DNA of 54,457 nucleotides from a virus: the UHGV virus genome UHGV-0096558; one strand, 5' to 3'. The position numbers and the translations under genes were made by a program. Positions 1 to 54,457 of this stretch are shown here, one piece after another. Positions within the stretch are counted from its first letter, which is position 1. The number at the start of each line of letters is the position of its first letter. Below the pieces are notes generated by a model. The model worked only from the letters and a program-made list of their open reading frames with translations. It ran no database searches and was not told where the DNA came from.

Positions 1-145
1 CAACATGTTGAACATATGCACCATTTAGATTTCCTTTATACCCACAATCACGCTCTGCGACACCGAAGTCAAATTCGCGGTTCATCTTGCGATTATATGC
101 TACTTGTTTATGTTCCCATTTTCTCATCCATTCATCGCGTTTCAT
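1..145 (-). CDS. hypothetical protein, N-terminal 48 codons; ORF runs off the left edge
   Basis: ATG at 145 (minus), open to position 1 (MKRDEWMRKWEHKQVAYNRKMNREFDFGVAERDCGYKGNLNGAYVQHV); begins 10 nt after lipoprotein gene stop; frame-compatible with the ORF fragment at 54282-54457. Confidence 0.4.
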   Translation of the reverse strand, partial: MKRDEWMRKWEHKQVAYNRKMNREFDFGVAERDCGYKGNLNGAYVQHV

Positions 146-154
146 GTTTCACCC

Positions 155-814
155 TTAATTCCAGTTGCAAGCGTTTTTTACTTTGTCGATGTGGTTATAA
201 AGACCATCAATGTTAAACACTGCTTTCTCAATGTCGCCAGCTTCCGGCACTACTTCAATGATAAATTGTTTTTCGTTAACCAGATTTTTAATCATTGGAA
301 TGGCTTTTTTGCCGTTCCATAATCCAAGAGCTTTATAGTTAGTTGACCGCCCCCATTCAGTGGCTACAGCTTTGTGATCACCGATCCGGTAGTTAATATA
401 AGTAGTGTCCCCGGCGTCAGTTACACGGTGTGACCATGCTACGAACATTTTTGTTTTATTACCCTGGCAAGCAATTGTTAATACCGGTTTATTCTTATCC
501 TGTGCCTTCAGTGCCGGGAAGGCATCAAGACTTCCGCTGAAATGATCTGCTTTCACAAAAAGGAACACGTTTTTTGTGTCCTGCATATCATCTTTTCTTT
601 CGACCACAAGCCACTGTTTACCAGCTTTTTCTTTTGCTAACTGTGCCTCATATGCGGCTTGTTTTGCTTGTTGTTCCGCAAGCCATTTAGCATTTTTCTC
701 AGCCAATGCTTGTTGTTCTTGAGTGGTCACTATAGGCGCTTTTTCATTATCCTCATTGCAACCAACCAGACCCAATACCGCCGCAATCATTGCCACTTTT
801 GCTAACCGTTTCAT
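155..814 (-). CDS. lipoprotein, 219 aa (signal peptide with lipobox LVGC, coiled-coil segment, C-terminal globular domain); cargo gene
   Basis: ORF track; N-terminus MKRLAKVAMIAAVLGLVGC; RBS GGGGTGGG upstream of ATG at 814. Confidence 0.65.
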   Translation of the reverse strand: MKRLAKVAMIAAVLGLVGCNEDNEKAPIVTTQEQQALAEKNAKWLAEQQAKQAAYEAQLAKEKAGKQWLVVERKDDMQDTKNVFLFVKADHFSGSLDAFPALKAQDKNKPVLTIACQGNKTKMFVAWSHRVTDAGDTTYINYRIGDHKAVATEWGRSTNYKALGLWNGKKAIPMIKNLVNEKQFIIEVVPEAGDIEKAVFNIDGLYNHIDKVKNACNWN

Positions 815-826
815 AACCCACCCCGC

Positions 827-916
827 TTAGTTTTTATTTTTAAGTGATTTTAACATTTCTTCAATGAAATCCGCATAGCGTTCATGTTCGTGGGGACGGT
901 AGTTTACGTTTTTCAT
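827..916 (-). CDS. small ORF, 29 aa (MKNVNYRPHEHERYADFIEEMLKSLKNKN)
   Basis: Manual translation; AGAGGA-like RBS 7-12 nt upstream; stop abuts the lipoprotein gene RBS. Confidence 0.3.
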   Translation of the reverse strand: MKNVNYRPHEHERYADFIEEMLKSLKNKN

Positions 917-995
917 TTTCTTGTCCTCTTTTGCTTCCTCCGGTTTATCCGGTCCTTTTAAATCCCTTTACTCTATCCCTTTCCTTTAGCCTCTT

Positions 996-1035
996 TATAC
1001 AAAATGTATTCGTTGAAGTGAAGCCATTTTGTATA
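996..1035. promoter_or_regulatory. inverted pair of 11-bp motif TATACAAAATG (996-1006) and CATTTTGTATA (1025-1035), 18-bp spacer; in divergent region between minus-strand cargo cassette and tape measure gene
   Basis: Read directly; same motif family recurs across the genome. Confidence 0.4.
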
Positions 1036-1074
1036 AAATAGAGACATAGATCACATCTTGTATGAGGTTAAATC

Positions 1075-3417
1075 ATGGCTACCAGTGTAGGTACAATTTA
1101 TTACGAAGTTGACGCGAAAACTGGTCAACTTCTCGTTGCACAACGACAGGCAGACCAGGCCTTTGACCGTATAGAGCGCGGCGCAAAACAGGCTGACCGC
1201 CAGGTAAACACCCTGAAAACATCCATCAAGGCACTGACCAGGGTTATCCATTTGCTAATTGCTGCCGAGGCTGTGCGCCAATTTATGGATATGGCGGAGC
1301 AAGCAAAAATGCTTCGCGTAAAAATCAAAATGCTTACGGGCGATGCGGAGTCCGCCGGACGGGTTTTCGACGGCCTGAAAGCAATATCCAGGGAAACGGG
1401 GCAAAGCCTGAAGGATACTGGCGAACTATGGCAAGGCCTGGCTATCTCACTGAAGAACACGTCCGCTACGGAAGGGCAATTGCTTAACCTGGTTGGTACG
1501 ATTCAGAAAATGGGGGCGTTGGGCGGTGCGTCAGCGGAGCAGATGTCAAACTCAATGCGTCAATTCCGTCAGTCTATCGACGGAGGCGTGCTTCGTGCTG
1601 AAGAATTCAATAGCCTGTTAGAGAACACCCCGACCATCGTACAGACAATGGCCCGCCAGATGGGGTTATCTATGGGCCAATTCCGCGCAGAAATGCTGGA
1701 AGGCAAGATCACGGCTGAAAGGATGGTTAACGCAATCCAGGCGGCTACGCAGGAAACAAACGAGAAGTTTGCGCAGTTGCCGCGCACATCCGGCATGGCC
1801 CTGAATGAGCTTAAAGTCGAGGTTATGGGGCTTGTTGAGCAGTTGGATGATCTTTTCGGTGTATCCGATACGGTTGTCGCTGGTATCGATCTTGTCACGA
1901 AAGGTGTTAAGGCTTTAGGTGAAGGCGCTGATTTCGCTAAAACCTGCTTTAACACACTGAAGACGGCTGGTAGCGAATTTATTGATATATTTGAAGATGT
2001 CGGAATCAAGGCTGGCGAGGTAGCGGAGAAGATCATCGCAATGGTCACGCCAATCAAAGCACTAATGGACGCCTATAAATGGATGAAGGAGGTTGTAGGG
2101 GAACAAACAGACGAATATAACAGCAACTACGAGAAGAAATACGGTAAGACCGTTGGTAAGGTCATGCAATTACAGGATGATCTGACCGCAGCAATCCAGG
2201 CTACAGAGGAAGCAAGGAAAAATGAACAGAATGCCGCCAATGACGGAGCGATTACCGGATTCGACAAGCCAGTAGACAAACCTAAAAAACAGAAAAAAGA
2301 GAAGAAATCAGAAGCTGATCGGCTTGGTGATAAAGGTATAAGCGTTTCTGACCAGTACAACAAAGACGCCGCCGCTATGCGCAAAGCGTTAGAGAACGGC
2401 AAGGCCATTGATGCTGCATTCGCCCAGGGTAAAATCACCCTCCTTGAGTACCGCGCCGCGCAAAAAGGGATAGGCAAGGAACTGAAGGAAGAATTAGCGC
2501 AAATTCCGGTAGAGGAATTGCGTGATAAATGGGCGCAAATAGTAAGCCCGATGGATCAGCTTAAAGGCGAGGTTGACCCTATTCAGCAGGTCCAGAATGA
2601 ATGGGCAGTCCGTAAGCAAATGCTTATCGACCTGGGCGTTACGGAAGCGCAACAGAAACAGGAACTGTTAGCCTATGAGCAGCAGATCCGCGATCTAAAG
2701 TGGGAACAATGGCAGGCGCAAAGCGACACAAACAGTCTGATAGGTTCTTGTGTCAACGGCCTAAAAGGTGGCATGAGTAATGCGCTTGTTGGTCTGTTAA
2801 ACGGTACTCAATCGCTTAGCGATGTATTCGCAAACTTGGGTAGCAATATTCTTGGTTCAGTAGGGAATAAACTTGCGGAAATTGCTGGCGACTGGATAGC
2901 CGATCAGATCATGATGGAGACACAAAGCAAGGCAACGCAGGCAAGTACAACGGCTGGCGCGGTAGCGGCACAAGGCCAGATTGCAGCGGCGGCGGCCCCG
3001 GCAGCGGCGGCAACAGCGGCGTCAACTGGCGGCGCATGGGCGGCGGCTGGTTCGGCGGCACTTACTGCGATCATGTCGCTGGCGGCGTCAATTTTTGGCG
3101 GCGGGCGATTTAATGGTGGTAGCGTCATTGGTGGCAATATGTACCGCGTAGGGGAACACAACAGGCCGGAGCTATTCCAGACGTCTAACGGAAACCAATA
3201 TATGATTCCGGGCGAGAACGGCAGAGTTATCCCTGGTCGTGATATTGGCGGCGGTGGCGGTATCAGTATGCCTGTCAGTATCACCATTCAGACCACAAAC
3301 GGATTTAGCGACGAGGACAGCCGCAGACTTGAGCAAACAATGGAACGTGTAGCAATGAAAATGATAACAAGGGAATCACAAAGACCGGGCGGAATATTGC
3401 AGCCGCGCCGCAAATAA
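1075..3417 (+). CDS. tail tape measure protein, 780 aa
   Basis: Long helical protein with Ala/Gly-rich C-terminal region and a lambda H-like C-terminal motif; lies immediately upstream of M-L-K-I-J homologues. Confidence 0.75.
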   Translation: MATSVGTIYYEVDAKTGQLLVAQRQADQAFDRIERGAKQADRQVNTLKTSIKALTRVIHLLIAAEAVRQFMDMAEQAKMLRVKIKMLTGDAESAGRVFDGLKAISRETGQSLKDTGELWQGLAISLKNTSATEGQLLNLVGTIQKMGALGGASAEQMSNSMRQFRQSIDGGVLRAEEFNSLLENTPTIVQTMARQMGLSMGQFRAEMLEGKITAERMVNAIQAATQETNEKFAQLPRTSGMALNELKVEVMGLVEQLDDLFGVSDTVVAGIDLVTKGVKALGEGADFAKTCFNTLKTAGSEFIDIFEDVGIKAGEVAEKIIAMVTPIKALMDAYKWMKEVVGEQTDEYNSNYEKKYGKTVGKVMQLQDDLTAAIQATEEARKNEQNAANDGAITGFDKPVDKPKKQKKEKKSEADRLGDKGISVSDQYNKDAAAMRKALENGKAIDAAFAQGKITLLEYRAAQKGIGKELKEELAQIPVEELRDKWAQIVSPMDQLKGEVDPIQQVQNEWAVRKQMLIDLGVTEAQQKQELLAYEQQIRDLKWEQWQAQSDTNSLIGSCVNGLKGGMSNALVGLLNGTQSLSDVFANLGSNILGSVGNKLAEIAGDWIADQIMMETQSKATQASTTAGAVAAQGQIAAAAAPAAAATAASTGGAWAAAGSAALTAIMSLAASIFGGGRFNGGSVIGGNMYRVGEHNRPELFQTSNGNQYMIPGENGRVIPGRDIGGGGGISMPVSITIQTTNGFSDEDSRRLEQTMERVAMKMITRESQRPGGILQPRRK

Positions 3418-3420
3418 ACA

Positions 3421-3452
3421 AAAACCCCGGTACAATGCCGGGGTTATCTTTT
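3421..3452. terminator. bidirectional rho-independent terminator (stem CCCCGG / CCGGGG with flanking A- and T-runs)
   Basis: Hairpin at 3425-3443 between convergent genes (tape measure +, 58-aa ORF -). Confidence 0.6.
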
Positions 3453-3627
3453 AGTTATTCTCAAAACTTGTATATCCTCTTTCAATTTTCCCGCCTCTTA
3501 CACTTCTTGCAAATACTGCATCAGCATGTTTGAAAAATGGTTCAGTATATGTGTCTCCTTTACTATCCATCCATTTCACGATCCAGGCTATACGTTTTAC
3601 ATTGCTTTTATTTGCCGGGTTTTTCAT
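3451..3627 (-). CDS. hypothetical protein, 58 aa (MKNPANKSNVKRIAWIVKWMDSKGD...)
   Basis: Manual translation (below ORF-track size cut-off); GGAGG 9-13 nt upstream of ATG at 3627; stop adjacent to terminator. Confidence 0.5.
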   Translation of the reverse strand: MKNPANKSNVKRIAWIVKWMDSKGDTYTEPFFKHADAVFARSVRGGKIERGYTSFENN

Positions 3628-3746
3628 TTTATTTTCCTCCGCAAATTACAATCTTCCGTTTCTGGCTATATAGCTGCGAGAAAACATCACCAACCAAATA
3701 TTCCAGATCTCCCGCCAGGTGAATTTATCGTCCTCCATATCCCGCC

Positions 3747-4001
3747 TCACTTATGCGCCCCTTTAACCCCGCAGTGGCGGTTATATTCCAGATGATCGAT
3801 GATTAACCAGACTTTGAGATCTTCGCTAAACAGCCGCCAGTCAGGGTTAATATCGAATTTAAAACCGTAACCATCGCGTAACTTTTTGGGGCGCGCCTCT
3901 TTCTTCAAAAATGCTTTAAGCAGTTCCTTACCCTTCTTGATAATCCGGTCCTGTGCGTTTTTCTGTACTTTCAGGTTTTTGTCGATCGCTACCAGTTTCA
4001 T
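3747..4001 (-). CDS. hypothetical protein, 84 aa; cargo gene between tape measure and M
   Basis: ORF track; RBS GGGGGTGAG upstream of ATG at 4001. Confidence 0.6.
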   Translation of the reverse strand: MKLVAIDKNLKVQKNAQDRIIKKGKELLKAFLKKEARPKKLRDGYGFKFDINPDWRLFSEDLKVWLIIDHLEYNRHCGVKGAHK

Positions 4002-4020
4002 AGCTCACCCCCGATTATCC

Positions 4021-4176
4021 TTAATTAAGAGCCTTCAGGAAGAAACCACGGTATTCATCTTCTTTTGCATTCATCATGAATTGACCGTATTTGAATGCAT
4101 CGTCGAAACCCTTAACGATTGCTATTTCCACTTGTTCGAATGCGTTGTTTAGCATTACCACTACATAGCGTTTCAT
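4021..4176 (-). CDS. hypothetical protein, 51 aa (MKRYVVVMLNNAFEQVEIAIVKGFDD...)
   Basis: Internal start of ORF 4021..4227 with strong RBS AAGGAGG; 20 nt upstream of next gene in the same cassette. Confidence 0.5.
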   Translation of the reverse strand: MKRYVVVMLNNAFEQVEIAIVKGFDDAFKYGQFMMNAKEDEYRGFFLKALN

Positions 4177-4242
4177 TTTTGGGCCTCCTTCGTTGGTACT
4201 GCTTTTCTTCTTGCTTTCTATATACATCTTGATGCGTGCTAT

Positions 4243-4330
4243 GTGAAGCCATTTTGTAAACTAGCTATAATCATTGTGATGAAGATCTCATTTTTTGCGT
4301 AGAATCGCGTAAAAGTATATACAAAATGTA
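4243..4330. promoter_or_regulatory. divergent control region carrying GTGAAGCCATTTTGTA (4243-4258, identical 16-mer at 1017-1032) and TATACAAAATGTA (4318-4330), then RBS and M start
   Basis: Read directly. Confidence 0.4.
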
Positions 4331-4346
4331 AATTATAGGGGGATTT

Positions 4347-4700
4347 ATGCCTGAAGTGTTCCGATGGACACCACAAAGAAGCTACAGCGTAAACAGTGAG
4401 CCTAACGTGTCTGTCATTAAGCTGGGGGATGGGTGTGAACAGCGCCAGACAAAAGGGATTAACCCTTTACTTGATAGCTACAGCCTGGTTTTTAAAGGCA
4501 CAAGCGCCGGATGCGGTGACGCCGGAAACGTGGCGCTCCAGGTTGACGCATTTTTAAGGGCGCGTTGCGCGGTCGAGGCGTTTTACTGGACTCCATCAAC
4601 TGACGGGGTGCAAAGGCTTTTTGTATGCAGAAAGTGGAGCATGACGAAAGACGGCCCGGTATGCACGCTAAACGCAACTTTTGAGCAAGTTGTCAATTAA
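4347..4700 (+). CDS. M: minor tail protein M-like
   Basis: 117 aa ending ...ATFEQVVN, as recalled for lambda gpM; position upstream of L. Confidence 0.75.
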   Translation: MPEVFRWTPQRSYSVNSEPNVSVIKLGDGCEQRQTKGINPLLDSYSLVFKGTSAGCGDAGNVALQVDAFLRARCAVEAFYWTPSTDGVQRLFVCRKWSMTKDGPVCTLNATFEQVVN

Positions 4701-4713
4701 TGGAGGTGTCAAT

Positions 4714-4899
4714 ATGTATGCTATTTGTGTAGTGGACCGCACGGGCGCTTTTACATTGTTTGACGACTATGAAATTAAAGATCTTACTGTAAAGGCTGAC
4801 AATGGCGAGATCTGGTATCTTCATGATGTTGGTGACGGGTATGTCGGATGCAGATCGAGAGAGGGTAGGGAAGTGTTATTTTTGCTTGATGGCTTATAA
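4714..4899 (+). CDS. hypothetical protein, 61 aa; inserted between M and L
   Basis: ATG at 4714 with RBS GGAGGTG; ORF track 4681..4899. Confidence 0.5.
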   Translation: MYAICVVDRTGAFTLFDDYEIKDLTVKADNGEIWYLHDVGDGYVGCRSREGREVLFLLDGL

Positions 4900-4903
4900 A
4901 CAC

Positions 4904-4927
4904 GACCCCGCGCGAAGCGGGGTTTAT
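4904..4927. terminator. rho-independent terminator-like hairpin (CCCCGC / GCGGGG) followed by TTTAT
   Basis: Between convergent genes 4714..4899 (+) and 5000..5248 (-). Confidence 0.45.
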
Positions 4928-4999
4928 AGTGTCGATAGCAGAATACATAACAATCCAATGATGATAATAATCACTTCCAAAACGTAATTTTCGCACATC

Positions 5000-5248
5000 T
5001 CATAACGCCCCCTTCAAATATGTCAATCCCTTATCAGTGACGAATGAATGATTTACCTGGTTTTCATCCGTCATGATGATGAATAACTTTTCCTGTAGGT
5101 ATTTTGCTTTCGGGTACAGCGTTAAGCAGACCTGGTACAGTATCCCGCGTTCAATCAGTAAATCAATGAATTCATGTTCATGATAACCGACAAGGCGGGC
5201 GGCCTGCTTCAACGTGTACACATAATTACTGTGATTGCGCCGCGCCAT
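5000..5248 (-). CDS. hypothetical protein, 82 aa (possible helix-turn-helix region)
   Basis: ORF track; RBS AAGGCGG upstream; last gene of a 3-gene minus-strand cassette. Confidence 0.55.
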   Translation of the reverse strand: MARRNHSNYVYTLKQAARLVGYHEHEFIDLLIERGILYQVCLTLYPKAKYLQEKLFIIMTDENQVNHSFVTDKGLTYLKGAL

Positions 5249-5257
5249 ATTGCCGCC

Positions 5258-5611
5258 TTATTTATTGAACGCGCCAAGGTTGTCGATACAGAAATCTTTC
5301 GCCGCTTTTTCGTATTCGCGTTTTGCTTCAGGATCATCTGCCGGGAAACCGTGCGCGTGTATTTCCGGGCAAGACTGATCCATAGAATCCGCAAGGTTTT
5401 CTTTAAAGCAAGCGCCGTTATCAATATCGTATTTCATACATTCCACCTTATCCGGTATTTGCACTGGAGTAATTTTGAATTCTCTGGCGCGTCCGAAGAA
5501 TCGAACAAGTTTTTCTCCTTCCTCGACTGCCATTTCGTAACTGTCATGCAAGCCGTAACCTTCCCAATCATCACTACCAGCCATCCAGACATCAAGACGA
5601 TACTTTTGCAT
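5258..5611 (-). CDS. hypothetical protein, 117 aa
   Basis: In-frame internal ATG of ORF 5258..5689 with RBS GAGGG upstream; acidic protein. Confidence 0.5.
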   Translation of the reverse strand: MQKYRLDVWMAGSDDWEGYGLHDSYEMAVEEGEKLVRFFGRAREFKITPVQIPDKVECMKYDIDNGACFKENLADSMDQSCPEIHAHGFPADDPEAKREYEKAAKDFCIDNLGAFNK

Positions 5612-5615
5612 TTTG

Positions 5616-5780
5616 CTAACCCTCATATTTGACAGGTTTGATCTGGTATCCCAAAACGCGGTCATCCTCCGAAAGTTCAAGCGCATCAATCAGCGCTTCC
5701 CCCTCGTCGTCATACAGAGCGATAACCTTTTCCCTCCCGTCAGTCATGAACACCGTCAACTTCCATAGCTTTTCAGTCAT
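5616..5780 (-). CDS. hypothetical protein, 54 aa (MTEKLWKLTVFMTDGREKVIALYDDEGE...)
   Basis: Internal start of ORF 5616..5900 with GGAGG 6 nt upstream; first gene of cassette. Confidence 0.4.
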   Translation of the reverse strand: MTEKLWKLTVFMTDGREKVIALYDDEGEALIDALELSEDDRVLGYQIKPVKYEG

Positions 5781-5909
5781 CATGCACCTCCGCGCCATTT
5801 TGTTAACTATGCTTCCGTTTGAGTAAAATATACATATTGTAAAAACCGCGATCAATCCATTTTGGTATGATTTAGCGTGACGCAGATCACAAAATGACAA
5901 GGTGAGAAA

Positions 5910-6614
5910 ATGCGCAATATTCCGAGAGAGATGATTATTGATTCCGTCGATGCCGGAGTCGGCGCGGTCATCGACTTATTTGAACTGGACCTGACCCCAC
6001 TTGGCGGCGAGGTTGTCCGCTTCCATTCCGGCGCTAATGGCTATTACGGGAATGTTATCTGGAAGGGTATCGCTTACAACAGCTACCCGATCGAAGTTAG
6101 CGGCTTCGAAATGAAAAACGAGGGGGTATACGCGCGGCCTCAAATGGCAGTAGCCAACATCGGCGGCCTTATTACCGGAATGAATAACGACTTTAACGAC
6201 CTTCGCGGAATGAAAGTTACCCGCCGCCAGGTGGAGGTTAAATACCTGGACGCTGTTAACTTCCCTAACGGCAATCCAGATGCAGATCCTTCTATTGAGG
6301 CGGTATCTGTTTACGTTGTCGAGGCAATGAGTGAAGAAACGGCGGAGCAAGTACAGTACGAACTATCAACGCCAGTAGACGCAGACAAGGCTGTTATACC
6401 TGGGCGCACCATCCTTGCTGACGTTTGCCAGTGGCAATATCGCGGAGACGGTTGCGGATATAGCGGCGGCCCGGTAGCGACTGATAAAGATGCGCCGACC
6501 AGTGATCCAACATTGGATAAATGCAGCCACCGCCTCAGCGGTTGTCGCTTGCGCTTCCCGCGCCCGAATCCGTTACCAATTTCATGTTTCCCCGGATCAA
6601 GCAAGGTGGGCTAA
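5910..6614 (+). CDS. L: minor tail protein L
   Basis: Recognisable similarity to lambda gpL (EIDLT..GGE, ...RRKV..R.LDAVNF.NGN..ADP..., ...W.YRGD.CGYSG..., DKCS..LSGC). Confidence 0.9.
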   Translation: MRNIPREMIIDSVDAGVGAVIDLFELDLTPLGGEVVRFHSGANGYYGNVIWKGIAYNSYPIEVSGFEMKNEGVYARPQMAVANIGGLITGMNNDFNDLRGMKVTRRQVEVKYLDAVNFPNGNPDADPSIEAVSVYVVEAMSEETAEQVQYELSTPVDADKAVIPGRTILADVCQWQYRGDGCGYSGGPVATDKDAPTSDPTLDKCSHRLSGCRLRFPRPNPLPISCFPGSSKVG

Positions 6615-6616
6615 TT

Positions 6617-7348
6617 ATGGCACTTGAAGACAAAATGGTTCGTTATGCCGCCGCTCACCCTCGCGAGGAAGTTTGCGGACTGGTGATAGATAACGATTAT
6701 TTTTACCCGTGCTTAAACATGTCTGAAACGCCCTACAACAGCTTTAAAATTTCGCCGGACGATTACATCAAGGCTGACGAATTGGGCGTCATAACCGCCG
6801 TTTTCCACTCTCACGTTGAAGATATTCCGGTATTGTCGGCGCTGGATCGACAACAACAGGTTATTTCCGGCCTTCCGTGGTTTTTATGTTCCGGTGGCAG
6901 GGTTAGAAAATTCCGCCCGGTAGCGCACCTGTTAGGCCGAAAATTTGAGCACGGAAAAACAGACTGCTACGCGCTTTTCCGGGACGCCTATCACCTTTGC
7001 GGCGTGGATCTGCCGGACTTCGAGCGCCTTGATGGGTGGTGGTTGCATGGTGAAAACCTGTATTTAAAAAACTTGCCGCTAAACGGGTTTTATCAGGTTG
7101 ACGCGCAAAGCATCCAGCCTGGTGACGTGATTATTCGCCAGCCGTTCAAGGGTGCTGATCCATGTCACGCGATGATTTACCTGGGTGATAACACTGTTTT
7201 GCATCATGACAATGCCGGACTGTTAAGTCGCCGCGAGCAGATGCGGCCCGCTTATGTTCGACAAACGCATTCAATATGGAGATCTGACAAATGCTCAAAT
7301 TTAGATTTACGGGCAATCTTCGAAGATATTACGGCAAAGTGTGTTTAA
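6617..7348 (+). CDS. K: tail assembly protein K (MPN/JAB plus NlpC/P60-like domains)
   Basis: ATG at 6617 (MALEDKMVRY...) just after L stop; HSH..D motif and NlpC/P60-like Cys/His region; lambda gpK-like. Confidence 0.85.
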   Translation: MALEDKMVRYAAAHPREEVCGLVIDNDYFYPCLNMSETPYNSFKISPDDYIKADELGVITAVFHSHVEDIPVLSALDRQQQVISGLPWFLCSGGRVRKFRPVAHLLGRKFEHGKTDCYALFRDAYHLCGVDLPDFERLDGWWLHGENLYLKNLPLNGFYQVDAQSIQPGDVIIRQPFKGADPCHAMIYLGDNTVLHHDNAGLLSRREQMRPAYVRQTHSIWRSDKCSNLDLRAIFEDITAKCV

Positions 7349-7821
7349 ACGTTGATACGCCAGCGCAAGGACTTCGCTTATTGACTGCGCAGAATCAGGA
7401 ATTCAAAAAAGCGTTTTTAAACACACCATCACGATTACGGATTGCGGGAAAGGATTATAACGAAAAAACAGCGCCCGCTGCGGTTAATAGCAAATACCCG
7501 GACGGGACCACTGTAATTATTGCGCCAGTAGTGGAAGGTGGGATCGCTGGTATCGGTGTAATTGGCTGGATCATGATTGGTATTTCAGTAGTTAGCGTTG
7601 CGTTTTCCCTCTTTATGTCTCGCAACATGAAGGTAAAAACATCAGCAGAAAGCGCACAGGATAACACCATAACGAATAACACCTACACCAGCGTTGAAAA
7701 CAAGGTAGGCCAGGGTAGACCAGTGCCAATCCTGTTAGGTGAAATGAAAATAGGTTCGAATGTAGGATCGCTTGGTATCGACACAAGCAACAACAAAGAC
7801 GCTCTGGACGTTGTAAGTTAA
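7291..7821 (+). CDS. I: tail assembly protein I
   Basis: Lambda gpI-like; Gly-rich hydrophobic segment then ...ILLGEMKIGS...; overlaps K 3' end. Confidence 0.8.
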   Translation: MLKFRFTGNLRRYYGKVCLNVDTPAQGLRLLTAQNQEFKKAFLNTPSRLRIAGKDYNEKTAPAAVNSKYPDGTTVIIAPVVEGGIAGIGVIGWIMIGISVVSVAFSLFMSRNMKVKTSAESAQDNTITNNTYTSVENKVGQGRPVPILLGEMKIGSNVGSLGIDTSNNKDALDVVS

Positions 7822-7835
7822 TAAAGGGGGTTACT

Positions 7836-10800
7836 ATGGGCGGCGGTGGTGGTAAAGCAAAAACACCAGTTTTATTAAACGATAACTTGTATCATAAGCA
7901 GTTTTATCGCGTCCTGGATATCCTGTCAGAAGGGCCGATTTATGGCCCTGTCAATCAGGCGGCACCGTTAAACTGCGTAATGCTTAATGATACGCCTATA
8001 ACTGACACCGTGGGTAACGCAAGTATCCCCGGCGTTAGTATTGCGTGGCGTCCTGGTAGTCTCGACCAGTCTCCAATCAATGGATTTAACTCCATTGAAT
8101 CGACTGTAATGGTCAATGCACAGGTTAAGCACGATACGCCGATTATACGCACAGTATCAGACAGAAATGTCAATCGTGTACGTCTTAATATTGGCGTTGA
8201 TTCTCTGGTATCGAGCGACAACCAGGGGAACCAGTACGAAACATCCGTACATTTAGCTATAGATATTAAACCTTCATCATCATCGTCATGGACTATAGTT
8301 AAAGATGTAATTATCGGACCGGGTAAAATTAGCGGGGAATACCTTGAATCACACATCATTGATGCGCCGAGTGAGTACCCTTTCGATATTCGCGTTCGCA
8401 GAATTACGGCAGATAGCACCAGCGATCTACTTCAAAACGACACACGCTGGAATAGCTACAGCGAGATCATAGATGACAACCTGTCATATCCTCACACGGC
8501 GGTAGCTGGCTGTGTTATTGATCACGATCAGTATACTGATACACCGACCCGCGCTTATCATCTTCGCGGGCTGATTGTTGACGTGCCGGACAACTATAAC
8601 CCTGAAGCGCGCACGTATTCCGGTTTATGGCTTGGTGGATTTAAAAAGGCGTACACCAATAACCCTGCTTGGCTTTTCCGGTATTTGATTAAAAATGAAC
8701 GCTTTGGCCTTGCACGACAGGCTGGTTATATTGACGTTGATGACGGCGCTTTATACGTGCTTTCTCAATACTGCGACCAGTTGGTTGATGATGGCTACGG
8801 CGGCCTTGAGCCTCGCATGACGCTTAACGCTTACATCACAGAGCAAATGAGCGCCCGCGACTTACTTGATAATATAGCTGGCATGTTCCGTGGTATTGCG
8901 TTATGGGACGGGCAACGTCTTACAGTGATGATTGATGCGCCACAAGATCCGATTGCAACTATCACGAACGCAAATGTCGTAGATGGTGCATTCACCCGTT
9001 CGAGCCTTGCCCGCGCGGAGTGCTATAACGCCGTGATTGTATCCTGGACCGATCCGGGTAACGGTTGGGAACAGTCAAAAGAATACGTTTCTGACGATGA
9101 ACTAATCGCCCGCGACGGCTACAACGAAACCACACTGGAGGCGTTCGGGTGCACGTCTCGCGGACAGGCTTACCGCGCTGGTAAATGGCTAATCGAAACA
9201 GCAAAACGCGAGCCGTCGAAATTTACGTTTAAAATGGCCCGTGACGCCATTCACTTTACACCAGGTGATATCATTGAGATCCTCGACAATAACCGCGCGG
9301 GCGCTCGCTTAGGCGGTCGTATCGTGGCGAACAATGGCAAAGTGATAACGGTCGACAAGGTTGATTCTGAATATATCGCGGCTGGTGACACCATCAGCTT
9401 ACTTGATAGCGATGGTAAATTTAAAAAACACCAGATCACCGGAGTTAACGGAAACAATATTACCCTTGCTGCGGCCCCGGCATGGATTCGCAATGGCACT
9501 GTTTTTGCTGTATCGACTGAAGCAGCAAAACCCGTTTTATGTAGGATCACCAGCGTAGCAGAAACAGAAAATAACAGCGTATACACTATCGAAGCCGCAC
9601 AGCACGACCCTAACAAACAGGCCGTAGTTGATGAAGGCGCAGTCTTCGAAATCAACAACGACACGCTGAATCATTTCCGTGTGCCTAACATTGAAAACCT
9701 CAAGGTAATGAATGTTGGTTCCGAAACCGTTCAGTGCTCCGCGTCGTGGATGACGCAGACCACAACTCACCGTCTGACCTTTGAATTACGTGTTTATAAC
9801 GAAGACAGCAAAGTTGTCGCCAGTTATGAGACGACAGAATTCCGGTATGATTTTAATGGCCTGAATTGCGGTCAATACTCTTTAGGCGTTCGCGCCCGCA
9901 ATGATACCGGTATGAAAGGCGCGGAATCTATCGTTGATCTCGTTATTGGTGCACCTTCAAAACCAATTGGTGTTAACTGGATACCAGGCGTATTTCAGGC
10001 TACTGTGTACCCAATCAGCAAAACAACTCTGACCAGCGATACAAGCTATGAATTCTATTTTGCTGGCGAAACACAAATCACTAATCCGGCATTAGTCACC
10101 ACTAATGCACAATATACCGGACGTGGTTATCAGTGGACGTTCGGCGGAATGAACACGGGCCATACTTATTACGTTTATGTGCGCACGCGTAACGCTTTTG
10201 GTGTATCAGATTTCGTAGAGGCGTCAGGTAAACCAACAGAGGATTTCGATGAAATCAGCGATTACGTAACCAAAGACGTGATGAATTCTGACCAATTTAA
10301 AGGAATGGTTAGCGACATTAAAGATCTTGGCGACCGCACCGACCTTATCGAAAGCGCCACTGACGACCTTAAAACAGCCACTGATAATCTTACCAATATC
10401 ACAAACGGCCTAAGAACTGATACTGACGACCTTATTGCAGAAACAGGGTCAATAAAAGCTGACACAGATACGCTTAAAAAAGACACGGAAGATCTTTATA
10501 AAAAAGTTCAGGAAAACGCCGATGATATCGGACAGCATGAGGTAAGAATTGACTCATTAGAGGTATCAAGTGAAAAAACCGACAGCGAACTGGCGCAGGC
10601 AAAAGCAAGCCTACAAAACGCATCGCTTGCCCTTATTAATAACTCGCTTGCACAGACTAACACCCGCGTAACTCTTACCGCTCAGTACAAGAAAGGTAAA
10701 ACAGAGACGAAAGCGGAAATTGACCGTATTGACAACGTTATCGCTGAAGAGAAAAAAGCGACTGCGGAATCACTGGAAACCATCACGGCAGAGATGAACA

Positions 10801-12275
10801 CGATGGATACCAACCTGAAAGGTCAGATTTCCAATGTTCAGCGTGCAGTAGCTGACGAGGCGAGCGCCCGCGCTGAAGCTATTAGTGGTGTAAACGCATC
10901 GATCACCAACCTTGATAAGAAAACCGACGCCAACGTAAACCGCCTTGATCAAGCTATCGCTGACGAAACCAGCGCCCGGACTCAGGCCGTCAGTGACGTG
11001 AACGCAAGCATCACCACGCTGGACAAGAAAACTGATGCCAGTGTGAAACGACTTGATCAAGCAATCGCAGATGAAACAAGCGCCCGGACTCAGGCCGTCA
11101 GTGACGTGAATGCAAGCATCAGCACGCTTGATAACAAGGTGACAAGCAATGTGACCCGTATCGACAAAGCTATTGCAGATGAGACAAAGGCACGCACAGA
11201 CGCAATAAGCAGCCTTAACTCATCGCTTACCAGTACGATTAATTCGAAAGTATCTGAAGTATCAACAGCACTTTCTACGCATGAAACATCAAGCGCGGAA
11301 AAATTCAGCCAGATCTCTGCATCTTTCGAAGCGGTAAACTCAAGTATCACAGAATGGTCGCAGACCATGACAACGGCGGACGAGGCATTATCAACCAAAA
11401 TTGATCAGTTAACAGTAACCGTTAACGGGAACACAACGGCGATCGAGACAACATCGAAAGCGTTAACCGACTTCAAAGGTAACGTTGATGCGTCATATTC
11501 AATTAAGATTGCCACCGACAACAACGGCAGAAAATACGCAACAGGTATGTCGCTTGGCCTTACTGGTAGCGGTACTGACGTTCAATCGCAGTGTATTTTC
11601 CTTGTTGACCGCTTCGTGTTAATGACTGCCGCCAACGGCACATACCAGACGCCTTTCTATGTCACTAACGGCGCAATGTATGTGCGCGAAGCGTTTATTA
11701 AAGACGCATCGATCACGACTGCAAAAATAGCACAGCAGATTCAATCAACCAACTTTGCTTCCGGTTCCGCTGGGTGGATGATTAACAAAAACGGCAGCGC
11801 GCAATTTAATAACGTAACTGTAAGGGGGACCGTTTACGCAACATCCGGCGAGTTTTCTGGGACCGTTAAAGCTAAAGCATTTGAAGGTGGCATTAGTTCC
11901 GGTACGCAGGGAACAAGAAGTTCCAGCGGGACGATCACAATTAACGTAACCCCAGCAACCCCGAATAGTATGCTATTGCTTTTCGTTTCTGTATACACGG
12001 CTGGCGTGCGCACAGCAAGCGGCGACCATACCGTCACTCTCCATGCGGGAGGTCGTAGTTTTAACGTTCCTCCGTCTTATCTTGCAGGTAGCGGTGTAGC
12101 GTCAACTTACAGGTTCGATTCAACTATAATTATCCCGGTTACAGGGACCAATAAGAGGGCGGTTTCGATATACTTAAGCCAAGTGGGCCACGTATCATTA
12201 ATAAATACAGATATAAGACTTCTCGGCGCTGTATTACTAAACACCTCATTCTCATCAGGTACTTTTGATTTTTGA
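7836..12275 (+). CDS. J: host specificity protein J (central tail fibre / tip attachment), 1479 aa, with inserted coiled-coil repeat region
   Basis: N-terminal region similar to lambda gpJ over roughly 750 aa (e.g. DILSEGPIYGPV, NPAWLFRYL, EPRMTLNAYIT, GCTSRGQAYRAGKWLIE). Confidence 0.9.
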   Translation: MGGGGGKAKTPVLLNDNLYHKQFYRVLDILSEGPIYGPVNQAAPLNCVMLNDTPITDTVGNASIPGVSIAWRPGSLDQSPINGFNSIESTVMVNAQVKHDTPIIRTVSDRNVNRVRLNIGVDSLVSSDNQGNQYETSVHLAIDIKPSSSSSWTIVKDVIIGPGKISGEYLESHIIDAPSEYPFDIRVRRITADSTSDLLQNDTRWNSYSEIIDDNLSYPHTAVAGCVIDHDQYTDTPTRAYHLRGLIVDVPDNYNPEARTYSGLWLGGFKKAYTNNPAWLFRYLIKNERFGLARQAGYIDVDDGALYVLSQYCDQLVDDGYGGLEPRMTLNAYITEQMSARDLLDNIAGMFRGIALWDGQRLTVMIDAPQDPIATITNANVVDGAFTRSSLARAECYNAVIVSWTDPGNGWEQSKEYVSDDELIARDGYNETTLEAFGCTSRGQAYRAGKWLIETAKREPSKFTFKMARDAIHFTPGDIIEILDNNRAGARLGGRIVANNGKVITVDKVDSEYIAAGDTISLLDSDGKFKKHQITGVNGNNITLAAAPAWIRNGTVFAVSTEAAKPVLCRITSVAETENNSVYTIEAAQHDPNKQAVVDEGAVFEINNDTLNHFRVPNIENLKVMNVGSETVQCSASWMTQTTTHRLTFELRVYNEDSKVVASYETTEFRYDFNGLNCGQYSLGVRARNDTGMKGAESIVDLVIGAPSKPIGVNWIPGVFQATVYPISKTTLTSDTSYEFYFAGETQITNPALVTTNAQYTGRGYQWTFGGMNTGHTYYVYVRTRNAFGVSDFVEASGKPTEDFDEISDYVTKDVMNSDQFKGMVSDIKDLGDRTDLIESATDDLKTATDNLTNITNGLRTDTDDLIAETGSIKADTDTLKKDTEDLYKKVQENADDIGQHEVRIDSLEVSSEKTDSELAQAKASLQNASLALINNSLAQTNTRVTLTAQYKKGKTETKAEIDRIDNVIAEEKKATAESLETITAEMNTMDTNLKGQISNVQRAVADEASARAEAISGVNASITNLDKKTDANVNRLDQAIADETSARTQAVSDVNASITTLDKKTDASVKRLDQAIADETSARTQAVSDVNASISTLDNKVTSNVTRIDKAIADETKARTDAISSLNSSLTSTINSKVSEVSTALSTHETSSAEKFSQISASFEAVNSSITEWSQTMTTADEALSTKIDQLTVTVNGNTTAIETTSKALTDFKGNVDASYSIKIATDNNGRKYATGMSLGLTGSGTDVQSQCIFLVDRFVLMTAANGTYQTPFYVTNGAMYVREAFIKDASITTAKIAQQIQSTNFASGSAGWMINKNGSAQFNNVTVRGTVYATSGEFSGTVKAKAFEGGISSGTQGTRSSSGTITINVTPATPNSMLLLFVSVYTAGVRTASGDHTVTLHAGGRSFNVPPSYLAGSGVASTYRFDSTIIIPVTGTNKRAVSIYLSQVGHVSLINTDIRLLGAVLLNTSFSSGTFDF
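10833..11242 (+). repeat. in-frame tandem repeats inside J: two near-identical 108-bp units (10941-11048, 11049-11156) flanked by degenerate copies; exact 32-mer at 10970-11001 and 11078-11109
   Basis: Read directly; encodes repeated motif RLDQAIADETSARTQAVSDVNASIT.LDKKTDA. Confidence 0.7.
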
Positions 12276-12280
12276 TACCA

Positions 12281-12305
12281 GCCCCGCTTCGTGCGGGGTT
12301 TTTTT
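12281..12305 (+). terminator. rho-independent terminator (GCCCCGC / GCGGGG then T7)
   Basis: Immediately after J stop. Confidence 0.7.
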
Positions 12306-12388
12306 ATACGCATTGTAAACTCAAGTTCGTTCTTGTAATGACAAAACGTTAAAATGGTAACGTTAATTAACGAAATGGAGTCATTGCG

Positions 12389-15300
12389 ATGATTTATACA
12401 ACAGGCACAATTGCAATTAGCGGCAATACCTTAACTGGTGTTGGCACTAATTTTACAGCGCCGCTTTCCCTTATCCGTGTAGGCTGTACACTGATCGCCG
12501 TGGGAAACCCGGTGCAAATTTTCTCAATCACAGAGATTAAAAGCGCTACAGAGCTTTCCGTTTACCCTGCCGCAAATCCCGCAATCCCTGCCGGGACAGA
12601 ATTTAGCATCCTGCTTACAGACTCAATTTCCGTCGATGGTCTTGCTCAGGACGTAGCTGAAACACTGCGTTACTACCAGGGCAAGGAAACAGAGATCGCC
12701 GCAGCCGTCGAGTGGTGGAAAGATTTCGGCGGTGATGGTCAGATGGATCAGCTTCTTGCCAACATTCGCGAAGAAACAGCGAAATCAACCGCCAACGCTC
12801 AAAAAACAGAAGCTGACAAGAACACAACCGAAGGTTACAAGAATGCTGCGGCATCATCTGCAACAGCGGCAAAATCATCTCAGGATGCAGCAAAAGCCAG
12901 CGAAACATCAGCCAGCAACAGCAAAACAGCGGCGGCAACCAGCGAAACCAATGCGGCGAAATCAGCAGCCGATGCGCTTAATTATAGAAATCAAGCTCAA
13001 TCCATTGTTGGCAGCAACATTGGCTTAGGTGCATCGCCGCGTGATTGCCCTGACATTTCCGGCAATCCATCCGGTTATATTGGCTTTATGCGCATTATGG
13101 CTGGTGCGAAAGGTTTTCCATCAATCGCATCAGGTGAAAGCAGCCTCACAGGCTTTATTAGCGGAGTTGACGGAAGTCCGACATATGCAGGTATTTTCCA
13201 GGGCTGGGCCTCAAGATCGCTTTATACTTACCGTTGGAGTGAAGGTACAGGCCCGCAATGGACTCGACACGCAAGAAAAGACGAAGTAGATCGCATTTCT
13301 CAAATGAGTGGCGATCAGACGCGCATTTACGCTGGCAACGGTAAAACTTATTTAGAGGTTGGCAATGATCGTGCATGGGGTGTTTATAATAGCGAGACTG
13401 GTCAATGGAAACCGTTAGATCTTGCTCAAGGCGGTACGGCAGGACGTAACGCAGGACAAGCACGCACAAACCTTGAGGTTATGTATGAGAAAAAATCAGA
13501 TCTAAGTTCCACAGATATTAATACGCTTACTGGCGAGTATTCCGGTTTTTATTACCAGGGGTTAAACTCCAACGCTACGTCAGAGCGTGGCTATCCTGTA
13601 TCAAGTGCGGGCGCATTGCTTGTCATCAGAAACAATGCAAACGGTAACGCAGGATGCACGCAGCTTTATTTCCCTTACAATGCCACGACTGGCACATTTT
13701 ATATGCGCCAGTACATTATTATTTCCTCTACGACTGGCTGGGAGTGGACCGCATGGAAGAAATTTCAGTCTCTTGATTTTACTGATAGCCCGCAATTTAC
13801 AAACCTTAATCTTGTAAGATCTTCAGATGTAGCAACTACCGCAGGCGGTATTTTACAAAGCATCCTTAATGATGCATCAGGCGCACAAAGAGCGCGAGCG
13901 CGTTTTTATTCAGAATTCCGTGGCGATGGTAAATCATGGGCCACAATTCACCTACAGAATGGAGATAAAAACCAATACGCAGGATTAAGCGAAGACGGCG
14001 ACTTTACTTTAAATAGCGGTGATTTTATAGGTAGGCGTTTAAGATTAACAGCTAATTTTAATTATCCCGTAGAAATATCAAGCGCTCATCCTACCATCAG
14101 ATTCAACGAAACGGATCGGCCATCAAATACACCTTACTATAGCCTTATCTTTGATGGTGGTAACTGGCGTATTCAGAAAGACGGATATGACGGGACGAAA
14201 ACAAGCTATTCAATGAGCTATAACTATGCAAGGGATGAAATAGAAGTACCTAACCTGAAAGTCAATGCAATTGCAGTACCTACAAACCTTGAACAAACTA
14301 AAACAAATATGCAAATCCCGTTTGCAGGTATTGCGCATTGGGTTGATTACAACGCTCCTACTGGTGCTGAAGCTGGTAAATATTACCCTGTAATTGTCAG
14401 CCATCCTTCATACTATAACGGCGATTTCCTTGTTGAAGTTGCAATGAGAACTAAGTCAATATCTGGCAGTGAAGAGCCTAACTGTAACGCAATTCACTTA
14501 TGGTTGCGTGATGGTGGCTGGTCAGATATGGGTGCGGCTGTATTTGGTCATTATTTCTGTTACGCAAACAATGAAAACGCGATACTTTGCGTGCGCGGTA
14601 CTGATAAAGGTCAGTATCCACATAACGCAATCTATGTTCGCGGTGACGCTTTCCCTATTCGTCTTGCCGTCACGGTTGGCTGTACTGTAACAATACCTAC
14701 AGCAGACTGGAAACCTTCAACAGCGGGCGATAGCCCGACTTATAAATGGGGTATCACTAATTCCTCTGATGGTATTGATTTAGATACTTACGGCATTAGC
14801 AATAACTTACTTGATTTCACATCGAGTGCAACAGGGTTTTATTGCACTGATACATACCGCAATAAATATGGTGATTCTTATCAGGTTATACAATCAAACG
14901 GAACTATACAGCCAGCTAACGGAGTTGCAACATATTTAAATCAAGACTGGAACGCACAACAATCAGACGGAGTAAACAAGTTTAAACCGATTGCTGGTCA
15001 AACGAATACGCCGGAAAATAATGTAGTTTATGGCGGCTTTCATGTTGGCTTTAGCGGTAACTACGCTACTCAATTCGCCGGACGTAATTCAAAATTCTAC
15101 GCCAGAAGTTTTGAGGCCGGAGTAGATAAAGGCTGGTGTCAACTTGCTACGCTTAACGCATCTTCGCAAAGGTGGACTGGATACCAACAATTCAAATCGA
15201 CGGAGTTTTTCGCTGATACTTACACAAGAAAAGTAAGTTTAGCCGTCGCAAATTCAGCGGTAAGAAATGGCGAGCTTTATTTGTGGGGTGCAGAAAGCCG

Positions 15301-15856
15301 TCCGACTGTATTTGAGTACAAGATAAAAGATCCAGACACAAACGCGTCACTTTCATGGGTTTTTTACGCGCAGCAAAACACGGATGATTCTTGTCAATTT
15401 CAGGTTAACGGTGCTGTAAACTGCGTAACAGTAAACCAGTCATCAGACCGAGACTTGAAAGACAATATTCAGGTTATAGGTGATGCTACTGAAGCTATCC
15501 GTAAAATGAACGGGTACACCTACACGCTTAAGGAAAATGGCCTGCCTTACGCTGGCGTTATCGCTCAGGAGGTCATGGAGGCACTACCGGAAGCGGTAGG
15601 ATCGTTTACTCATTACGGTGAAGCATTGCAAGGCCCGACCATTGACGGCAACGAGCTACGCGAAGAAACGCGCTATCTTAATGTTGACTATGCGGCGGTG
15701 ACTGGTTTACTTGTCCAGGTGGCACGCGAAACAGATAACCGCGTCACCGAACTGGAAGAGGAAAACGTCAGCTTACGTGCTAACATTGCCGTCATGGATG
15801 AGCGGATCACAAAACTTGAAGCGCTTGTCAGGAAGTTAACCGGAAGCGAAGAATAA
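12389..15856 (+). CDS. tail fibre protein, 1155 aa, with C-terminal S74-type intramolecular chaperone (autoproteolytic) domain
   Basis: Ala/Ser/Thr-rich repeat region near N-terminus resembling side tail fibre proteins; C-terminal segment ...SSDRDLKDNIQVIGDATEAIRKMNGYTYTLKENG... plus terminal coiled coil typical of endosialidase-type chaperone domains. Confidence 0.8.
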   Translation: MIYTTGTIAISGNTLTGVGTNFTAPLSLIRVGCTLIAVGNPVQIFSITEIKSATELSVYPAANPAIPAGTEFSILLTDSISVDGLAQDVAETLRYYQGKETEIAAAVEWWKDFGGDGQMDQLLANIREETAKSTANAQKTEADKNTTEGYKNAAASSATAAKSSQDAAKASETSASNSKTAAATSETNAAKSAADALNYRNQAQSIVGSNIGLGASPRDCPDISGNPSGYIGFMRIMAGAKGFPSIASGESSLTGFISGVDGSPTYAGIFQGWASRSLYTYRWSEGTGPQWTRHARKDEVDRISQMSGDQTRIYAGNGKTYLEVGNDRAWGVYNSETGQWKPLDLAQGGTAGRNAGQARTNLEVMYEKKSDLSSTDINTLTGEYSGFYYQGLNSNATSERGYPVSSAGALLVIRNNANGNAGCTQLYFPYNATTGTFYMRQYIIISSTTGWEWTAWKKFQSLDFTDSPQFTNLNLVRSSDVATTAGGILQSILNDASGAQRARARFYSEFRGDGKSWATIHLQNGDKNQYAGLSEDGDFTLNSGDFIGRRLRLTANFNYPVEISSAHPTIRFNETDRPSNTPYYSLIFDGGNWRIQKDGYDGTKTSYSMSYNYARDEIEVPNLKVNAIAVPTNLEQTKTNMQIPFAGIAHWVDYNAPTGAEAGKYYPVIVSHPSYYNGDFLVEVAMRTKSISGSEEPNCNAIHLWLRDGGWSDMGAAVFGHYFCYANNENAILCVRGTDKGQYPHNAIYVRGDAFPIRLAVTVGCTVTIPTADWKPSTAGDSPTYKWGITNSSDGIDLDTYGISNNLLDFTSSATGFYCTDTYRNKYGDSYQVIQSNGTIQPANGVATYLNQDWNAQQSDGVNKFKPIAGQTNTPENNVVYGGFHVGFSGNYATQFAGRNSKFYARSFEAGVDKGWCQLATLNASSQRWTGYQQFKSTEFFADTYTRKVSLAVANSAVRNGELYLWGAESRPTVFEYKIKDPDTNASLSWVFYAQQNTDDSCQFQVNGAVNCVTVNQSSDRDLKDNIQVIGDATEAIRKMNGYTYTLKENGLPYAGVIAQEVMEALPEAVGSFTHYGEALQGPTIDGNELREETRYLNVDYAAVTGLLVQVARETDNRVTELEEENVSLRANIAVMDERITKLEALVRKLTGSEE

Positions 15857-15885
15857 GAGGTGATGTGCGAAGAACATTGCCGCGC

Positions 15886-15916
15886 GAAACGAGGCTAACG
15901 CCTCGTTTCTTTTTGC
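15886..15916 (+). terminator. rho-independent terminator (AAACGAGGC / GCCTCGTTT then T-run)
   Basis: After tail fibre gene. Confidence 0.65.
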
Positions 15917-16182
15917 GTACCATTGTGTGTACCATATTATCTTAAGGTTAAATGAGATATGAATAAAATAATGATTTATATATCGTTTTTGCCACTTTGC
16001 ATAATGTCTCTTTCTAATGCTACATACCGCGCACAAGCGTAAACATACGCAAGCAAAATCACCCCTAACACCATGAATTTAGTAGATTTACTTGTTTTCG
16101 CTGTAAACAAGCGCGCTTTTGCGTTATATTGCGTAAACCATGATTTGTGTACCAGGTTGTGCACCAAATAAGGGGGGCGATT

Positions 16183-17403
16183 ATGGCGTTATCTGACACT
16201 AAGTTAAGAAGCATCCACGGTAAAAGTTATGATGGTCCGGTCGAGATCCCGGATGGCGGCGGTCTGTCAGTAAGGGTAAGCCCGAAAGGCGTAATTACGT
16301 TTCAGTATCGCTACAGGTATGACGGGAAGCCTAAAAGAATGAAGCTAGGCAACTATGGCATAATGACGCTAAAGGAGGCCAGGCTAGCGGTAATTGAGTG
16401 CAAGGCGATATTAGCAGACGGCAAAGATCCAGGACTTGCTAAGAAGCAGCGCATTGACGAGGCGAGGGCGAGAGCAACCGTTAGCGATATCGTGAACAAC
16501 TATCTGAATAAACAGACGACCAGGGAAATTAAGGGATACAAAGAGATCAAGCAAAACTTACAAAAGCACATAATCAAGAGGTATGGCGATTTTATTGTGG
16601 ATGACATTAACGCTAGGGCGTGGGAGGCAATATTCTCAGAGATAACGAAAGCGGGCCATCCGGTACAGGCTGGCGCGATGTTGCGCCGCATGAAATCCAT
16701 TGTCGCTATGGCGCAAAGGAAAGGGATAGTAAAAGACAACGAGATCCGCTTGTTGCGAGTGGAAGACGTTGGCAAACCGCCGCGCAAGATCGACAGATAT
16801 TTATCGGGCGAGGAAGTAGGGGAATTCTGGCGTTTTACGGCTGGCGATTTTATGTCTAAGGCCAATATGACATTCTTCAGACTACTGCTATTAACAGGAT
16901 GCAGGACGGTAGAATTGAGGCTAGCAAAGCGTGAACATTTTGATCTCAATAACAGGGTATGGAATATCCCTGCGGAACTATCAAAAAACAAAAAGCGGTT
17001 TACGCGCGGCCTGTCAACGTTAAGCGTAGAGCTATTAAGCATGATGTTTGATTGCCACGGCTTCAACATAGTTTTCCCTGCGGTATTGTCGCTGGATGGT
17101 AAACCAATGGATAAAGCTGTGTGCACAAGACTAGCGACAAGGCTTAGTAATGAAATTGGATTTAAGGCGGGTTTTACTGCGCATGATTTGCGCCGGACGT
17201 GCCGCACGCATTTAGCGGCATTAGGCGTGACCGCCCAGGTAGCCGAAAAAATGTTGGGCCATACCCTGGGCGGAGTATTAGGAGTTTATGACAGATATGA
17301 TTATGTAGAAGAACAGAAAGACGCTGCGGAATTATGGGCTAATTACGTTTTATCAGTATCAGAAAGCAAGCCTACTGACTTAAAGAACTGCATTACATCT
17401 TGA
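16183..17403 (+). CDS. int: tyrosine integrase, P4/CP4-57 type
   Basis: ATG at 16183 with RBS AAGGGGGG; N-terminal arm-binding region (GGGLSVRVSPKGVITFQYRYRYDGKPKRMKLG) and C-terminal HDLRRT...H..G...Y catalytic motifs. Confidence 0.9.
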   Translation: MALSDTKLRSIHGKSYDGPVEIPDGGGLSVRVSPKGVITFQYRYRYDGKPKRMKLGNYGIMTLKEARLAVIECKAILADGKDPGLAKKQRIDEARARATVSDIVNNYLNKQTTREIKGYKEIKQNLQKHIIKRYGDFIVDDINARAWEAIFSEITKAGHPVQAGAMLRRMKSIVAMAQRKGIVKDNEIRLLRVEDVGKPPRKIDRYLSGEEVGEFWRFTAGDFMSKANMTFFRLLLLTGCRTVELRLAKREHFDLNNRVWNIPAELSKNKKRFTRGLSTLSVELLSMMFDCHGFNIVFPAVLSLDGKPMDKAVCTRLATRLSNEIGFKAGFTAHDLRRTCRTHLAALGVTAQVAEKMLGHTLGGVLGVYDRYDYVEEQKDAAELWANYVLSVSESKPTDLKNCITS

Positions 17404-17576
17404 TAACGATATACAGGGCGCGACGTAGTTGATAATTCGTGAAGCGGTTCAGGAAATGGTGTACCTGCCGCTTCCCATTTCATTTTCCATACTCTGAAAG
17501 TTGTCCTACTTATTCCGCCGAGCATTTCCCTGATCCGTGCCGTGGTCAATAATAATGTGGCTGTTTTATTCATCAC
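17343..17576 (-). CDS. AlpA/Xis-like helix-turn-helix regulator or excisionase
   Basis: ...ARIREMLGGISRTTFRVW... motif; start overlaps stop of upstream gene (ATGA); 3' end overlaps int 3' end antisense by about 60 bp. Confidence 0.55.
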   Translation of the reverse strand: MMNKTATLLLTTARIREMLGGISRTTFRVWKMKWEAAGTPFPEPLHELSTTSRPVYRYQDVMQFFKSVGLLSDTDKT

Positions 17577-18220
17577 TTATCACCAGTATATTCAACGTGC
17601 CCGATACATCCATCAATAATTGCTTGCGCCATATTGCGATAATCGCACGAAAAATCATTGTCATGGTTAAAGTCAATCTCTTTTGCTGCGTCTTCACCCA
17701 TAACATTGATAGCAAGTGCAAACGCGATTTCAGCAAGTGCTTTTTCTTTCGGATCAATGTATAAATAATAATTATAAAAACCCCATTCAATAGCATTTTC
17801 TTTCTGTATACTGCCTTTTTCTGTGTATACCCCGTATTTATCACCGATAAATTTAAACATTAAAATCCCAATGTGATAGCCATCAGGATAATAACAATCA
17901 AGCCACACGCCGCACGGAGGCTTTTCTCCTGGCTTCCATTCCGTAACTTCCGACACATCGCAATCATGGCGCTCATCTTCGATTAATTCATCAATAATTT
18001 CGCTTTCTTTATTCATGCCGTCATCATCCATTTCAGAGTAACGCACAAAGCGCCACGTATTAGCCATCAGCGTATAAGATTCACCGCCTACCTTAGATCC
18101 GGCGTAATACTCCGTCCCGAAATCGTAATAACTTGAAAACGTGGTTACTTCAAAAGGCTGAATATCACCACGGAAGCGGTGGAACATTGCGCCTATTGCA
18201 AAAGGGGTTTTCTTCGTCAT
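17573..18220 (-). CDS. hypothetical protein, 215 aa, acidic
   Basis: ORF track; translationally coupled to flanking genes. Confidence 0.6.
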   Translation of the reverse strand: MTKKTPFAIGAMFHRFRGDIQPFEVTTFSSYYDFGTEYYAGSKVGGESYTLMANTWRFVRYSEMDDDGMNKESEIIDELIEDERHDCDVSEVTEWKPGEKPPCGVWLDCYYPDGYHIGILMFKFIGDKYGVYTEKGSIQKENAIEWGFYNYYLYIDPKEKALAEIAFALAINVMGEDAAKEIDFNHDNDFSCDYRNMAQAIIDGCIGHVEYTGDK

Positions 18221-18221
18221 A

Positions 18222-18398
18222 TTACGCCACCGTTACATTGTCAACCTTAATGTAATATTCAGGGTTGTTTTCTATTTCAAATTTAAACTTAGAAAAACAT
18301 TCTCGCCATTCATGGGCTTGATTATTGAAGTAGTACACCGTATGGCGATCTATTTTGTACAAAATCCCCGTTGATCTAGCCATGTAATAACTAACCAT
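18222..18398 (-). CDS. hypothetical protein, 58 aa (MVSYYMARSTGILYKIDRHTVYYFNNQ...)
   Basis: Manual translation; start overlaps NinB stop (TAATG); ends 1 nt before next gene start. Confidence 0.45.
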   Translation of the reverse strand: MVSYYMARSTGILYKIDRHTVYYFNNQAHEWRECFSKFKFEIENNPEYYIKVDNVTVA

Positions 18399-18829
18399 TA
18401 TTGCCCCCAGCGTTTTATGAATTCCTCGTTTAATTTCGTATCACCCGACCATTGAACATCATGTTCAGCACCGAACGAGTAAATCAATTCGATTAGTTCG
18501 CTGAATTCTGATTTACTCATCCGGCTGGTAGACGTTCCCAATACAACGAAGCCGGATTTATCCAGGTTAGGGACGACGCCATATTTCTTAAGCCCGGCAG
18601 TGAATACCGCTTTCCAGTCTTCCGGCGACAGCTTCTTACCGTACCAATTAACCTGATCGCTAATGTCGGTTAACAGCGCCCAAAGCAACGCGTTTTGGCT
18701 TAGCGAGCGGGTTTTCTCCTGGATGGTAATTATCAGCGGGCTTTTGCTATCAGGCTGGATCTCTCTTATCTGCCTGATAGCGTTTTCTTTCACGGCGTCG
18801 TTGACTATCTCAAATCTAATTTGCCGCAT
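18398..18829 (-). CDS. ninB: NinB / Orf-family recombination mediator
   Basis: Similarity to lambda NinB (…EIQPDSKSPLIITIQEKTRSLSQNALLWALL…VVPNLDKSGFVVLGTSTSRMSKSEFSELIELI…). Confidence 0.85.
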   Translation of the reverse strand: MRQIRFEIVNDAVKENAIRQIREIQPDSKSPLIITIQEKTRSLSQNALLWALLTDISDQVNWYGKKLSPEDWKAVFTAGLKKYGVVPNLDKSGFVVLGTSTSRMSKSEFSELIELIYSFGAEHDVQWSGDTKLNEEFIKRWGQ

Positions 18830-19043
18830 TATTTCTTTTCGCCTTATTTTTCGCTTTGTATTCCTGCCAACTTTCCCAGCGCGCCTTTATAATTGCTTTA
18901 AGACTTATCAATCTTGAAGAAGTCATAAAAGCGCCTTTTAAATATTTCATATCAACCGTAACAGGTTTATCAGGATCACTGCCGCGCTTGTATTCCGCGA
19001 TCGTGCTTAAATCCTCCACGGTCAATTCTAAATCCTTGTTCAT
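18816..19043 (-). CDS. hypothetical protein, 75 aa
   Basis: ORF track; in operon. Confidence 0.5.
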   Translation of the reverse strand: MNKDLELTVEDLSTIAEYKRGSDPDKPVTVDMKYLKGAFMTSSRLISLKAIIKARWESWQEYKAKNKAKRNNAAN

Positions 19044-19052
19044 AATTCCCCC

Positions 19053-19259
19053 TTACACAATCCGCATTGTGTTTCGTAATTCACCGCGCAACGCCCGTAA
19101 TGCATCGCGCATTGGCACAAAAACCCGGTTAAATTTTACGTGTTTATATTTCCGCATCAGTGGCGGTGTATACACCTTTGCGTCGTATACTTCCCACGGA
19201 TAATAAACGCGCGTATCGTCAACAAACGTTTCAACTGAATAAAAGATTACCCGTCTCAT
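19053..19259 (-). CDS. hypothetical protein, 68 aa
   Basis: ORF track; in operon. Confidence 0.5.
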   Translation of the reverse strand: MRRVIFYSVETFVDDTRVYYPWEVYDAKVYTPPLMRKYKHVKFNRVFVPMRDALRALRGELRNTMRIV

Positions 19260-19849
19260 AATTCCAACCCCGTTTCACCGTTAAGTTTTTCGATCTCAAA
19301 TACTGGTTTATCCGGTAACAGGCCGTTATTTTTCCGGTATTCATTCAGGCGGCTGTCAAAATCAAACGCGAGATCATTAGCGTGACCGAAGCGCCCAGGT
19401 TTAAACAGTGAGTAAAAATTAAGGCCGTGCTTATTGGTGTCTATGCAAAGCGTTTCATCCAGTACCATTAAACGCAGCGTGCGCGACAGGTAATTCCACG
19501 GAATACCAGTTTCCGCGCTAATGTCACGCATACGCTTTTTAACGCTGTAGTCGCTAAATAACGCCGCCACACGATCGCGCCGTTGCGCATACAAATATTT
19601 AATTCGATACCCCAACAAGCGGCGGCGCGGTCCAAAATATGTATATACACGCTCAACAATACCAGTGTCGATTAAGTGTTTAATTGTCTCAGGTAAGCAT
19701 CCAGCTTCGTCATATTCCGCTGATAATCCTGTTTTCTGGCGTAACTGGTGCATTGTGTCGATGCCATCAAGTTCAAGGATATTGATAATTTTTGCTTCAA
19801 GTTCAATGCTCATTGTTTTTCGCCTCGTTTTAAGCACAAAAACAGCCAC
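19256..19849 (-). CDS. hypothetical protein, 185-197 aa (alternative start at 19812, MSIELEAKIINIL...)
   Basis: ORF track; downstream of helicase gene in same operon. Confidence 0.55.
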   Translation of the reverse strand: MAVFVLKTRRKTMSIELEAKIINILELDGIDTMHQLRQKTGLSAEYDEAGCLPETIKHLIDTGIVERVYTYFGPRRRLLGYRIKYLYAQRRDRVAALFSDYSVKKRMRDISAETGIPWNYLSRTLRLMVLDETLCIDTNKHGLNFYSLFKPGRFGHANDLAFDFDSRLNEYRKNNGLLPDKPVFEIEKLNGETGLEL

Positions 19850-19892
19850 CAGAAAGCGGTCAACTTTCCGGTAAGCCGTCTGCTCAAGTTAA

Positions 19893-21308
19893 TTAAAAGG
19901 ATGCGTTATTCTGGTTGTTTCGTTGGTTAAATCGACTTGTGCGATGATTCATAGACTGAATACATGCAGACGCTGCGCGGGCCTGGTCGCAAGGGAGGAT
20001 ATTGCCGTTGTCGTCAAATCGCTGGTAAACAGTCCCCGTTTTCCCGTGACGGTTTTTCGAAACAATGATCTCCATATATTCGCGGGCAACAGACTGTTCA
20101 TCATAGTACCCGTCGCGGTAGACCATGATGATCCGGTCCGCGTCTTGTTCAAGATTACCGGAATCGCGCAGATCAGAATTGTTCGGGCGCTTGTTCGGTC
20201 GTTCCTCAACGCGGCGGGATAATTGCGCCAGCGCCGCCACTGGCACGCGCAACTCTTTCGCCATCATTTTCAATGACCACGACAATTGCCCTACGGCGAG
20301 ATCATGACGTTCGGCCTTAGCCAGCTTCATTAACCCGATGTAGTCAATCATTACCATCCCCAGGTTAGGATGGTCCTGTTTCATCCGTTCGACGGTGGCG
20401 CGTATTTCCTCGACCGTTAACTGCGATGCGTCAACAATCCACACGTCGAGATCGGCAAGGGCACTCATTCCTTGTGCGACGTGCGCCCAACCTTCGTCAT
20501 CCAGTTTTACCGGATTACGTAGGCAATCCGTTGATAAGTTCCCAGCGCCAGCGATAGCACGTTCAGTCATCTGATCGAGCGACATTTCAAGCGTGAACAG
20601 CAAAACGCCGACCCGCTGACCTTCGCCGCCAGGGTATGGACGTTCAGCCGCCGCGCGGGCAATTGCCAACGCCAACGCCGATTTACCAGACCCCGGACGT
20701 CCGGCGATAAGCACCAGATCAGTAGCGTTAATGCCGCCTAACATTTCGTCGAGTGGGTCAATCCCTGTTTTGATGTTGTCAGAGTTCACGCCACACTCCA
20801 TGCGTTTACTTAACACTTCCGTGTATTCCTGGACCGCATCGCGCAACAGCACCGGGATAATTTGATCTTTTGTTACCTTTAATTTTGAATACCGGGAATC
20901 AAAATCTTTCATCGTCTCCCTGACGACTTCAAGCGTCCCTGTTTCCAGCTTGTAACGAATGTCTTCCATTAGTTCCAGCATTTGCCGCCGCTGGTGTTCT
21001 TCCTGTAGTAGTTGCGCATATCCTTTCAGGTTGGCAGCAGAAGGACACGATCGCGCCGTTTGCATCAGCGGTACAAAATTTTCGTTGCCAATCTCATCAC
21101 CAACCAGCAAGGCGTCGATAAGATTTCTGTTTCTGGCTTGCGCCCGGATAATTTCAAAAGCCCGCTTATATAGCGGAATAGTGAACACTTCAGGATCAAG
21201 CGTAGCGAGAACATCTTGCGCGTTAGGAGTAAGCCCACCTAACAGCAGGCCACCGATAACCGCTGATTCTCTTTCTTGCCGCAATGAGTTTACTTGTTCG
21301 GTTATCAT
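19893..21308 (-). CDS. replicative DNA helicase, DnaB-like
   Basis: Walker A GRPGSGKS, DnaB-type motifs, 471 aa. Confidence 0.9.
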   Translation of the reverse strand: MITEQVNSLRQERESAVIGGLLLGGLTPNAQDVLATLDPEVFTIPLYKRAFEIIRAQARNRNLIDALLVGDEIGNENFVPLMQTARSCPSAANLKGYAQLLQEEHQRRQMLELMEDIRYKLETGTLEVVRETMKDFDSRYSKLKVTKDQIIPVLLRDAVQEYTEVLSKRMECGVNSDNIKTGIDPLDEMLGGINATDLVLIAGRPGSGKSALALAIARAAAERPYPGGEGQRVGVLLFTLEMSLDQMTERAIAGAGNLSTDCLRNPVKLDDEGWAHVAQGMSALADLDVWIVDASQLTVEEIRATVERMKQDHPNLGMVMIDYIGLMKLAKAERHDLAVGQLSWSLKMMAKELRVPVAALAQLSRRVEERPNKRPNNSDLRDSGNLEQDADRIIMVYRDGYYDEQSVAREYMEIIVSKNRHGKTGTVYQRFDDNGNILPCDQARAASACIQSMNHRTSRFNQRNNQNNASF

Positions 21309-21326
21309 TATGGCATCGCCTCCGGT

Positions 21327-22469
21327 TTACAAAATGGAATATTCAGGGTAATAAACAAAGCGCCCGATTTCCCCATGATCAGGACTGTAAATTATTACCG
21401 CAGCCAGCCGCCGCGACCGCCAGCCGCCATTCGTTGAATAAGCGTCTTTGCCAGCTAACGTGCCGTGATACTCAACAACGCCTAACGATGATTCAATCAG
21501 CCGTTGGTGGTGCCAGTGTCCGCAATGGGCGTAAACCGCCGCCGACTTGCCGAAATCCTCCCTCCAGTCAGAGACGCAGGCAGACAACAAATTTTCTGGT
21601 TTTTTGATAGTATGACCGTGATGATAGGCAAGGAATGTTTTGCCGTACTGTGTGTGGTGGACGATAGCAGGGGACACGTCAACCGTCACACGCGGTTCAT
21701 CTTCGTAAAAAGCCGCCAGCGCCGCACGTAGCCAAATCATCCCTGATTGGTCGTGGTTGCCGGATAATACCTGGATCTCGACGTCCTTATGATTTAGCAA
21801 CATCTTTCCGACCGCCCGCCGGACCGAACGGATCGCCACGTAAACAAGTTTTGCGTAGCGTGAATCACAATCTAAGACGTGGTTGCTTGATGGCGTCACT
21901 GGTAATAGCCCGTCAGTGTGAAGAATATCACCGCCTAACAACAAAACAGCCTTTTCAGACATTGGCGCAGCGCCTACCGCGTAGTCGAAGAAGTCATTTA
22001 GCACGCGTTCAGCGATCCCGGTGTCGTAGCTCTCACCGCATTCAGCTTTATGAGCAAGCGCCCCGATATGCAGATCGAATACCGGATAAAGGGCCAGGCT
22101 TTTTTGAAAATCAATTTCCGGCACTGGCACGGCCTCCGCGCGGGGTATTTCTTCCGTGAAGGCGTCACAAGCAGATTGCATTAGCATTTCCATTTCATCG
22201 CGGTCACGGGCTGTTTTAATCCAGCGCATAATCACATTGCCATCCTTATCGACGAGCAATGACTCAGCATTGACGCCAAAACCCGGTGCGCGGCGCGTGG
22301 ATATCAAACCGCGTTTCGCCAACCGTGCGCCCAGGCGTTCGACGTTGCGTTTTGCCATGCCATATTTTTCTGCGATCTGTTTATACGTCAGACCGTTATT
22401 ATGTTCAGCGATTAACTGTTCATCGCTGATCTTTCTTTGACACATAATGTTATATCCTCCGGTATACAT
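21327..22469 (-). CDS. fusion protein: N-terminal helix-turn-helix plus C-terminal calcineurin-like metallophosphoesterase; in the helicase-loader position
   Basis: HTH-like LTYKQIAEKYGMAKRNVERL; phosphoesterase-like motifs VFDLHIGA, GGDILH, GNHD, HCGHWHH; preceded by motif TATACAAAATGTATA and RBS GGAGG. Confidence 0.65.
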   Translation of the reverse strand: MYTGGYNIMCQRKISDEQLIAEHNNGLTYKQIAEKYGMAKRNVERLGARLAKRGLISTRRAPGFGVNAESLLVDKDGNVIMRWIKTARDRDEMEMLMQSACDAFTEEIPRAEAVPVPEIDFQKSLALYPVFDLHIGALAHKAECGESYDTGIAERVLNDFFDYAVGAAPMSEKAVLLLGGDILHTDGLLPVTPSSNHVLDCDSRYAKLVYVAIRSVRRAVGKMLLNHKDVEIQVLSGNHDQSGMIWLRAALAAFYEDEPRVTVDVSPAIVHHTQYGKTFLAYHHGHTIKKPENLLSACVSDWREDFGKSAAVYAHCGHWHHQRLIESSLGVVEYHGTLAGKDAYSTNGGWRSRRLAAVIIYSPDHGEIGRFVYYPEYSIL

Positions 22470-22500
22470 TTTGTATATTCATTGACAGCAAACAATCTCT

Positions 22501-23016
22501 TTATATGCTTCTTCTACCATGTCGAATACTTCCGGCCTGTAATAGAAAAAACTCATTACTACCATCAAATTTTACAGGGAAGTTAATTTTATAATTGCTA
22601 AAAGCCTTATGCATCGTGCTTTCTAATTCATGGATATTTTCAGTTGGCCCTTCTAACGTTTTCACGATATGCAAATCAGGAATTCTAACACCTGCTTTAT
22701 GTGCGCTTTTTAATATTTCATTTCTTCGCTCGTTCTCCTTAACGCTTACACCAATTTTCATTTGTGTAGGCACTTCCAGATCGTCAGTCATGATGTAAAG
22801 TTTACCGCGCTCATGACGAAGAAAGCCGTATTTTGCGCATTTTGGACAGCCGTCGCCGCGCTTAAGGTTGTGGGGTGTACACATCCTTTTATGGCCACAA
22901 ACTCTGCAGCGGCATAATACTTTTGTTTTGCTATTAATAATTTTCCCCAGCACTTCAACATCAGGATTAACTTTCGCAATAGCGGCAACATGTTCCTCAT
23001 GTGTTAACTTACACAT
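22501..23016 (-). CDS. T5orf172 / GIY-YIG-like domain protein with N-terminal zinc ribbon (CRCRVCGH...CPKC)
   Basis: Cys4 cluster and ...LYIMTDD...KIGVS...ENERRNEI... pattern. Confidence 0.45.
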   Translation of the reverse strand: MCKLTHEEHVAAIAKVNPDVEVLGKIINSKTKVLCRCRVCGHKRMCTPHNLKRGDGCPKCAKYGFLRHERGKLYIMTDDLEVPTQMKIGVSVKENERRNEILKSAHKAGVRIPDLHIVKTLEGPTENIHELESTMHKAFSNYKINFPVKFDGSNEFFLLQAGSIRHGRRSI

Positions 23017-23156
23017 CGATCCAACTCCTTAAAACACCTCAGACGCGCTACAACGCAAAATTCCACCGCGTAACCCATTTGCACAGGTTGCAGTGTCTTA
23101 TTGCGTCAGAGGCGCTATCAGGTGGCTAATTTTCGATTTACAGACTGGTAGGTAGG

Positions 23157-23258
23157 TTATGGATTGACTAGAAGGAACAAACCGCCGAACAAGGCGACGT
23201 TAACTGCGATAGCCGCAGCGATGGCAAAAGCCAGGGCGAACATGCGTTTACCGTCCAT
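23157..23258 (-). CDS. possible small hydrophobic peptide, 33 aa (MDGKRMFALAFAIAAAIAVNVALFGGLFLLVNP)
   Basis: Manual translation; GAGAGG 9 nt upstream; single predicted TM helix. Confidence 0.3.
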   Translation of the reverse strand: MDGKRMFALAFAIAAAIAVNVALFGGLFLLVNP

Positions 23259-23391
23259 TTTAAAATCCTCTCTGAATAGTTCTCTGACGAGCTAATCGCA
23301 AAAAGGTAAGCAAGTGTAGCACCCAATGCGATTTAGCTCGCTGGTGAGATTGTTTTGTGGGTAATTTTGGATTTTTGCGGATCGTTGTTGG

Positions 23392-24390
23392 TCAAAGAGC
23401 GCCCGCGCGAGTATCACGTAGCGTTTTTGGTTTAAGCAGGAAATCAAGTGTCGCAGTGAAGCCATTGCCGAAGTAAAAATCTGAAGCCGTGTTTTTGAAC
23501 GTTTCGAAGTAGGCGACAAAGCCGTTAATGCTTTTGTCTTTCAGGTAGTCAGTGAACGCATAGATCTTGCGTTCAAGATCCCGATCCAGTTCGGCAGGTG
23601 GTAACAGGCCGTCAAACGTGCTGTTAAATGCTTCCACCACGTCGGCAGCGTTTACAGTAGATGATAGCTTGCGCCATTGTTCAGCATCAGCCAAATACCC
23701 ATCGAATTTAGTTACCCGGCAAATGTTAACAGGCTTAGGCACTCCACCACGGCTACGCCATTGCGTCAAAGCCCATTCGATTACTAATGTGATCTCATCC
23801 TCCGTGTATGCCTTACGTGTTTTTGTTTCTGTCAGTAGTTCGATAAATGGCTTAGCATCACGACATTTGCATCCTGCTTTTTCGTTGTAGAAGGCTAAGC
23901 AACGGTAAGCAGCCGCGCTTATCTGAAAGTCACCGTCCTGATTGACATGTTTTTCTCCCAGGGGGATATAAGGGGGTATATCTTTATTTAGATTCTCTTT
24001 ACTGGTTATATATGACTGATTAGGGTTGCTCTCTGCCACTACCCCAGGTTGCTTTGTGCCACTACCCTGGTTGCTCTCTGCCACTACCCCCGGTTGCTTT
24101 GTGCCACTACCTGACAGTGAAGGTAAAACGATTACATAGAAATTGCTCGTTTGTTCTTTCCCGCCGATTAAATAGCGAGGCTGTTTTAGTAACAAGCCTT
24201 TTTTGCAAAGCGCCTCAATTGCTCGCATTGCTGTACTTTTATTTATTTCGCATTGCTTCGCTATGTGCTGGTAAGAAGGGTAACACTCGCCGTTATCGTT
24301 AGCGTTATCAGCCAACTTTAACAGTACAAGTTTGTGCATTGGATTACCGACCTCAGTATGAAACACTTCGACCATTAGCCGCATACTCAT
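23392..24390 (-). CDS. replication initiator, lambda O-like (winged-helix N-terminus), contains iterons
   Basis: N-terminal HKLVLLKLADNANDNGECYPSYQHIAKQCEINKSTAMRAIEALCKKGLL; strong RBS AGGAGG; internal 22-bp direct repeats. Confidence 0.7.
   Translation of the reverse strand: MSMRLMVEVFHTEVGNPMHKLVLLKLADNANDNGECYPSYQHIAKQCEINKSTAMRAIEALCKKGLLLKQPRYLIGGKEQTSNFYVIVLPSLSGSGTKQPGVVAESNQGSGTKQPGVVAESNPNQSYITSKENLNKDIPPYIPLGEKHVNQDGDFQISAAAYRCLAFYNEKAGCKCRDAKPFIELLTETKTRKAYTEDEITLVIEWALTQWRSRGGVPKPVNICRVTKFDGYLADAEQWRKLSSTVNAADVVEAFNSTFDGLLPPAELDRDLERKIYAFTDYLKDKSINGFVAYFETFKNTASDFYFGNGFTATLDFLLKPKTLRDTRAGAL
24024..24113. repeat. four tandem 22-bp iteron-like repeats (GGTTGCTCTCTGCCACTACCCC / GGTTGCTTTGTGCCACTACCCT alternating) inside the initiator gene; candidate origin of replication
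   Basis: Read directly; encodes duplicated peptide SGSGTKQPGVVAESN. Confidence 0.6.
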
Positions 24391-24699
24391 AAATATTGGC
24401 CTCCTATGGTTAAAAATGAACGCGCGGGCGGGTATCCCATTAGCATTAGGTAGCAGTGATTGACCGCTTAACAGATCCCGCCGTTGCGTGATATTTGTTT
24501 TTCGCTTCGCAGCGACACCTAGTTTTTAAAGAGCATAAGGTATGCGCCTTTTTGTGCTATTCCGTTATCTTTTTTCTTGCGTCTTTGCAACTATGGCCTT
24601 ACCTTGTCTGCAAGTTTACAGAATGGCGTTTTTAGGTCAAGACTTGAAAAATACATTTTGTGACTTGTATCAAACTTTTTGAGGTTATAGGGTAGCGAC

Positions 24700-25347
24700 A
24701 TGAAAACAAAATGGTATGACTTAGCAAAGCAGCTCATGCGAGCGCAAGGTATGAGCCAAGATTCACTCGCGGATCTCATGGGGATAACTAAAGGCGGCCT
24801 GTCACACTGGCTTAACGGTCGCCGCGAGCCAAATCTTGAAGATATTGCGCGGATTATGCGGGCGCTTGGTCGTCGGCAATTCACTGTTACACATGATGGA
24901 ATGGTCATTGATGATTCTGTTTCTAACACGTTACCGGGAGCGCCGCAGCGTGATTTAGGTAGTTACCCGGTTGTTGACTGGAAGGACACAGTAAACAATA
25001 TGGATGATACAAGGCTATCAACATTACCACACGTTACGACTAGCGTTATTTGTTCAGATGATAGTTACTGGCTGGTTGCCAAAGGTGAATCAATGAACGC
25101 GCCGCAGGGGTTGAGCATCCCGGCGGGGACGATGATACTTGTTGACCCGCACGCGCCAGCTATTGACGGCAAACTGGTTATAGCCCAGCTTGAGGAAGGG
25201 CAGATACCGACGTTTAAACAGTTGATTATTGATGGAGGTCAAAGGCTTTTACGTTCGCTCAATCCGCTGTATCCGCCAATCCCTATGAATCCAGAATCAA
25301 AAATTATAGGCGTGGTGGTTGATGCGAAGATCGTAAACCTGCCATAA
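24700..25347 (+). CDS. cI: CI-like repressor (HTH plus S24 LexA-type autopeptidase domain)
   Basis: N-terminal HTH (SQDSLADLMGITKGGLSHWLNG); C-terminal ...LVAKGESM... and ...VVVDAKIVNL; divergent from replication operon. Confidence 0.85.
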   Translation: MKTKWYDLAKQLMRAQGMSQDSLADLMGITKGGLSHWLNGRREPNLEDIARIMRALGRRQFTVTHDGMVIDDSVSNTLPGAPQRDLGSYPVVDWKDTVNNMDDTRLSTLPHVTTSVICSDDSYWLVAKGESMNAPQGLSIPAGTMILVDPHAPAIDGKLVIAQLEEGQIPTFKQLIIDGGQRLLRSLNPLYPPIPMNPESKIIGVVVDAKIVNLP

Positions 25348-25352
25348 ACATT

Positions 25353-25378
25353 AGCCGCCGGATGGCGGCTTTACTTTG
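25353..25378 (+). terminator. terminator-like hairpin (AGCCGCC / GGCGGCT) after repressor gene, weak T-run
   Basis: Read directly. Confidence 0.4.
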
Positions 25379-25457
25379 CCCGGGAAACACCAAAACGTAA
25401 ACATAAAACGCCATTTATTGTTTAAATATCAATAATATATAAAATATTTTAAAAAAG

Positions 25458-25499
25458 TATACAAAATGGATTGACTCGGTGTTTTACGGGGCGTATATT
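25458..25499 (+). promoter_or_regulatory. candidate early promoter: motif TATACAAAATGGA then TTGACT (25471-25476), 17-nt spacer, TATATT (25494-25499); AT-rich upstream
   Basis: Near-consensus sigma-70 hexamers with 17-bp spacing. Confidence 0.5.
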
Positions 25500-25754
25500 G
25501 CGAGTCAAAGGAAGGTCGCAGGTAACAAAAAGCAACTTCCTGGCACTTTAAAAATCAGGCTTAACACCTTGTCAACCGTGGAGTAACTCCCCGATGGGGG
25601 ACCGAAAGCGGCACTGATAACAAGGCGCATGGGGTGTTTAAAGCGTTACATCCCCCACGAAACCGCACGCAAGGCGACGAGTCAGCTTGCTTGGAGTGAG
25701 CAAGGTCACGCTGGGAACGGCGATGATTGCGGGATTAGTTGAAAGATGTTAAGC

Positions 25755-25792
25755 CGCTCATTAACAATCTGGTCAGCCGCTGGAAGTGCGGC
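25755..25792 (+). promoter_or_regulatory. candidate nut-like site: boxA-like CGCTCATTAA (25755-25764) and boxB-like hairpin GCCGC-TGGAAGT-GCGGC (25776-25792)
   Basis: Inference from lambda nut architecture; lies in about 340-nt leader upstream of an arginine-rich small protein. Confidence 0.25.
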
Positions 25793-25847
25793 AATTAACG
25801 AAGATGATTTTTATTAAGTTTCATCAAGGATATACGGAGATCAGATT

Positions 25848-26138
25848 ATGAGCGTTACAATTATGTATGGCAAATGTGACAGTAAACTGAATGCCAGGGA
25901 ACGCAGAAGGATAAAAAGAGAAAACGAAAGAAAATCATCACCTGCAATCAATAAAACAGACAATGTGGATAAAGCTATTCGATTTGCAAACGAGGAAAGA
26001 TGCAAACCAAATAGCATTAAAGAACGTCGCAAAGGATCAGTAAAATGGTATACGGAAAATGAAAGCGGCAGCTACTACCACGCAACGCAACCACGCCATT
26101 TAGGGGAAAAACCCCTGGATAAAGTCCGCTACCATTAA
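25848..26138 (+). CDS. basic protein with N-terminal arginine-rich motif (RERRRIKRENERK); possible N-like antiterminator
   Basis: ORF track; first gene after long leader; arginine-rich motif reminiscent of lambda N. Confidence 0.5.
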   Translation: MSVTIMYGKCDSKLNARERRRIKRENERKSSPAINKTDNVDKAIRFANEERCKPNSIKERRKGSVKWYTENESGSYYHATQPRHLGEKPLDKVRYH

Positions 26139-26168
26139 TACAAAATGTAAACATTCGGAGGTGACATT

Positions 26169-26288
26169 ATGGTTATTCGGGCGCTTCAATTCAAACTGGC
26201 AGTAGCGGAAATGCTTCACGATGCCGAAATGTGGAGCGCCGCGAATAAAGCCTTATACATAGTGTTAACAGCACGGGAGATTAAATAG
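26169..26288 (+). CDS. small ORF, 39 aa
   Basis: Preceded by ATACAAAATGTAAAC and RBS GGAGG; stop overlaps Erf GTG start. Confidence 0.4.
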   Translation: MVIRALQFKLAVAEMLHDAEMWSAANKALYIVLTAREIK

Positions 26289-26929
26289 TGAAAACAGAGT
26301 TACATAAAAAGCTATGGACGATTCAGCAAACGCTGAACGCGCCGAAAAATCAGCGTAATAATTTCGGTGGATATAATTACAGGTCGGCGGAGGATATTTT
26401 AGAGGCGGTTAAACCACTACTTCAAAATATCACGCTGACTGTTAGTGATGAAATTGTCCTGATCGGCAATCGCTATTATGTGAAAGCAACGGCGACGCTA
26501 AGCGACGGTGAAGACGTAATAGCGGTAACTGCTTATGCCAGGGAGGAAGAAAGCAAGAAGGGTATGGACGCCAGCCAGCTAACAGGAGCAACATCAAGTT
26601 ACGCGCGTAAATATGCTTTGAACGGTTTATTCTGTATAGATGATGCTCGCGATCCTGATACTGATGCTTACGCGAAGCAGACAGGCCAGCAGCCGCGACA
26701 ACAGAAAAACCCACCAAAACAACAACCGCAGCAGAAGAAAGCGCCGCCAAATCCTGATGAAGTATTAGCACGTTTCTGTGATGCAGCAGCGAAAGCGCAG
26801 GACGCTAACAAGCTGCGTGAAATATTTGGCAAATGCTGGAAATTACTACCGGAAGGATCGGAACATCGAATCAAGGCAAAAGATGTTTATGACATCCGGG
26901 TAGCAGAGCTTAACGGGGAGATGGGTTAA
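26288..26929 (+). CDS. erf: Erf-family single-strand annealing recombinase
   Basis: Similarity to P22 Erf (…LNAPKNQ.N.FG.Y.YRS.EDILE.VKPLL…DEIVLIG.RYYVKATAT…GMDA.Q.TGATSSYARKY.LNGLF.IDDA…). Confidence 0.85.
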   Translation: MKTELHKKLWTIQQTLNAPKNQRNNFGGYNYRSAEDILEAVKPLLQNITLTVSDEIVLIGNRYYVKATATLSDGEDVIAVTAYAREEESKKGMDASQLTGATSSYARKYALNGLFCIDDARDPDTDAYAKQTGQQPRQQKNPPKQQPQQKKAPPNPDEVLARFCDAAAKAQDANKLREIFGKCWKLLPEGSEHRIKAKDVYDIRVAELNGEMG

Positions 26930-27345
26930 TGAGTTTAAATTCAATCACGCTGGGCGGGAATATCGGTAATGATATGGAGGTTCGCTACACACAAAACGGG
27001 AAAGCGATTGGTAGTTTTCCGTTAGCTGTAACGAATGGCTACGGCGATAATAAGCGGACAATGTGGATCACTTGCATGGTATTCGGTGAGCGCGCGGAAA
27101 AATTAGCGCCGCATATCCGCAAGGGTGGAAAAATAGTGGTAAGCGGTCGCCTGGATGTTCGGCAATATGACCGGAACGACGGCACGAAGGGGACGACGGT
27201 AGAAGTGGCAGTTAACGAATTTGAATTCATGAACGTTAACCAACAAGGCCAGCAGCAAGGCCAGCAGCAGAAAGCGCCACCGCCTCAAAATAATAACGGG
27301 AATAATCCGCCGCCGATGGACTTCGACGATGATATTCCGTTCTGA
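26929..27345 (+). CDS. ssb: single-stranded DNA-binding protein
   Basis: OB-fold pattern, Gln/Pro-rich linker, acidic C-terminal tail DFDDDIPF. Confidence 0.9.
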   Translation: MSLNSITLGGNIGNDMEVRYTQNGKAIGSFPLAVTNGYGDNKRTMWITCMVFGERAEKLAPHIRKGGKIVVSGRLDVRQYDRNDGTKGTTVEVAVNEFEFMNVNQQGQQQGQQQKAPPPQNNNGNNPPPMDFDDDIPF

Positions 27346-27360
27346 TTCAATAGGTTAGCG

Positions 27361-27639
27361 ATGGGTGATTATTTAAAAGCACCGCCGCCGCCGCGAACAA
27401 AAGAGCAAGTTTTAAGAGAAGCCCGTGATCAAATCGATCGCGGGCTTTTTTTATGCGGCACGGCAGCGGATCGAATGGCGAAAAGATTTAGTGACCTGTA
27501 CGCAAAGCAAATATGGTTCGACAACTGGCAGGCAAGTTTTTACCCACTACAGAAAGCTGATGATATGCATTGGCCTGAATATGTCGATCCACGTATGCGC
27601 AAATATCGCGGGCGTATGGGCCAGGTTATTAACGATTAA
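27361..27639 (+). CDS. hypothetical protein, 92 aa
   Basis: ORF track. Confidence 0.55.
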   Translation: MGDYLKAPPPPRTKEQVLREARDQIDRGLFLCGTAADRMAKRFSDLYAKQIWFDNWQASFYPLQKADDMHWPEYVDPRMRKYRGRMGQVIND

Positions 27640-27653
27640 TGAGGTATTAAATC

Positions 27654-27878
27654 ATGATCGAAGATAAAGAAGTTGACGGAGAAATTCCTGATGGCGCTGA
27701 TGAGCTTATCACTTTCGGCGGCGGGCTGTACGAATTCGAGACGTCTGCGGGCTGGGTTGATAAATGGCCTTTCCCTACTCGACAGGAATTAAGCGAACGT
27801 AAATCATTTGGCGAAGATGCCGAACGCCTGGCGAATAATAAATGGTTGGATAAATTTATTGCGGAGGCTGATAAATGA
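27654..27878 (+). CDS. hypothetical protein, 74 aa
   Basis: ORF track. Confidence 0.55.
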   Translation: MIEDKEVDGEIPDGADELITFGGGLYEFETSAGWVDKWPFPTRQELSERKSFGEDAERLANNKWLDKFIAEADK

Positions 27879-27996
27879 GCATGGTAAAATTGCGGCATTA
27901 GCCGCCGCCTTCGTTATTGGGGTGATTTATATCACAGCTTCTTTTTATGTCGCCGTTTTTATTGCTGAATTAATTGTTGCATTGTTGGGGTGAGTT

Positions 27997-28116
27997 ATGA
28001 AGGTTTGCAAGAATATTGTGATGGTCGCTTTTTGCGTTATTTGTTTCCTGTTTACGATTGTGTTTTGCGGCGCACTTGCGGCGGTGATTAGCTTTATTTG
28101 TAAAGGGGCGATGTGA
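27997..28116 (+). CDS. small membrane peptide, 39 aa (MKVCKNIVMVAFCVICFLFTIVFCGALAAVISFICKGAM)
   Basis: Manual translation; RBS GGGGTGAG; stop overlaps next start. Confidence 0.4.
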   Translation: MKVCKNIVMVAFCVICFLFTIVFCGALAAVISFICKGAM

Positions 28117-28388
28117 TGGTTACTTGGAATGTAAAAGAGGGCGATCTTGTTGTTTTGCCAGAATATCGTAGCGACCCTGGTCTGGTTGTGCTGAACAAGA
28201 CATATAACGATCTTGAACGCCCGATCCTGGTTAAATATCTGGACGGAACAATTATAGAGCCGCGTTTCTTCGACAAGATTGAACTGAAGGCCCGCAATGT
28301 TCGCGTTAAGCCGTTCCGGGCTTATGTTGAAAACCACTGGCGGAAATTGTTCGCCGGACTGAATGGGATGTTTGGCGTATGGCTATAA
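28116..28388 (+). CDS. hypothetical protein, about 90 aa
   Basis: ORF track (28113..28388), ATG at 28116. Confidence 0.55.
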   Translation: MVTWNVKEGDLVVLPEYRSDPGLVVLNKTYNDLERPILVKYLDGTIIEPRFFDKIELKARNVRVKPFRAYVENHWRKLFAGLNGMFGVWL

Positions 28389-28570
28389 AAGAAGTAAAGG
28401 TTAAACACCTGAAAGGCGGGGAGCGCTTAAAGGCGTGGTGGGGCCGTGAATTTACAGCTACTGCTTTCAGATTCAGGCAAGGCGGAGAGGTCATTATATA
28501 CGACGAAAACATGGATGAAGTTGGTAAATGGCATCTTGAGCAATACGTCGAGGTGTTAAATGAAAATTAA
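28379..28570 (+). CDS. hypothetical protein, 63 aa
   Basis: ORF track. Confidence 0.5.
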   Translation: MAIKEVKVKHLKGGERLKAWWGREFTATAFRFRQGGEVIIYDENMDEVGKWHLEQYVEVLNEN

Positions 28571-28892
28571 ATTCCATAAAGCATATGATAGCGAAACAAA
28601 CAAGCTATCACTATTTATCGAATTCGAACGCCGGATCGTGGTTGTGCCCTGGGCACGGCGCTTTAATGACGCCGCCGGACGTAGACAATTCGCGGTCGAT
28701 ATGCTGTTACGCGGTTGCGGCCTTATGCGTCCGCTATCTGATTTAAAAAGAATGATGCCGGGATCGTTCGGTCAGATTGATGAAATAGAAATAAGCCCGG
28801 AAGAACTGAAACGGGAGCGTGATTTATTCCTTTCAAGCGAAGGAAACCCGTTTAATTCAGAAACAGAAATGAAATGGCATCACCCACTATAA
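28560..28892 (+). CDS. hypothetical protein, 110 aa
   Basis: ORF track. Confidence 0.55.
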   Translation: MKIKFHKAYDSETNKLSLFIEFERRIVVVPWARRFNDAAGRRQFAVDMLLRGCGLMRPLSDLKRMMPGSFGQIDEIEISPEELKRERDLFLSSEGNPFNSETEMKWHHPL

Positions 28893-28905
28893 AAGGATAA
28901 ATATC

Positions 28906-29526
28906 ATGAACGACATCAAAACAGCTTACTCTCTCGGTAATGAAGGTATGTTGATCACTCGCTATACAGATGATGCAAACTTTCACGAAGTGGAAATTAA
29001 AGATTATCACGAAGTATTGAAAGATATGGAAGCTGGCGCGTATGACGCTGATTTGAATCTGGCGCTACAGGTTGTTGATATTGTGATGGGTGCGTCAATC
29101 CGCGATTACGTGTCTTTAAGTATGGAAGAAAAAACATCGGTAGCGCGTTATGTATTCTCTCTTACTTTTGTGAAGCGCATGGAGGAAGAATTCGGACGCG
29201 TACCAGTGCCGGAAGAGGTTGATCCGCTCGCGTTCGGAAGTGCTGTTATTTTCCCGTTGAACAAGGATCAGCTTGGTAGTGTTTCATTGCATTCTATGCG
29301 CGGCCTGATGAAAAACATCTTTGAAGTTAAGATGTTGCAGAAATGTATTGAGGAAGGCCACAAAGAGGAAGAAGTAAAAGCGTTCATGCCATTGTTTTAC
29401 GGTGAAATGGTTGGCAATGATATGCGCGCAAATGATTTCGGTGTACAGGCGGCTATCGCTGTGCTTAATGATGCACGGAAAAACGCACAGCCGATGCCTG
29501 AACAGGGAAAACGTGTACTGCATTAA
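28906..29526 (+). CDS. hypothetical protein, 206 aa
   Basis: ORF track. Confidence 0.6.
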   Translation: MNDIKTAYSLGNEGMLITRYTDDANFHEVEIKDYHEVLKDMEAGAYDADLNLALQVVDIVMGASIRDYVSLSMEEKTSVARYVFSLTFVKRMEEEFGRVPVPEEVDPLAFGSAVIFPLNKDQLGSVSLHSMRGLMKNIFEVKMLQKCIEEGHKEEEVKAFMPLFYGEMVGNDMRANDFGVQAAIAVLNDARKNAQPMPEQGKRVLH

Positions 29527-29625
29527 CCGAGTGATTCCGATCACATAAATATACATTTTGTATCGTGATCGCATATCCGTTTTGTAAGTCGAAATCAAAA
29601 GGTTTACGGTGCGGAGGAAGCAAAA

Positions 29626-29844
29626 ATGGAACGCGAATTCATGCTTTATTGCGTTGAAGGTGGCGTAGGTCATGATGCCTACGTTGCCGGGAAAAGCTAT
29701 CCAACCGATGAAGTGCTTTCTAATATGCACTTCAGGGAAAATGAAAGCCAGGTGTCTGTGTGGAAGAAATGCGTAGATGGTATTGAGGTCGTTAGCCTTG
29801 AAAGATATTTAGGTAAATTCGACTACGGAGTTATTGAGGCTTAA
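29626..29844 (+). CDS. hypothetical protein, 72 aa
   Basis: ORF track; RBS GGAGGAAG; preceded by palindrome GTGATTCCGATCAC and TATACATTTTGTAT. Confidence 0.55.
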   Translation: MEREFMLYCVEGGVGHDAYVAGKSYPTDEVLSNMHFRENESQVSVWKKCVDGIEVVSLERYLGKFDYGVIEA

Positions 29845-29846
29845 CT

Positions 29847-29939
29847 ATGGACGACACATTGCTATTTATGTGTATTTGTTGGGGGTTTATTGCTTTCTGT
29901 TTATTTGTTAGATGGTTTATTGAATACCATATGAGGTGA
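29847..29939 (+). CDS. possible small hydrophobic peptide, 30 aa
   Basis: Manual translation; RBS-like GAGG 8 nt upstream. Confidence 0.3.
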   Translation: MDDTLLFMCICWGFIAFCLFVRWFIEYHMR

Positions 29940-29942
29940 TAT

Positions 29943-30134
29943 ATGAAAAAGGTTGGCGAATACATGATACCGGATAACGCTAAATTAGCCGGAATCGGTC
30001 AATTTGGCTGTTATTACTATAACTGTGTCGGTGATATTTATCAGGTTAGTCTTGTTGGTGGTGTACAGCATTTTCGTCTGATGCACTTTGAATTAAGCGC
30101 ACTTAAAAAGGCGGTGTTAATGTATGAAGTTTAA
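29943..30134 (+). CDS. hypothetical protein, 63 aa
   Basis: ORF track; RBS GAGGTGA. Confidence 0.5.
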   Translation: MKKVGEYMIPDNAKLAGIGQFGCYYYNCVGDIYQVSLVGGVQHFRLMHFELSALKKAVLMYEV

Positions 30135-30327
30135 ACACTATAGGGAATGGAAAATTCCAGAAGCAGCAACAAAGGCAGCGCCAGGAAATTTTTCTGGCGT
30201 TTATTTTTATATGGATGGCAAATGGTATTTCGGCAGCAGGCCGGATCACTATTATCAGGAAATGTGCAAGCCTCACGTATGGGATATTAAAGAGCGCGTG
30301 AAAGGCGGGGTAATTGAGGACGTTTAA
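30124..30327 (+). CDS. hypothetical protein, 67 aa
   Basis: ORF track. Confidence 0.5.
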   Translation: MKFKHYREWKIPEAATKAAPGNFSGVYFYMDGKWYFGSRPDHYYQEMCKPHVWDIKERVKGGVIEDV

Positions 30328-30328
30328 A

Positions 30329-30565
30329 ATGCTTAAGAGCTTTTTTAACTGGTTGGGGGCGTGGCTTTTGGCTACGCTTTTTGTTTTCCTGGCGGCCCTG
30401 ACTGTTATCGGTGTTATTATGCTGGGGGCTATGTTTATTACGTGGTCGCTTCCTGAATTTAACGACATTGGGAATATTCTTTTTGCAGCCCGCGCTTTAT
30501 TGGCTGTGAGCGCATTCATTGGTTTTTGCTGGACTGCTGCGCCGGATTGGGATGATACATGGTGA
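30329..30565 (+). CDS. membrane protein, 78 aa, two predicted TM helices
   Basis: ATG at 30329 with RBS GAGGA; ORF track 30314..30565. Confidence 0.5.
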   Translation: MLKSFFNWLGAWLLATLFVFLAALTVIGVIMLGAMFITWSLPEFNDIGNILFAARALLAVSAFIGFCWTAAPDWDDTW

Positions 30566-30569
30566 TCCT

Positions 30570-30803
30570 ATGGCTTTATTCAATATGTCTGAGCCGCAAT
30601 TTAACGCCGTAAAGACTGCCGCCCGCGCCGCGCTTTCGGCCTGCAAAGCGGAGGTAGAAAAGAACGGCTACAGCGATAAAGCCACGCGTCTGATACTCGA
30701 CAAGCATTATCGCAAGGTCGCCCCGCTAATCAGTATTGAGCGTTTTGTGTGGTTGGTGGGGTATCTGAATAACCGCTGGGGAACAGATCAGGATTATTTC
30801 TAA
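30570..30803 (+). CDS. hypothetical protein, 77 aa
   Basis: ATG at 30570 with RBS GGTGA; ORF track 30519..30803. Confidence 0.5.
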   Translation: MALFNMSEPQFNAVKTAARAALSACKAEVEKNGYSDKATRLILDKHYRKVAPLISIERFVWLVGYLNNRWGTDQDYF

Positions 30804-30812
30804 GGGGGCGTA

Positions 30813-31352
30813 ATGAAAAATGATTACGGCGGCAGCCATACGCCGAAAGAAATAAAAGACTTATGGCAAACGCCAAAACCCGTTTTTAGAGGAATGGATC
30901 GGGAATTCGAATTCGTCGCGGACGTGGCGGCAAACAAGGCAAACGCATTAATCCCGCGATATATAACAGAAGAAATGGACACGTTGCATTATCCGTGGGG
31001 AGCGGTGGCAATGCCTGGTGAGTATGTCTGGCTTAATCCACCATATTCTAATCCGGGGCCATTCGTTGATAAGGCGGCGATTGAACACAGCCGAAACCAT
31101 ATCGGATGCGTAATGTTATTGCCCGCTGACATTTCTGTTAGCTGGTTTATGAATGGCGTGGAGACGGCAAATGAATGCCGATTAATCACGCGCGGGCGGC
31201 TGGCGTTTATCAATGCTGCGACAGGGAAACCAGCAAGCGGAAATAATAAGGGTAGCTTGTTTTTGATCTGGCATCCACGGTGCAGACATGAATGTATTTT
31301 CACGCAGATAACACGTAAAGAGCTATACGCAAGAGGTGCAGAAAATGAATAA
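30813..31352 (+). CDS. DNA N6-adenine methyltransferase, phage Dam-like orphan methyltransferase
   Basis: NPPY motif (WLNPPYSN) and surrounding pattern; RBS AAGGGGG. Confidence 0.75.
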   Translation: MKNDYGGSHTPKEIKDLWQTPKPVFRGMDREFEFVADVAANKANALIPRYITEEMDTLHYPWGAVAMPGEYVWLNPPYSNPGPFVDKAAIEHSRNHIGCVMLLPADISVSWFMNGVETANECRLITRGRLAFINAATGKPASGNNKGSLFLIWHPRCRHECIFTQITRKELYARGAENE

Positions 31353-31857
31353 AGCGGCTGAATTGCTGAGACTTGCGGCTGAAACTATCGAGGCTAGAGG
31401 GGAGCAAAACGGATACGATCGAAAAGAAGAGAAATCAGCGCCAAAAATAGCGGCTATTTTCAACGCTAAGATGAATGCAAATTTGACCCCGCTTGATGTA
31501 TGGGATCTAATGATTTGCCTCAAGGAAGCGCGTTTAGGGGCTATTCTCGCTAATGGAACTGATCCGCTCGACACTCTTATAGACCTTATTGCTTATAACG
31601 CGCTTAAGGCCGAACAAATATTAACGGAGCGGGAGGATGAGCAAAAGAAAAAACAGGGCGTTTTTGATCTCCCTATCGGTGGATTGAAGAAAACTTTTGC
31701 TGACCTTGCCGGACCAGAACCATCTATTGTACCGGGGACAATCCCACCCGTGATGTTTAACGGTGGTGAGATTACTAATCGGCTTGATGTGAAGTTTGAC
31801 AACGAATCGCTATTACGCGCGGCGGGGTATCATAAAAATGGAAAGGGTGACAATTGA
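31345..31857 (+). CDS. hypothetical protein, 170 aa
   Basis: ATG at 31345 with RBS AAGAGGTG. Confidence 0.55.
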   Translation: MNKAAELLRLAAETIEARGEQNGYDRKEEKSAPKIAAIFNAKMNANLTPLDVWDLMICLKEARLGAILANGTDPLDTLIDLIAYNALKAEQILTEREDEQKKKQGVFDLPIGGLKKTFADLAGPEPSIVPGTIPPVMFNGGEITNRLDVKFDNESLLRAAGYHKNGKGDN

Positions 31858-32341
31858 CAGGTTATTAGCCTGCGTTTATGTCGCCGTTTTTGTGATCATC
31901 AATCTTATTGTTAATCATTGCGGCCCGTGGGTAATTCCGATCACCACGGTAGCCGCCGTGTGTGTCAATATGATGATCCGTGACCTCCTGTTATATGACG
32001 GCGGCCTGAAATGGTCGGCTACAACATGCGCCGCCGCTGGCGCAATCACGGTGCTGATAAATTACGACGCAGGAATGGTGGCGATCGCGTCATTCGTTGC
32101 GGTTGTTTCCGGTGCGCTTATTTCTGGCGGCGTTTACCGGGTTTTACCTGGTGATTTCGATTCGAAACGCTGGCCTGCAAATATAGCGTCCGCCATTGGT
32201 GATGCGTTAATTTTTCCTACGCTATCGTTTATGGCGTTTATGCCGGAAATATCAGCTATGCAATTCATCTCAAAAATGGCAGCGGTAACGGTGATCACCA
32301 TCATTATGCGCCGCTATTTCACGTTTGAGGGTAGAAAATGA
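31838..32341 (+). CDS. integral membrane protein, about 167 aa, 4-5 predicted TM helices
   Basis: ORF track 31796..32341; strongly hydrophobic. Confidence 0.5.
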   Translation: MERVTIDRLLACVYVAVFVIINLIVNHCGPWVIPITTVAAVCVNMMIRDLLLYDGGLKWSATTCAAAGAITVLINYDAGMVAIASFVAVVSGALISGGVYRVLPGDFDSKRWPANIASAIGDALIFPTLSFMAFMPEISAMQFISKMAAVTVITIIMRRYFTFEGRK

Positions 32342-33120
32342 GCAGGGCTAAACATTGGTTAAATAATTGGCTTAGAAGTTGGGTGGTGTGGTCGCTGTAC
32401 GACGGCAGCGGGTACGCCGTTAAAGATTGGGCGGAAGCAGGATATAAGTGCTATTGCTTCAACTATGACGGCGCAAATCACGGCGATTATGAAGGCGTTA
32501 AAATCATTCATCCAAATATTGAATACGTTAACGTATGGATTGACAACCATTTCCTGGTAATGTTCTCCCCTGAATTGTCTGTTTATCCAGAGCCTGACAT
32601 TATCTTGGGCTTTCCTCCATGCGACCATCTCGCCGTGTCCGGCGCTCGTTGGTTCGCTGATAAACGTAAAAAAGATCCTGACTTCCAGGTAAAGGCGGCG
32701 TATAACGCAAAAATTGTAGAAAAACTGGCGAATATGTATAACGTGCCGTGGATGGTGGAAAATCCAGTGGGCGCACTGTCAACGTTATGGCGTAAACCGG
32801 ATTTTATCTTCAATCCTTGCGCTTACGGTGGCTACCTGCCGGAAGATGACAAGCATCCTGCTTTCCCTGATGTTTACCCACCGCGCGACGCGTACACGAA
32901 GAAAACTTGCATATGGTGCGGCAACGGATTCAGGCAGCCGCTTTTTAGACCTGTAGATCTTAACTCTGGTGATAACCCTGGGTGGGCGAAAACCGGAGGC
33001 AGGACGAAACGAACAAAGATGATCCGCTCACTAACACCGCGTGGCTTTGCCCGTGCTGTATTCTTGGCTAACGACCGGGCCATCACGCGGACTACGCTTA
33101 ACCGCGTTTTACCGGACTAA
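32338..33120 (+). CDS. DNA cytosine-5 methyltransferase-like protein, 260 aa
   Basis: C5-MTase-like motifs: GFPPCDHLAVSG (PC motif) and MVENPVGAL (ENV motif); N-terminal Gly-rich motif. Confidence 0.65.
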   Translation: MSRAKHWLNNWLRSWVVWSLYDGSGYAVKDWAEAGYKCYCFNYDGANHGDYEGVKIIHPNIEYVNVWIDNHFLVMFSPELSVYPEPDIILGFPPCDHLAVSGARWFADKRKKDPDFQVKAAYNAKIVEKLANMYNVPWMVENPVGALSTLWRKPDFIFNPCAYGGYLPEDDKHPAFPDVYPPRDAYTKKTCIWCGNGFRQPLFRPVDLNSGDNPGWAKTGGRTKRTKMIRSLTPRGFARAVFLANDRAITRTTLNRVLPD

Positions 33121-33279
33121 AGTTCACAAAATGGCGTCATTGCGTGATATGGATCACATAATGGCGCTTTTCGCTTTGTTCTGGTGTATCCATATTGTAT
33201 ACTTCAAGCAAACAAAATGCTCTTTAAAAATCCGGCAGCGCTGAAATGCGTAGAAATCACCTGAAAAGGAGAGAGCATT

Positions 33280-33456
33280 ATGTCTTTTGATGATTACCAA
33301 TGGCATGACGACTATGAAAGAGAAAGCGTCATGCGTGCAATGTGCAATGTATGCAGCACGAAGAAAGGAGGCTGTAACGAGTGCAACGAATGCTTAGAAC
33401 ATTGGCTAAGGGCCGGACACGCCGAAAGGCTGAACGAAACAGAGAATCAAAAATAA
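33280..33456 (+). CDS. NinF-like small Cys-rich protein, 58 aa
   Basis: Manual translation MSFDDYQWHDDYERESVMRAMCNVCSTKKGGCNECNECLEHWL...; RBS AAGGAGAG. Confidence 0.45.
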   Translation: MSFDDYQWHDDYERESVMRAMCNVCSTKKGGCNECNECLEHWLRAGHAERLNETENQK

Positions 33457-33470
33457 TCGGGGTGGTTTTT

Positions 33471-34076
33471 ATGCAGAACCCTAAAAAACCCATAAGACGC
33501 CGTTGCAAATGCTGCGGCGTTTTTTTTGAGCCTAAATATCACAATCAAACGTGGTGCAGCGATGAATGTCTGGAAGAACTGAAGTTTGATCAGCTATGTC
33601 GCGACCGTGAGAAGGCTATGAAGGCTATGGAGCGGAAGAAACGCCGTGATAGCCAGCGTGAAGAACGCAACCGGAAGCGTAAACAGTTAAATCCGCGTAG
33701 TTATTGGATCAAACAAGTTCAAAATGTATTTAACGCCTATATTCGCGAACGTGACGCGCGCTTGCCGTGTATATCTTGCGGGACTTACTACGGTGAGCAA
33801 TGCGGGTGGGATGCAGGTCATTACAGGACGGTAGCCGCCGCCGGACACCTTCGATTTAACGAGGATAATTGCCATAAACAATGCAGACACTGCAACCAGA
33901 CATTAGACGGCAACATTGGAGGATATCGCCCGGCACTGATTCGAAAAATTGGCCTCGCCAGGGTGGTAGCACTGGAGAACAACAATGATACGCATAAATG
34001 GACGATCGCAGAATGTAAGGAGCTAATAAACATCTATCAGGCGAAATTGGACGCCTTAAGGAGAAAGGCAGCATGA
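33471..34076 (+). CDS. ninG: NinG / Rap recombination protein
   Basis: Similarity to lambda NinG (…RRCK..C...F.P....Q.WCS.EC…PRSYWIKQ.Q..FNAYIRERDA.LPCISCGT…DAGHYRT.AAA..LRFNE.N.HKQC..CNQ…). Confidence 0.85.
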   Translation: MQNPKKPIRRRCKCCGVFFEPKYHNQTWCSDECLEELKFDQLCRDREKAMKAMERKKRRDSQREERNRKRKQLNPRSYWIKQVQNVFNAYIRERDARLPCISCGTYYGEQCGWDAGHYRTVAAAGHLRFNEDNCHKQCRHCNQTLDGNIGGYRPALIRKIGLARVVALENNNDTHKWTIAECKELINIYQAKLDALRRKAA

Positions 34077-34474
34077 ATGAATATACTTTTAGCCTGCCTT
34101 ACCCGCCATCGAATAATCGCTATTACCGACATTCGCGCGGTTTTCACTATATAAGCAAAGTGGGGAAGGAATACAGGGAGCAAGTAAGAGACATCATCGA
34201 ATTATTAAATTTAGACATTAACCTATCTTGCCGACTGGCAATCGCCATTTATGCCGCGCCGCCGGATAACCGGATCAGAGATCTGGATAATATCCCCAAA
34301 TGCCTTTTTGATAGCCTTACTTACGCCGGATTCTGGACTGATGACGGACAAATCGACTCAATAAAAATTGTACGCTGCCGGAAGGTAAAAGGCGGGCGAT
34401 TGTTTATCAAGGTGCGCGAACGCGGCGACCTGCTACCGGATATTGACGAATACGCGACCAATATGTGGGGGTGA
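34073..34474 (+). CDS. rusA: RusA-like Holliday junction resolvase
   Basis: 133 aa; N-terminal ...LPYPPSNNRYY... and acidic catalytic region; follows NinG. Confidence 0.8.
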   Translation: MNEYTFSLPYPPSNNRYYRHSRGFHYISKVGKEYREQVRDIIELLNLDINLSCRLAIAIYAAPPDNRIRDLDNIPKCLFDSLTYAGFWTDDGQIDSIKIVRCRKVKGGRLFIKVRERGDLLPDIDEYATNMWG

Positions 34475-34476
34475 CA

Positions 34477-34713
34477 ATGGAGCAAATAAACATTGTTGTT
34501 AAATGCATTCAATCAAGCGTCGATTTTTTCACAGAAGGGAAAAAGTATTCAGGTTTTATAAAGCATGGGTGTTTTGCTTTTATCTTGCAAGATGATCTTG
34601 TATCGGATTTCGACGACGCCGACGCTTGGCGATTAGTACAGTATTTCCCATCAAAAAATGAGTATTTCTTACAGGGCCATTTTAAAACTCGGTTTAAGGT
34701 GGTAGAAAAATGA
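34477..34713 (+). CDS. hypothetical protein, 78 aa
   Basis: ATG at 34477, RBS GGGGGTGA. Confidence 0.5.
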   Translation: MEQINIVVKCIQSSVDFFTEGKKYSGFIKHGCFAFILQDDLVSDFDDADAWRLVQYFPSKNEYFLQGHFKTRFKVVEK

Positions 34714-34844
34714 AAAACGAAATTAAAGACCTGAAGATAGATATCCAGCGAGACAAGTGCGATCTGGAAACGATCCGAAGAATACAGGCTTTTCACATGC
34801 GCGAATTGCTCGCATTAAAAGAGCTTGAGAGAAAGCTGGTCTAG
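34710..34844 (+). CDS. small ORF, 44 aa, predicted coiled coil
   Basis: Manual translation; ATGA overlap with upstream stop. Confidence 0.35.
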   Translation: MKNEIKDLKIDIQRDKCDLETIRRIQAFHMRELLALKELERKLV

Positions 34845-34891
34845 TCTATTTCTGATCGTGAAAGCCTTGTATCTCGTTACGGGGGAAAACG

Positions 34892-35620
34892 ATGAATCTT
34901 GAATCCATTCTAAAATTCCATTTTCCGAAATCACCGCGATTATCTGACGAAAGCCGGGGCACGTCCCCGGACGCGCTTAATACTACGGATGCACTAACCG
35001 CCGCTGGCATGGCGCAATCGCGAGTAGAGCTTGGATATAGCGCTTTTTTAGGGAAGATGGAACTATCGCAAGCCGAAAAACACAGGGCCGTAGTTTTGCT
35101 TACAGAGCGTTTAAGAGCTATGGCGAAAGATTACGAATACGTGATGGAATTAAATGAAGAACAACGCAATGATCTTATTATTCTTGTTGCCGTTTTCGCG
35201 TTTCGGGATTATTGCCAGAGTGCGGCGACAGAAAAAGTTTGCCCTAAGTGCGGCGGTCACGGGCATTTACCAAATCCATATTGCGAATACACATCAACAA
35301 TTTGCGCACGGTGCGGCGGCAAAGGTTACGTTAAAAACCATTGCCAACGTTGCAAGGGGCGTGGAGAAGTACCGGATAAAACAGCCAGCGAAGCGGCGGA
35401 AATGCCAGTATTCAAAACGTGCCAGCATTGCGGCGGGCGCGGGGACTCGCGTTTCCCGGTAGATCTCGTCCGGCAGGCGGTTAATCAGCTTGTTTTTCCG
35501 GTAAGCCGATCAACATGGTGGAAGAAATACCGGGTTTTCTATGAAGACGCCATAGCTGAGCTATTCAAAGAAGAGGCCCGCGCGGAAAGTGAGATCAAAC
35601 TAGTGACACGGGGTGAATAA
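34892..35620 (+). CDS. zinc-finger protein with four CxxCxGxG repeats; possible late-gene antiterminator (Q-like)
   Basis: CPKCGGHGH, CARCGGKGY, CQRCKGRGE, CQHCGGRGD; position downstream of nin/RusA genes. Confidence 0.4.
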   Translation: MNLESILKFHFPKSPRLSDESRGTSPDALNTTDALTAAGMAQSRVELGYSAFLGKMELSQAEKHRAVVLLTERLRAMAKDYEYVMELNEEQRNDLIILVAVFAFRDYCQSAATEKVCPKCGGHGHLPNPYCEYTSTICARCGGKGYVKNHCQRCKGRGEVPDKTASEAAEMPVFKTCQHCGGRGDSRFPVDLVRQAVNQLVFPVSRSTWWKKYRVFYEDAIAELFKEEARAESEIKLVTRGE

Positions 35621-35820
35621 TGGATAAGCTGGAAATAAACGATCGGTTCGCTGTTATCTTATTTGAAGATAAAACAGGCGGCGCATGGTGTAAGAAAGTT
35701 ACTGGTGCTGAAGCACGATTAATACTAGGCATGGCAAGCGCATTAAACGAAGGTGAATTGCCCGCCATCCCTGTTAAGCCAGTGCATATCTATAAAAGGG
35801 GCGACGATGAAAATAATTAA
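35620..35820 (+). CDS. hypothetical protein, 66 aa
   Basis: ORF track. Confidence 0.5.
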   Translation: MDKLEINDRFAVILFEDKTGGAWCKKVTGAEARLILGMASALNEGELPAIPVKPVHIYKRGDDENN

Positions 35821-36154
35821 CATCGGGTGGTTATATTGCGAAAACTGCGACGACGACGGCATGGTCGTTAAGACTGAAAAAGGTTGCGGCTTCATACTGT
35901 ATCAAGACGATAAGTTTGTTTGCCCGCGATGCGGTGGTCGTGGTGAGATAGAAATCGTTGATGATATTGCTACCGCACCTAAGCCATCGCGCATTGTCCT
36001 TGATGAAAAAATAAAAATTCATCCTGATTTATTACAGCAAATTATCGATCACGTATCGGCAGCCGCAATCTATGGCGATAACAATTATCAGCGTGAAATG
36101 AACGTCGAACGTGTAATTGAGCAGTATTTCGAAGGTGACGACAATGAAGCCTAA
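35807..36154 (+). CDS. zinc-ribbon protein, 115 aa (CENC...CPRCGG)
   Basis: ATG at 35807 within ORF 35753..36154. Confidence 0.5.
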   Translation: MKIINIGWLYCENCDDDGMVVKTEKGCGFILYQDDKFVCPRCGGRGEIEIVDDIATAPKPSRIVLDEKIKIHPDLLQQIIDHVSAAAIYGDNNYQREMNVERVIEQYFEGDDNEA

Positions 36155-36413
36155 ATTAAAAGAACATGAATTTAGGGAGCTTGTAAACGGAATAACTGAT
36201 AAGGCTAGGGCGTACTCAAATACACAACAATTAAGGGCGGTGATAATTACGGAATTAAGGAAATATATAGACCTAAGAGATCCTGTCGATGTTATGACGA
36301 TGGACGAGGCCATCAAGCGCCGGACTGCTGAATGGTCAGTTAGTAACACCGGATTAACCGGATACATTGAAGGCTATAACGACTGTTTACAGGATCATAG
36401 CGATGGCAAGTAA
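36144..36413 (+). CDS. hypothetical protein, 89 aa
   Basis: ATG at 36144 within ORF 36117..36413. Confidence 0.5.
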   Translation: MKPKLKEHEFRELVNGITDKARAYSNTQQLRAVIITELRKYIDLRDPVDVMTMDEAIKRRTAEWSVSNTGLTGYIEGYNDCLQDHSDGK

Positions 36414-36708
36414 AGACCTGCATTTGAATCTGAAAGGGGAATATTTCCACGCTATCCGGGCGGGAAAGAAGGTGGAGGAATACCGGCTTTATAATGACTA
36501 TTGGCGCAAGCGCTTGGAAGGTCGGGAATATGAACGTTTGTTCATTAAATGGGGTTATCCAGCAGGACACGAAGAACACCGGATTATAGATCTACCTTAT
36601 TTTGGCTATGAAGTGAAAACAATCATACATCCGTTGTTCGGACCTGATCCTGTTAAGGTATTCGCAATTAAATGTGATGTGAATTGGATGCTAAGAGGTG
36701 AAAAATGA
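36403..36708 (+). CDS. ASCH-like (PUA-fold) domain protein, 101 aa
   Basis: ...EYFHAIRAGKKVEEYR... resembles the ASCH G-K-T-x-E-x-R signature. Confidence 0.4.
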   Translation: MASKDLHLNLKGEYFHAIRAGKKVEEYRLYNDYWRKRLEGREYERLFIKWGYPAGHEEHRIIDLPYFGYEVKTIIHPLFGPDPVKVFAIKCDVNWMLRGEK

Positions 36709-36917
36709 AAAGTAACCGTAAACGCCTGGTAAGGGCATATGACAAAGCCTTAAAGGCTTTTGACGATCTGAGACACAATAAACGCCAGCGCCGTAAATGG
36801 GCGCGAATGCTTGTTAGTGAATGGCATAACGAAGATTTCTTTTTGGAAGCGCGGCACATGACGCAAGAAGACGCGGATCAATTAGCTTACGATAACGTTT
36901 ACTATATGATGTGGTGA
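36705..36917 (+). CDS. hypothetical protein, 70 aa
   Basis: ORF track. Confidence 0.5.
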   Translation: MKSNRKRLVRAYDKALKAFDDLRHNKRQRRKWARMLVSEWHNEDFFLEARHMTQEDADQLAYDNVYYMMW

Positions 36918-36921
36918 TAAT

Positions 36922-37287
36922 ATGCAGATAATCATTGATTACCTTTGCCACGCTGCAAATACAATTTTCGGTATGTATCAACAACCGTTTCTCAAAGAAT
37001 GGGATGATATGCTAAACGACATCCTCGACAAAGGATTAATAATGGAGGTTGACGAGCTTACAATCAGATTTAATTATGAGGGTGAAGAATATCTAATTTG
37101 GGTGGGTAATAGATGGTATTCATACGGTCATATTTATTCAATTGGTGGTAAGTTCATTAAAAGAAAACAGGAATTCAGACCGCGCTTCCGCACAATGCGC
37201 CGCCTGCATGATCTGCATATGAAGTTATTCGAAGATCAGGAAGCACGGGAGTTATTCAAAATTTACGGGGATAAATCATGGAGCTAA
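36922..37287 (+). CDS. hypothetical protein, 121 aa
   Basis: ORF track. Confidence 0.55.
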   Translation: MQIIIDYLCHAANTIFGMYQQPFLKEWDDMLNDILDKGLIMEVDELTIRFNYEGEEYLIWVGNRWYSYGHIYSIGGKFIKRKQEFRPRFRTMRRLHDLHMKLFEDQEARELFKIYGDKSWS

Positions 37288-37508
37288 AAATCTGGCAGGC
37301 TATCGACGTAGTTGATAATGAATTGTCTATGTTTGCCACTGACGGAAAGCGCGTGGTGATCGCTACATGGACGCGCTTGCATGACGATATCACTTTTCGC
37401 CGCAAAGTTGCCGAGGGTCTTTTCTCTGATGGCGGCTACACGATGAATATCGCACAGCTTGCCAGAATGAAGGATGAAAAGCTGGTAGACAGCTATACAA
37501 CAGCATAA
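37278..37508 (+). CDS. hypothetical protein, 76 aa
   Basis: ORF track. Confidence 0.5.
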   Translation: MELKIWQAIDVVDNELSMFATDGKRVVIATWTRLHDDITFRRKVAEGLFSDGGYTMNIAQLARMKDEKLVDSYTTA

Positions 37509-37518
37509 CGGGGTAAAT

Positions 37519-37752
37519 ATGCGTATCTATGAACACAAGTGGGATAAAACCCGCTTTTTTGTTCGTGCTGGCGTGGCGTACCAGTATCACGAATGCGGAT
37601 ATATTGAGGCGCTTGCTTACGACCTGGATTTCGAACAAGAAAGAGAATGGTTTGATTTCAAGATCTACCGGAAACGCAAGCCAACGCGCGACGAGCGCCA
37701 CGCTATCCGGGACTTTTTAATCAGCATTGACCGCTGGGAGGCAGAGGAATGA
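37519..37752 (+). CDS. hypothetical protein, 77 aa
   Basis: ORF track. Confidence 0.5.
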   Translation: MRIYEHKWDKTRFFVRAGVAYQYHECGYIEALAYDLDFEQEREWFDFKIYRKRKPTRDERHAIRDFLISIDRWEAEE

Positions 37753-37976
37753 AAGTTAAATTCTTGCACGATCACGGATACCCTTCATTGAAACATGTTG
37801 TTGGTAAGGTCGTTAATGTCGTCCATAGCGATGAGATTACTTGCATGATTAATGGTGCTGATCTCATTGCCGCTGGTGCTGATGACCATTATATCAATCC
37901 GGCGTGGTCGTATACGTTCAGTCTTGGTGACTTCGTGGGTGACAAGGGGCGCGGTCTGCAAATAGTCGAGGGTTAA
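37749..37976 (+). CDS. hypothetical protein, 75 aa
   Basis: ORF track. Confidence 0.5.
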   Translation: MKVKFLHDHGYPSLKHVVGKVVNVVHSDEITCMINGADLIAAGADDHYINPAWSYTFSLGDFVGDKGRGLQIVEG

Positions 37977-37980
37977 TATC

Positions 37981-38196
37981 ATGGACGTTTACGAAGATTT
38001 ATACCTTCAGACAAATACCCGCACTTTTTATTTTCTGAAAAACGGCGTCGTATATCGCAGCGATGACGGGGTAATAATGAAAGAGTGGTTATTTAAGCGT
38101 AAAGACCTACTCGACGATCTGGTTTTTGCCGGGATATTCCGTAAACGTCCGGCTAACCTGGAAGAAGAAATGTTGATCGACGAGGTATTAAAATGA
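37981..38196 (+). CDS. hypothetical protein, 71 aa
   Basis: ORF track. Confidence 0.5.
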   Translation: MDVYEDLYLQTNTRTFYFLKNGVVYRSDDGVIMKEWLFKRKDLLDDLVFAGIFRKRPANLEEEMLIDEVLK

Positions 38197-38438
38197 AAGT
38201 GAATTATTTCAGGGCAAAAGACAAGGCAACAGGAAAGCGGGTGGCTATCCTGGTTAATGAAGCAAATTATATGTTTGTTCTCCAGCCGTGGTGCATAGCT
38301 GACTATAACGATGATTATCGCCGTCACGCTGCGCGGCGGGCGGTCGGGATGAAAGGCTGGCAACCGCGAGACATGCTTAATTATTGCGACTGGAACCTGA
38401 TAGCAAAATACACGGTCGATTATAAAGGGGTTTTCTGA
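38193..38438 (+). CDS. hypothetical protein, 81 aa
   Basis: ORF track. Confidence 0.5.
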   Translation: MKVNYFRAKDKATGKRVAILVNEANYMFVLQPWCIADYNDDYRRHAARRAVGMKGWQPRDMLNYCDWNLIAKYTVDYKGVF

Positions 38439-38440
38439 TT

Positions 38441-38656
38441 ATGTTTGCAAGATGCGTTTATTCTGACACTACGTGCTTTACTACTGGCGAACTATATAGC
38501 GTTGATCTTCTTAATGGGTGCGAGCGCGGCGCTGGCGGTATTCATTATGTAAAAGATAATGATGGCGATGCGTGGCAATTTTACGGCGATTACGTAAAAG
38601 GGGTTGTTAAGGGTAGTTTTGATAATCGTGTGATGGCGCGTTTTGTTAAGTGGTGA
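38441..38656 (+). CDS. small protein, paralogue family member (C..S...F..G..Y ... D..G..W.FY pattern)
   Basis: ORF track; shares motif with 38666..38905 and 38902..39126. Confidence 0.5.
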   Translation: MFARCVYSDTTCFTTGELYSVDLLNGCERGAGGIHYVKDNDGDAWQFYGDYVKGVVKGSFDNRVMARFVKW

Positions 38657-38665
38657 GGTAGTGTT

Positions 38666-38905
38666 ATGAGACAGAATCAGAGATACCAGTGCACATACTC
38701 ACGATGCAGCGCGTTTTTTAAGAATGGCAAGATCTACGAAGTCGGCGCGGCATTGGTTGACGCAAAGGATCAGGAATATATTCACGCCATTACTGACGAC
38801 CAGGGCCAGTTATGGCGATTTTATAAGATGGGCTGTGGCACTGCGCTTGTTTATGCGCGTGCTGGTGGTGGTGCTTTTGCTGCGTTTTCGTATGTAGGGG
38901 TATGA
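38666..38905 (+). CDS. small protein, paralogue family member
   Basis: ORF track; CTYSRCSAFFKNGKIYEV...DDQGQLWRFY. Confidence 0.5.
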   Translation: MRQNQRYQCTYSRCSAFFKNGKIYEVGAALVDAKDQEYIHAITDDQGQLWRFYKMGCGTALVYARAGGGAFAAFSYVGV

Positions 38906-39126
38906 AAATGATTTTAACGTGTAACGAGTCGGAATTAGGCTGTTTTGAGGAAGGCGCACAGTATACGGCTGAAAAACCGATGGGATTGTCGCCTAAGTTG
39001 CCGTTTATCGTCGTGACTGACACTTACGGTCACTTATGGTATGCAGAGCCGCGCCGGGGGACTGGTCGCTACGTTGTCCGTAGTTCTGACGGGGCTATGA
39101 AAGTTACTTTTACGGAAGAAACATAA
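38902..39126 (+). CDS. small protein, paralogue family member
   Basis: ORF track; CNESELGCFEEGAQYTA...DTYGHLWYAE. Confidence 0.5.
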   Translation: MKMILTCNESELGCFEEGAQYTAEKPMGLSPKLPFIVVTDTYGHLWYAEPRRGTGRYVVRSSDGAMKVTFTEET

Positions 39127-39184
39127 ATGTGATCTTCATCACAAGGTATACAAAATGGCATTGTTTCGGCAGTGCCATTTTGTT
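39127..39184. promoter_or_regulatory. compound element: palindrome GTGATCTTCATCAC, then TATACAAAATGGCA / TGCCATTTTGT inverted repeat (11-bp arms, 11-bp spacer)
   Basis: Read directly; upstream of gene 39225. Confidence 0.4.
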
Positions 39185-39224
39185 ATAAAGAAGCTGAAGA
39201 GAGAACAATGCGGAGGGCAGAAAA

Positions 39225-39497
39225 ATGAAACGCTGGATTAACGAAGAAACAGAAGCCCGCTTCAATGCAATTTGGGATCTGATTGAAAAAGAGGACGGCG
39301 TTTCTAGTCCCTACCTGAACAATCTTGAGTTCCACTATGTAGAAGCGATGAACGCAGAGCATGACCACGAAGGCGGTGCTGATGAATTCGCCAAAAAATA
39401 CGGCTTCGATGATGCAAACCATATGATTAACAACGTGGTGATGCAGGCAGAGGAAGACTACGAATGCAAATCACTTGAATTCGCACGCATGGCATAA
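39225..39497 (+). CDS. hypothetical protein, 90 aa
   Basis: ORF track; RBS GGAGGG. Confidence 0.55.
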   Translation: MKRWINEETEARFNAIWDLIEKEDGVSSPYLNNLEFHYVEAMNAEHDHEGGADEFAKKYGFDDANHMINNVVMQAEEDYECKSLEFARMA

Positions 39498-39507
39498 GGG
39501 GGAAAAC

Positions 39508-39648
39508 ATGAACGCTAACGCTAAATATCCGGCTTGGGTTTTCGAACTGTACGCAAGATACTTTGAATTACTGGCACCAGATGAAGAAGCATTAAGCATT
39601 GACGAGTACGCGGAGTGCTTAGGATTTAAAGGAGACGAAGAAGCATAA
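39508..39648 (+). CDS. small ORF, 46 aa, acidic
   Basis: Manual translation; RBS AGGGGGA. Confidence 0.4.
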   Translation: MNANAKYPAWVFELYARYFELLAPDEEALSIDEYAECLGFKGDEEA

Positions 39649-39691
39649 AACACGGGGCCGGATGGCCCCATCAAATCAGAAGGGTGTAATT

Positions 39692-39991
39692 ATGAAAAGC
39701 GCTAAATTTATTGCGTGCTGTTTTGTTGAAGTCCCTAACGATGATGTTTTCTGCAATTATGAATTTAAAGACAGCGCCGGAATCGTTCATGTTGTGGTTG
39801 GCAAGCGTGGCGACTGGTTATATATCACTGATGGAGACAGGATCTTCACTAAAAACCAGTTATTCAGAATAAAGTCAGAAAATAATGAAATACCTGTAGG
39901 TAATATGGGGATCATGAATTACCACGCCTGCTTATGGTTAAAATCTGATGCGGTAAATAAAGCGCGTAGCTTACCTGGTGCTGAATTTTAA
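39692..39991 (+). CDS. hypothetical protein, 99 aa (possible distant member of the small paralogue family)
   Basis: ATG at 39692 within ORF 39662..39991; RBS AAGGGTG. Confidence 0.5.
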   Translation: MKSAKFIACCFVEVPNDDVFCNYEFKDSAGIVHVVVGKRGDWLYITDGDRIFTKNQLFRIKSENNEIPVGNMGIMNYHACLWLKSDAVNKARSLPGAEF

Positions 39992-40014
39992 TTTCTTACG
40001 AAGGAGAATAAACA

Positions 40015-40338
40015 ATGACTAAATTTATCAGCGTTAAGGTTTTCCGTGGCACTATTCCAGAAGGTGAAAAATACGGCAAATTCGGTGGAATGCCTGGTGC
40101 ATGTTTCCGTGTAGCAACGGAAGACGACGAGCATGTTAAATGCTTCCACGTATCGGAGCCGCCTTTTAATCCAGAACATCTTGAAAACCCTGATAAGGTT
40201 AAAATGTTCGTTTTTGCTTCACTGATGCTTAATCCTTACCCTGATCTTGATGTCGAGTTGGTTGGCGCGGAAAAGATCGCGGAATACAAAATAACAGAAT
40301 CGGAAGACGGAGACTCAAAAATTGAGCGCATCAAATAA
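40015..40338 (+). CDS. hypothetical protein, 107 aa
   Basis: ORF track; RBS AAGGAGAA. Confidence 0.55.
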   Translation: MTKFISVKVFRGTIPEGEKYGKFGGMPGACFRVATEDDEHVKCFHVSEPPFNPEHLENPDKVKMFVFASLMLNPYPDLDVELVGAEKIAEYKITESEDGDSKIERIK

Positions 40339-40570
40339 ACCTTACAAAATCCGGTGTAAAGGTGAATACCCTGGCTTTACGACTGGTTGCGAATACCTGG
40401 GCCACATTGGGTACGGTCCTTTTGGTGAGTTAGGGATGAATACGATGGACGACGACGGCGATAATCGGACGCTCGATCTTGATACGGATGACTTCGAATA
40501 TATCCCGCAAGTTACTTACCGTGCCGTTGATGATTTCCTGGCTGAACAAGAAGACGACGAGGATGATTAA
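40322..40570 (+). CDS. hypothetical acidic protein, 82 aa
   Basis: ORF track. Confidence 0.5.
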   Translation: MSASNKPYKIRCKGEYPGFTTGCEYLGHIGYGPFGELGMNTMDDDGDNRTLDLDTDDFEYIPQVTYRAVDDFLAEQEDDEDD

Positions 40571-40702
40571 ATGGAAGAGTGGTATAAAAATTTATTAATC
40601 ATGTTTCTTGCTGAAAATTGGGCGCTATTTGAGCGTTTTTGCGATGAGCATGGTGAAGACCCTAACGATATTTATCACGATCTTGGGGGTGAGGATGATT
40701 AA
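40571..40702 (+). CDS. small ORF, 43 aa
   Basis: Manual translation; start directly after upstream stop. Confidence 0.35.
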   Translation: MEEWYKNLLIMFLAENWALFERFCDEHGEDPNDIYHDLGGEDD

Positions 40703-40895
40703 CTGCCTTGTGGCCGTAATTATTTTGCTATATATCGCTGGCGCTATCCTGATGTCTTGTTTTATCAGAAGTAACGATCTCGATCGTGGTGGCCTTGAGA
40801 TTACTTTCTGGCCTGTAGCGGTATTTATCGCTTTCGTTGAAGCTACGCGCATACAGATCAAAAGAGCTATTAAGGAGCGTAAAAATGGGAAATAG
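40696..40895 (+). CDS. small membrane protein, 66 aa, two predicted TM helices
   Basis: ATG at 40696 within ORF 40608..40895; RBS GGGGGTGAGG. Confidence 0.45.
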
Positions 40896-41109
40896 CGACC
40901 ATGAATATGACGGTGTTTATCAGTCATTGGCGTCACGCGCTTATTATCGCCTTGAAGGTGAACACGTAATGATGCGATTACTCCAGTGTGATCCGTGGCA
41001 TAAAACAATTTTACCTGTGACAGCGAAAGAAGTTATCACGATGTTTAATCACGGGCACTGGCGCAAGGTTGGTGATATTAAATTCAGGATGTTTAAGGAT
41101 GGTGATTAA
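40885..41109 (+). CDS. hypothetical protein, 74 aa
   Basis: ATG at 40885 with RBS AAGGAGCG. Confidence 0.5.
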   Translation: MGNSDHEYDGVYQSLASRAYYRLEGEHVMMRLLQCDPWHKTILPVTAKEVITMFNHGHWRKVGDIKFRMFKDGD

Positions 41110-41292
41110 ATGATTGAAGATGGCATATACGCCGTAACACTAATCGACAAGATGTTTTATCGCGTAGAGGGTGGTGATATTCGCGTTTGCGTTAGCGATG
41201 GTGAGTGGGTAGCGCCAATCATCAAGACGACGCGAGAAACAATTAAAATCTGGCTTGATAATGGTGATTTGGTGAAAGTTAGTGATTTGTAG
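41110..41292 (+). CDS. hypothetical protein, 60 aa
   Basis: ORF track. Confidence 0.5.
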   Translation: MIEDGIYAVTLIDKMFYRVEGGDIRVCVSDGEWVAPIIKTTRETIKIWLDNGDLVKVSDL

Positions 41293-41355
41293 CCATAATC
41301 GCGCATAAAAAACAAATAGATTAAAATATTTCCTAACAATGCGAAATTGTAATTA

Positions 41356-41378
41356 CCCGGCCCAGCGCCGGGTTTTTG
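41356..41378 (+). terminator. rho-independent terminator (CCCGGC / GCCGGG then T5) immediately upstream of lysis cassette
   Basis: Read directly; position analogous to a tR-prime-type late terminator. Confidence 0.6.
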
Positions 41379-41397
41379 CTTTGTTGGAGGAAAATCT

Positions 41398-41598
41398 ATG
41401 TTCGACAAAATACGGGAGGCGTGCGCGTATGTGACCGGGGCCGTAACTGCTTTTTTCGGCGCGATAACCATCAATGACATTGCCGTCTTTGTGGGTATCT
41501 TATCAACCGTAGGCACATTTGCCGTTAACTATTACTTCAAATCACAGGAGAACAAACGAGCGCAAGAGGAACACGACGCGCGAATGGGGAATAAGTAA
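41398..41598 (+). CDS. holin, small two-TM, pinholin-like
   Basis: 66 aa, two hydrophobic helices, charged C-terminus; immediately upstream of SAR endolysin. Confidence 0.7.
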
Positions 41599-41599
41599 C

Positions 41600-42091
41600 A
41601 TGATTAGCCAATCGCTGAAGAATAAAATTATTGCTGCGGCGGCTGGTGGGGCGATCGCTATTGCGGCTGTGATGGTTAAACCATTAGAAGGCGTGGAGTA
41701 CGATCCGTATCGTGATGTTATCGGTGTATGGACTGTTTGCTATGGTCATACCGGGAAAGACATCATGCTGGGTAAGACTTACACGCAATCAGAATGCGAT
41801 GCATTGTTAAATAAAGACCTGCACAAAACCGCAAAAGCGATCGATCCTTATATTAAAGTCGAAATATCAGATTTTACCCGCGCGGCGCTTTATTCATTCG
41901 CCTATAACGTAGGCGCTACCAACTTCAAAACATCAACATTATTAAAACTACTCAATGACGGCAAGAAATCAGAAGCGTGCGCACAGCTTAAACGCTGGAT
42001 TTATGCTGGTGGTAAACAGTGGCAAGGTTTAATCAACCGCCGTGATGTTGAATATGCCGTTTGCGAATGGGGGGAAACGTGGACAAGGTGA
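41600..42091 (+). CDS. SAR endolysin (lysozyme with N-terminal signal-anchor-release helix)
   Basis: N-terminal Gly/Ala-rich TM ([17 protein letters not shown]), then E..(8)..D..(5)..T catalytic pattern ([22 protein letters not shown]). Confidence 0.8.
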
Positions 42092-42549
42092 AGGCGTTAA
42101 TCATCGCCGCTATCGTTTGTGTCGTTGTTGGGCTTGTTGCCGCGCTTAGTCACTGTCAGTCAGTGATAAACACAATGCAAAGCGAGCTAACTACTACGCA
42201 GGGCGCACTAAAAACAGCAAGTAACACTATTCAGCAGATGAAGGAGCGAAACGCCGAACTGTCAAAACTTGATAAGAGGTATCACGATGAAATTAAAGCT
42301 ATCAGATCTGACATTGCTGATCTGCGTGCTGGTATTGATAGCGGTGCTATCCGGTTGCACGTCAACGCAATACCAGTGCGAGTGTCAGACGCCACCGGAA
42401 CCGCCAGCAGCATTGATGGAGCCGCCTGTAGACTCACTCCCGACGCTGAATCGGCTTATCTATCCCTCAGAGAACAACTAAAAGAGAAAGACGCGAAGAT
42501 CACCGGATTGCAGGACTACATCAAGACGCAGTGCATACGCAAAGAATAA
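42082..42549 (+). CDS. i-spanin (Rz-like)
   Basis: N-terminal TM then coiled coil; GTG at 42082 with RBS GGGGGG (alternative ATG at 42067); overlaps endolysin stop. Confidence 0.65.
42287..42481 (+). CDS. o-spanin (Rz1-like outer-membrane lipoprotein) embedded in the i-spanin gene in another frame
   Basis: Signal peptide with lipobox LSGC, Pro-rich mature region; entirely inside the Rz-like gene. Confidence 0.65.
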   Translation: MKLKLSDLTLLICVLVLIAVLSGCTSTQYQCECQTPPEPPAALMEPPVDSLPTLNRLIYPSENN

Positions 42550-42886
42550 CAGCGCGTGGACGTGTCGCCGTTTCCGCCAGCCAGCCATAACCGGGCCAAT
42601 CCTTCCCGCGAGCGACGGCGGAAAAGTCAAAAACACGTAATACCGGATCAACAGTCCCATTAACAGGTCGGCGCTACCTGGGTAGAAGAAAGCGCCATTC
42701 ACTCACCTGCCACGCGTAGGACGAGCGCCCGGATCTGTTTATCAGAGATGTTAAGCAGGTCCAGTTTTATAAAATTCTGCAAACGGTACTCACTAAGCGC
42801 CGTTTTCAGTGTTTTATATCTGTTTTCACTCCCTGCGGTGTCGAGTTTTGCGGGGGTTATATTTTTCAGAATAGGAGATTATTCTG

Positions 42887-43429
42887 ATGGCTAAGGCTAA
42901 AGGCATTAAGTTGCCTCAATTCAAGATCCCACTCTTTGAGCATACAACCGTTTTCTTTTGCCCGACCCGCGAGATGTTTTATGAATTTTGCGAAAAGGCA
43001 GGAATTCCAATTGAACCTGATTTCGAACTGGCGGGAGGATTGACGCTTACTTGCACTGGTGAGAAAGGCGGTAACTTCTACGTGATCGCAGTATTCGACA
43101 ATGAGTTAGGAACACTGGTCCATGAATGCGCTCACACCACATTCCATGTTTTAAGTGATGTAGGCGTCGTGGCGACCACTGATCCAACTCATCCGGCGAA
43201 TGAGACTTACGCTTACATGGTAGGCCGCATCTTTGATGCATTTTTCCCTATACTGGCTGAATCAAACGAAGCACAGGTTGCAGCAATGCAGGCGGCTGAA
43301 GTCGTCGAGCAGGCATTAGAACAGGCAGAACAGCCGAAGGAAGAAGAAAAACCCGCGAAGAAAGGCAAACGTAAGCCGAAATCAAAAGAAGCGTATGTAC
43401 CGCGCGTAATGAGCTTTAAACGAGGCTGA
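42887..43429 (+). CDS. hypothetical protein with HExxH motif (HECAH); possible zinc-metallopeptidase-like protein with basic Lys-rich C-terminus
   Basis: ORF track; RBS AGGAGA; HECAHTTFH at residues about 78-86. Confidence 0.55.
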   Translation: MAKAKGIKLPQFKIPLFEHTTVFFCPTREMFYEFCEKAGIPIEPDFELAGGLTLTCTGEKGGNFYVIAVFDNELGTLVHECAHTTFHVLSDVGVVATTDPTHPANETYAYMVGRIFDAFFPILAESNEAQVAAMQAAEVVEQALEQAEQPKEEEKPAKKGKRKPKSKEAYVPRVMSFKRG

Positions 43430-43431
43430 TT

Positions 43432-43527
43432 ATGGATGAGCGCATCATCGCAGGATTAATCGGTATTTCTGTATTTCTGGTGGGTTTTATTATCGCCGTA
43501 CTGATAACCGTAAAAAGCAAGTATTAG
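43432..43527 (+). CDS. mini-ORF 1 of tandem array: 31-aa single-TM peptide (MDERIIAGLIGISVFLVGFIIAVLITVKSKY)
   Basis: Manual translation; RBS GAGG 6 nt upstream. Confidence 0.45.
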   Translation: MDERIIAGLIGISVFLVGFIIAVLITVKSKY

Positions 43528-43540
43528 ATGGGGTGGCAAG

Positions 43541-43615
43541 ATGGTTGACCCGCTAATTATCCTTTCTGCCTGCGTCGCTGTATGGCTGGCGATCATGATA
43601 TTCATTGAAAGCTGA
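43541..43615 (+). CDS. mini-ORF 2: 24-aa hydrophobic peptide (MVDPLIILSACVAVWLAIMIFIES)
   Basis: Manual translation; G-rich RBS. Confidence 0.4.
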   Translation: MVDPLIILSACVAVWLAIMIFIES

Positions 43616-43626
43616 AGGTATTCACC

Positions 43627-43701
43627 ATGAATATTTACGATCTCATCTGGTGGTCGTTGGTCGCCGTCATTATCTATTTCTGGTGGAAGAATGTTGTATA
43701 G
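43627..43701 (+). CDS. mini-ORF 3: 24-aa hydrophobic peptide (MNIYDLIWWSLVAVIIYFWWKNVV)
   Basis: Manual translation; RBS GAAGG 8 nt upstream. Confidence 0.4.
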   Translation: MNIYDLIWWSLVAVIIYFWWKNVV

Positions 43702-43709
43702 GTGAAAGC

Positions 43710-43790
43710 ATGAACGCATACGAAATGCTATTGCTGGTGGCTGTAGTTGTAGTCATTGCCGTAGATGTTTATCGGGAGTTTAAAAAATGA
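43710..43790 (+). CDS. mini-ORF 4: 26-aa hydrophobic peptide (MNAYEMLLLVAVVVVIAVDVYREFKK)
   Basis: Manual translation; RBS AGGTGA. Confidence 0.4.
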   Translation: MNAYEMLLLVAVVVVIAVDVYREFKK

Positions 43791-43855
43791 AATGGCTTGA
43801 TTTCCTTTTCCTGATCGTTGCGATTGTTCTTACCATGACCGCGCTGACTCAATAG
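43787..43855 (+). CDS. mini-ORF 5: 22-aa hydrophobic peptide (MKWLDFLFLIVAIVLTMTALTQ)
   Basis: Manual translation; ATGA start/stop overlap with mini-ORF 4. Confidence 0.4.
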   Translation: MKWLDFLFLIVAIVLTMTALTQ

Positions 43856-43863
43856 GTGAGCAA

Positions 43864-43938
43864 ATGGATGTTATCGAAGCCGTATTATTCGTATGTATCG
43901 CCGCGTTAATTATTGTTGGAGTGATTATCAATGTCTGA
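43864..43938 (+). CDS. mini-ORF 6: 24-aa hydrophobic peptide (MDVIEAVLFVCIAALIIVGVIINV)
   Basis: Manual translation; RBS AGGTGAG. Confidence 0.4.
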   Translation: MDVIEAVLFVCIAALIIVGVIINV

Positions 43939-43999
43939 TGGTGATTTCTTATTCATGGCTTTATGTACGCTGTTAATCGTTATTGTTTTCTTCGCATAA
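43931..43999 (+). CDS. mini-ORF 7: 22-aa hydrophobic peptide (MSDGDFLFMALCTLLIVIVFFA)
   Basis: Manual translation; overlaps mini-ORF 6 stop. Confidence 0.4.
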   Translation: MSDGDFLFMALCTLLIVIVFFA

Positions 44000-44008
44000 G
44001 GGTAAACA

Positions 44009-44092
44009 ATGAAAGAGCTATTCGACTGGTTGGAAGTATTAACATACTGCGCAAGTTTTGTTGCTTGCGTATATATCATCAATAAATATTGA
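44009..44092 (+). CDS. mini-ORF 8: 27-aa hydrophobic peptide (MKELFDWLEVLTYCASFVACVYIINKY)
   Basis: Manual translation; RBS AAGGG; ends 10 nt before terminase small subunit gene. Confidence 0.4.
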   Translation: MKELFDWLEVLTYCASFVACVYIINKY

Positions 44093-44102
44093 GAGGTGAA
44101 TT

Positions 44103-44588
44103 ATGGCCCGCACTAAAAAGGCAAATGCTGACGATAAAAAGCCAGCCGCTAAAAAGGTGGGCCGTCCGCATGGTTATACCGAAGAAAAGGCATTAGAAAT
44201 CTGTGAGCTGGTGGCGGACGGTCAGAGCGTTAATAAAATATCGAAGATGCCTGGTATGCCTACCCGTTCAACAATCCTGAAGTGGTTTAGGGATGTGCCT
44301 GAATTTTCGGACATGTATATGCGCGCGAAAGAAATCGGCTTCGAGGTATTAGCTGATGAGATCCTCGACATAGCTGATGATGCTAAGAACGTTGATAAAG
44401 ACCAACTACGCCGCCACCAACTAATGATTGAAACGCGTAAGTGGTTACTGGCAAAACTGCAACCGCGCAAATATGGCGAACGCGTTACACAGGAGATCGT
44501 CGGCAACAAGGAAGAAGCGCCCGTCCAGGTTGAAGTCACGAAAGAAGAGATCGCCCGCATCGTCCAGGAAGTAGAAGACGAGGTGTGA
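44103..44588 (+). CDS. terminase small subunit
   Basis: 161 aa; HTH-like N-terminus (GRPHGYTEEKALEICELVADGQSVNKISKMPGMPTRSTILKW); directly upstream of large terminase. Confidence 0.8.
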   Translation: MARTKKANADDKKPAAKKVGRPHGYTEEKALEICELVADGQSVNKISKMPGMPTRSTILKWFRDVPEFSDMYMRAKEIGFEVLADEILDIADDAKNVDKDQLRRHQLMIETRKWLLAKLQPRKYGERVTQEIVGNKEEAPVQVEVTKEEIARIVQEVEDEV

Positions 44589-44590
44589 TT

Positions 44591-46069
44591 ATGTTGTCCA
44601 TCAAAGAAAGGGTTATTCAGTCAAAATGTGAAAACGATGGCTTGTTCTTCAACCGTTACTTCTACAAGCAGGCAAACGGAACGAAGATGTTAATCTCAGG
44701 CCATCACATAGCCATACGTGATGCACTGCAACGTGTTATTAATGGTGAGATTACCCGCCTCATCATTAACATCCCTCCAGGGTACGGTAAAACCATGATC
44801 GCAACTATCAACATGATGGCGCGGTCCCTCGCAATAAATCCCCGCACACGCTTCCTTCACGTTTCCTATTCCGACAACCTTGCGTTACTCAATTCCTCGA
44901 CAGTCAGAAGCATGGTTTGTTCGCAGGAATACCAAAAGCTATGGCCCATGAAGATCCGCAACGATGCCAACAGTAAATCGATGTGGTGGACGGAACAGGG
45001 CGGCGGGATATATGCCGCATCGTCACACGGTCAGATTACGGGTTTTCGTGCTGGGTACATGGAGCCAGGCTTTAACGGCGCGATGATTATCGACGACCCA
45101 TTAAAGCCCGCTGACGCTTACTCTGATGTGATGCGGGAGAAGGTAAAGACCAACTATAACGACACGCTGGCTTCACGTCTGGCAGTGCAAACCACGCCCG
45201 TGATCGTCATTATGCAACGCATCCACTACGATGATTTGTCCGGCTACCTGTTACGCGGTGGCAGTGGTGAGAAATGGTATCACCTTAACCTGCCAGTGAA
45301 GATCGACAATAGCATCGACTATTGGGATCTGTACCCTGAAAACGAATTCGCTATTCCTATTGCTCACAACCTGCCAGACGGCTGGCTATGGCCTAAAAAG
45401 CACAATGATAGCCATGAGGCCGGACTGAAAGCTCACCGTAGGTCATTCGAGGCACAGTACATGCAGCGCCCGCGTAAATTCGACGAGGAAGGCGCGTTAT
45501 GGACTGAAGCCATGATAACCGCCGCGCACCGGATGCAGATAACGCAGGACAAGATCCGCACGGTGATAGCCATCGACCCGGCGACAACATCATCTGATGA
45601 GTCAGACGAAACAGGGATTGTAGCCTGTTCAGCCTATGGTGGCGGCAAGTACGCACAGTATTCTGTAGATGGTGACTATTCAGGCCGCATGTCTCCTAAC
45701 GACTGGGCGCAAGCATCAATGAACGCTTACAACATCCATGAAGCTGATGCGATCGTTATCGAAACAAACCAGGGCGGTGAAATGGCTAAGGCCACGCTAC
45801 GTAATGCCGGATTCAAGGGGCGCATTGTTGAGGTGCACGCAAGTAAAGGTAAATTCGCCCGCGCCGAGCCAATATCAGCACTGTATGCACAAGGAAGGGT
45901 GGCGCACACTGGCAACCTGTACACGCTGGAAAACCAGATGATGGAATATGTGCCAGCCACCGCCAAAAAATCACCTGACCGTATGGACGCTATGGTATGG
46001 GGTATCACTGAACTAAGCCAGCCACAGGCGATGGGCCTTATGTTGCCTAAGCGCCTGCGCGGATTTTAA
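44591..46069 (+). CDS. terminase large subunit
   Basis: ATPase Walker A-like IPPGYGKT, DE-containing Walker B (MIIDDP), C-terminal nuclease region; ATG at 44591 (alternative GTG 44585). Confidence 0.8.
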   Translation: MLSIKERVIQSKCENDGLFFNRYFYKQANGTKMLISGHHIAIRDALQRVINGEITRLIINIPPGYGKTMIATINMMARSLAINPRTRFLHVSYSDNLALLNSSTVRSMVCSQEYQKLWPMKIRNDANSKSMWWTEQGGGIYAASSHGQITGFRAGYMEPGFNGAMIIDDPLKPADAYSDVMREKVKTNYNDTLASRLAVQTTPVIVIMQRIHYDDLSGYLLRGGSGEKWYHLNLPVKIDNSIDYWDLYPENEFAIPIAHNLPDGWLWPKKHNDSHEAGLKAHRRSFEAQYMQRPRKFDEEGALWTEAMITAAHRMQITQDKIRTVIAIDPATTSSDESDETGIVACSAYGGGKYAQYSVDGDYSGRMSPNDWAQASMNAYNIHEADAIVIETNQGGEMAKATLRNAGFKGRIVEVHASKGKFARAEPISALYAQGRVAHTGNLYTLENQMMEYVPATAKKSPDRMDAMVWGITELSQPQAMGLMLPKRLRGF

Positions 46070-46147
46070 AAACCATCCCACAATCCCCCACAAGTTTTTC
46101 TATTTTTCGCGTAGCAACGCGTAAACATGTATTCAGGAGTAAACATT

Positions 46148-47521
46148 ATGCCATCCAATTTAGAATTGGCGGTTAATGCTGCCTTGTCACAACGCCAGGC
46201 GGCCTTTGCCCGTTATGCCGCCGCTCACCCATTCACTATGGGTATTGATGCTAAGCGTAGCGCCGCGTGGAGTGAGTACGGATTCAAGGAAGAGATTACC
46301 TATACCGATTTATATAAGCTGTATCGTCGCGGTGGTATTGCTCACGGGGCCATTGAAAAAATTATTACCACATGCTGGCGTGACACTCCGGCGCTGATAG
46401 AAGGTACTGAAGACGAGAAAGCGGAAACGGAAACACCCTGGGAAAGAGAAATCAAGAAACAATTCGATAACCGATTCTGGCGTGTTGTTGCTGAATGCGA
46501 TCGCCGTCGCCTGGTTGGTCGTTATGCCGGACTATTGATTCACGTCAAAGATAACCAGCCGTGGGATCGTCCAGTAACCAAAGGCGTAGGCATTGCCAAA
46601 TTCACCCCTGTATGGGCTGGCGCACTGACACCGAAGGATTTCGATGAAAACCCGGATAGCGATAACTACGGCCTGCCGACATGGTGGGAATACAAAGAAC
46701 GCATCAACAGTAAGACCATCGCAAGGAAAATACATCCAGACCGGATATTTATCTTTGGTGACTATTCTGATGATGCTATCGCTTTCCTTGAGCCATCCTA
46801 TAACGCATTCGTCTCACTGGAGAAAGTGGAAGGCGGTAGCGGTGAGTCATTCCTGAAGAACGCCGCACGCCAGCTTGCCATCTCATTCGACAAAGACATT
46901 GACTTCCGCTCACTGGCTGCAACGTATGACTGCGACGTTGCAGAGTTACGCGAAAAATTCAATGAAGCCGCAGCGGAAATGAATAAAGGTAATGATGTGA
47001 TGATGGCGTTACAGGGGGCAACAGTAAGCCCGCTGGTAACTGCTGTATCTGACCCGTCCGCAACCTATGACGTAAACCTGCAAACCGCCGCCGCTGGTAT
47101 CGACATTCCGACGCGTATCCTGGTAGGGAATCAGCAGGGCGAACGCGCATCAACTGAAGATCTCCGGTATTTCAATAACCGATGCATGACCCGCCGTCAG
47201 GAAATCGGAGGTGAGCTTGAAGAGCTATTCCGCAAACTGGCAGATCTGCGCCTTATCAGTATGCCAGTCGATATCTCTGTTTTATGGGATGACCTTAACG
47301 CCATGACAAAAGCCGAGCTATTGGAAGCGGCACACAAAATGGCGCAAATCAATCAGGCATGTCTCGCTACTGGTGAGGAAATATTTAGCGGCGATGAGAT
47401 CCGCGAAGCTGCCGGATACGATGGCCCAGCCAGTGAAGTAGAACCGGAAGACGAGGAAAACGATGATGAAGGTGAAGAAAATAATCAGGAGAATACCGCC
47501 CTCCGCGATAATTCCATCTAA
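46148..47521 (+). CDS. portal protein
   Basis: Position after TerL; about 460 aa with acidic C-terminal tail; ATG at 46148 with RBS AGGAG. Confidence 0.7.
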   Translation: MPSNLELAVNAALSQRQAAFARYAAAHPFTMGIDAKRSAAWSEYGFKEEITYTDLYKLYRRGGIAHGAIEKIITTCWRDTPALIEGTEDEKAETETPWEREIKKQFDNRFWRVVAECDRRRLVGRYAGLLIHVKDNQPWDRPVTKGVGIAKFTPVWAGALTPKDFDENPDSDNYGLPTWWEYKERINSKTIARKIHPDRIFIFGDYSDDAIAFLEPSYNAFVSLEKVEGGSGESFLKNAARQLAISFDKDIDFRSLAATYDCDVAELREKFNEAAAEMNKGNDVMMALQGATVSPLVTAVSDPSATYDVNLQTAAAGIDIPTRILVGNQQGERASTEDLRYFNNRCMTRRQEIGGELEELFRKLADLRLISMPVDISVLWDDLNAMTKAELLEAAHKMAQINQACLATGEEIFSGDEIREAAGYDGPASEVEPEDEENDDEGEENNQENTALRDNSI

Positions 47522-48407
47522 CACCGAAGACCCGACCATGACAGGGAAGTTGCGATCGGGAGCTATTAAGCGTTTCAAATCCTGCCTGAAGAAAATAGCC
47601 GATCCATATATCGCCATACTGGGCAAAATACAATATAGCCTGGCTGTTAATAAGAAATACACATTCCAGATTTACATGGATGAATTGCACGACATGCTGG
47701 AGGACGCCAGCGACATGATTGATGAGATATTCGAGCTAACCGACCCGGAAAGTTTTTGGTTCTGGCAGGAATACGTGAAGGTCGCGTATCAGCGAGGCAC
47801 GGCACAGGAATACGCCAACCTTGCTAATCAGTCGGTCACGTACTCAAGCGCTTACCCTGATGTATCCGCCGTGCTATCAAGCACAACCTACCGCACGCGC
47901 CTTGCCCTGGTCCGTACCCGTGTATTTGAAGAAATGCGCGGGCTAACAGCACAGATCAAGAAGGATATGGCCCGACGATTAACCGAAGGGATGGCCCGTG
48001 GCTTAAACCCACTGGAAATAGCGCGCACATTGCAGCAGGAAACGCAATTGCCGCTATACAGGTGCAAACGTATTGCCCGAACTGAAATATGCACAGCGTT
48101 ACGCACAGCGCGTATGGATGAGGCAGAAGCGGCGACAGAAGAGCTTAATCTGCGCACTATGCAAATGCACATTTCGGCATTGTCACCGACTACCAGGCTA
48201 TCGCACGCGCAGCGGCACGGGAAAACATACACCATAGATGAGCAGCGCGAATGGTGGAGCAGATCCCCAAATTCAATTAACTGCAAATGTAGCACGATTA
48301 CCGTATTGGTTGACGAAGACGGTAACATATTAAACAAACGAATATTAGATCGGGCGCAAGAAAACTATAAGGTTGCGCACGCTAAATATGGCGAAGATTG
48401 GGAGTAA
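47463..48407 (+). CDS. head morphogenesis protein (Mu F / SPP1 gp7-like)
   Basis: Position after portal; start uncertain (ATG 47463 with RBS GAGGA overlapping portal end, or ATG 47538). Confidence 0.65.
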   Translation: MMKVKKIIRRIPPSAIIPSNTEDPTMTGKLRSGAIKRFKSCLKKIADPYIAILGKIQYSLAVNKKYTFQIYMDELHDMLEDASDMIDEIFELTDPESFWFWQEYVKVAYQRGTAQEYANLANQSVTYSSAYPDVSAVLSSTTYRTRLALVRTRVFEEMRGLTAQIKKDMARRLTEGMARGLNPLEIARTLQQETQLPLYRCKRIARTEICTALRTARMDEAEAATEELNLRTMQMHISALSPTTRLSHAQRHGKTYTIDEQREWWSRSPNSINCKCSTITVLVDEDGNILNKRILDRAQENYKVAHAKYGEDWE

Positions 48408-48411
48408 AACC

Positions 48412-49683
48412 GTGAGTAAAGAACTGATTCAGGTTAATACCAAATTAACCGCTAATACAATCCGCCGGGAAACGTATAACGGGCGTGAACATATTGTCGT
48501 CCCGTCCTACACGTTACCATTCAATATCGTTATGAATCGGGAATATTACCCGGAAGCTGAAATTATCGCTAATTACCAGTCGCTGGAGGGAACACTCGCC
48601 CCGTTAGGTCATCCTACCGTGGACGGTAAATTTGTTTCCGCATTTAGCCCGGAAGGATTAAACACGGGTTTTTGTGGAGCGTGGAATAGAAACGTTGAAT
48701 TACGCGGCAACCGTGTTTATGTGGAAAAATGGGTGGATGTGGAAACCGCCAGCCATTCAGAGCAAGGCCGCGAATTATTAAGCAGACTGGAAGCACTGGA
48801 GAAAGGAGAAAGCAAAGATCCGATCTGGTCATCCGTCGCTGTATATCGTCAACGTATGCCAGCTACTGAAGAGATGAAAGCCCAGGGGGCCGACCATGTG
48901 GTGAAAATCATGTCTATCGACCATGACGCTATTTTGCTGCATGAGCCGCCAGCCGCTTCACCAGAGCAAGGCGTTGGCCTGATGGTTAATACTGACCAGG
49001 CGAAACCGTTAATGGCGGTGGCAATGAAAGAAAACAGCTACCGCACACTTGAGAAACAATTAACCGACGCCGCGCGGGAATTATTCCCTGATGCCGATTA
49101 TGTGTATGTGGTGGACTTCACTGATAAAGAAGTGACGATCGCCACTAATACTGAAAGTGCTCAAGTTTGCACATATGAAAAACAGGCTGATAAAATTATT
49201 CTCAATAATGGCGAGCTTGCAACCAACGAGGAAAGTAAATCCTGGTTTACGCAGTTCGCTGAACACCTTTCTAATCTTTTCTCCCTGAATGAAAAAATTA
49301 AGGCCAATAAATCGGAGGACGATCCCATGCCTTTGACCAAAGAAGAACGCGCCGAACTGGTAAAAGAAATTAACGAAGGCTTAGCCGCTAATATCGCTAA
49401 TGCAGTAGCAGAGGCATTAAAACCAGTACAGGCAAGCGTTGAAGAATTACAGACCAATCAGAAAGCGATTAAAGAAGAGATCGCAGCAAACGCAGATAAA
49501 GAAGCAGCAGAAAAACGCGCCGCAGTAGCAAAAGTACACGGCGAAATTGTTGCTAACGCATTAAGTGGGGAAGCGTTAGAAGCAATGTTTAAATCCCTGG
49601 GCAAAGCCGCGCCAATGGCAGCAAACTCCGCCGCTGGTGGAAATAAACCTGCTACCCCTGACATTAACAACTATTTCGCATAA
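48412..49683 (+). CDS. putative scaffolding / prohead-processing protein
   Basis: GTG at 48412 with RBS GGGAG (alternative ATG 48388); C-terminal Ala/Glu/Lys-rich coiled coil typical of scaffold proteins; position between MuF-like and capsid genes. Confidence 0.5.
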   Translation: MSKELIQVNTKLTANTIRRETYNGREHIVVPSYTLPFNIVMNREYYPEAEIIANYQSLEGTLAPLGHPTVDGKFVSAFSPEGLNTGFCGAWNRNVELRGNRVYVEKWVDVETASHSEQGRELLSRLEALEKGESKDPIWSSVAVYRQRMPATEEMKAQGADHVVKIMSIDHDAILLHEPPAASPEQGVGLMVNTDQAKPLMAVAMKENSYRTLEKQLTDAARELFPDADYVYVVDFTDKEVTIATNTESAQVCTYEKQADKIILNNGELATNEESKSWFTQFAEHLSNLFSLNEKIKANKSEDDPMPLTKEERAELVKEINEGLAANIANAVAEALKPVQASVEELQTNQKAIKEEIAANADKEAAEKRAAVAKVHGEIVANALSGEALEAMFKSLGKAAPMAANSAAGGNKPATPDINNYFA

Positions 49684-49693
49684 GAGGTGAATT

Positions 49694-50104
49694 ATGGCCC
49701 GTTTTCGTCGTGTGAATATTGACGGTAAATCTATTACCGAAACCGCAGTATCTGCCGCAGAGCTTAAACCAGGCACCCCTGTTAAAATGACGGCTGGTAA
49801 ATTCGTTGCCGCCACCGATACCGAAGGCCGTATTTATGTTGTTAATCCGGCATACCATGAAGGCTTGGGTATTGAAGATGCAATTCCGGCTGGTCATTCC
49901 GTGGTCGCTGACTACGCAGAAGAAGCCCGCGAATTCGCAATCCTGCTTCCTGAAGGTACTTACACCAAAGACGCAGGAATCACCATTGGTGCTGATGGCT
50001 TTAAGGTCGCGGCAACTGGTGAATCTGCCGATCCGGTTTTCGCTTTCTGCCAGGAAACTGTAACCCTTGAAGCGGCTGATTTTGTACGTGTCCGCGTTGC
50101 ATAA
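49694..50104 (+). CDS. putative head structural / decoration protein, 136 aa
   Basis: Position between scaffold-like and major capsid genes. Confidence 0.4.
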   Translation: MARFRRVNIDGKSITETAVSAAELKPGTPVKMTAGKFVAATDTEGRIYVVNPAYHEGLGIEDAIPAGHSVVADYAEEAREFAILLPEGTYTKDAGITIGADGFKVAATGESADPVFAFCQETVTLEAADFVRVRVA

Positions 50105-50123
50105 TAATAAGAGGTGAAAAACT

Positions 50124-51176
50124 ATGTTGTTTAATAAACACAACCTTGCTACCAACAGCCGCATTCGTGCCCAGTGGGATCACCTTTGGGCGCAGCGCAA
50201 CATGTTCAATGATCGTGACGGCGCTCTTATTGCCGCAAATATGGCAAACATGACCGCTGACATCCTGGCATGTAATGCCGTTGGCGGCTTCGATCAGGAA
50301 TTTTGGAAAGCTGTCGATAACCAGATTATCGAAATGAGCACCGAAGAGACTGGTATTGAAATTGTAAACGATCTAATGGCTGTACAAACCGTATTACCGA
50401 TCGGTAAAACAGAGAAAATGTACAGCGTATCCGGTGATATTAACGATGAAGTCGTCGTTAGTATTGATGGTCAAGCCCCGCATGGCTTTGATCACACTGA
50501 ATATGGCAGCGATGGCGACCCGATCCCGATGTTCGCAGCGGGTTACGGTGTTAACTGGCGTCATTCCGAAGGTCTGAAAACTGTAGGCATCGACCTTGCA
50601 CTGGATAGCCAGCGTCTGAAACTGCAAAAATTCAACAAAGCCCGCGTTGATTACTACCTTAACGGTAACGCAAAAATCAACGTCAACGGTAAACCTGGTC
50701 AGGGTATTAAAAATCACCGCAATACCCAGCAACTGACCATGACCACCGAAGACCTCACCACTGACTCATTCGATGACATCATCAAATTCTTCACCACTGG
50801 TGCATTCGGTGTTATGGCCCGTAACAACCGCGTTGATCAGTATGACATCATGTGGGTGTCCCCTGAAATTATGGCTAACCTGGCAGCGCCGCACATTGCA
50901 AACGGTACTGTAGTCGGTACTGTGCTGAATATCGTTAAACCGTTCATTCCGGTTAAAGAAATCCGCCAGACCTACGCTCTGACAGGTAACGAGTTCATCG
51001 CTTACCAACGCCGCCGCAACGTCATTACCCCGCTGGTTGGTATGACGACTGGTGTCGTTCCTCTGCCGCGCTTTATGCCGACTGATAACTACAACTTCAA
51101 AATCATGTCTGCCGAAGGCTTACAAATCACCTGCGACATGCTGGGCCGTTCCGGTGTCGTTTACGGTCACAAATAA
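50124..51176 (+). CDS. major capsid protein (probable HK97-fold)
   Basis: 350 aa; position; strong terminator directly after gene. Confidence 0.6.
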   Translation: MLFNKHNLATNSRIRAQWDHLWAQRNMFNDRDGALIAANMANMTADILACNAVGGFDQEFWKAVDNQIIEMSTEETGIEIVNDLMAVQTVLPIGKTEKMYSVSGDINDEVVVSIDGQAPHGFDHTEYGSDGDPIPMFAAGYGVNWRHSEGLKTVGIDLALDSQRLKLQKFNKARVDYYLNGNAKINVNGKPGQGIKNHRNTQQLTMTTEDLTTDSFDDIIKFFTTGAFGVMARNNRVDQYDIMWVSPEIMANLAAPHIANGTVVGTVLNIVKPFIPVKEIRQTYALTGNEFIAYQRRRNVITPLVGMTTGVVPLPRFMPTDNYNFKIMSAEGLQITCDMLGRSGVVYGHK

Positions 51177-51195
51177 TTTTGTATTTCCTGTAACT

Positions 51196-51223
51196 CCCCG
51201 GCGCGATGCCGGGGATTTTTTTT
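51196..51223 (+). terminator. rho-independent terminator (TCCCCGGC / GCCGGGGA then T8)
   Basis: Read directly after capsid gene. Confidence 0.7.
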
Positions 51224-51240
51224 GTATGTGGAGAAAACAA

Positions 51241-51628
51241 AATGGTTACTACACAACAGGCGCGGGAATACCTTGAAAGCCAGGGTGTGGAAATACCCGA
51301 TGTAATTTTATCCTTGCTGGTGGAGCAGGCAAATAGCGTTAATGAATGCCTTGATGCCAACTATCCGGCCTCCACTGCAACATTAATCCAGCTTTATCTC
51401 ATTGGCCTGTTAGGACTCAGCCAGGCTGATAAATACGTTTCCTCGCAGACTGGTCCGAACGGTGCAAGCCAGTCCTACCGCTATGTCGATTTCAGTAAAA
51501 GATGGAAAGCGGCCTATTCGTTGCTTTACTCCCTTGATAAGCATCATTGCACAGCCGAACTGATTCCGGCTGATCCTGATAACACCGCGCACGCCGGACT
51601 ATGGATAGGTAAGAGTGGGAGGATGTAA
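51241..51628 (+). CDS. putative head-tail connector / DNA packaging protein, 129 aa
   Basis: ATG at 51241 with RBS GGAGAA; position. Confidence 0.4.
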
Positions 51629-51630
51629 CC

Positions 51631-51816
51631 ATGTGGAACGACCTAACATTACCAGATCCGGTATTACCGAAACTGTTCACCCGCGTATGGGTGAAGACAG
51701 ACACCGGGCGACAGGTAGCCGCCTATCTCAATGATGCTGGCGAATGGGTAATTCTTTGCCCGCGCGTGGCGAAAACTCATCCGAAAATTGTTAAGTGGAG
51801 TTACGGCTATGAGTAA
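51631..51816 (+). CDS. hypothetical protein, 61 aa
   Basis: ORF track. Confidence 0.45.
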   Translation: MWNDLTLPDPVLPKLFTRVWVKTDTGRQVAAYLNDAGEWVILCPRVAKTHPKIVKWSYGYE

Positions 51817-52177
51817 GATCGCGCGATTCAGCTACAAGGCATTAGCCACCATTTACCCCGTAACGCGTGACGACTGGACAAACTCCGATGTATACGGTGC
51901 ACCATACCTGATTGATTGTTCATGGGAGCGCACCGACGGCACGGCAACAGACACAAACGGCAATGAGGTTAGCAATACAATAACCGTATTTACCGAACTG
52001 CTTCACAATATGCAGCCAGTACAGCGCCCTGATAGGGGGTGGATGATTGCCACTGGTGACACCACTGATATTTCCGACCCGCTGGCGGCAGGTGCGAACG
52101 TTATAACCGGAATCGTTGAATGGGATATGAGCATGTTTAACGACACGCCGGATTATAAGATCGTGACAGGGGGTTAA
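51809..52177 (+). CDS. putative head-tail adaptor / head closure protein
   Basis: ATG at 51809 within ORF 51788..52177; position. Confidence 0.45.
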   Translation: MSKIARFSYKALATIYPVTRDDWTNSDVYGAPYLIDCSWERTDGTATDTNGNEVSNTITVFTELLHNMQPVQRPDRGWMIATGDTTDISDPLAAGANVITGIVEWDMSMFNDTPDYKIVTGG

Positions 52178-52179
52178 TC

Positions 52180-52644
52180 ATGCCTATCAAGGGTGTTAAA
52201 CGTGTCAGGGAGCGATTAAAGCAGGAGCTAAAGGAAATCACAGATAAGAAAACTCATGAGGTGTTATGGCGTGTAGGAATGCTGGCTGGTGGCTTTGCTG
52301 CGAATATGACGCCAGTCGATACGGGTTTTTTAATTAACAGTCAATTCCAGTATATAGGTAACACGGCGGAGGGTATGCAGTTACGGCTGGGATATACGGC
52401 CCGTTACGCTGAATGGGTGCACAATATGCCGGGCACATTAAAAGGCCAGCCGCGCGAACATTTCGGGAAAACAAATAACCTTTCAGATTTCGGGCCGAAA
52501 CAGGTAATTGAGTTCGGCGGCGGTACTGGAAAGGGTAAATATTGGGACCCAAACGCGGAGCCGGAATTTTTGCGCAAGGCATTCGAAGATCCAAACAACG
52601 CCGACGATATTTATAAAGAGATTGTAGAAGGTTACAAAACATGA
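52180..52644 (+). CDS. HK97 gp10-like tail component protein
   Basis: 154 aa; position in head-tail joining block. Confidence 0.45.
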   Translation: MPIKGVKRVRERLKQELKEITDKKTHEVLWRVGMLAGGFAANMTPVDTGFLINSQFQYIGNTAEGMQLRLGYTARYAEWVHNMPGTLKGQPREHFGKTNNLSDFGPKQVIEFGGGTGKGKYWDPNAEPEFLRKAFEDPNNADDIYKEIVEGYKT

Positions 52645-53027
52645 AACGCAGCGAAGTATACGACGAAATAAGGGATTGGATTAAATTCCACGGGTACGAT
52701 GAAGGCTATATTTTGCAGGCCCGTTTCTGGAATGAGCGATCCAATTCAAATAACGACAGATACATTGTCATCCAGCAAAACGGCGGCGCGGCTGGAGAAG
52801 AAGCAATAACCCGTGATTATTTCCGCATCCTGGTTATTTCCGCGCGTAATGATGCAAATATCAGTGAAGTGGAAGACCTTGCCGACGCCATCCGTCAAAG
52901 TATGTTAACCGAATACAGAACTGATAAAATTACATACATGAAGCCAGTAGGCGCTATTCCTGCAATGCAGACCAGAGAAGGGCGCTTTATTTTTACCGTA
53001 GCTTTTCAAACTATCATATCCAGATAA
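52641..53027 (+). CDS. putative tail completion / terminator protein
   Basis: Position immediately upstream of tail tube gene. Confidence 0.4.
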   Translation: MKRSEVYDEIRDWIKFHGYDEGYILQARFWNERSNSNNDRYIVIQQNGGAAGEEAITRDYFRILVISARNDANISEVEDLADAIRQSMLTEYRTDKITYMKPVGAIPAMQTREGRFIFTVAFQTIISR

Positions 53028-53039
53028 GAGGTAATAAAC

Positions 53040-53525
53040 ATGTCTCAGACTTGCGAAAAAGGCGCATTTTCAGGCCGCGACGTTGCTGTATTCTTCGCTA
53101 TCGCTTGTCCAAATGCGAAGCCGGACACTGATGATTATAAAGCGTTAGGCATGATGCGTGGTAAAACCCTTTCCGTCGAATGGGAAACCGCAGACGCCAC
53201 CGCTGATAAATCCGCCGACTACACTAAAGAATCCCTGGTCACTTACAAAAATATTTCATTCTCAGGTGACGGCGTATCGCGTACTGAAGAAATCCACAAC
53301 CAGAAGACACTAAAACGCCACGTTATTAACCCAGGCCAAACGACCGGATCTCAGCCGTATGTGTGGCTGAAAATTGTTTCTCCTGTAGACGTAACTGAAG
53401 GGCCGTTCCTTTGCACTTCCTTTAAAGAAGAAAACCCGCACGATGACGCGTCTACCTGGTCTATTGAGTGCTCAAGCGCCGGACAGGTGACTTGCGGCGA
53501 CATCCCGACAGATCCGGTGGTGTAA
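53040..53525 (+). CDS. major tail (tube) protein
   Basis: 161 aa; position between tail completion and chaperone genes. Confidence 0.5.
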   Translation: MSQTCEKGAFSGRDVAVFFAIACPNAKPDTDDYKALGMMRGKTLSVEWETADATADKSADYTKESLVTYKNISFSGDGVSRTEEIHNQKTLKRHVINPGQTTGSQPYVWLKIVSPVDVTEGPFLCTSFKEENPHDDASTWSIECSSAGQVTCGDIPTDPVV

Positions 53526-53578
53526 TAAACAATTTCAACAATCGGGGCCATCTGGCCCCTTTCTTTTAGGGTGAAACT

Positions 53579-54256
53579 ATGATTCATGTTCGTACCGGAC
53601 AATTTGCAGCGGTGGTGAACGGTAAACGCTATGAATTTAACCCGTGCTTCGCTGCGATGGCTAAGATAGGTAATGACAGGGAACTGGTTGAATACTTCGC
53701 GCTTATCCATGGAAGCAAATACCCTTCACGCTTACCTGTAGATCCAGACCTCCGCAAACGCGTTATGGCGCGGTGTTATGGTGAGATAGTGCAAACGTCA
53801 ATACACATCCTTAAATGTTGCTCAGACGACGAAACAGGCCCGTTATTGGGCGAATGCTGGTTTACTCCTTCAGGTAAGTTAAAGTTAAAGCCCGGATTAA
53901 TGCCGATCGAGGATGTCATCACGCTTGCGCAGCACTGCATGTACCACGGTCTTATTGGTGATGGCCCGGAAGAGGAATCCGGGGAGATCCAGGAGGGGGA
54001 ATATAAGCCAACGTTTGACATACTGGAATTCGTTTATTCTGCCGTTGCTCACCTGGGATTGTCAGAATCTGAAGCATGGGCCATGACTATGACCGGATAT
54101 AGGGCCGCTGTACGCGCTAAAACGCCGCCAGACGAAAGAAATGAGAGAAGCAAACCAAACGTTCACATAAATAAACGTGCTTATGACGAGCAAATGGAGG
54201 CCGCTAAAAGGGTGTTAGAAATGATGAAAAATCGTGAGCAAGAAAAAGCCCGGTAG
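53579..54256 (+). CDS. putative tail assembly chaperone
   Basis: Position between tail tube and (across the window junction) tape measure; acidic; no frameshift partner ORF recognised. Confidence 0.4.
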   Translation: MIHVRTGQFAAVVNGKRYEFNPCFAAMAKIGNDRELVEYFALIHGSKYPSRLPVDPDLRKRVMARCYGEIVQTSIHILKCCSDDETGPLLGECWFTPSGKLKLKPGLMPIEDVITLAQHCMYHGLIGDGPEEESGEIQEGEYKPTFDILEFVYSAVAHLGLSESEAWAMTMTGYRAAVRAKTPPDERNERSKPNVHINKRAYDEQMEAAKRVLEMMKNREQEKAR

Positions 54257-54271
54257 ATCCGGGCGTTTTTG
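54247..54271. terminator. bidirectional terminator-like hairpin (GCCCGG / CCGGGC) with T-run downstream and A-run upstream
   Basis: Between convergent chaperone gene and minus-strand ORF fragment. Confidence 0.5.
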
Positions 54272-54281
54272 TTAAGTTCGC

Positions 54282-54457
54282 TTATGCTATTTTTTCGTAA
54301 AGCACATTCATCTGTGTGCGAATCACTGTTAATATATTGATTGCTGCGTTCTTATTAATGCGTTTATTCGCTACTATTTTTGTTTTCCCATCAATAACAA
54401 CCAGATCTGCGTGCAATACATGGTTGAAGTTGACAATGTAATAATACTGTTTATCGC
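54282..54457 (-). CDS. hypothetical protein, C-terminal 57 codons; ORF enters from beyond the right edge
   Basis: Open minus-strand frame ending at TAA (54282-54284): ...DKQYYYIVNFNHVLHADLVVIDGKTKIVANKRINKNAAINILTVIRTQMNVLYEKIA; frame-compatible with the 5' fragment at 1-145. Confidence 0.4.
   Translation of the reverse strand, partial: DKQYYYIVNFNHVLHADLVVIDGKTKIVANKRINKNAAINILTVIRTQMNVLYEKIA

Follow-up and report, generated by a model that had tools for sequence, protein, structure and literature searches.

The lysis genes of this phage raise a question of control: if they stand behind a transcription terminator and need antitermination to be expressed, can the antiterminator be a protein whose gene lies several kilobases away? 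The initial annotation of the window (here the whole 54,457-nt stretch of DNA that was analysed, UHGV virus genome UHGV-0096558) had placed a terminator before a cassette of holin, endolysin and spanin genes and had pointed to a single, distant candidate for a Q-like gene. Our answer is that the late-gene switch and the lysis cassette of this temperate coliphage most likely work as in lambda, and we give this reading a probability of about 0.75. The interpretation put forward in the initial annotation was supported part by part by homology and by comparison with related phages, and the functions discussed below are predictions made on that basis.

Phage group and lysis genes

By nucleotide identity and gene order the phage is a member of the published mEpimmI group of temperate E. 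coli phages. The region from 41.3 to 43.0 kb is 88-94% identical at the nucleotide level to MagusPhagus and to mEp010, mEp013, mEp021, mEp044, mEp515 and mEp554, and the order NinG-Rus-Q-island-holin-lysozyme-Rz-terminase is common to the window, mEp021 and their relatives. Most of the lysis and Q annotation is already known from the mEp021 GenBank record (MH706966): the holin (putative, class II), the lysozyme and a lysis protein are marked there, as is a terminator (TERM_5) ahead of the holin, and a 'putative late gene regulator Q' is named. An embedded Rz1, a late promoter and a pause element are unmarked in the GenBank mEp records and in the available part of PMC11893012. Searches of the window with Rfam (gathering thresholds) and for tRNA genes gave no matches, and the NCBIfam search returned no useful protein names. 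The cassette is the ordinary lysis gene set of the mEpimmI coliphages, and its sole oddity is a Q gene remote from the proposed Q site.

The 163-aa product of the endolysin gene (41600-42091, + strand) is a GH24 muramidase and a SAR endolysin of the same type as R of phage 21 and RrrD. The protein matched PF00959 at 150 bits, has the E30-D39-T45 triad (E-8-D-5-T) and aligned with the phage 21 R structure (PDB 3hde, E = 4e-64) and with 4zpu, also at about 1e-64. Residues 9-26 are rich in Gly and Ala and only weakly hydrophobic, and they align with the SAR segment of R21 and RrrD (3hde, 4zpu). The Gly/Ala-rich SAR helix recognised at the outset is therefore homologous to that of an experimentally established SAR endolysin, R21. 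From its sequence the protein is a close homologue of R21, and Sec-dependent export, tethering to the membrane and release upon depolarisation are predicted for the present endolysin. The SAR helix together with the E-D-T triad is a likeness to phage 21 and to RrrD of the DLP12 prophage, and the order holin, endolysin and Rz with embedded Rz1 is that of the phage 21 cassette.

The spanin genes follow. Rz, the i-spanin (42079-42549, + strand), matched PF03245 at 90 bits and phrog_13 over its full length; hydropathy analysis showed an N-terminal transmembrane helix (hydrophobic residues about 5-23), which is followed by a periplasmic coiled-coil domain. The ATG at 42067 and the GTG at 42088 are alternative starts in the same frame, and the start at 42079 agrees with mEp021 and RefSeq. 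Rz1, the o-spanin lipoprotein (42287-42481, + strand), matched PF06085 at 35.7 bits (cut-off 27.9) and phrog_3198, and has a lipobox (LSG|C, with Cys24) and a proline-rich mature part of 41 aa. Its gene lies in the +1 frame wholly inside that of Rz, just as had been described.

The first gene of the cassette (41398-41598, + strand) encodes a 66-aa class II holin of the HP1 family. The assignment comes from PF16080 (Phage_holin_2_3; 57 bits, cut-off 28.8) and phrog_20, and homologues are named 'HP1 family phage holin' in RefSeq. The hydropathy profile has two hydrophobic segments, at about residues 8-25 and 28-47, and a charged C-terminal tail, in agreement with the short protein with two transmembrane segments in the initial annotation. 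A Shine-Dalgarno sequence, GGAGGA, is present at 41386-41391. The gene has one start codon and no further in-frame start upstream of it, and it lacks a dual-start antiholin form.

It is in the holin that the cassette departs from that of phage 21. The present protein is not a member of the S21 pinholin family: it scored 24.2 bits with PF04971, slightly less than the cut-off of 26, and gave no BLASTP alignment with the S21 sequence used for comparison, and the dual-start antiholin of phage 21 has no counterpart here. A closer parallel is the hol/lys pair of Haemophilus phage HP1, in which an HP1-family holin likewise accompanies a muramidase of the SAR type. The Hol protein of HP1 is reported to have caused cell death without leakage of beta-galactosidase and was interpreted as a pinholin (PMC7312051). 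By analogy with this prototype the present holin is a probable pinholin that would form small holes, although HP1 is distant: the holin is about 40% identical to the Pasteurellaceae members of the family, and both the host and the type of phage differ.

The terminator and the sequence ahead of it

The terminator reported 20 nt ahead of the holin was found on the + strand at 41355-41378, with 19 nt between its T tract and the holin ATG at 41398. Its stem (ACCCGGC/GCCGGGT, 41355-41373) has seven pairs, six of them G-C, around a 5-nt loop and is followed by TTTTT at 41374-41378; the predicted fold has an energy of -22.1 kcal/mol (z = -2.9 relative to shuffled sequences). Terminator-like patterns as such are no rarer in the region than chance would give (11 found, 10.8 expected), so the call rests instead on conservation. 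The 6-bp core of the stem is perfect in 51 of 51 related sequences while the loop occurs in 10 different sequences; compensatory changes are absent from the stem in these relatives because the stem never varies. GenBank annotates the equivalent terminator in mEp021, mEp010, mEp013 and mEp044. The one in mEp021, TERM_5, is probably the terminator t5 that is called experimentally demonstrated in the available part of PMC11893012, as judged from the matching numbering. The intrinsic terminator of the window would have the role of lambda tR'.

Between 20 and 50 nt upstream of the terminator is a set of elements resembling a lambdoid late promoter. The proposed -10 of PR' is TAAAAT at 41322-41327 on the + strand, with a predicted start near 41334-41335, and AACAAT at 41335-41340 is the proposed sigma70-dependent pause element and loading point for Q. 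Q of lambda binds to an element situated between the -35 and the -10 (PMC9388147); the segment in the corresponding place, the conserved spacer AAACAAAYRGAT at 41310-41321 (+ strand), is the proposed Q-binding element, an assignment made by position only. The -10 has the position and spacing seen in the late promoters of ES18, SfV, lambda and P22, and AACAAT parallels AACGAT of lambda and P22 and AACAGT of ES18 at an equal distance from the -10. The order in the window is thus -10, 7 nt, AACAAT and, about 15-20 nt further on, the terminator, a layout that is found beside Q in lambda, P22, SfV, mEp237, ES18, SE1Spa and Eho59. A lambda-like arrangement of late promoter and terminator had been supposed from the terminator; the late promoter itself was absent from that description.

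These elements are conserved among the relatives. TAAAAT was invariant in seven aligned phage relatives and in two divergent prophages, and the spacer was near-invariant across phage and prophage relatives, in which homology begins at the spacer itself. In two prophages the segment 41310-41385 was 90-97% identical to the window, compared with only 63-65% for the holin gene there. The near-invariance is weaker evidence than it appears because the mEpimmI sequences are closely related to each other.

The simple pattern of a -10 plus AACRNT was not enriched in the window (7 per strand compared to about 10 expected), and the case for the promoter therefore rests on conservation and on a matrix trained on lambdoid sites. 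The matrix was built from 37 unique lambdoid sites beside Q and included no mEpimmI sites. Among all positions of the window on both strands it ranked 41319 first. At 13.5 bits this site scores less than any of the training sites, of which the lowest reached 16.2 bits, and its lead is just 2 bits over the runner-up at 39501, which falls on the start of a 46-aa ORF (39508-39648). When applied to the other mEpimmI loci, the matrix selected the site ahead of the holin in 18 of 18, and in 59 of 72 independent loci with a lambda-type Q its best match was no more than 150 nt from the Q stop codon. The window has a poor -35 region, TCGCGC, at the place where most relatives have TTGTGG or TTGTAG. From the sequence we infer a conserved lambda-type PR' and sigma-dependent pause element directly ahead of the terminator, at which promoter activity and Q loading are predicted.

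Besides the runner-up at 39501 and a site at 42770 discussed below, two further sites were rejected as late promoters. One, proposed by a promoter scan at 41272-41299 (GTGAAA, 16 nt, CATAAT), has its -35 in a gene that relatives do not have and a -10 that is not conserved. The other, at 35625 just after Q, is inside coding sequence and is not followed by a terminator.

The segment 41310-41354 might be conserved for reasons other than promotion. It could be the flank of a terminator belonging to the early operon, or an RNA element for translation of the holin, in which case the late genes would be transcribed from another promoter and Q would act there or nowhere. In the predicted fold UAACAAUGCGAAA does pair with UUUUUGCUUUGUUG and so lengthens the terminator stem, and the conservation could be partly structural, but this pairing requires an 8-nt bulge. 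The weak -35 in the window is in line with such a reading, as is a second -10-plus-AAC pattern at 42770, in a conserved region after Rz. That site, however, is outside the ten best matrix matches and is downstream of the lysis genes, and no site in the window equals the matrix score at 41319. The same architecture is moreover found between Q and the terminator in the lambdoid relatives examined. We regard it as very improbable that the segment has only such a role, and we return to the late promoter as the preferred reading.

The Q gene and the early antitermination system

The candidate for the antiterminator was described initially as a Q-like protein encoded at 34892-35620 with four CxxCxGxG repeats, and it proved to be a member of the lambda Q family. 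The 242-aa protein (+ strand) matched PF03589 at 102.4 bits (Pfam cut-off 26.7) and phrog_127 over its full length; PF03589 is the Pfam family of lambda Q (PMC9388147). It aligned with the solved structure of lambda Q (PDB 7ubm, E = 7e-35) through residues 1-114 and 150-240, a span that includes the N-terminal segment at the RNA-exit nozzle, the helix-turn-helix body and the zinc-ribbon arm. The CxxCxGxG motif occurs exactly four times, at residues 117, 138, 151 and 177, which gives two zinc sites. C151, C154, C177 and C180 do not vary across the family alignment (lambda, P22, SfV, ES18 and others), and the extra zinc pair is an insertion in the 'arm' at residues 117-141. Lambda Q is without this second pair, whereas the present protein shares the insertion with the long-form Q proteins of SfV, ES18, SE1Spa and mEp237. 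By homology the zinc-finger protein is a true antiterminator of the lambda Q family, of the long form, and activity in terminator read-through is predicted for it.

A full-length Q with the conserved nozzle-forming N-terminus was present in every relative examined. An exact-peptide search of GTDB genomes found no close relatives of the Q protein, and the relatives that an alignment-based search found were all 38% identical or less; there are therefore no intermediates in which to examine co-variation of Q with its site.

The distance between this gene and the proposed site is about 5.7 kb (5.8 kb to the holin), compared with about 60 nt in lambdoid relatives. The Q gene of the window does not directly adjoin the unit of PR', pause element and terminator as it does in lambda and P22. 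Its stop codon overlaps the ATG of the next ORF (ATGA), so no intergenic space is left after Q. What separates the two is a variable island at 35620-41292 with about 23 small ORFs on the + strand, consistent with the more than 20 small genes noted earlier; those with PHROG and Pfam matches all belong to families of unknown function. The island measures 1.9-6.3 kb in the mEpimmI relatives, and about 2 kb in mEp021 against 5.7 kb in the present phage. The separation was initially called unusual, which holds in comparison with lambdoid phages but not within the mEpimmI group, where it is the norm. Since Q acts in trans, the distance would still allow it to function.

A second antitermination system, which the initial annotation had missed, belongs to the early genes. 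In the available part of PMC11893012 the N-like protein Gp17 of mEp021 is described as acting in early antitermination at three nut sites, of which nutR2 sits just downstream of a cytosine methyltransferase gene. As read from the sequence, a candidate nutR2 is present in the window at 33218-33253 on the + strand (boxA-like TGCTCTTTAAAAA followed by a boxB-like hairpin, GCGCTGAAATGCG), and the same combination of boxA and hairpin on the minus strand at 24535-24498 is a candidate nutL. The 10-nt boxA match by itself is no rarer than chance. The nutR2 candidate is 8 kb upstream of the terminator at 41355-41378, and the N-like system could also read through that terminator.

Polymerase modified by Gp17 at nutR2 might be the main source of read-through, crossing 8 kb through Q and the island to reach the lysis genes as the end of the early right operon, with Q idle or only boosting expression. 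The candidate nut site is on the same strand and only weak + strand hairpins lie between it and 41355. In lambda, polymerase modified by N reads through tR' as well. The use of three nut sites by Gp17, and the presence of t5 among the terminators demonstrated in mEp021, also point this way (PMC11893012, available part). What such a route leaves unexplained is the near-invariant lambda-type promoter and pause element ahead of the terminator, and the retention of a full-length Q with its nozzle-forming N-terminus in all relatives examined. The late region also has further strong + strand terminators, at 51195-51215, 53544-53559 and 54248-54264, and expression past these would require a processive antiterminator. 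They fit a dedicated late antiterminator at a strong late promoter better than an N-like route. We consider it unlikely that Gp17 accounts for most of the read-through, although the two routes are not mutually exclusive.

Proposed switch and its meaning

The preferred reading is that Q acts at the promoter ahead of the terminator. Gp17 at the nut sites would sustain early rightward transcription, from which the Q gene and about 23 small genes would be expressed. Q would then act in trans 5.7 kb downstream at the late promoter (-10 at 41322-41327, start near 41334, pause at 41335-41340). When Q is absent, polymerase would stop at 41355-41378, and its sole product would be a leader RNA some 45 nt long; once loaded at the pause, Q would cause polymerase to ignore this terminator and the later ones, and the holin, endolysin, spanin, packaging, head and tail genes would be transcribed. 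A constitutive leader RNA of about 45 nt in lysogens is predicted from this switch.

Lysis would follow from the same transcript. The endolysin would be exported by Sec, and its Gly/Ala-rich N-terminal helix would tether it and keep it inactive. The holin, with its two helices, would accumulate and at the trigger time depolarise the membrane, freeing the endolysin to refold into an active muramidase. The complex of Rz and Rz1 would then disrupt the outer membrane.

The layout of antitermination and lysis is read as lambda-like from these comparisons. As in lambda and P22, the Q protein belongs to the PF03589 family, and it aligns over its length with lambda Q; also as in those phages, a -10 is followed by the -10-like AACxAT where the transcript begins and then by an intrinsic terminator that precedes the lysis genes. 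The short predicted leader is a likeness to P22, whose annotated start lies some 30 nt ahead of the terminator. In lambda the leader RNA is 194 nt, much longer than the 45 nt or so predicted here, and the sequence of the lambda spacer (the presumed Q-binding element) is unrelated.

We judge the odds about even that the mEpimmI Q gene has been uncoupled from its promoter, pause and terminator unit by a hypervariable 2-6 kb island of small genes, which would be expressed early rather than as late 'morons'. The island genes are expected on the early, N-dependent transcript because they lie upstream of the late promoter.

The findings do not change the understanding of antitermination or lysis. 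Their use is chiefly for annotation, in that a likely late promoter, a proposed Q loading site and an embedded Rz1 have been located in a group of phages said to be prevalent in the human gut. With its Q gene displaced, the phage departs in a small but clean way from the textbook arrangement of Q beside PR', and early expression of the 20-odd small genes is predicted from this. If the uncoupling is real, the mEpimmI phages would be a natural test of whether Q must be made beside its site, and the island would be a hotspot favoured for the insertion of accessory genes that are expressed early, with anti-defence genes perhaps among them.

Q and its separation from the lysis genes

The gene at 34892-35620 (+ strand), described in the initial annotation as a Q-like candidate with four CxxCxGxG repeats, carries exactly four such motifs and encodes a real Q. 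The protein scored 102 bits (cut-off 26.7) against PF03589, the lambda Q family (PMC9388147), matched phrog_127 ('anti-termination protein Q-like') end to end, and aligned over two separate blocks, residues 1-114 and 150-240, with the lambda Q structure (PDB 7ubm, E = 7e-35). The first block takes in the counterpart of the N-terminal stretch of lambda Q, which refolds into a nozzle in the RNA-exit channel (PMC9388147). The unaligned part between the blocks is the zinc-ribbon 'arm'. In the family alignment the lambda-equivalent cysteines (C151, C154, C177 and C180) are invariant and the extra CxxCxGxG pair is an arm insertion. This insertion is common to the long-form Q proteins of SfV, ES18, SE1Spa, mEp237 and Erwinia phage 59, and four motifs are therefore normal for a long-form lambda-type Q. 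By sequence, the Q proteins of mEpimmI, the coliphage group to which the window belongs, form an isolated clade, with at least 85% mutual identity and at most 40% identity to others among the best 80 IMG/VR hits and the GTDB representative genomes.

More than 20 small genes had been claimed between Q and the holin, and about 23 small + strand ORFs do occupy 35620-41292, all of unknown function as judged by PHROG and Pfam matches. The Q stop codon overlaps the start of the next ORF, leaving no space for a promoter immediately behind Q. The textbook cassette consists of the Q gene and an adjacent PR'-pause-terminator unit (PR', late promoter; PMC9388147); adjacency is its sole defining feature that fails here.

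A small zinc-ribbon protein (CENC...CPRCGGRG) is encoded by the second ORF past Q, at 35753-36154 (start probably near 35807), which overlaps ORF 35620-35820. Its DnaJ_CXXCXGXG match is weak (18.9 bits, under the cut-off). Q thus shares the CxxCxGxG feature with another ORF in the region. At the far end, ORFs 40837-41109 and 41110-41292 both match phrog_15318 (E = 3e-5 and 8e-29, respectively), so they are tandem paralogues. Relatives carry other genes in their place, and homology returns at 41310. Two hairpins lie among the small genes. One, at 39152-39185 (ATGGCA/TGCCAT, then TTTTGTT), is weakly terminator-like and falls between 39127 and 39224, a gap in which mEp044 has an annotated terminator; the other, at 39652-39671, is G+C-rich with its T run on the minus strand.

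Terminator and predicted late promoter before the holin

Pattern scanning and folding placed an intrinsic terminator where the initial annotation had one, just upstream of the holin ATG at 41398: a + strand stem-loop, ACCCGGC-CCAGC-GCCGGGT (41355-41373), followed by TTTTT (41374-41378), with a fold of -22.1 kcal/mol (z = -2.9). Terminator-like patterns show no excess in the region (11 seen, 10.8 expected from shuffled sequence), and support for the predicted terminator comes from comparison among relatives rather than from pattern frequency. The 6-bp core stem (CCCGGC/GCCGGG) is perfect in 51 of 51 related sequences, whereas the loop comes in ten versions and the T run varies from 4 to 6. Because the stem never varies, the 51 relatives hold no compensatory changes.

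That annotation had also likened the region to a lambda late promoter-terminator arrangement. Its terminator stands; the promoter was missed, and a promoter/pause-like segment can now be placed upstream. Conservation across the 105-nt gap ahead of the holin exceeds that of the sequence around it. Homology starts exactly at 41310 in many genomes, and from there on the gap is nearly invariant in the seven GenBank phages that are 88-94% identical to the window over 41000-43000 (MagusPhagus, mEp010, mEp013, mEp021, mEp044, mEp515 and mEp554), a conservation to be read with the caveat that mEpimmI sequences are close mutual relatives. In two divergent prophages, of strains RM9245 and N25, 41310-41385 is 90% and 97% identical, respectively, compared to 65% and 63% for the holin gene.

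The segment contains, on the + strand, TAAAAT-ATTTCCT-AACAAT-GCGAAATTGTAATTA-terminator. The plan is that of the Q-adjoining late promoters of lambda and P22 (TAAATT-TGACTC-AACGAT-GGG), SfV (TAAGAT-TTTTCC-AACGAT-GGG) and ES18 (TAATAT-CGTTTCT-AACAGT-AGAAAT); in P22 the annotated late RNA starts about 30 nt ahead of the annotated terminator. The -10-like AACGAT at the lambda transcript start is a sigma70-dependent pause element and the Q loading site (PMC9388147; also textbook). Alternatively, the conserved leader may be an RNA element or mere terminator flank: the predicted fold lengthens the terminator stem, although only by way of an 8-nt bulge, and the lambdoid parallels speak against both ideas.

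Those parallels extend to 68 lambdoid loci with long-form Q gathered from IMG/VR. '-10 plus AACRNT' lies 29-96 nt past the Q stop in 52 of them (median 62); most of the other 16 share the layout but use AATGAT or a variant -10. By chance alone, this simple pattern would not be rare. To avoid circularity, a position weight matrix trained on the 37 unique sites of these loci, none from mEpimmI, was run on both strands of the window, and the top score among about 109,000 positions fell at 41319 on the + strand (13.5 bits, below the 16.2 bits of the weakest training site). The runner-up at 39501 (11.5 bits) was rejected; it coincides with the beginning of a 46-aa ORF. In the window the -35 region is poor (TCGCGC), and most relatives have TTGTGG or TTGTAG there.

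The matrix was also applied, up to 8 kb downstream of Q, to 72 independent lambda-type-Q loci from GTDB genomes. In 59 of them the best site fell no more than 150 nt from the Q stop (median 58 nt), and nearly all the others have equal architecture with tighter spacing. In the window and 18 other mEpimmI loci, the best site is always before the holin, 1.9-6.3 kb past Q. The GTDB set holds one other clear displaced case, a Mangrovibacter plantisponsor prophage (NZ_QGTS01000029.1) whose promoter/pause/terminator unit, TAGATT-TTATCT-AACGATGGG and then a terminator, lies about 1.8 kb downstream of Q. The distance first called unusual is thus rare among lambda-type Q loci but universal within mEpimmI, and not unique to that group. 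Taking these comparisons together, we put the probability that the 41319 region is the late promoter/pause element at about three in four.

Lysis proteins

The holin (+ strand, ATG preceded by GGAGGA) is the short two-TM protein first described: 66 aa, with a charged tail and two hydrophobic stretches (about 8-25 and 28-47). It passes the Pfam HP1 holin family (57 bits, cut-off 28.8) and narrowly misses the phage 21 S family (24.2, cut-off 26); BLASTP found no similarity to S21, the phage 21 pinholin, in a version of its sequence that may be inexact. Outside the group, the closest relatives are the class II holins of P22-like Salmonella phages (about 51% identity) and family members in Burkholderia and Pasteurellaceae phages. 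The prototype, HP1 Hol, kills E. coli without lysis or beta-galactosidase leakage and has been read as a pinholin partnering a SAR endolysin (PMC7312051). From family membership and pairing with a SAR endolysin, it is reasonable to regard the window holin as a probable pinholin. Its ORF opens at the first start codon past the upstream stop, which leaves no room for a dual-start antiholin of the lambda or phage 21 kind.

The 163-aa endolysin has an E30-D39-T45 triad and scored 150 bits against PF00959. The SAR helix ascribed to it was borne out, its 18-residue N-terminal segment aligning with the SAR helix of phage 21 R (3hde, 3hdf) and of RrrD (4zpu), the DLP12 prophage copy of that protein (E of about 1e-64). 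R21, the phage 21 endolysin, is the textbook SAR endolysin, activated by refolding. Rz (42079-42549, + strand; other in-frame starts at 42067 and 42088) wholly contains Rz1 (42287-42481, + strand) in the +1 frame, as had been noted. Both pass the Pfam threshold, and Rz1 has a lipobox (LSG|C) and a proline-rich mature part of 41 residues. The cassette thus mixes a phage 21-type SAR endolysin, an HP1-type holin and embedded spanins.

Conservation is high in the 338-nt gap that follows Rz (42550-42887); its G+C-rich part, 42550-42700, is almost invariant in the seven phages, and four relatives carry a 59-bp segment at about 42701-42759 that three lack. The gap has no Rfam match, and a minus-strand ORF overlapping it (42478-42702) has no Pfam match. 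Possible identities of the gap are a cos-type packaging site, a small RNA and an unannotated gene.

Proposed late regulation and its distribution

Early transcription, made processive by the N-like Gp17 at nut sites, would run through NinG, Rus, Q and the small genes. Candidate nutR2 (33218-33253, + strand) and nutL (24535-24498, - strand) have an identical boxA-like TGCTCTTTAAAAA with a hairpin 7 nt later, and fit the published description of the mEp021 Gp17 system; both hairpins are short, with an A-rich loop. Q would then bind the late promoter in trans, the conserved spacer AAACAAAYRGAT (41310-41321) being a positional candidate for its binding element, and would load on polymerase paused about 16 nt past a start near 41334. 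The loaded polymerase would pass the terminator, whose stem starts at about +22; if Q is absent, transcription would yield a leader RNA of about 45 nt. Lysis would follow by the pinholin/SAR/spanin route.

N-modified polymerase from nutR2 probably contributes by itself reading through the terminator before the holin. Lambda tR' is a precedent, and PMC11893012, in dealing with Gp17, counts among the terminators demonstrated by experiment 't5', which from the parallel numbering we equate with TERM_5 of the mEp021 GenBank record. Such read-through leaves both the conserved promoter/pause unit and the retention of Q unexplained. Strong + strand terminators further on, within the head/tail gene region (51195-51215, 53544-53559 and 54248-54264), fit a processive late antiterminator. 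The first has a 9-bp stem with 7 G-C pairs and T8, and follows the major capsid gene like TERM_7 in mEp021.

The mEpimmI phages are Nus-dependent, non-lambdoid temperate coliphages from human faeces, according to PMC11893012, whose accessible text names a 'Q-lambda-like' protein and does not discuss a late promoter. The module is also prophage-borne in 35 complete E. coli genomes, and the exact regulatory motif occurs in 37 IMG/VR contigs (8-77 kb, mostly about 50-57 kb). In the mEp021 record the homologues are named 'putative class II holin', 'putative lysozyme' and 'putative lysis protein', alongside TERM_5 and a 'putative late gene regulator Q'. The displaced Q arrangement is already visible in public annotated genomes. 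The gain is modest, at the level of annotation and of low general interest. Judged by sequence-level membership, the window carries a lambda-family Q system and a lysis cassette.

Follow-up and report, generated by a model that had tools for sequence, protein, structure and literature searches.

A small HExxH protein encoded between the lysis and packaging genes of an mEp021-like phage represents a large family of zincin-like phage proteins

The 54,457-nucleotide stretch of viral DNA analysed here (UHGV virus genome UHGV-0096558, hereafter "the window") encodes, between its lysis cassette and its packaging genes, a small protein with an HExxH motif that represents a large phage family. The protein very probably possesses a zincin-type metal site and fold and is probably an active peptidase. 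Its role is a more tentative matter. The best explanation overall, which we put forward tentatively, is a soluble, stand-alone, minimal zinc metallopeptidase of the gluzincin type, made late in infection and serving as a host-directed accessory.

The open reading frame listing and the raw sequence agree on a plus-strand gene at 42887-43429, with an ATG start and 180 codons followed by a stop. Its translation bears out an earlier note, made from the sequence alone, which had described a 180-residue protein with HECAH and a Lys-rich basic tail. The placement of the gene between Rz and the terminase, also claimed there, holds as well: holin, endolysin and Rz/Rz1 genes (41398-42549) lie upstream, while terS (44103), terL (44585) and portal (46127) genes follow downstream. 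The features relevant to the discussion are these:

42770-42816: second hairpin upstream of the HExxH gene
42827..42866, plus strand: G+C-rich hairpin, CCCUGCGG...UUGCGGGG then UUAUAUUUUU; intrinsic-terminator-like, between the lysis cassette and the HExxH gene
42874..42877, plus strand: Shine-Dalgarno GGAG, 9 nt 5' of the ATG, by direct reading of the sequence
42887..43429, plus strand: coding sequence of the HExxH protein, ortholog of mEp021_49 (AXN54168.1) and MagusPhagus CDS0060
42887..43261, plus strand: zincin-like catalytic domain, aa 1-125
43121..43135, plus strand: HECAH motif, residues 79-83 (H79, E80, H83); predicted to supply two zinc ligands and the general-base Glu
43199..43204, plus strand: N105-E106 ('NETY') at the beginning of the second C-terminal helix, with E106 as predicted third zinc ligand
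43262..43330, plus strand: acidic Ala/Gln/Glu-rich helical linker, aa 126-148, net charge -5
43331..43426, plus strand: basic tail, aa 149-180, net charge +8, predicted to be disordered

The orthologous proteins of mEp021 (AXN54168.1) and MagusPhagus are both annotated as 'hypothetical protein'. On strand folding, the hairpin region at 42827-42866 gave a minimum free energy of -28.9 kcal/mol (z = -3.0), and the mEp021 record carries an annotated terminator between the lysis gene and gene 49; a simple consensus scan left the window hairpin unflagged. A promoter scan found no sigma-70-type promoter near the HExxH gene, and we dropped the idea that it is expressed from such a promoter of its own, in the manner of a moron. 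The missing promoter, the terminator-like hairpins in front of the gene, the lysis cassette upstream and terS downstream together suggest that the gene is probably transcribed with the late genes by an antiterminated polymerase.

A lone HExxH motif says little: composition predicts 0.43 such motifs for the window proteome (~82 non-overlapping ORFs with 16,270 aa in total), and the one that occurs is not beyond chance. What makes the motif meaningful is its conservation rather than its mere presence. In an alignment of 147 homologs with 20-40% identity to the query, H79, E80, H83 and E106 were the sole invariant columns. HExxH is kept in 128 of the 130 full-length diverse representatives, and every one of these 128 also has a Glu 15-30 residues past the motif (E106 itself lies 23 residues past H83); of the two exceptions, one is seemingly frameshifted and the other carries HKAAH. 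The zincin core has been defined as HExxH on one helix with a third-ligand Glu some 20-30 residues further along, on the next (PMC5512222), and it is on this definition that we assign the third-ligand role to E106. Read in this way from the sequence, H79, E80, H83 and E106 make up the gluzincin set, in which two His residues and a downstream Glu bind the metal and a further Glu is catalytic. In such a site, one zinc ion would be coordinated by H79 and H83, from the active-site helix, together with E106 from the next helix; E80 would activate water for peptide-bond cleavage, and the edge of a small beta-sheet would hold the substrate chain.

An AlphaFold2 model of the domain, built with the 147-sequence alignment, reached a pLDDT of 92.9 and a pTM of 0.88. 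Its N-terminal part consists of strands 11-13 and 21-25, helices 28-38 and 44-48, and strands 51-57 and 63-69; its C-terminal part consists of helix 74-91, which carries HExxH, and helix 104-134, which begins at N105-E106. Thus, in the predicted model, HExxH falls within an alpha-helix and the Glu on the following one, as in gluzincins, and the modelled order of elements, from sheet to HExxH helix to Glu helix, matches the zincin core of PMC5512222. The earlier note had stated that a structure prediction with the motif outside a metallopeptidase fold would refute its guess; the prediction returned the zincin core order instead. In the full-length model, the last helix runs on to residue 148, and the basic tail is of low confidence (pLDDT 51-64).

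Comparisons beyond the model point in the same direction. The family profile, searched against PDB sequences, gave nine weak matches (E 0.03-0.9), all nine of them zinc endopeptidases; the printed top alignments, to three myroilysin entries, covered the sheet region and the HExxH helix and placed the family HExxH on the myroilysin HEFGH. Foldseek against BFVD yielded 24 matches at E <= 1e-3, all to small proteins of very diverse phages, with Erwinia, Pseudomonas, Salmonella, Achromobacter, Ralstonia, Acinetobacter, crAss-like and Eggerthella phages among them, and a protein of Mycobacterium phage Weirdo19 matched weakly (E 3.7e-2). The only BFVD matches with names were called 'SprT-like family protein', 'Metalloprotease' and 'SprT'. 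The best structural match, M3 oligopeptidase A (PDB 4KA8), is a two-domain protein of 695 aa with 11% identity, and it shares the core alone. Overall, the invariant HExxH and Glu, the core order in the AlphaFold model, the PDB profile matches and the BFVD names lend support to the guess of a zincin-type metallopeptidase made in the earlier note.

The protein belongs to phrog_1365, a family of unknown function; the match (E = 3.3e-31) takes in residues 1-131 and covers positions 3-124 of the 127 in the profile. Single-sequence and profile searches of Pfam, NCBIfam, PADLOC and PDB sequences produced no significant match, and PADLOC-DB had none for the window protein, for ST64T orf-129 or for HK620 hkcC. 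The profile searches that had been proposed as a check yielded phrog_1365 and the weak zinc-endopeptidase matches and did not reach any curated protease family. An exhaustive profile search across 1.84 billion representative proteins recovered 937 clusters at E <= 1e-3, of which 255 were at E <= 1e-10. Nearly all members of the family have 115-140 aa, and the best 150 of the 937 representatives (67-216 aa) are stand-alone proteins with no other domain.

SprT-like (PF10263) was the sole curated family to recur. It was matched by 15 members in a set of 30 and by 48 in the set of 147, always below threshold and with E no better than 1e-4; the window protein itself had no SprT-like Pfam match at E up to 10. 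When the A2 family alignment was compared by hhalign with E. coli-type SprT, the probability was 8% and HExxH was not covered, the SprT alignment being a shallow one (74-88% identity). Moreover, the C-terminal zinc-ribbon (PF17283) that SprT homologs carry is absent from the window protein, which has no Cys cluster. With the low hhalign probability, Pfam matches below threshold only and the zinc-ribbon missing, we rejected membership in the SprT family. Some likeness may nevertheless be noted, as SprT-like proteins (E. coli SprT/YggI, human Spartan, yeast Wss1) are likewise small HExxH zincins, and the basic tail of the window protein could serve like a DNA-binding region. A further difference lies in the third ligand, a His in Spartan/Wss1-type enzymes and, by prediction, a Glu on the next helix in the window protein. 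SprT-like proteins are also widespread in mycobacteriophages (PMC12363180).

Another relative to consider is suggested by homolog P0118, which one database source labels 'PolyVal Metallopeptidase'. The MPTase-PolyVal profile (which we take to be PF18818) did not match the window protein and was not among the families listed for the 30 or the 147 members. The likeness is one of architecture and setting: both are phage-borne, with an N-terminal helix, a small sheet, HExxH on the first C-terminal helix and Glu on the second, and both have late or structural genes and ParB-domain genes nearby. However, MPTase-PolyVal is a domain inside a giant multidomain protein, whereas members of our family, on the evidence of the best 150 of 937 representatives, stand alone at ~120-190 aa. 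Minimal stand-alone zincins exist elsewhere. Acel_2062 (PDB 3E11, 114 aa) is one, with no sequence relationship to the phage family, and minigluzincins are further examples; unlike Acel_2062-type zincins, the window family is phage-specific, and some of its members have a coiled and basic tail. Taken together, these comparisons are best summed up by treating the family as an uncharacterised branch of its own among zincin-like peptidases. Zincin-like phage peptidases as such are already known (PMC5512222); what is new is this large family, which has neither a curated model nor a structure. No functional data came to light in the literature that we searched on hkcC, on mEp021, on MPTase-PolyVal or on phage zincins as anti-defence agents, and the supplements of the mEp paper (PMC11893012) do not mention the HExxH gene.

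The two ends of the window protein are of opposite character. The catalytic domain is acidic (pI 5.0), while the last 32 residues (QPKEEEKPAKKGKRKPKSKEAYVPRVMSFKRG) hold 12 K/R against 4 D/E and have a pI of 10.4. The gene is under strong purifying selection, which extends to its basic tail: among 34 distinct alleles, dN/dS was lowest in the domain (0.058), followed by the last 30 codons (0.089) and the acidic linker (0.116). Linker alleles vary by in-frame indels of +3, +4, +10 or +14 aa of EQA-type sequence, and the end block of the tail, KKGKRKPKxKEAxVPRVMSFKRG, is nearly fixed. The Lys-rich tail is thus both real and conserved, at a dN/dS of about 0.09. Beyond close relatives, the ~50%-identical protein P0241 retains the end ...EYVPRIARYKRG; the distant long forms P0294, P0323 and P0342 end in a Lys/Arg patch that comes after a charged helical spacer, and another, P0259, has a similar Lys-rich charged C-terminal extension. 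Since the majority of the family are short forms that lack a basic tail, tethering to DNA cannot serve as the family-wide mechanism. The mEp-type tail is a conserved functional add-on, a Lys/Arg-rich stretch set off from the catalytic domain by an acidic helical linker that varies in length, and it would most likely anchor the enzyme on nucleic acid or on a partner.

As for its distribution, the HExxH family is restricted to phages and prophages. The gene is carried by 32 of 5,426 complete E. coli genomes, again under the name 'hypothetical protein', and is always chromosomal, as expected for a prophage gene. Plasmid matches are few: five of the eight are 30-41-kb, non-mobilizable, phage-sized records, and the rest include a chromosome-sized record and larger plasmids. 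With 95.6% identity to Escherichia phage MagusPhagus and 88-91% to phages mEp010, mEp554, mEp044 and mEp021, the region places the window phage in the mEp021 (mEpimmI) group. This group has been described as Nus-dependent but non-lambdoid (PMC11893012), a description at odds with the lambdoid framing of the earlier note. Nor does the gene behave, within the group, as cargo at a hotspot, which the note had read into its position: instead of being sporadic, it occurs in every one of the seven mEp-like phage records, as well as in 46 related viral contigs.

Outside the mEp021 group, tblastn against phage records found homologs of the first ~125 residues, at 35-45% identity, in P22-like phages, namely ST64T orf-129, epsilon34 gp70, g341c 66 and HK620/P22 hkcC. 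Here, the family occupies two moron sites. The ST64T gene (orf-129) sits after the lysis genes, between Rz and gp3; hkcC of HK620/P22, described as a gene of unknown function (PMC2629481; PMC4837284), sits after ejection gene 16 and adjoins sieA/hkcB in the immI 'ant moron'. Some 41-kb P22-like genomes carry both diverged copies (tblastn; PMC4837284). The gene is therefore an accessory one in P22-like phages, and in the mEp group it looks like a core gene.

To compare genomic contexts more widely, further loci were collected from viral contigs with a hand-made degenerate DNA pattern, which gave 108 loci in 17 clusters. In about half of ~14 independent contexts, the gene lies 0-4 genes upstream of TerS, TerL or portal, a share that by our estimate is far above that of a random gene position. 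A census of three genes on either side in 17 contexts returned terminase large subunit, portal and Rz-like spanin as the only recurrent functions. In other enterobacterial phages, the gene stands 0-2 genes before several unrelated TerS types; a specific partnership with one terminase type is thus unsupported, and the constancy of position suggests a positional slot instead. In L098, the gene falls between an internal virion transglycosylase protein and portal. Three of the distant long forms occur in a conserved cluster of ParB_N, ParB_N, phrog_293 ATPase, zincin and phrog_886 ATPase, which in L005 precedes TerL and portal (in L004 and L090 the contig stops short of any packaging genes); counting L091, ParB_N neighbours were seen in four contexts. 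Two contexts sit in early regions. Anti-defence genes turned up twice, as a Tad2-like gene directly before the zincin in one context of a distant long form and as an Acb2/Tad1-type gene three genes upstream in one other context. The census contained no recurrent anti-defence family, and with such genes in 2 of ~14 contexts, an anti-defence role by guilt of association is not supported.

How, then, might such a protein act? Two readings stay alive beside the one we prefer, owing to the closeness of the gene to packaging genes, its ParB neighbours and the ejection proteins encoded next to it. One is a DNA-tethered late protease linked to genome packaging, whose tail would bind phage DNA and which would cleave DNA-bound proteins before or during packaging. 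By analogy with SprT, Spartan and Wss1, these could be host nucleoid or immune proteins or phage replication proteins. We regard such an enzyme, target logic included, as rather unlikely. The proximity to TerS, TerL or portal genes, kept with non-homologous TerS types, would suit it, as would the ParB_N (DNA-binding/nuclease) neighbours in four contexts, the purifying selection on the PAKKGKRKPK-type Lys/Arg tail and the weak SprT-like signals among BFVD names and sub-threshold Pfam matches. Yet the majority of the family are short forms without that tail, the domain is acidic, no specific SprT homology emerged from hhalign, the unrelated TerS types suggest a slot and not a partnership, and P22-like phages can dispense with the gene or duplicate it. 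The other reading is a packaged and injected effector, that is, a solo version of the polyvalent-protein zincin, loaded into the capsid in low copy and perhaps riding on DNA via the tail. The next host would then receive a protease that processes ejection proteins or cuts host defence proteins at the start of infection. In its favour, no domain is commoner in injected polyvalent proteins than the zincin MPTase (Iyer et al. 2017, PMC5512222), solo forms of other polyvalent-protein domains (LPDs) adjoin structural genes (PMC5512222) and P0118 bears a polyvalent-protein name from one source; the HK620/P22 copy directly after ejection gene 16 (PMC4837284), the transglycosylase-portal position in L098, the association of ParB with MPTase that echoes P1 DdrB, and late expression would all fit. 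We nonetheless consider both the injected form and its proposed action in the next host unlikely: mass spectrometry of mEp021 virions detected 16 proteins, and the HExxH protein was not one of them (PMC11893012), there is no recurrent Pfam MPTase-PolyVal match, the best 150 representatives are all stand-alone and no longer than 216 aa, and some contexts are early regions.

Two further readings have less to recommend them. ImmA/IrrE proteases share the arrangement of HExxH and a downstream Glu, and a regulatory protease of that kind might cleave a repressor- or antirepressor-type regulator, either the phage's own or that of a resident prophage. The P22/HK620 copy in the immI (ant/mnt/arc) region (PMC2629481) would agree with this. 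We hold it to be very improbable, though, as Pfam Peptidase_M78 (PF06114, ImmA/IrrE) matched just 1 of 30 members, at a non-significant E of 0.1, and the census revealed no recurrent HTH partner gene within three genes on either side. ImmA/IrrE (M78) and CapP, regulatory proteases known from mobile elements and defence systems, also differ in having the gene of their repressor substrate adjacent, while the window gene lies in a late operon with no adjacent repressor. It is likewise improbable, if a little less so, that the protein is not a protease at all, its His/Glu metal site being structural or otherwise catalytic and the protein working as an accessory that binds nucleic acid or protein through its tail. 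The modest fold-match scores and the strong conservation of the tail speak for such an accessory, and so does a weak NCBIfam match to an HExxH-type peptide hydroxylase (E 0.37), which indicates that the motif is not exclusive to peptidases. Against it, the general-base E80 is invariant alongside the three ligands, a pattern expected for catalysis and not for structural metal binding, and most family members lack any tail.

We return, then, to the host-directed accessory protease. That it cleaves a specific host protein, for instance one with an immunity or regulatory function, is possible, and we propose it with some reserve. Three observations led us to favour this role: the moron-like spread and duplication of the gene in P22-like phages, the occasional anti-defence neighbours and the absence of the protein from the 16 detected in mEp021 virions. 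A virion-morphogenesis enzyme is less likely. Of the 16 virion proteins detected in mEp021, only two come from outside the structural cluster, and both are encoded upstream of the lysis genes (PMC11893012). No observation connects the HExxH protein with the timing of lysis or the maturation of the virion. A prohead protease or a lysis function was rejected on account of the lack of a family match, the wrong position and the absence from the mEp021 virion proteome. Two facts run counter to the role we favour: the proximity to terminase and portal genes, the strongest contextual signal, could equally mean a link with packaging or the virion, and the gene is core-like, not accessory, within the mEp group.

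One may go a step further and picture the family as a protease-type weapon of tailed phages for counter-defence or takeover, a late-made minimal zincin that destroys a host protein; we consider this rather unlikely. Candidate targets would be a DNA-bound nuclease or an immune sensor triggered by late proteins such as terminase and portal, and the basic tail of the mEp021 type would steer the protease to DNA or co-package it on DNA. If so, the two diverged paralogs of P22-like phages would stand for different target specificities. The anti-defence genes that adjoin family members are of sponge-type families (Tad2-like, Acb2/Tad1), and none is a protease. To our knowledge, proteolytic anti-defence enzymes of phages are rare, and a widespread one, if real, would constitute a new functional class.

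Nothing in the HExxH finding contradicts expectation. Small zincin-like proteins are common in phage genomes, and the family of ~937 sequence clusters spans phages of E. coli, Salmonella and many other Enterobacterales, with structural relatives in crAss-like, Pseudomonas, Ralstonia, Acinetobacter and, by a weak match, mycobacterial phages. P22 and HK620 (hkcC), ST64T (orf-129) and mEp021 are tractable model phages for the family, and the four invariant residues provide its signature. Identification of the substrate would explain what a sizeable part of phage 'dark matter' does and might uncover a way in which phages manipulate their hosts or evade immunity by proteolysis; should the protein turn out to be merely a housekeeping accessory, the gain would be a modest one in annotation.

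Finally, we would like to comment on the 670 bp between the HExxH gene and terS, which contain 7-8 mini-genes arranged head to tail. Each is 22-31 codons long and encodes a single segment that is hydrophobic and transmembrane-like. The ATG of the first lies 3 nt past the zincin stop codon, and the opposite strand of the interval has no comparable ORFs. The peptides had no PHROG match. Among mEp-like contigs the array is conserved, and the six intervals examined contain 6-10 cassettes each; single cassettes are present or absent from phage to phage, and the interval ranges from 318 to 1154 bp. It is absent from other lineages, and a link between the zincin and the array is unsupported, given this confinement to the mEp group. 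As an observation in its own right, the mini-gene array may be more unusual than the HExxH finding itself.

The gap between the zincin gene, which encodes a predicted HExxH zincin-like protein, and terS is filled in the window by a set of very short genes arranged in tandem, with 3 nt from the zincin stop to the first ATG of the array:

Window 43432-44092, plus strand: tandem array of 7-8 mini-genes of 22-31 codons each.

Each mini-gene encodes a single peptide that is hydrophobic and TM-like and has a short N-terminus of polar or acidic character; MDERIIAGLIGISVFLVGFIIAVLITVKSKY, MNAYEMLLLVAVVVVIAVDVYREFKK and MKELFDWLEVLTYCASFVACVYIINKY are examples. No such mini-genes were found on the minus strand of the same interval. 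Among the mEp-like phages (the mEp021 group, to which the window belongs), the interval holding the array measured from 318 to 1154 bp in about 44 contigs, and the six intervals examined carried from 6 to 10 cassettes each, with presence/absence variation among them. The array was not found in lineages other than mEp-like, and its peptides had no match in PHROG. It is possible that the products are small membrane peptides with lysis-timing, exclusion or toxin-like roles.

On its upstream side, the zincin gene is preceded by the spanin genes and by a structured interval:

Window 42061-42549, plus strand: Rz-like spanin gene, containing an embedded ORF.
Window 42269-42481, plus strand: lipoprotein-like Rz1 ORF (lipobox LSGC), out of frame inside the Rz-like gene.
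Window 42770-42866, plus strand: two stable hairpins (MFE -28.9 kcal/mol, z = -3.0), located after Rz and before the zincin gene.

The Rz-like/Rz1 pair is an ordinary two-component spanin arrangement. A U-rich run follows the second hairpin, which was not flagged by the consensus terminator scan; in the mEp021 record, however, a terminator is annotated in the interval from the lysis gene to gene 49, the ortholog of the zincin gene.

In three distant lineages, the long form of the zincin belongs to a conserved cluster:

L004 3528-7486, L005 3085-7460 and L090 622-2637: conserved cluster with long-form zincin.

The order is ParB_N (one or two genes), a phrog_293 'ABC transporter'-like ATPase, the long-form zincin and a phrog_886 ATPase, and the zincin start overlaps the ATPase stop. 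In L005, genes for a thioredoxin and a Tad2-like protein are inserted immediately upstream of the zincin, and TerL and portal lie downstream of the cluster.

Other family members have neighbours of different kinds:

L006 (metagenomic phage contig) 3877-4155: Acb2/Tad1-hairpin-type gene (anti-CBASS/anti-Thoeris sponge), three genes upstream from a family member of 216 aa.
L098 (IMGVR_UViG_2627853839_000001) 562-8441: zincin gene region.
ST64T locus (L002) 3390-3794: orf-134, directly after the zincin homolog.
UAB_Phi20 22696-23406, minus strand: sieA.
UAB_Phi20 23221-23586, plus strand: hkcC.

In L098, the zincin gene is flanked on one side by the gene of an internal virion protein (1157 aa) that contains a transglycosylase domain and on the other by portal and TerL, a placement that parallels HK620/P22, where ejection gene 16 precedes hkcC. 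ST64T orf-134 matches the 'head decoration protein' phrog_3018 (E = 9e-59), and it shares its C-terminal ~40 residues with tail-fibre PHROGs. As annotated in the UAB_Phi20 gene table (PMC4837284), the 5' part of sieA is overlapped by the opposite-strand hkcC over about 186 bp. In HK620, the neighbours hkcB and hkcC do not overlap.

Finally, two diverged family copies per genome of about 41 kb were found in the P22-like phage records ST-87, ST-35, ST160, UAB_Phi20, SE1 and SW-70. The first, of the orf-129 type (named for the ST64T member), follows the lysis genes, and the second, of the hkcC type, lies in the immI region; their identities to the window protein are about 45% and about 35%, respectively. 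Such a duplicated presence suggests that the copies have diversified specificities.

Follow-up and report, generated by a model that had tools for sequence, protein, structure and literature searches.

Eight tandem micro-genes for putative single-pass membrane peptides upstream of the small terminase gene in an mEp021-group phage of Escherichia coli

A tight row of eight mini-ORFs just upstream of the terminase genes of an E. coli phage raises the question of whether such short frames are genes at all and, if they are, what their products might do. We address it in a window of 54,457 nucleotides (UHGV virus genome UHGV-0096558), the window being the whole stretch of DNA that was analysed. An earlier note, made from the sequence alone, had set the array against lambdoid phages and placed it between lysis cassette and terminase. 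The lambdoid framing does not hold, since the phage belongs to the mEp021 group (mEpimmI) and is a non-lambdoid E. coli phage. The gene order holds loosely, and adjacency to the lysis genes does not: a non-coding gap of 337 nt, conserved and containing a terminator-like hairpin, intervenes together with a gene for an HExxH protein, and the array starts 883 nt beyond the Rz stop on the same strand. The neighbouring features are as follows.

41398..42549, plus strand: lysis cassette (PF00959 and PF03245 matches)
41398-41598, plus strand: holin, 66 aa (the homologue in locus L056 has PF16080)
41600-42091, plus strand: SAR-type endolysin
42061-42549, plus strand: Rz
42269-42481, plus strand: Rz1, embedded in Rz, with an LSGC lipobox
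42887..43429, plus strand: HExxH protein, 180 aa, with a Lys-rich tail (phrog_1365 match)
44103..44588, plus strand: small terminase subunit (terS), Sf6 type (PF20901, 1.3e-37; phrog_1482)
44585..46069, plus strand: large terminase subunit (PF17289 Terminase_6C, 2.1e-13)

The HExxH protein has no Pfam match, and a 61%-identical relative in nr carries the name 'PolyVal metallopeptidase superfamily'. Its gene stops 2 nt 5' of mini-ORF 1. A functional tie between this gene and the array was considered and rejected: in phage ST64T a homologue occupies the same slot without the array, and in mEp013 the array persists although an HNH endonuclease gene separates it from the HExxH-gene homologue.

The array (43432-44092) consists of eight ATG-started ORFs on the plus strand, of 31, 24, 24, 26, 22, 24, 22 and 27 codons, with a Shine-Dalgarno (SD) site ahead of every one. 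The gaps between them are, in order, 13, 11, 8, -4, 8, -8 and 9 nt, followed by 10 nt to the terS ATG; the earlier description of eight same-strand ATG ORFs with ribosome-binding sites, close together or overlapping, is therefore accurate in its coordinates, with a spacing of -8 to +13 nt. The occurrence and dN/dS values listed below refer to a comparison set of 56 related loci in which terS is at least 85% identical.

43432..43527, plus strand: mini-ORF 1, family B, 31 aa, MDERIIAGLIGISVFLVGFIIAVLITVKSKY; SD gaggctgatt; 47 of 56 loci; dN/dS 0.19
43541..43615, plus strand: mini-ORF 2, family D, 24 aa, MVDPLIILSACVAVWLAIMIFIES; SD ggggtgg; 50 of 56 loci; dN/dS 0.25
43627..43701, plus strand: mini-ORF 3, family E, 24 aa, MNIYDLIWWSLVAVIIYFWWKNVV; 30 of 56 loci; dN/dS 0.13
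43710..43790, plus strand: mini-ORF 4, family G, 26 aa, MNAYEMLLLVAVVVVIAVDVYREFKK; 53 of 56 loci; dN/dS 0.20
43787..43855, plus strand: mini-ORF 5, family I, 22 aa, MKWLDFLFLIVAIVLTMTALTQ; 50 of 56 loci; dN/dS 0.10
43864..43938, plus strand: mini-ORF 6, family J, 24 aa, MDVIEAVLFVCIAALIIVGVIINV; 39 of 56 loci; dN/dS 0.30
43931..43999, plus strand: mini-ORF 7, family K, 22 aa, MSDGDFLFMALCTLLIVIVFFA; 36 of 56 loci; dN/dS 0.25
44009..44092, plus strand: mini-ORF 8, family N, 27 aa, MKELFDWLEVLTYCASFVACVYIINKY; 49 of 56 loci; dN/dS 0.06

The stop of mini-ORF 4 overlaps the start of mini-ORF 5 (ATGA), mini-ORFs 6 and 7 share 8 nt, and mini-ORF 8 stops 10 nt short of the start codon of terS, whose SD site lies in the interval. 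The ATG of mini-ORF 4 is internal to a longer ORF opened by a TTG at 43605. Standard gene callers handle the region poorly: PGAP annotation of 35 E. coli genomes leaves it nearly empty, and PHANOTATE fuses several of the mini-ORFs or shifts them.

Hydrophobic frames can arise by chance from T-rich DNA, and the array region is T-rich (34.6% against 25.5% for the whole window). A strict filter (TM-like product, ATG start, SD site) nevertheless retains 7 ORFs, whereas 2000 dinucleotide shuffles of the array region average 0.15 and never exceed 3, and its minus strand has none; in the rest of the window, both strands together (~109 kb), 13 ORFs pass the same filter. The T is concentrated at codon position 2 (53%, versus 27-29% at positions 1 and 3), a signature of coding for hydrophobic residues. 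Across the related loci the mini-ORF starts have a mean SD-anti-SD duplex energy of -5.55 kcal/mol, compared with -2.66 for random ATGs (p = 5e-33) and similar to the -6.06 kcal/mol of long genes, and their junctions range from -8 to +18 nt. The array itself contains no internal promoter or terminator beyond chance; the 4.5-kb region scanned has 3 promoter-like sites in total, where shuffles lead one to expect 9.4, and the minus strand of the array has a single weak promoter-like match (9/12 positions).

Comparison of synonymous with nonsynonymous divergence, a check that the earlier note had proposed, uncovers purifying selection in the 56 related loci. The pooled dN/dS of the peptide frames is 0.19 (0.06-0.31 per family), and it rises to 0.93 and 1.52 when the frame is shifted by +1 and +2; variable sites at codon positions 1, 2 and 3 number 125, 77 and 233. 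ORF length is kept in four families (50/50, 52/53, 39/39 and 49/50 copies), with 24 codons in all copies of families D and J and in 29 of the 30 copies of family E, and G8, G11 and S13 are invariant in family B. Family N yields only 6 peptides from 23 distinct DNA versions, and peptides G and N keep 100% identity in a phage that shares just 61% identity in the flanking HExxH protein; both observations point to a sequence-specific constraint. These patterns indicate that the peptides are functional, and the chance reading, with 7 ORFs where shuffles give 0.15, an empty minus strand and selection in 56 loci against it, is refuted for practical purposes despite the T-richness that had made it attractive. 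On the evidence of the sequence comparisons the eight ORFs are confirmed as real micro-genes, as the earlier note had argued. We also considered that the array might be a broken multi-pass membrane gene and rejected this, since every unit has its own ATG, SD site, polar cap, fixed length and low dN/dS.

The gene content of this slot varies among the relatives. Each locus carries 3-13 mini-ORFs drawn from ~20 families; the order of the families is constant in all 56 loci, while 39 presence/absence patterns occur. Indels of 84-226 nt are located at ORF boundaries, and gene content changes by the gain and loss of whole-ORF cassettes. Several families are paralogous (16 pairs at p<0.01, with 2.1 expected by chance): family E is related to C and G, family J to F, and family I belongs to an M-x-x-x-D-F group with H, K and L. 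The slot of family N held diverged alleles in 4 of the 5 N-less loci that were read. Beyond this lineage the array disappears: it is absent from all 27 loci with a TerL 55-69% identical, and in the 20 such distant loci with a locatable terS no N-like peptide lies just 5' of that gene. As judged from the loci compared, the families are confined to mEp021-like (mEpimmI) coliphages and their prophages.

Searches for known relatives returned little. PHROG, Pfam, NCBIfam and PADLOC gave no family match for any peptide, the best profile scores being far under cut-off (e.g. FixS, 15 bits against a cut-off of 23.1). By exact look-up in a collection of 15 billion proteins, 2 of the 8 window peptides are present, neither with a functional name. 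For family M (47 aa), tblastn and profile searches found only relatives at least 70% identical, of 46-62 aa; the few whose source is named come from E. coli or MAG Caudoviricetes, and none is embedded in a longer protein. When species-representative genomes were scanned with degenerate DNA patterns for peptides N and G, each of the two scans gave 0 matches. Literature searches by topic and by peptide string found no description of these peptides, and the mEpimmI paper, the only study of the phage group, analyses virion proteins only and leaves the ORFs unmentioned.

All eight peptides share one architecture: the N-terminal cap is acidic, the core strongly hydrophobic, and the C-terminal end neutral or basic. 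The earlier note had described a charged cap and a core of 17-20 residues; the single hydrophobic core stands, and its length needs correcting, the uncharged cores spanning 13-23 residues. These are uniformly hydrophobic (mean Kyte-Doolittle 1.9-3.6) with a low helical hydrophobic moment. Membrane-helix prediction, which the note had also proposed, gives negative insertion energies for all eight, the best windows scoring between -0.3 and -4.8 kcal/mol on a Hessa-type scale versus +1.6 for the TM segment of the holin. Of 20 families, 15 have a net negative N-terminal flank, and in 17 the net charge of the C-terminal flank is zero or positive; in the window peptides the latter carries a net charge of -1 to +1, and a charged C-terminal residue is missing from four of the eight. 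An N-periplasm/C-cytoplasm topology is predicted, by the positive-inside rule alone and for a set in which several peptides are almost uncharged. A variability-moment analysis detected no significantly conserved helical face in any family (p = 0.05-0.9), because there is too little variation. An insertable segment, short polar flanks and a conserved ORF with an SD site together correspond to a generic single-pass small membrane peptide.

What, then, might the peptides do? The earlier note had put forward membrane toxins, antiholins or lysis-timing modulators, superinfection exclusion and a packaging-proximal cargo set as candidates. With moderate confidence, we favour the reading that they are late-expressed single-pass inner-membrane peptides that act by helix-helix binding and form an accessory, reshuffled set, most probably with host targets. 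The array would be read on the same rightward transcript as the HExxH and terminase genes, with translation coupled from ORF to ORF, and the products would be inserted in the inner membrane late in infection. There each peptide may make a sequence-specific helix-helix contact with a larger membrane protein, by analogy with bacterial small membrane proteins. Duplication and divergence would have produced the paralogous families within a lineage-specific pan-set of ~20, from which a rapidly reshuffled, accessory repertoire could be drawn. That 3-13 families occur per locus beside a terS at least 85% identical argues for this accessory character, and the swapping of membrane-peptide cassettes among related phages suggests a function at the level of the membrane. 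Host inner-membrane proteins are more likely targets than the pinholin and SAR endolysin of the phage itself, and binding them might serve host take-over, exclusion or counter-defence. Placement in a late operon would be unusual for counter-defence and counts against that version, and the lack of a promoter in the array argues against a role in the lysogen. A bolder extension, which we consider decidedly unlikely, is a combinatorial arsenal of TM-helix 'micro-inhibitors', a membrane-embedded counterpart of anti-defence islands: each peptide of 20-47 residues would have its own docking partner among the inner-membrane proteins of the host, for instance a transporter, a protease or the membrane effector of an exclusion or abortive-infection system, and recombination between paralogous 5' ends and shared SD linkers would reshuffle the cassettes, tracking host diversity.

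The nearby lysis cassette makes a lysis role a conceivable alternative. The peptides could modulate lysis timing by binding, within the membrane, either the class II (pin)holin or the endolysin's SAR anchor; acting in trans as antiholins or co-holins, they would delay or sharpen triggering. The array lies ~0.9 kb downstream of the holin, SAR-type endolysin and Rz/Rz1 genes on the same strand, and the holin has a single start codon and hence no built-in dual-start antiholin. Pinholin/SAR systems such as S/R of phage 21 are controlled by TM-helix dynamics and membrane potential. Yet the gap with its hairpin and the HExxH gene intervene, the array is coupled to terS instead, no peptide matches a PHROG or Pfam holin or any antiholin profile, and most lack the charged hydrophilic C-terminal domain typical of holins, although the TM core is present. 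Lysis regulators, moreover, normally number one or two genes, as against 3-13 in 39 patterns, and we know of no precedent among them for the number and variability of the array peptides; on balance we think this account possible though unlikely. Small membrane toxins or depolarisers, which would act by bulk insertion or pores to shut down the host or release the SAR endolysin, are a related idea that we judge improbable. Ibs, ShoB, Ldr, TisB, DinQ and the lysis proteins of RNA phages resemble the array peptides in size, hydrophobicity and single-helix form, and the negative insertion energies of all eight cores fit such a role. Bulk toxicity, however, needs neither residue-level conservation (dN/dS down to 0.06) nor so many families, premature depolarisation would make the pinholin fire too early, and strong SD sites with coupled translation are the reverse of the tightly repressed translation that marks type I toxins, for which an antisense promoter and an antitoxin sRNA family were also sought in the array and not found.

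Two further accounts dispense with the peptides. In one, translation matters and the products are incidental: a coupled chain would hold ribosomes on the late mRNA from the HExxH gene to terS, preventing Rho-dependent polarity and setting terS translation. The tight packing (junctions of -8 to +18 nt), the 10 nt between ORF N and terS, the occupation of the slot in nearly all loci and the lack of an internal terminator or promoter would all suit it. We give it little credence, because amino-acid conservation far exceeds what an open frame needs (dN/dS 0.19; 6 peptides from the 23 DNA versions of N), all products have one membrane-peptide architecture, and relatives with a TerL 55-69% identical do without the chain. 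The other would make the region a non-coding DNA or RNA element, whether a pac region, a TerS binding array or a structured leader; the earlier note had named a pac/cos element as one finding that would overturn its view. Some pac sites, such as that of SPP1, do lie directly 5' of terS, as the array does, and the strand is T-rich. The substitutions are codon-like and frame-specific, no repeated DNA motifs were found in the array, RNA folding shows no excess structure (z = +0.58), and Rfam gives no family match there, the only hit being a sub-threshold S15 leader where the array meets terS (19.4 bits; gathering score 39.5). A pac or cos element should be conserved irrespective of frame in all terminase-sharing phages, whereas the loci differ by whole cassettes, in 39 content patterns, beside a near-identical terS; this account is very improbable and largely refuted.

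The locus is a concrete, well-supported case of coding capacity overlooked in phage genomes: standard annotation misses or mis-calls eight genes within 660 bp here and as many as 13 in related phages. Should the peptides be functional, and the selection data indicate that they are, the array would rank among the densest micro-protein gene sets that we know of. Its ~20 families, 39 repertoires and paralog groups amount to a natural experiment on the evolution, duplication and exchange of single TM helices, and since mEp021-type phages grow on E. coli K-12 and are common in the human gut, the system is directly tractable.

Among known systems, the closest in position is the accessory ('moron') slot between the lysis genes and terS in P22-like ST64T, which carries orf-118, orf-129 and orf-134, orf-129 being the homologue of the HExxH gene that precedes the array; these accessory ORFs support the view of the region as an accessory-gene slot. 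The genes of this slot in P22-like and lambdoid phages nevertheless encode ordinary soluble proteins of >100 residues, unrelated to the array, and the ST64T slot, read directly, contains no array of micro-TM ORFs. The staphylococcal psm-alpha operon, with four tandem 20-22-codon ORFs that each have their own RBS, likewise strings peptide micro-genes on one transcript, but PSMs are amphipathic secreted surfactants, in contrast to the uniformly hydrophobic, low-moment array peptides, and no exporter gene was seen beside the array. Holins, antiholins and RNA-phage lysis proteins (e.g. the 37-aa LysM) are also small phage membrane proteins made late; the array differs from holin genes in lying neither inside nor next to the endolysin cassette, and its peptides of 22-31 aa are far smaller than this phage's own 66-aa holin. 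Type I toxins (Ibs, ShoB, Ldr, Hok, TisB and DinQ; BsrG, TxpA and YonT of prophages) are, like the array peptides, small hydrophobic single helices (19-60 residues), some of them encoded by prophages and some at repeated loci. Each has a dedicated promoter and an antisense RNA, and its translation is kept low by a sequestered or absent SD site, whereas the array has strong SD sites of gene-like energy, operon-like coupling and no excess mRNA structure; antisense promoters beyond chance, an Rfam antitoxin sRNA and homology to these toxins were all looked for at the array and not found.

The best match in kind is with the small inner-membrane regulators of bacteria (MgrB, AcrZ, MgtS, MgtR, KdpF, CydX, PmrR and SgrT). 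These too have <50 residues, one TM helix, short polar ends and no enzymatic domain, and are usually missed by gene callers; no sequence or profile similarity to the array peptides was found. They bind a larger membrane protein by helix-helix contact, the mode that we propose for the array peptides. They are, however, single chromosomal genes, while the array comprises 3-13 coupled, cassette-variable genes that would belong to a phage late transcript.

The interval 43432-44092, immediately upstream of terS, is an array of protein-coding micro-genes under sequence-specific purifying selection, organized as exchangeable and partly paralogous cassettes. The earlier note had reported eight ATG-initiated same-strand mini-ORFs here, and recomputation of coordinates, lengths and junctions reproduces that description.

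The mini-ORF array and its flanking genes; family letters are our own labels for peptide families.
41398-41598, holin, 66 aa, class II, single start codon
41600-42091, endolysin with a SAR-like Gly/Ala-rich N-terminal helix
42061-42549, Rz, with an Rz1 lipoprotein ORF embedded at 42269-42481 (lipobox LSGC)
42550-42886, non-coding gap from Rz to the HExxH gene, 337 nt, without a convincing ORF
42887-43429, HExxH protein, 180 aa, phrog_1365
43432-43527, plus strand, mini-ORF 1, family B, 31 aa, ATG, MDERIIAGLIGISVFLVGFIIAVLITVKSKY
43541-43615, plus strand, mini-ORF 2, family D, 24 aa, ATG, MVDPLIILSACVAVWLAIMIFIES
43627-43701, plus strand, mini-ORF 3, family E, 24 aa, ATG, Trp-rich, MNIYDLIWWSLVAVIIYFWWKNVV
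43710-43790, plus strand, mini-ORF 4, family G, 26 aa, ATG, MNAYEMLLLVAVVVVIAVDVYREFKK
43787-43855, plus strand, mini-ORF 5, family I, 22 aa, ATG, MKWLDFLFLIVAIVLTMTALTQ
43864-43938, plus strand, mini-ORF 6, family J, 24 aa, ATG, MDVIEAVLFVCIAALIIVGVIINV
43931-43999, plus strand, mini-ORF 7, family K, 22 aa, ATG, MSDGDFLFMALCTLLIVIVFFA
44009-44092, plus strand, mini-ORF 8, family N, 27 aa, ATG, MKELFDWLEVLTYCASFVACVYIINKY
44103-44588, TerS (terminase small subunit), Sf6-type
44585-46069, TerL (terminase large subunit)

To pass our filter an ORF had to begin with ATG, carry an SD-like motif, span 20-50 codons and reach at least 1.9 in a 15-residue Kyte-Doolittle window. Seven of the eight array ORFs do so, with ORF 3 falling narrowly short; when the region was shuffled 2000 times with dinucleotides preserved, the mean was 0.15 passing ORFs (maximum 3), the minus strand of the array region gave none, and the remainder of the window gave 13 candidates in ~109 kb, both strands counted. 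T makes up 53% of codon position 2 in the array and 27% and 29% of positions 1 and 3; since the excess is limited to position 2, it reflects hydrophobic coding and not general T-richness. The mean SD pairing energy at mini-ORF starts is -5.55 kcal/mol, compared with -6.06 for 16 long genes and -2.66 for random ATGs (p = 5e-33). Successive ORFs are separated by 13, 11, 8, -4, 8, -8 and 9 nt, and ORF 8 lies 10 nt from terS; the most frequent mini-ORF junctions (-4, +8 and -8 nt) fit translational coupling. That the array ORFs are real genes is, in our judgment, nearly certain.

We compared 56 loci (the window, 7 phage records, 47 IMG/VR contigs and 1 ENA contig), and every one of the 56 has mini-ORFs of this kind between the HExxH gene and terS, from 3 to 13 families each (median 9). 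These fall into ~20 recognisable families, labelled A0 to N, whose order is constant despite 39 distinct presence/absence patterns; the most widespread are G (95%), D (89%), I (89%), N (88%) and B (84%), and in four of five N-lacking loci examined the slot is occupied by diverged alleles. The window carries these five commonest families plus E, J and K. Large indels of 84-226 nt between the window and three relatives coincide with start codons, stop codons or linkers, indicating gain and loss by whole ORF cassettes. ORF length is nearly constant within families (D 50/50, G 52/53, J 39/39, I 49/50, K 35/36, E 29/30), dN/dS per family is 0.06-0.31, and variable sites at codon positions 1, 2 and 3 number 125, 77 and 233. 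For the coding frame pooled dN/dS is 0.19, compared with 0.93 for the +1 and 1.52 for the +2 frame; the three antisense frames give 0.79, 0.29 and 2.15, and the 0.29 comes from the one whose wobble positions coincide with those of the coding frame. The earlier note had named a missing translation signal and missing purifying selection on the peptide frames among the results that would refute its proposal; on these measures the evidence favours real genes. Peptides G and N remain 100% identical even in a contig where identity of the HExxH protein drops to 61%.

Several variants were seen in individual loci of this set. Natural read-through has fused cassettes B and D into a single 60-aa ORF with two hydrophobic segments in L041 (about 1660-1840) and lengthened cassette F to 55 aa in L031; the B-D fusion hints that adjacent peptides can tolerate linkage or may act jointly. 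An ORF-free spacer of ~60-90 nt (ggttatggcttggacgcgcattttatgcgcttcctaaa...) separates cassette I from the N slot in L006 (1820-1900), L004 (2000-2060) and L035, the three loci read, all of which lack J and K. Just upstream of terS, L006, L035 and L043 carry strongly diverged N-slot alleles (MKYLSSWFGVSIYFATLIECLYIVNKF, MKDLSSLLGVSIYFATLIECLYIVNKF and MKELFDFLETATYCATLIACLYILCKWF) in which the motif Y-x-A-[ST]-x-[IV]-x-C-[VL]-Y-I and the 10-nt spacing from terS are kept. Among six mEp isolates, a sample too small to interpret, Nb is the allele carried by mEp021 and mEp515, which are the two reported to be OmpA-dependent (PMC11893012).

The N-flank is net-negative in every one of the eight window peptides and in 15 of 20 families, usually with Asp or Glu at positions 2-6. 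An uncharged core of 13-30 residues with low hydrophobic moment follows, and the C-flank has zero or positive net charge in all but three of the 20 families. Insertion was scored with a position-independent Hessa-type scale, its values reportedly those of Hessa and colleagues from 2005; the best peptide windows score -0.3 to -4.8 kcal/mol, compared with +1.6 for the best holin segment and +13.9 for TerS. The products are very probably membrane peptides, and the positive-inside rule suggests an N-out/C-in topology. In N-anchored comparisons with composition-preserving permutations, 16 family pairs reach p<0.01 (2.1 expected), revealing the groups {H, I, K, L} with M-x-x-x-D-F in common, {C, E, E2, G} with M-N-[AI]-Y-[DE], {F, J, C2} and {N, Nb}. 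No DNA-level repeats or repeated DNA motifs were found in the array, so these duplications are old.

Lone small hydrophobic ORFs also occur elsewhere in the window: in the early region at 27997-28116 (39 aa, MKVCKNIVMVAFCVICFLFTIVFCGALAAVISFICKGAM) and 29847-29939 (30 aa, MDDTLLFMCICWGFIAFCLFVRWFIEYHMR, with an acidic-cap-plus-core design like the array peptides), both kept as ORFs in mEp013 at ~84% DNA identity, and on the minus strand at 4924-4998 (24 aa, with an SD site, MCENYVLEVIIIIIGLLCILLSTL).

Matches to the region were found in Escherichia phage MagusPhagus (94%) and in mEp010, mEp013, mEp021, mEp044, mEp515 and mEp554, which make up the mEpimmI group, temperate siphophages that are Nus-dependent and non-lambdoid (PMC11893012). 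The window itself corresponds to IMG/VR contig 3300045988_060283. The region is present as a prophage in 35 of 5426 complete E. coli genomes, where PGAP annotates almost none of it. Among 27 IMG/VR loci with TerL 55-69% identical, none has an array within 3.5 kb upstream of TerL, and an N-like peptide just upstream of terS is absent from the 20 in which terS was located. Degenerate patterns for peptides N and G had no match in one representative genome each of 100,044 species, and relatives of family M were found only at >=70% identity, the few source-named ones being from E. coli or MAG Caudoviricetes. In P22-like ST64T, orf-129 is homologous to the HExxH gene and occupies the corresponding lysis-to-terS slot, but with ordinary accessory genes around it and no array. 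The array thus arose within mEpimmI phages and is specific to that lineage.

The lysis cassette at 41398-42549 looks like a pinholin/SAR type. The 337-nt gap behind it is near-identical in mEp021 and contains a weak hairpin with a T-run behind it (about 42781-42815), at the place of a rho-independent terminator annotated in the records of mEp021 and mEp013, as well as short minus-strand ORF fragments resembling gene remnants. The HExxH protein carries a HECAH zinc-protease motif (about 43121-43135) and a C-terminal tail rich in Lys and Glu; by sequence it matches nothing in Pfam or PDB, and a 61%-identical relative in nr is named 'PolyVal metallopeptidase superfamily'. At 35-46% identity it has homologues in ST64T and phage L (orf-129), epsilon34 (gp70), HK620 (hkcC) and P22, where the homologous stretch lies unannotated near sieA. 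In some relatives HNH endonuclease genes interrupt this region, at differing points: in mEp013 (L005, 998-1483) one separates the array from the HExxH-gene homologue, and in the ENA contig (L056, 2752-3273) one lies between endolysin and Rz.

Chance ORFs and a non-coding element are essentially excluded as explanations of the array, which contains no promoter-like or terminator-like sites beyond chance, no Rfam match and no excess RNA structure (z-score +0.58). The peptides match no Pfam, PHROG, NCBIfam or PADLOC family, and the two of eight present in a 15-billion-protein collection are not functionally named. The mEpimmI study, which analysed virion proteins only, does not discuss the array ORFs, and reports N-like and Q-like antitermination (PMC11893012). 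We propose that the array would be transcribed together with the late genes, and that the peptides would be translated by coupling, inserted into the inner membrane and bound to larger membrane proteins as helix ligands. Such helix binding is the general mode of characterised small membrane proteins, and we consider this proposal evenly poised. A test for conservation of one helical face gave no significant signal (p = 0.05-0.9 per family), as the peptides vary too little.

Within it, we tentatively favour host inner-membrane proteins as targets, since strong within-family constraint together with extreme content variability is what accessory host-interaction loci typically show, and accessory genes are known from this slot. 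Ranked next, as a rather unlikely target, is the pinholin and SAR-endolysin system of the phage itself: it is encoded nearby and depends on helix dynamics, but the gap and the HExxH gene intervene, the array is coupled to terS, and the number of cassettes also speaks against it. Bulk toxin action is improbable, and a spacer role in which only translation matters slightly more so; both fit residue-level conservation less well. Membrane proteins that are small and have a single helix are already a known kind. In the searched literature, however, we found neither the peptide sequences nor any description of an array like this one, in which up to 13 distinct micro-genes of 20-47 codons stand densely packed, in fixed order and variable by cassette, in a phage late transcript.
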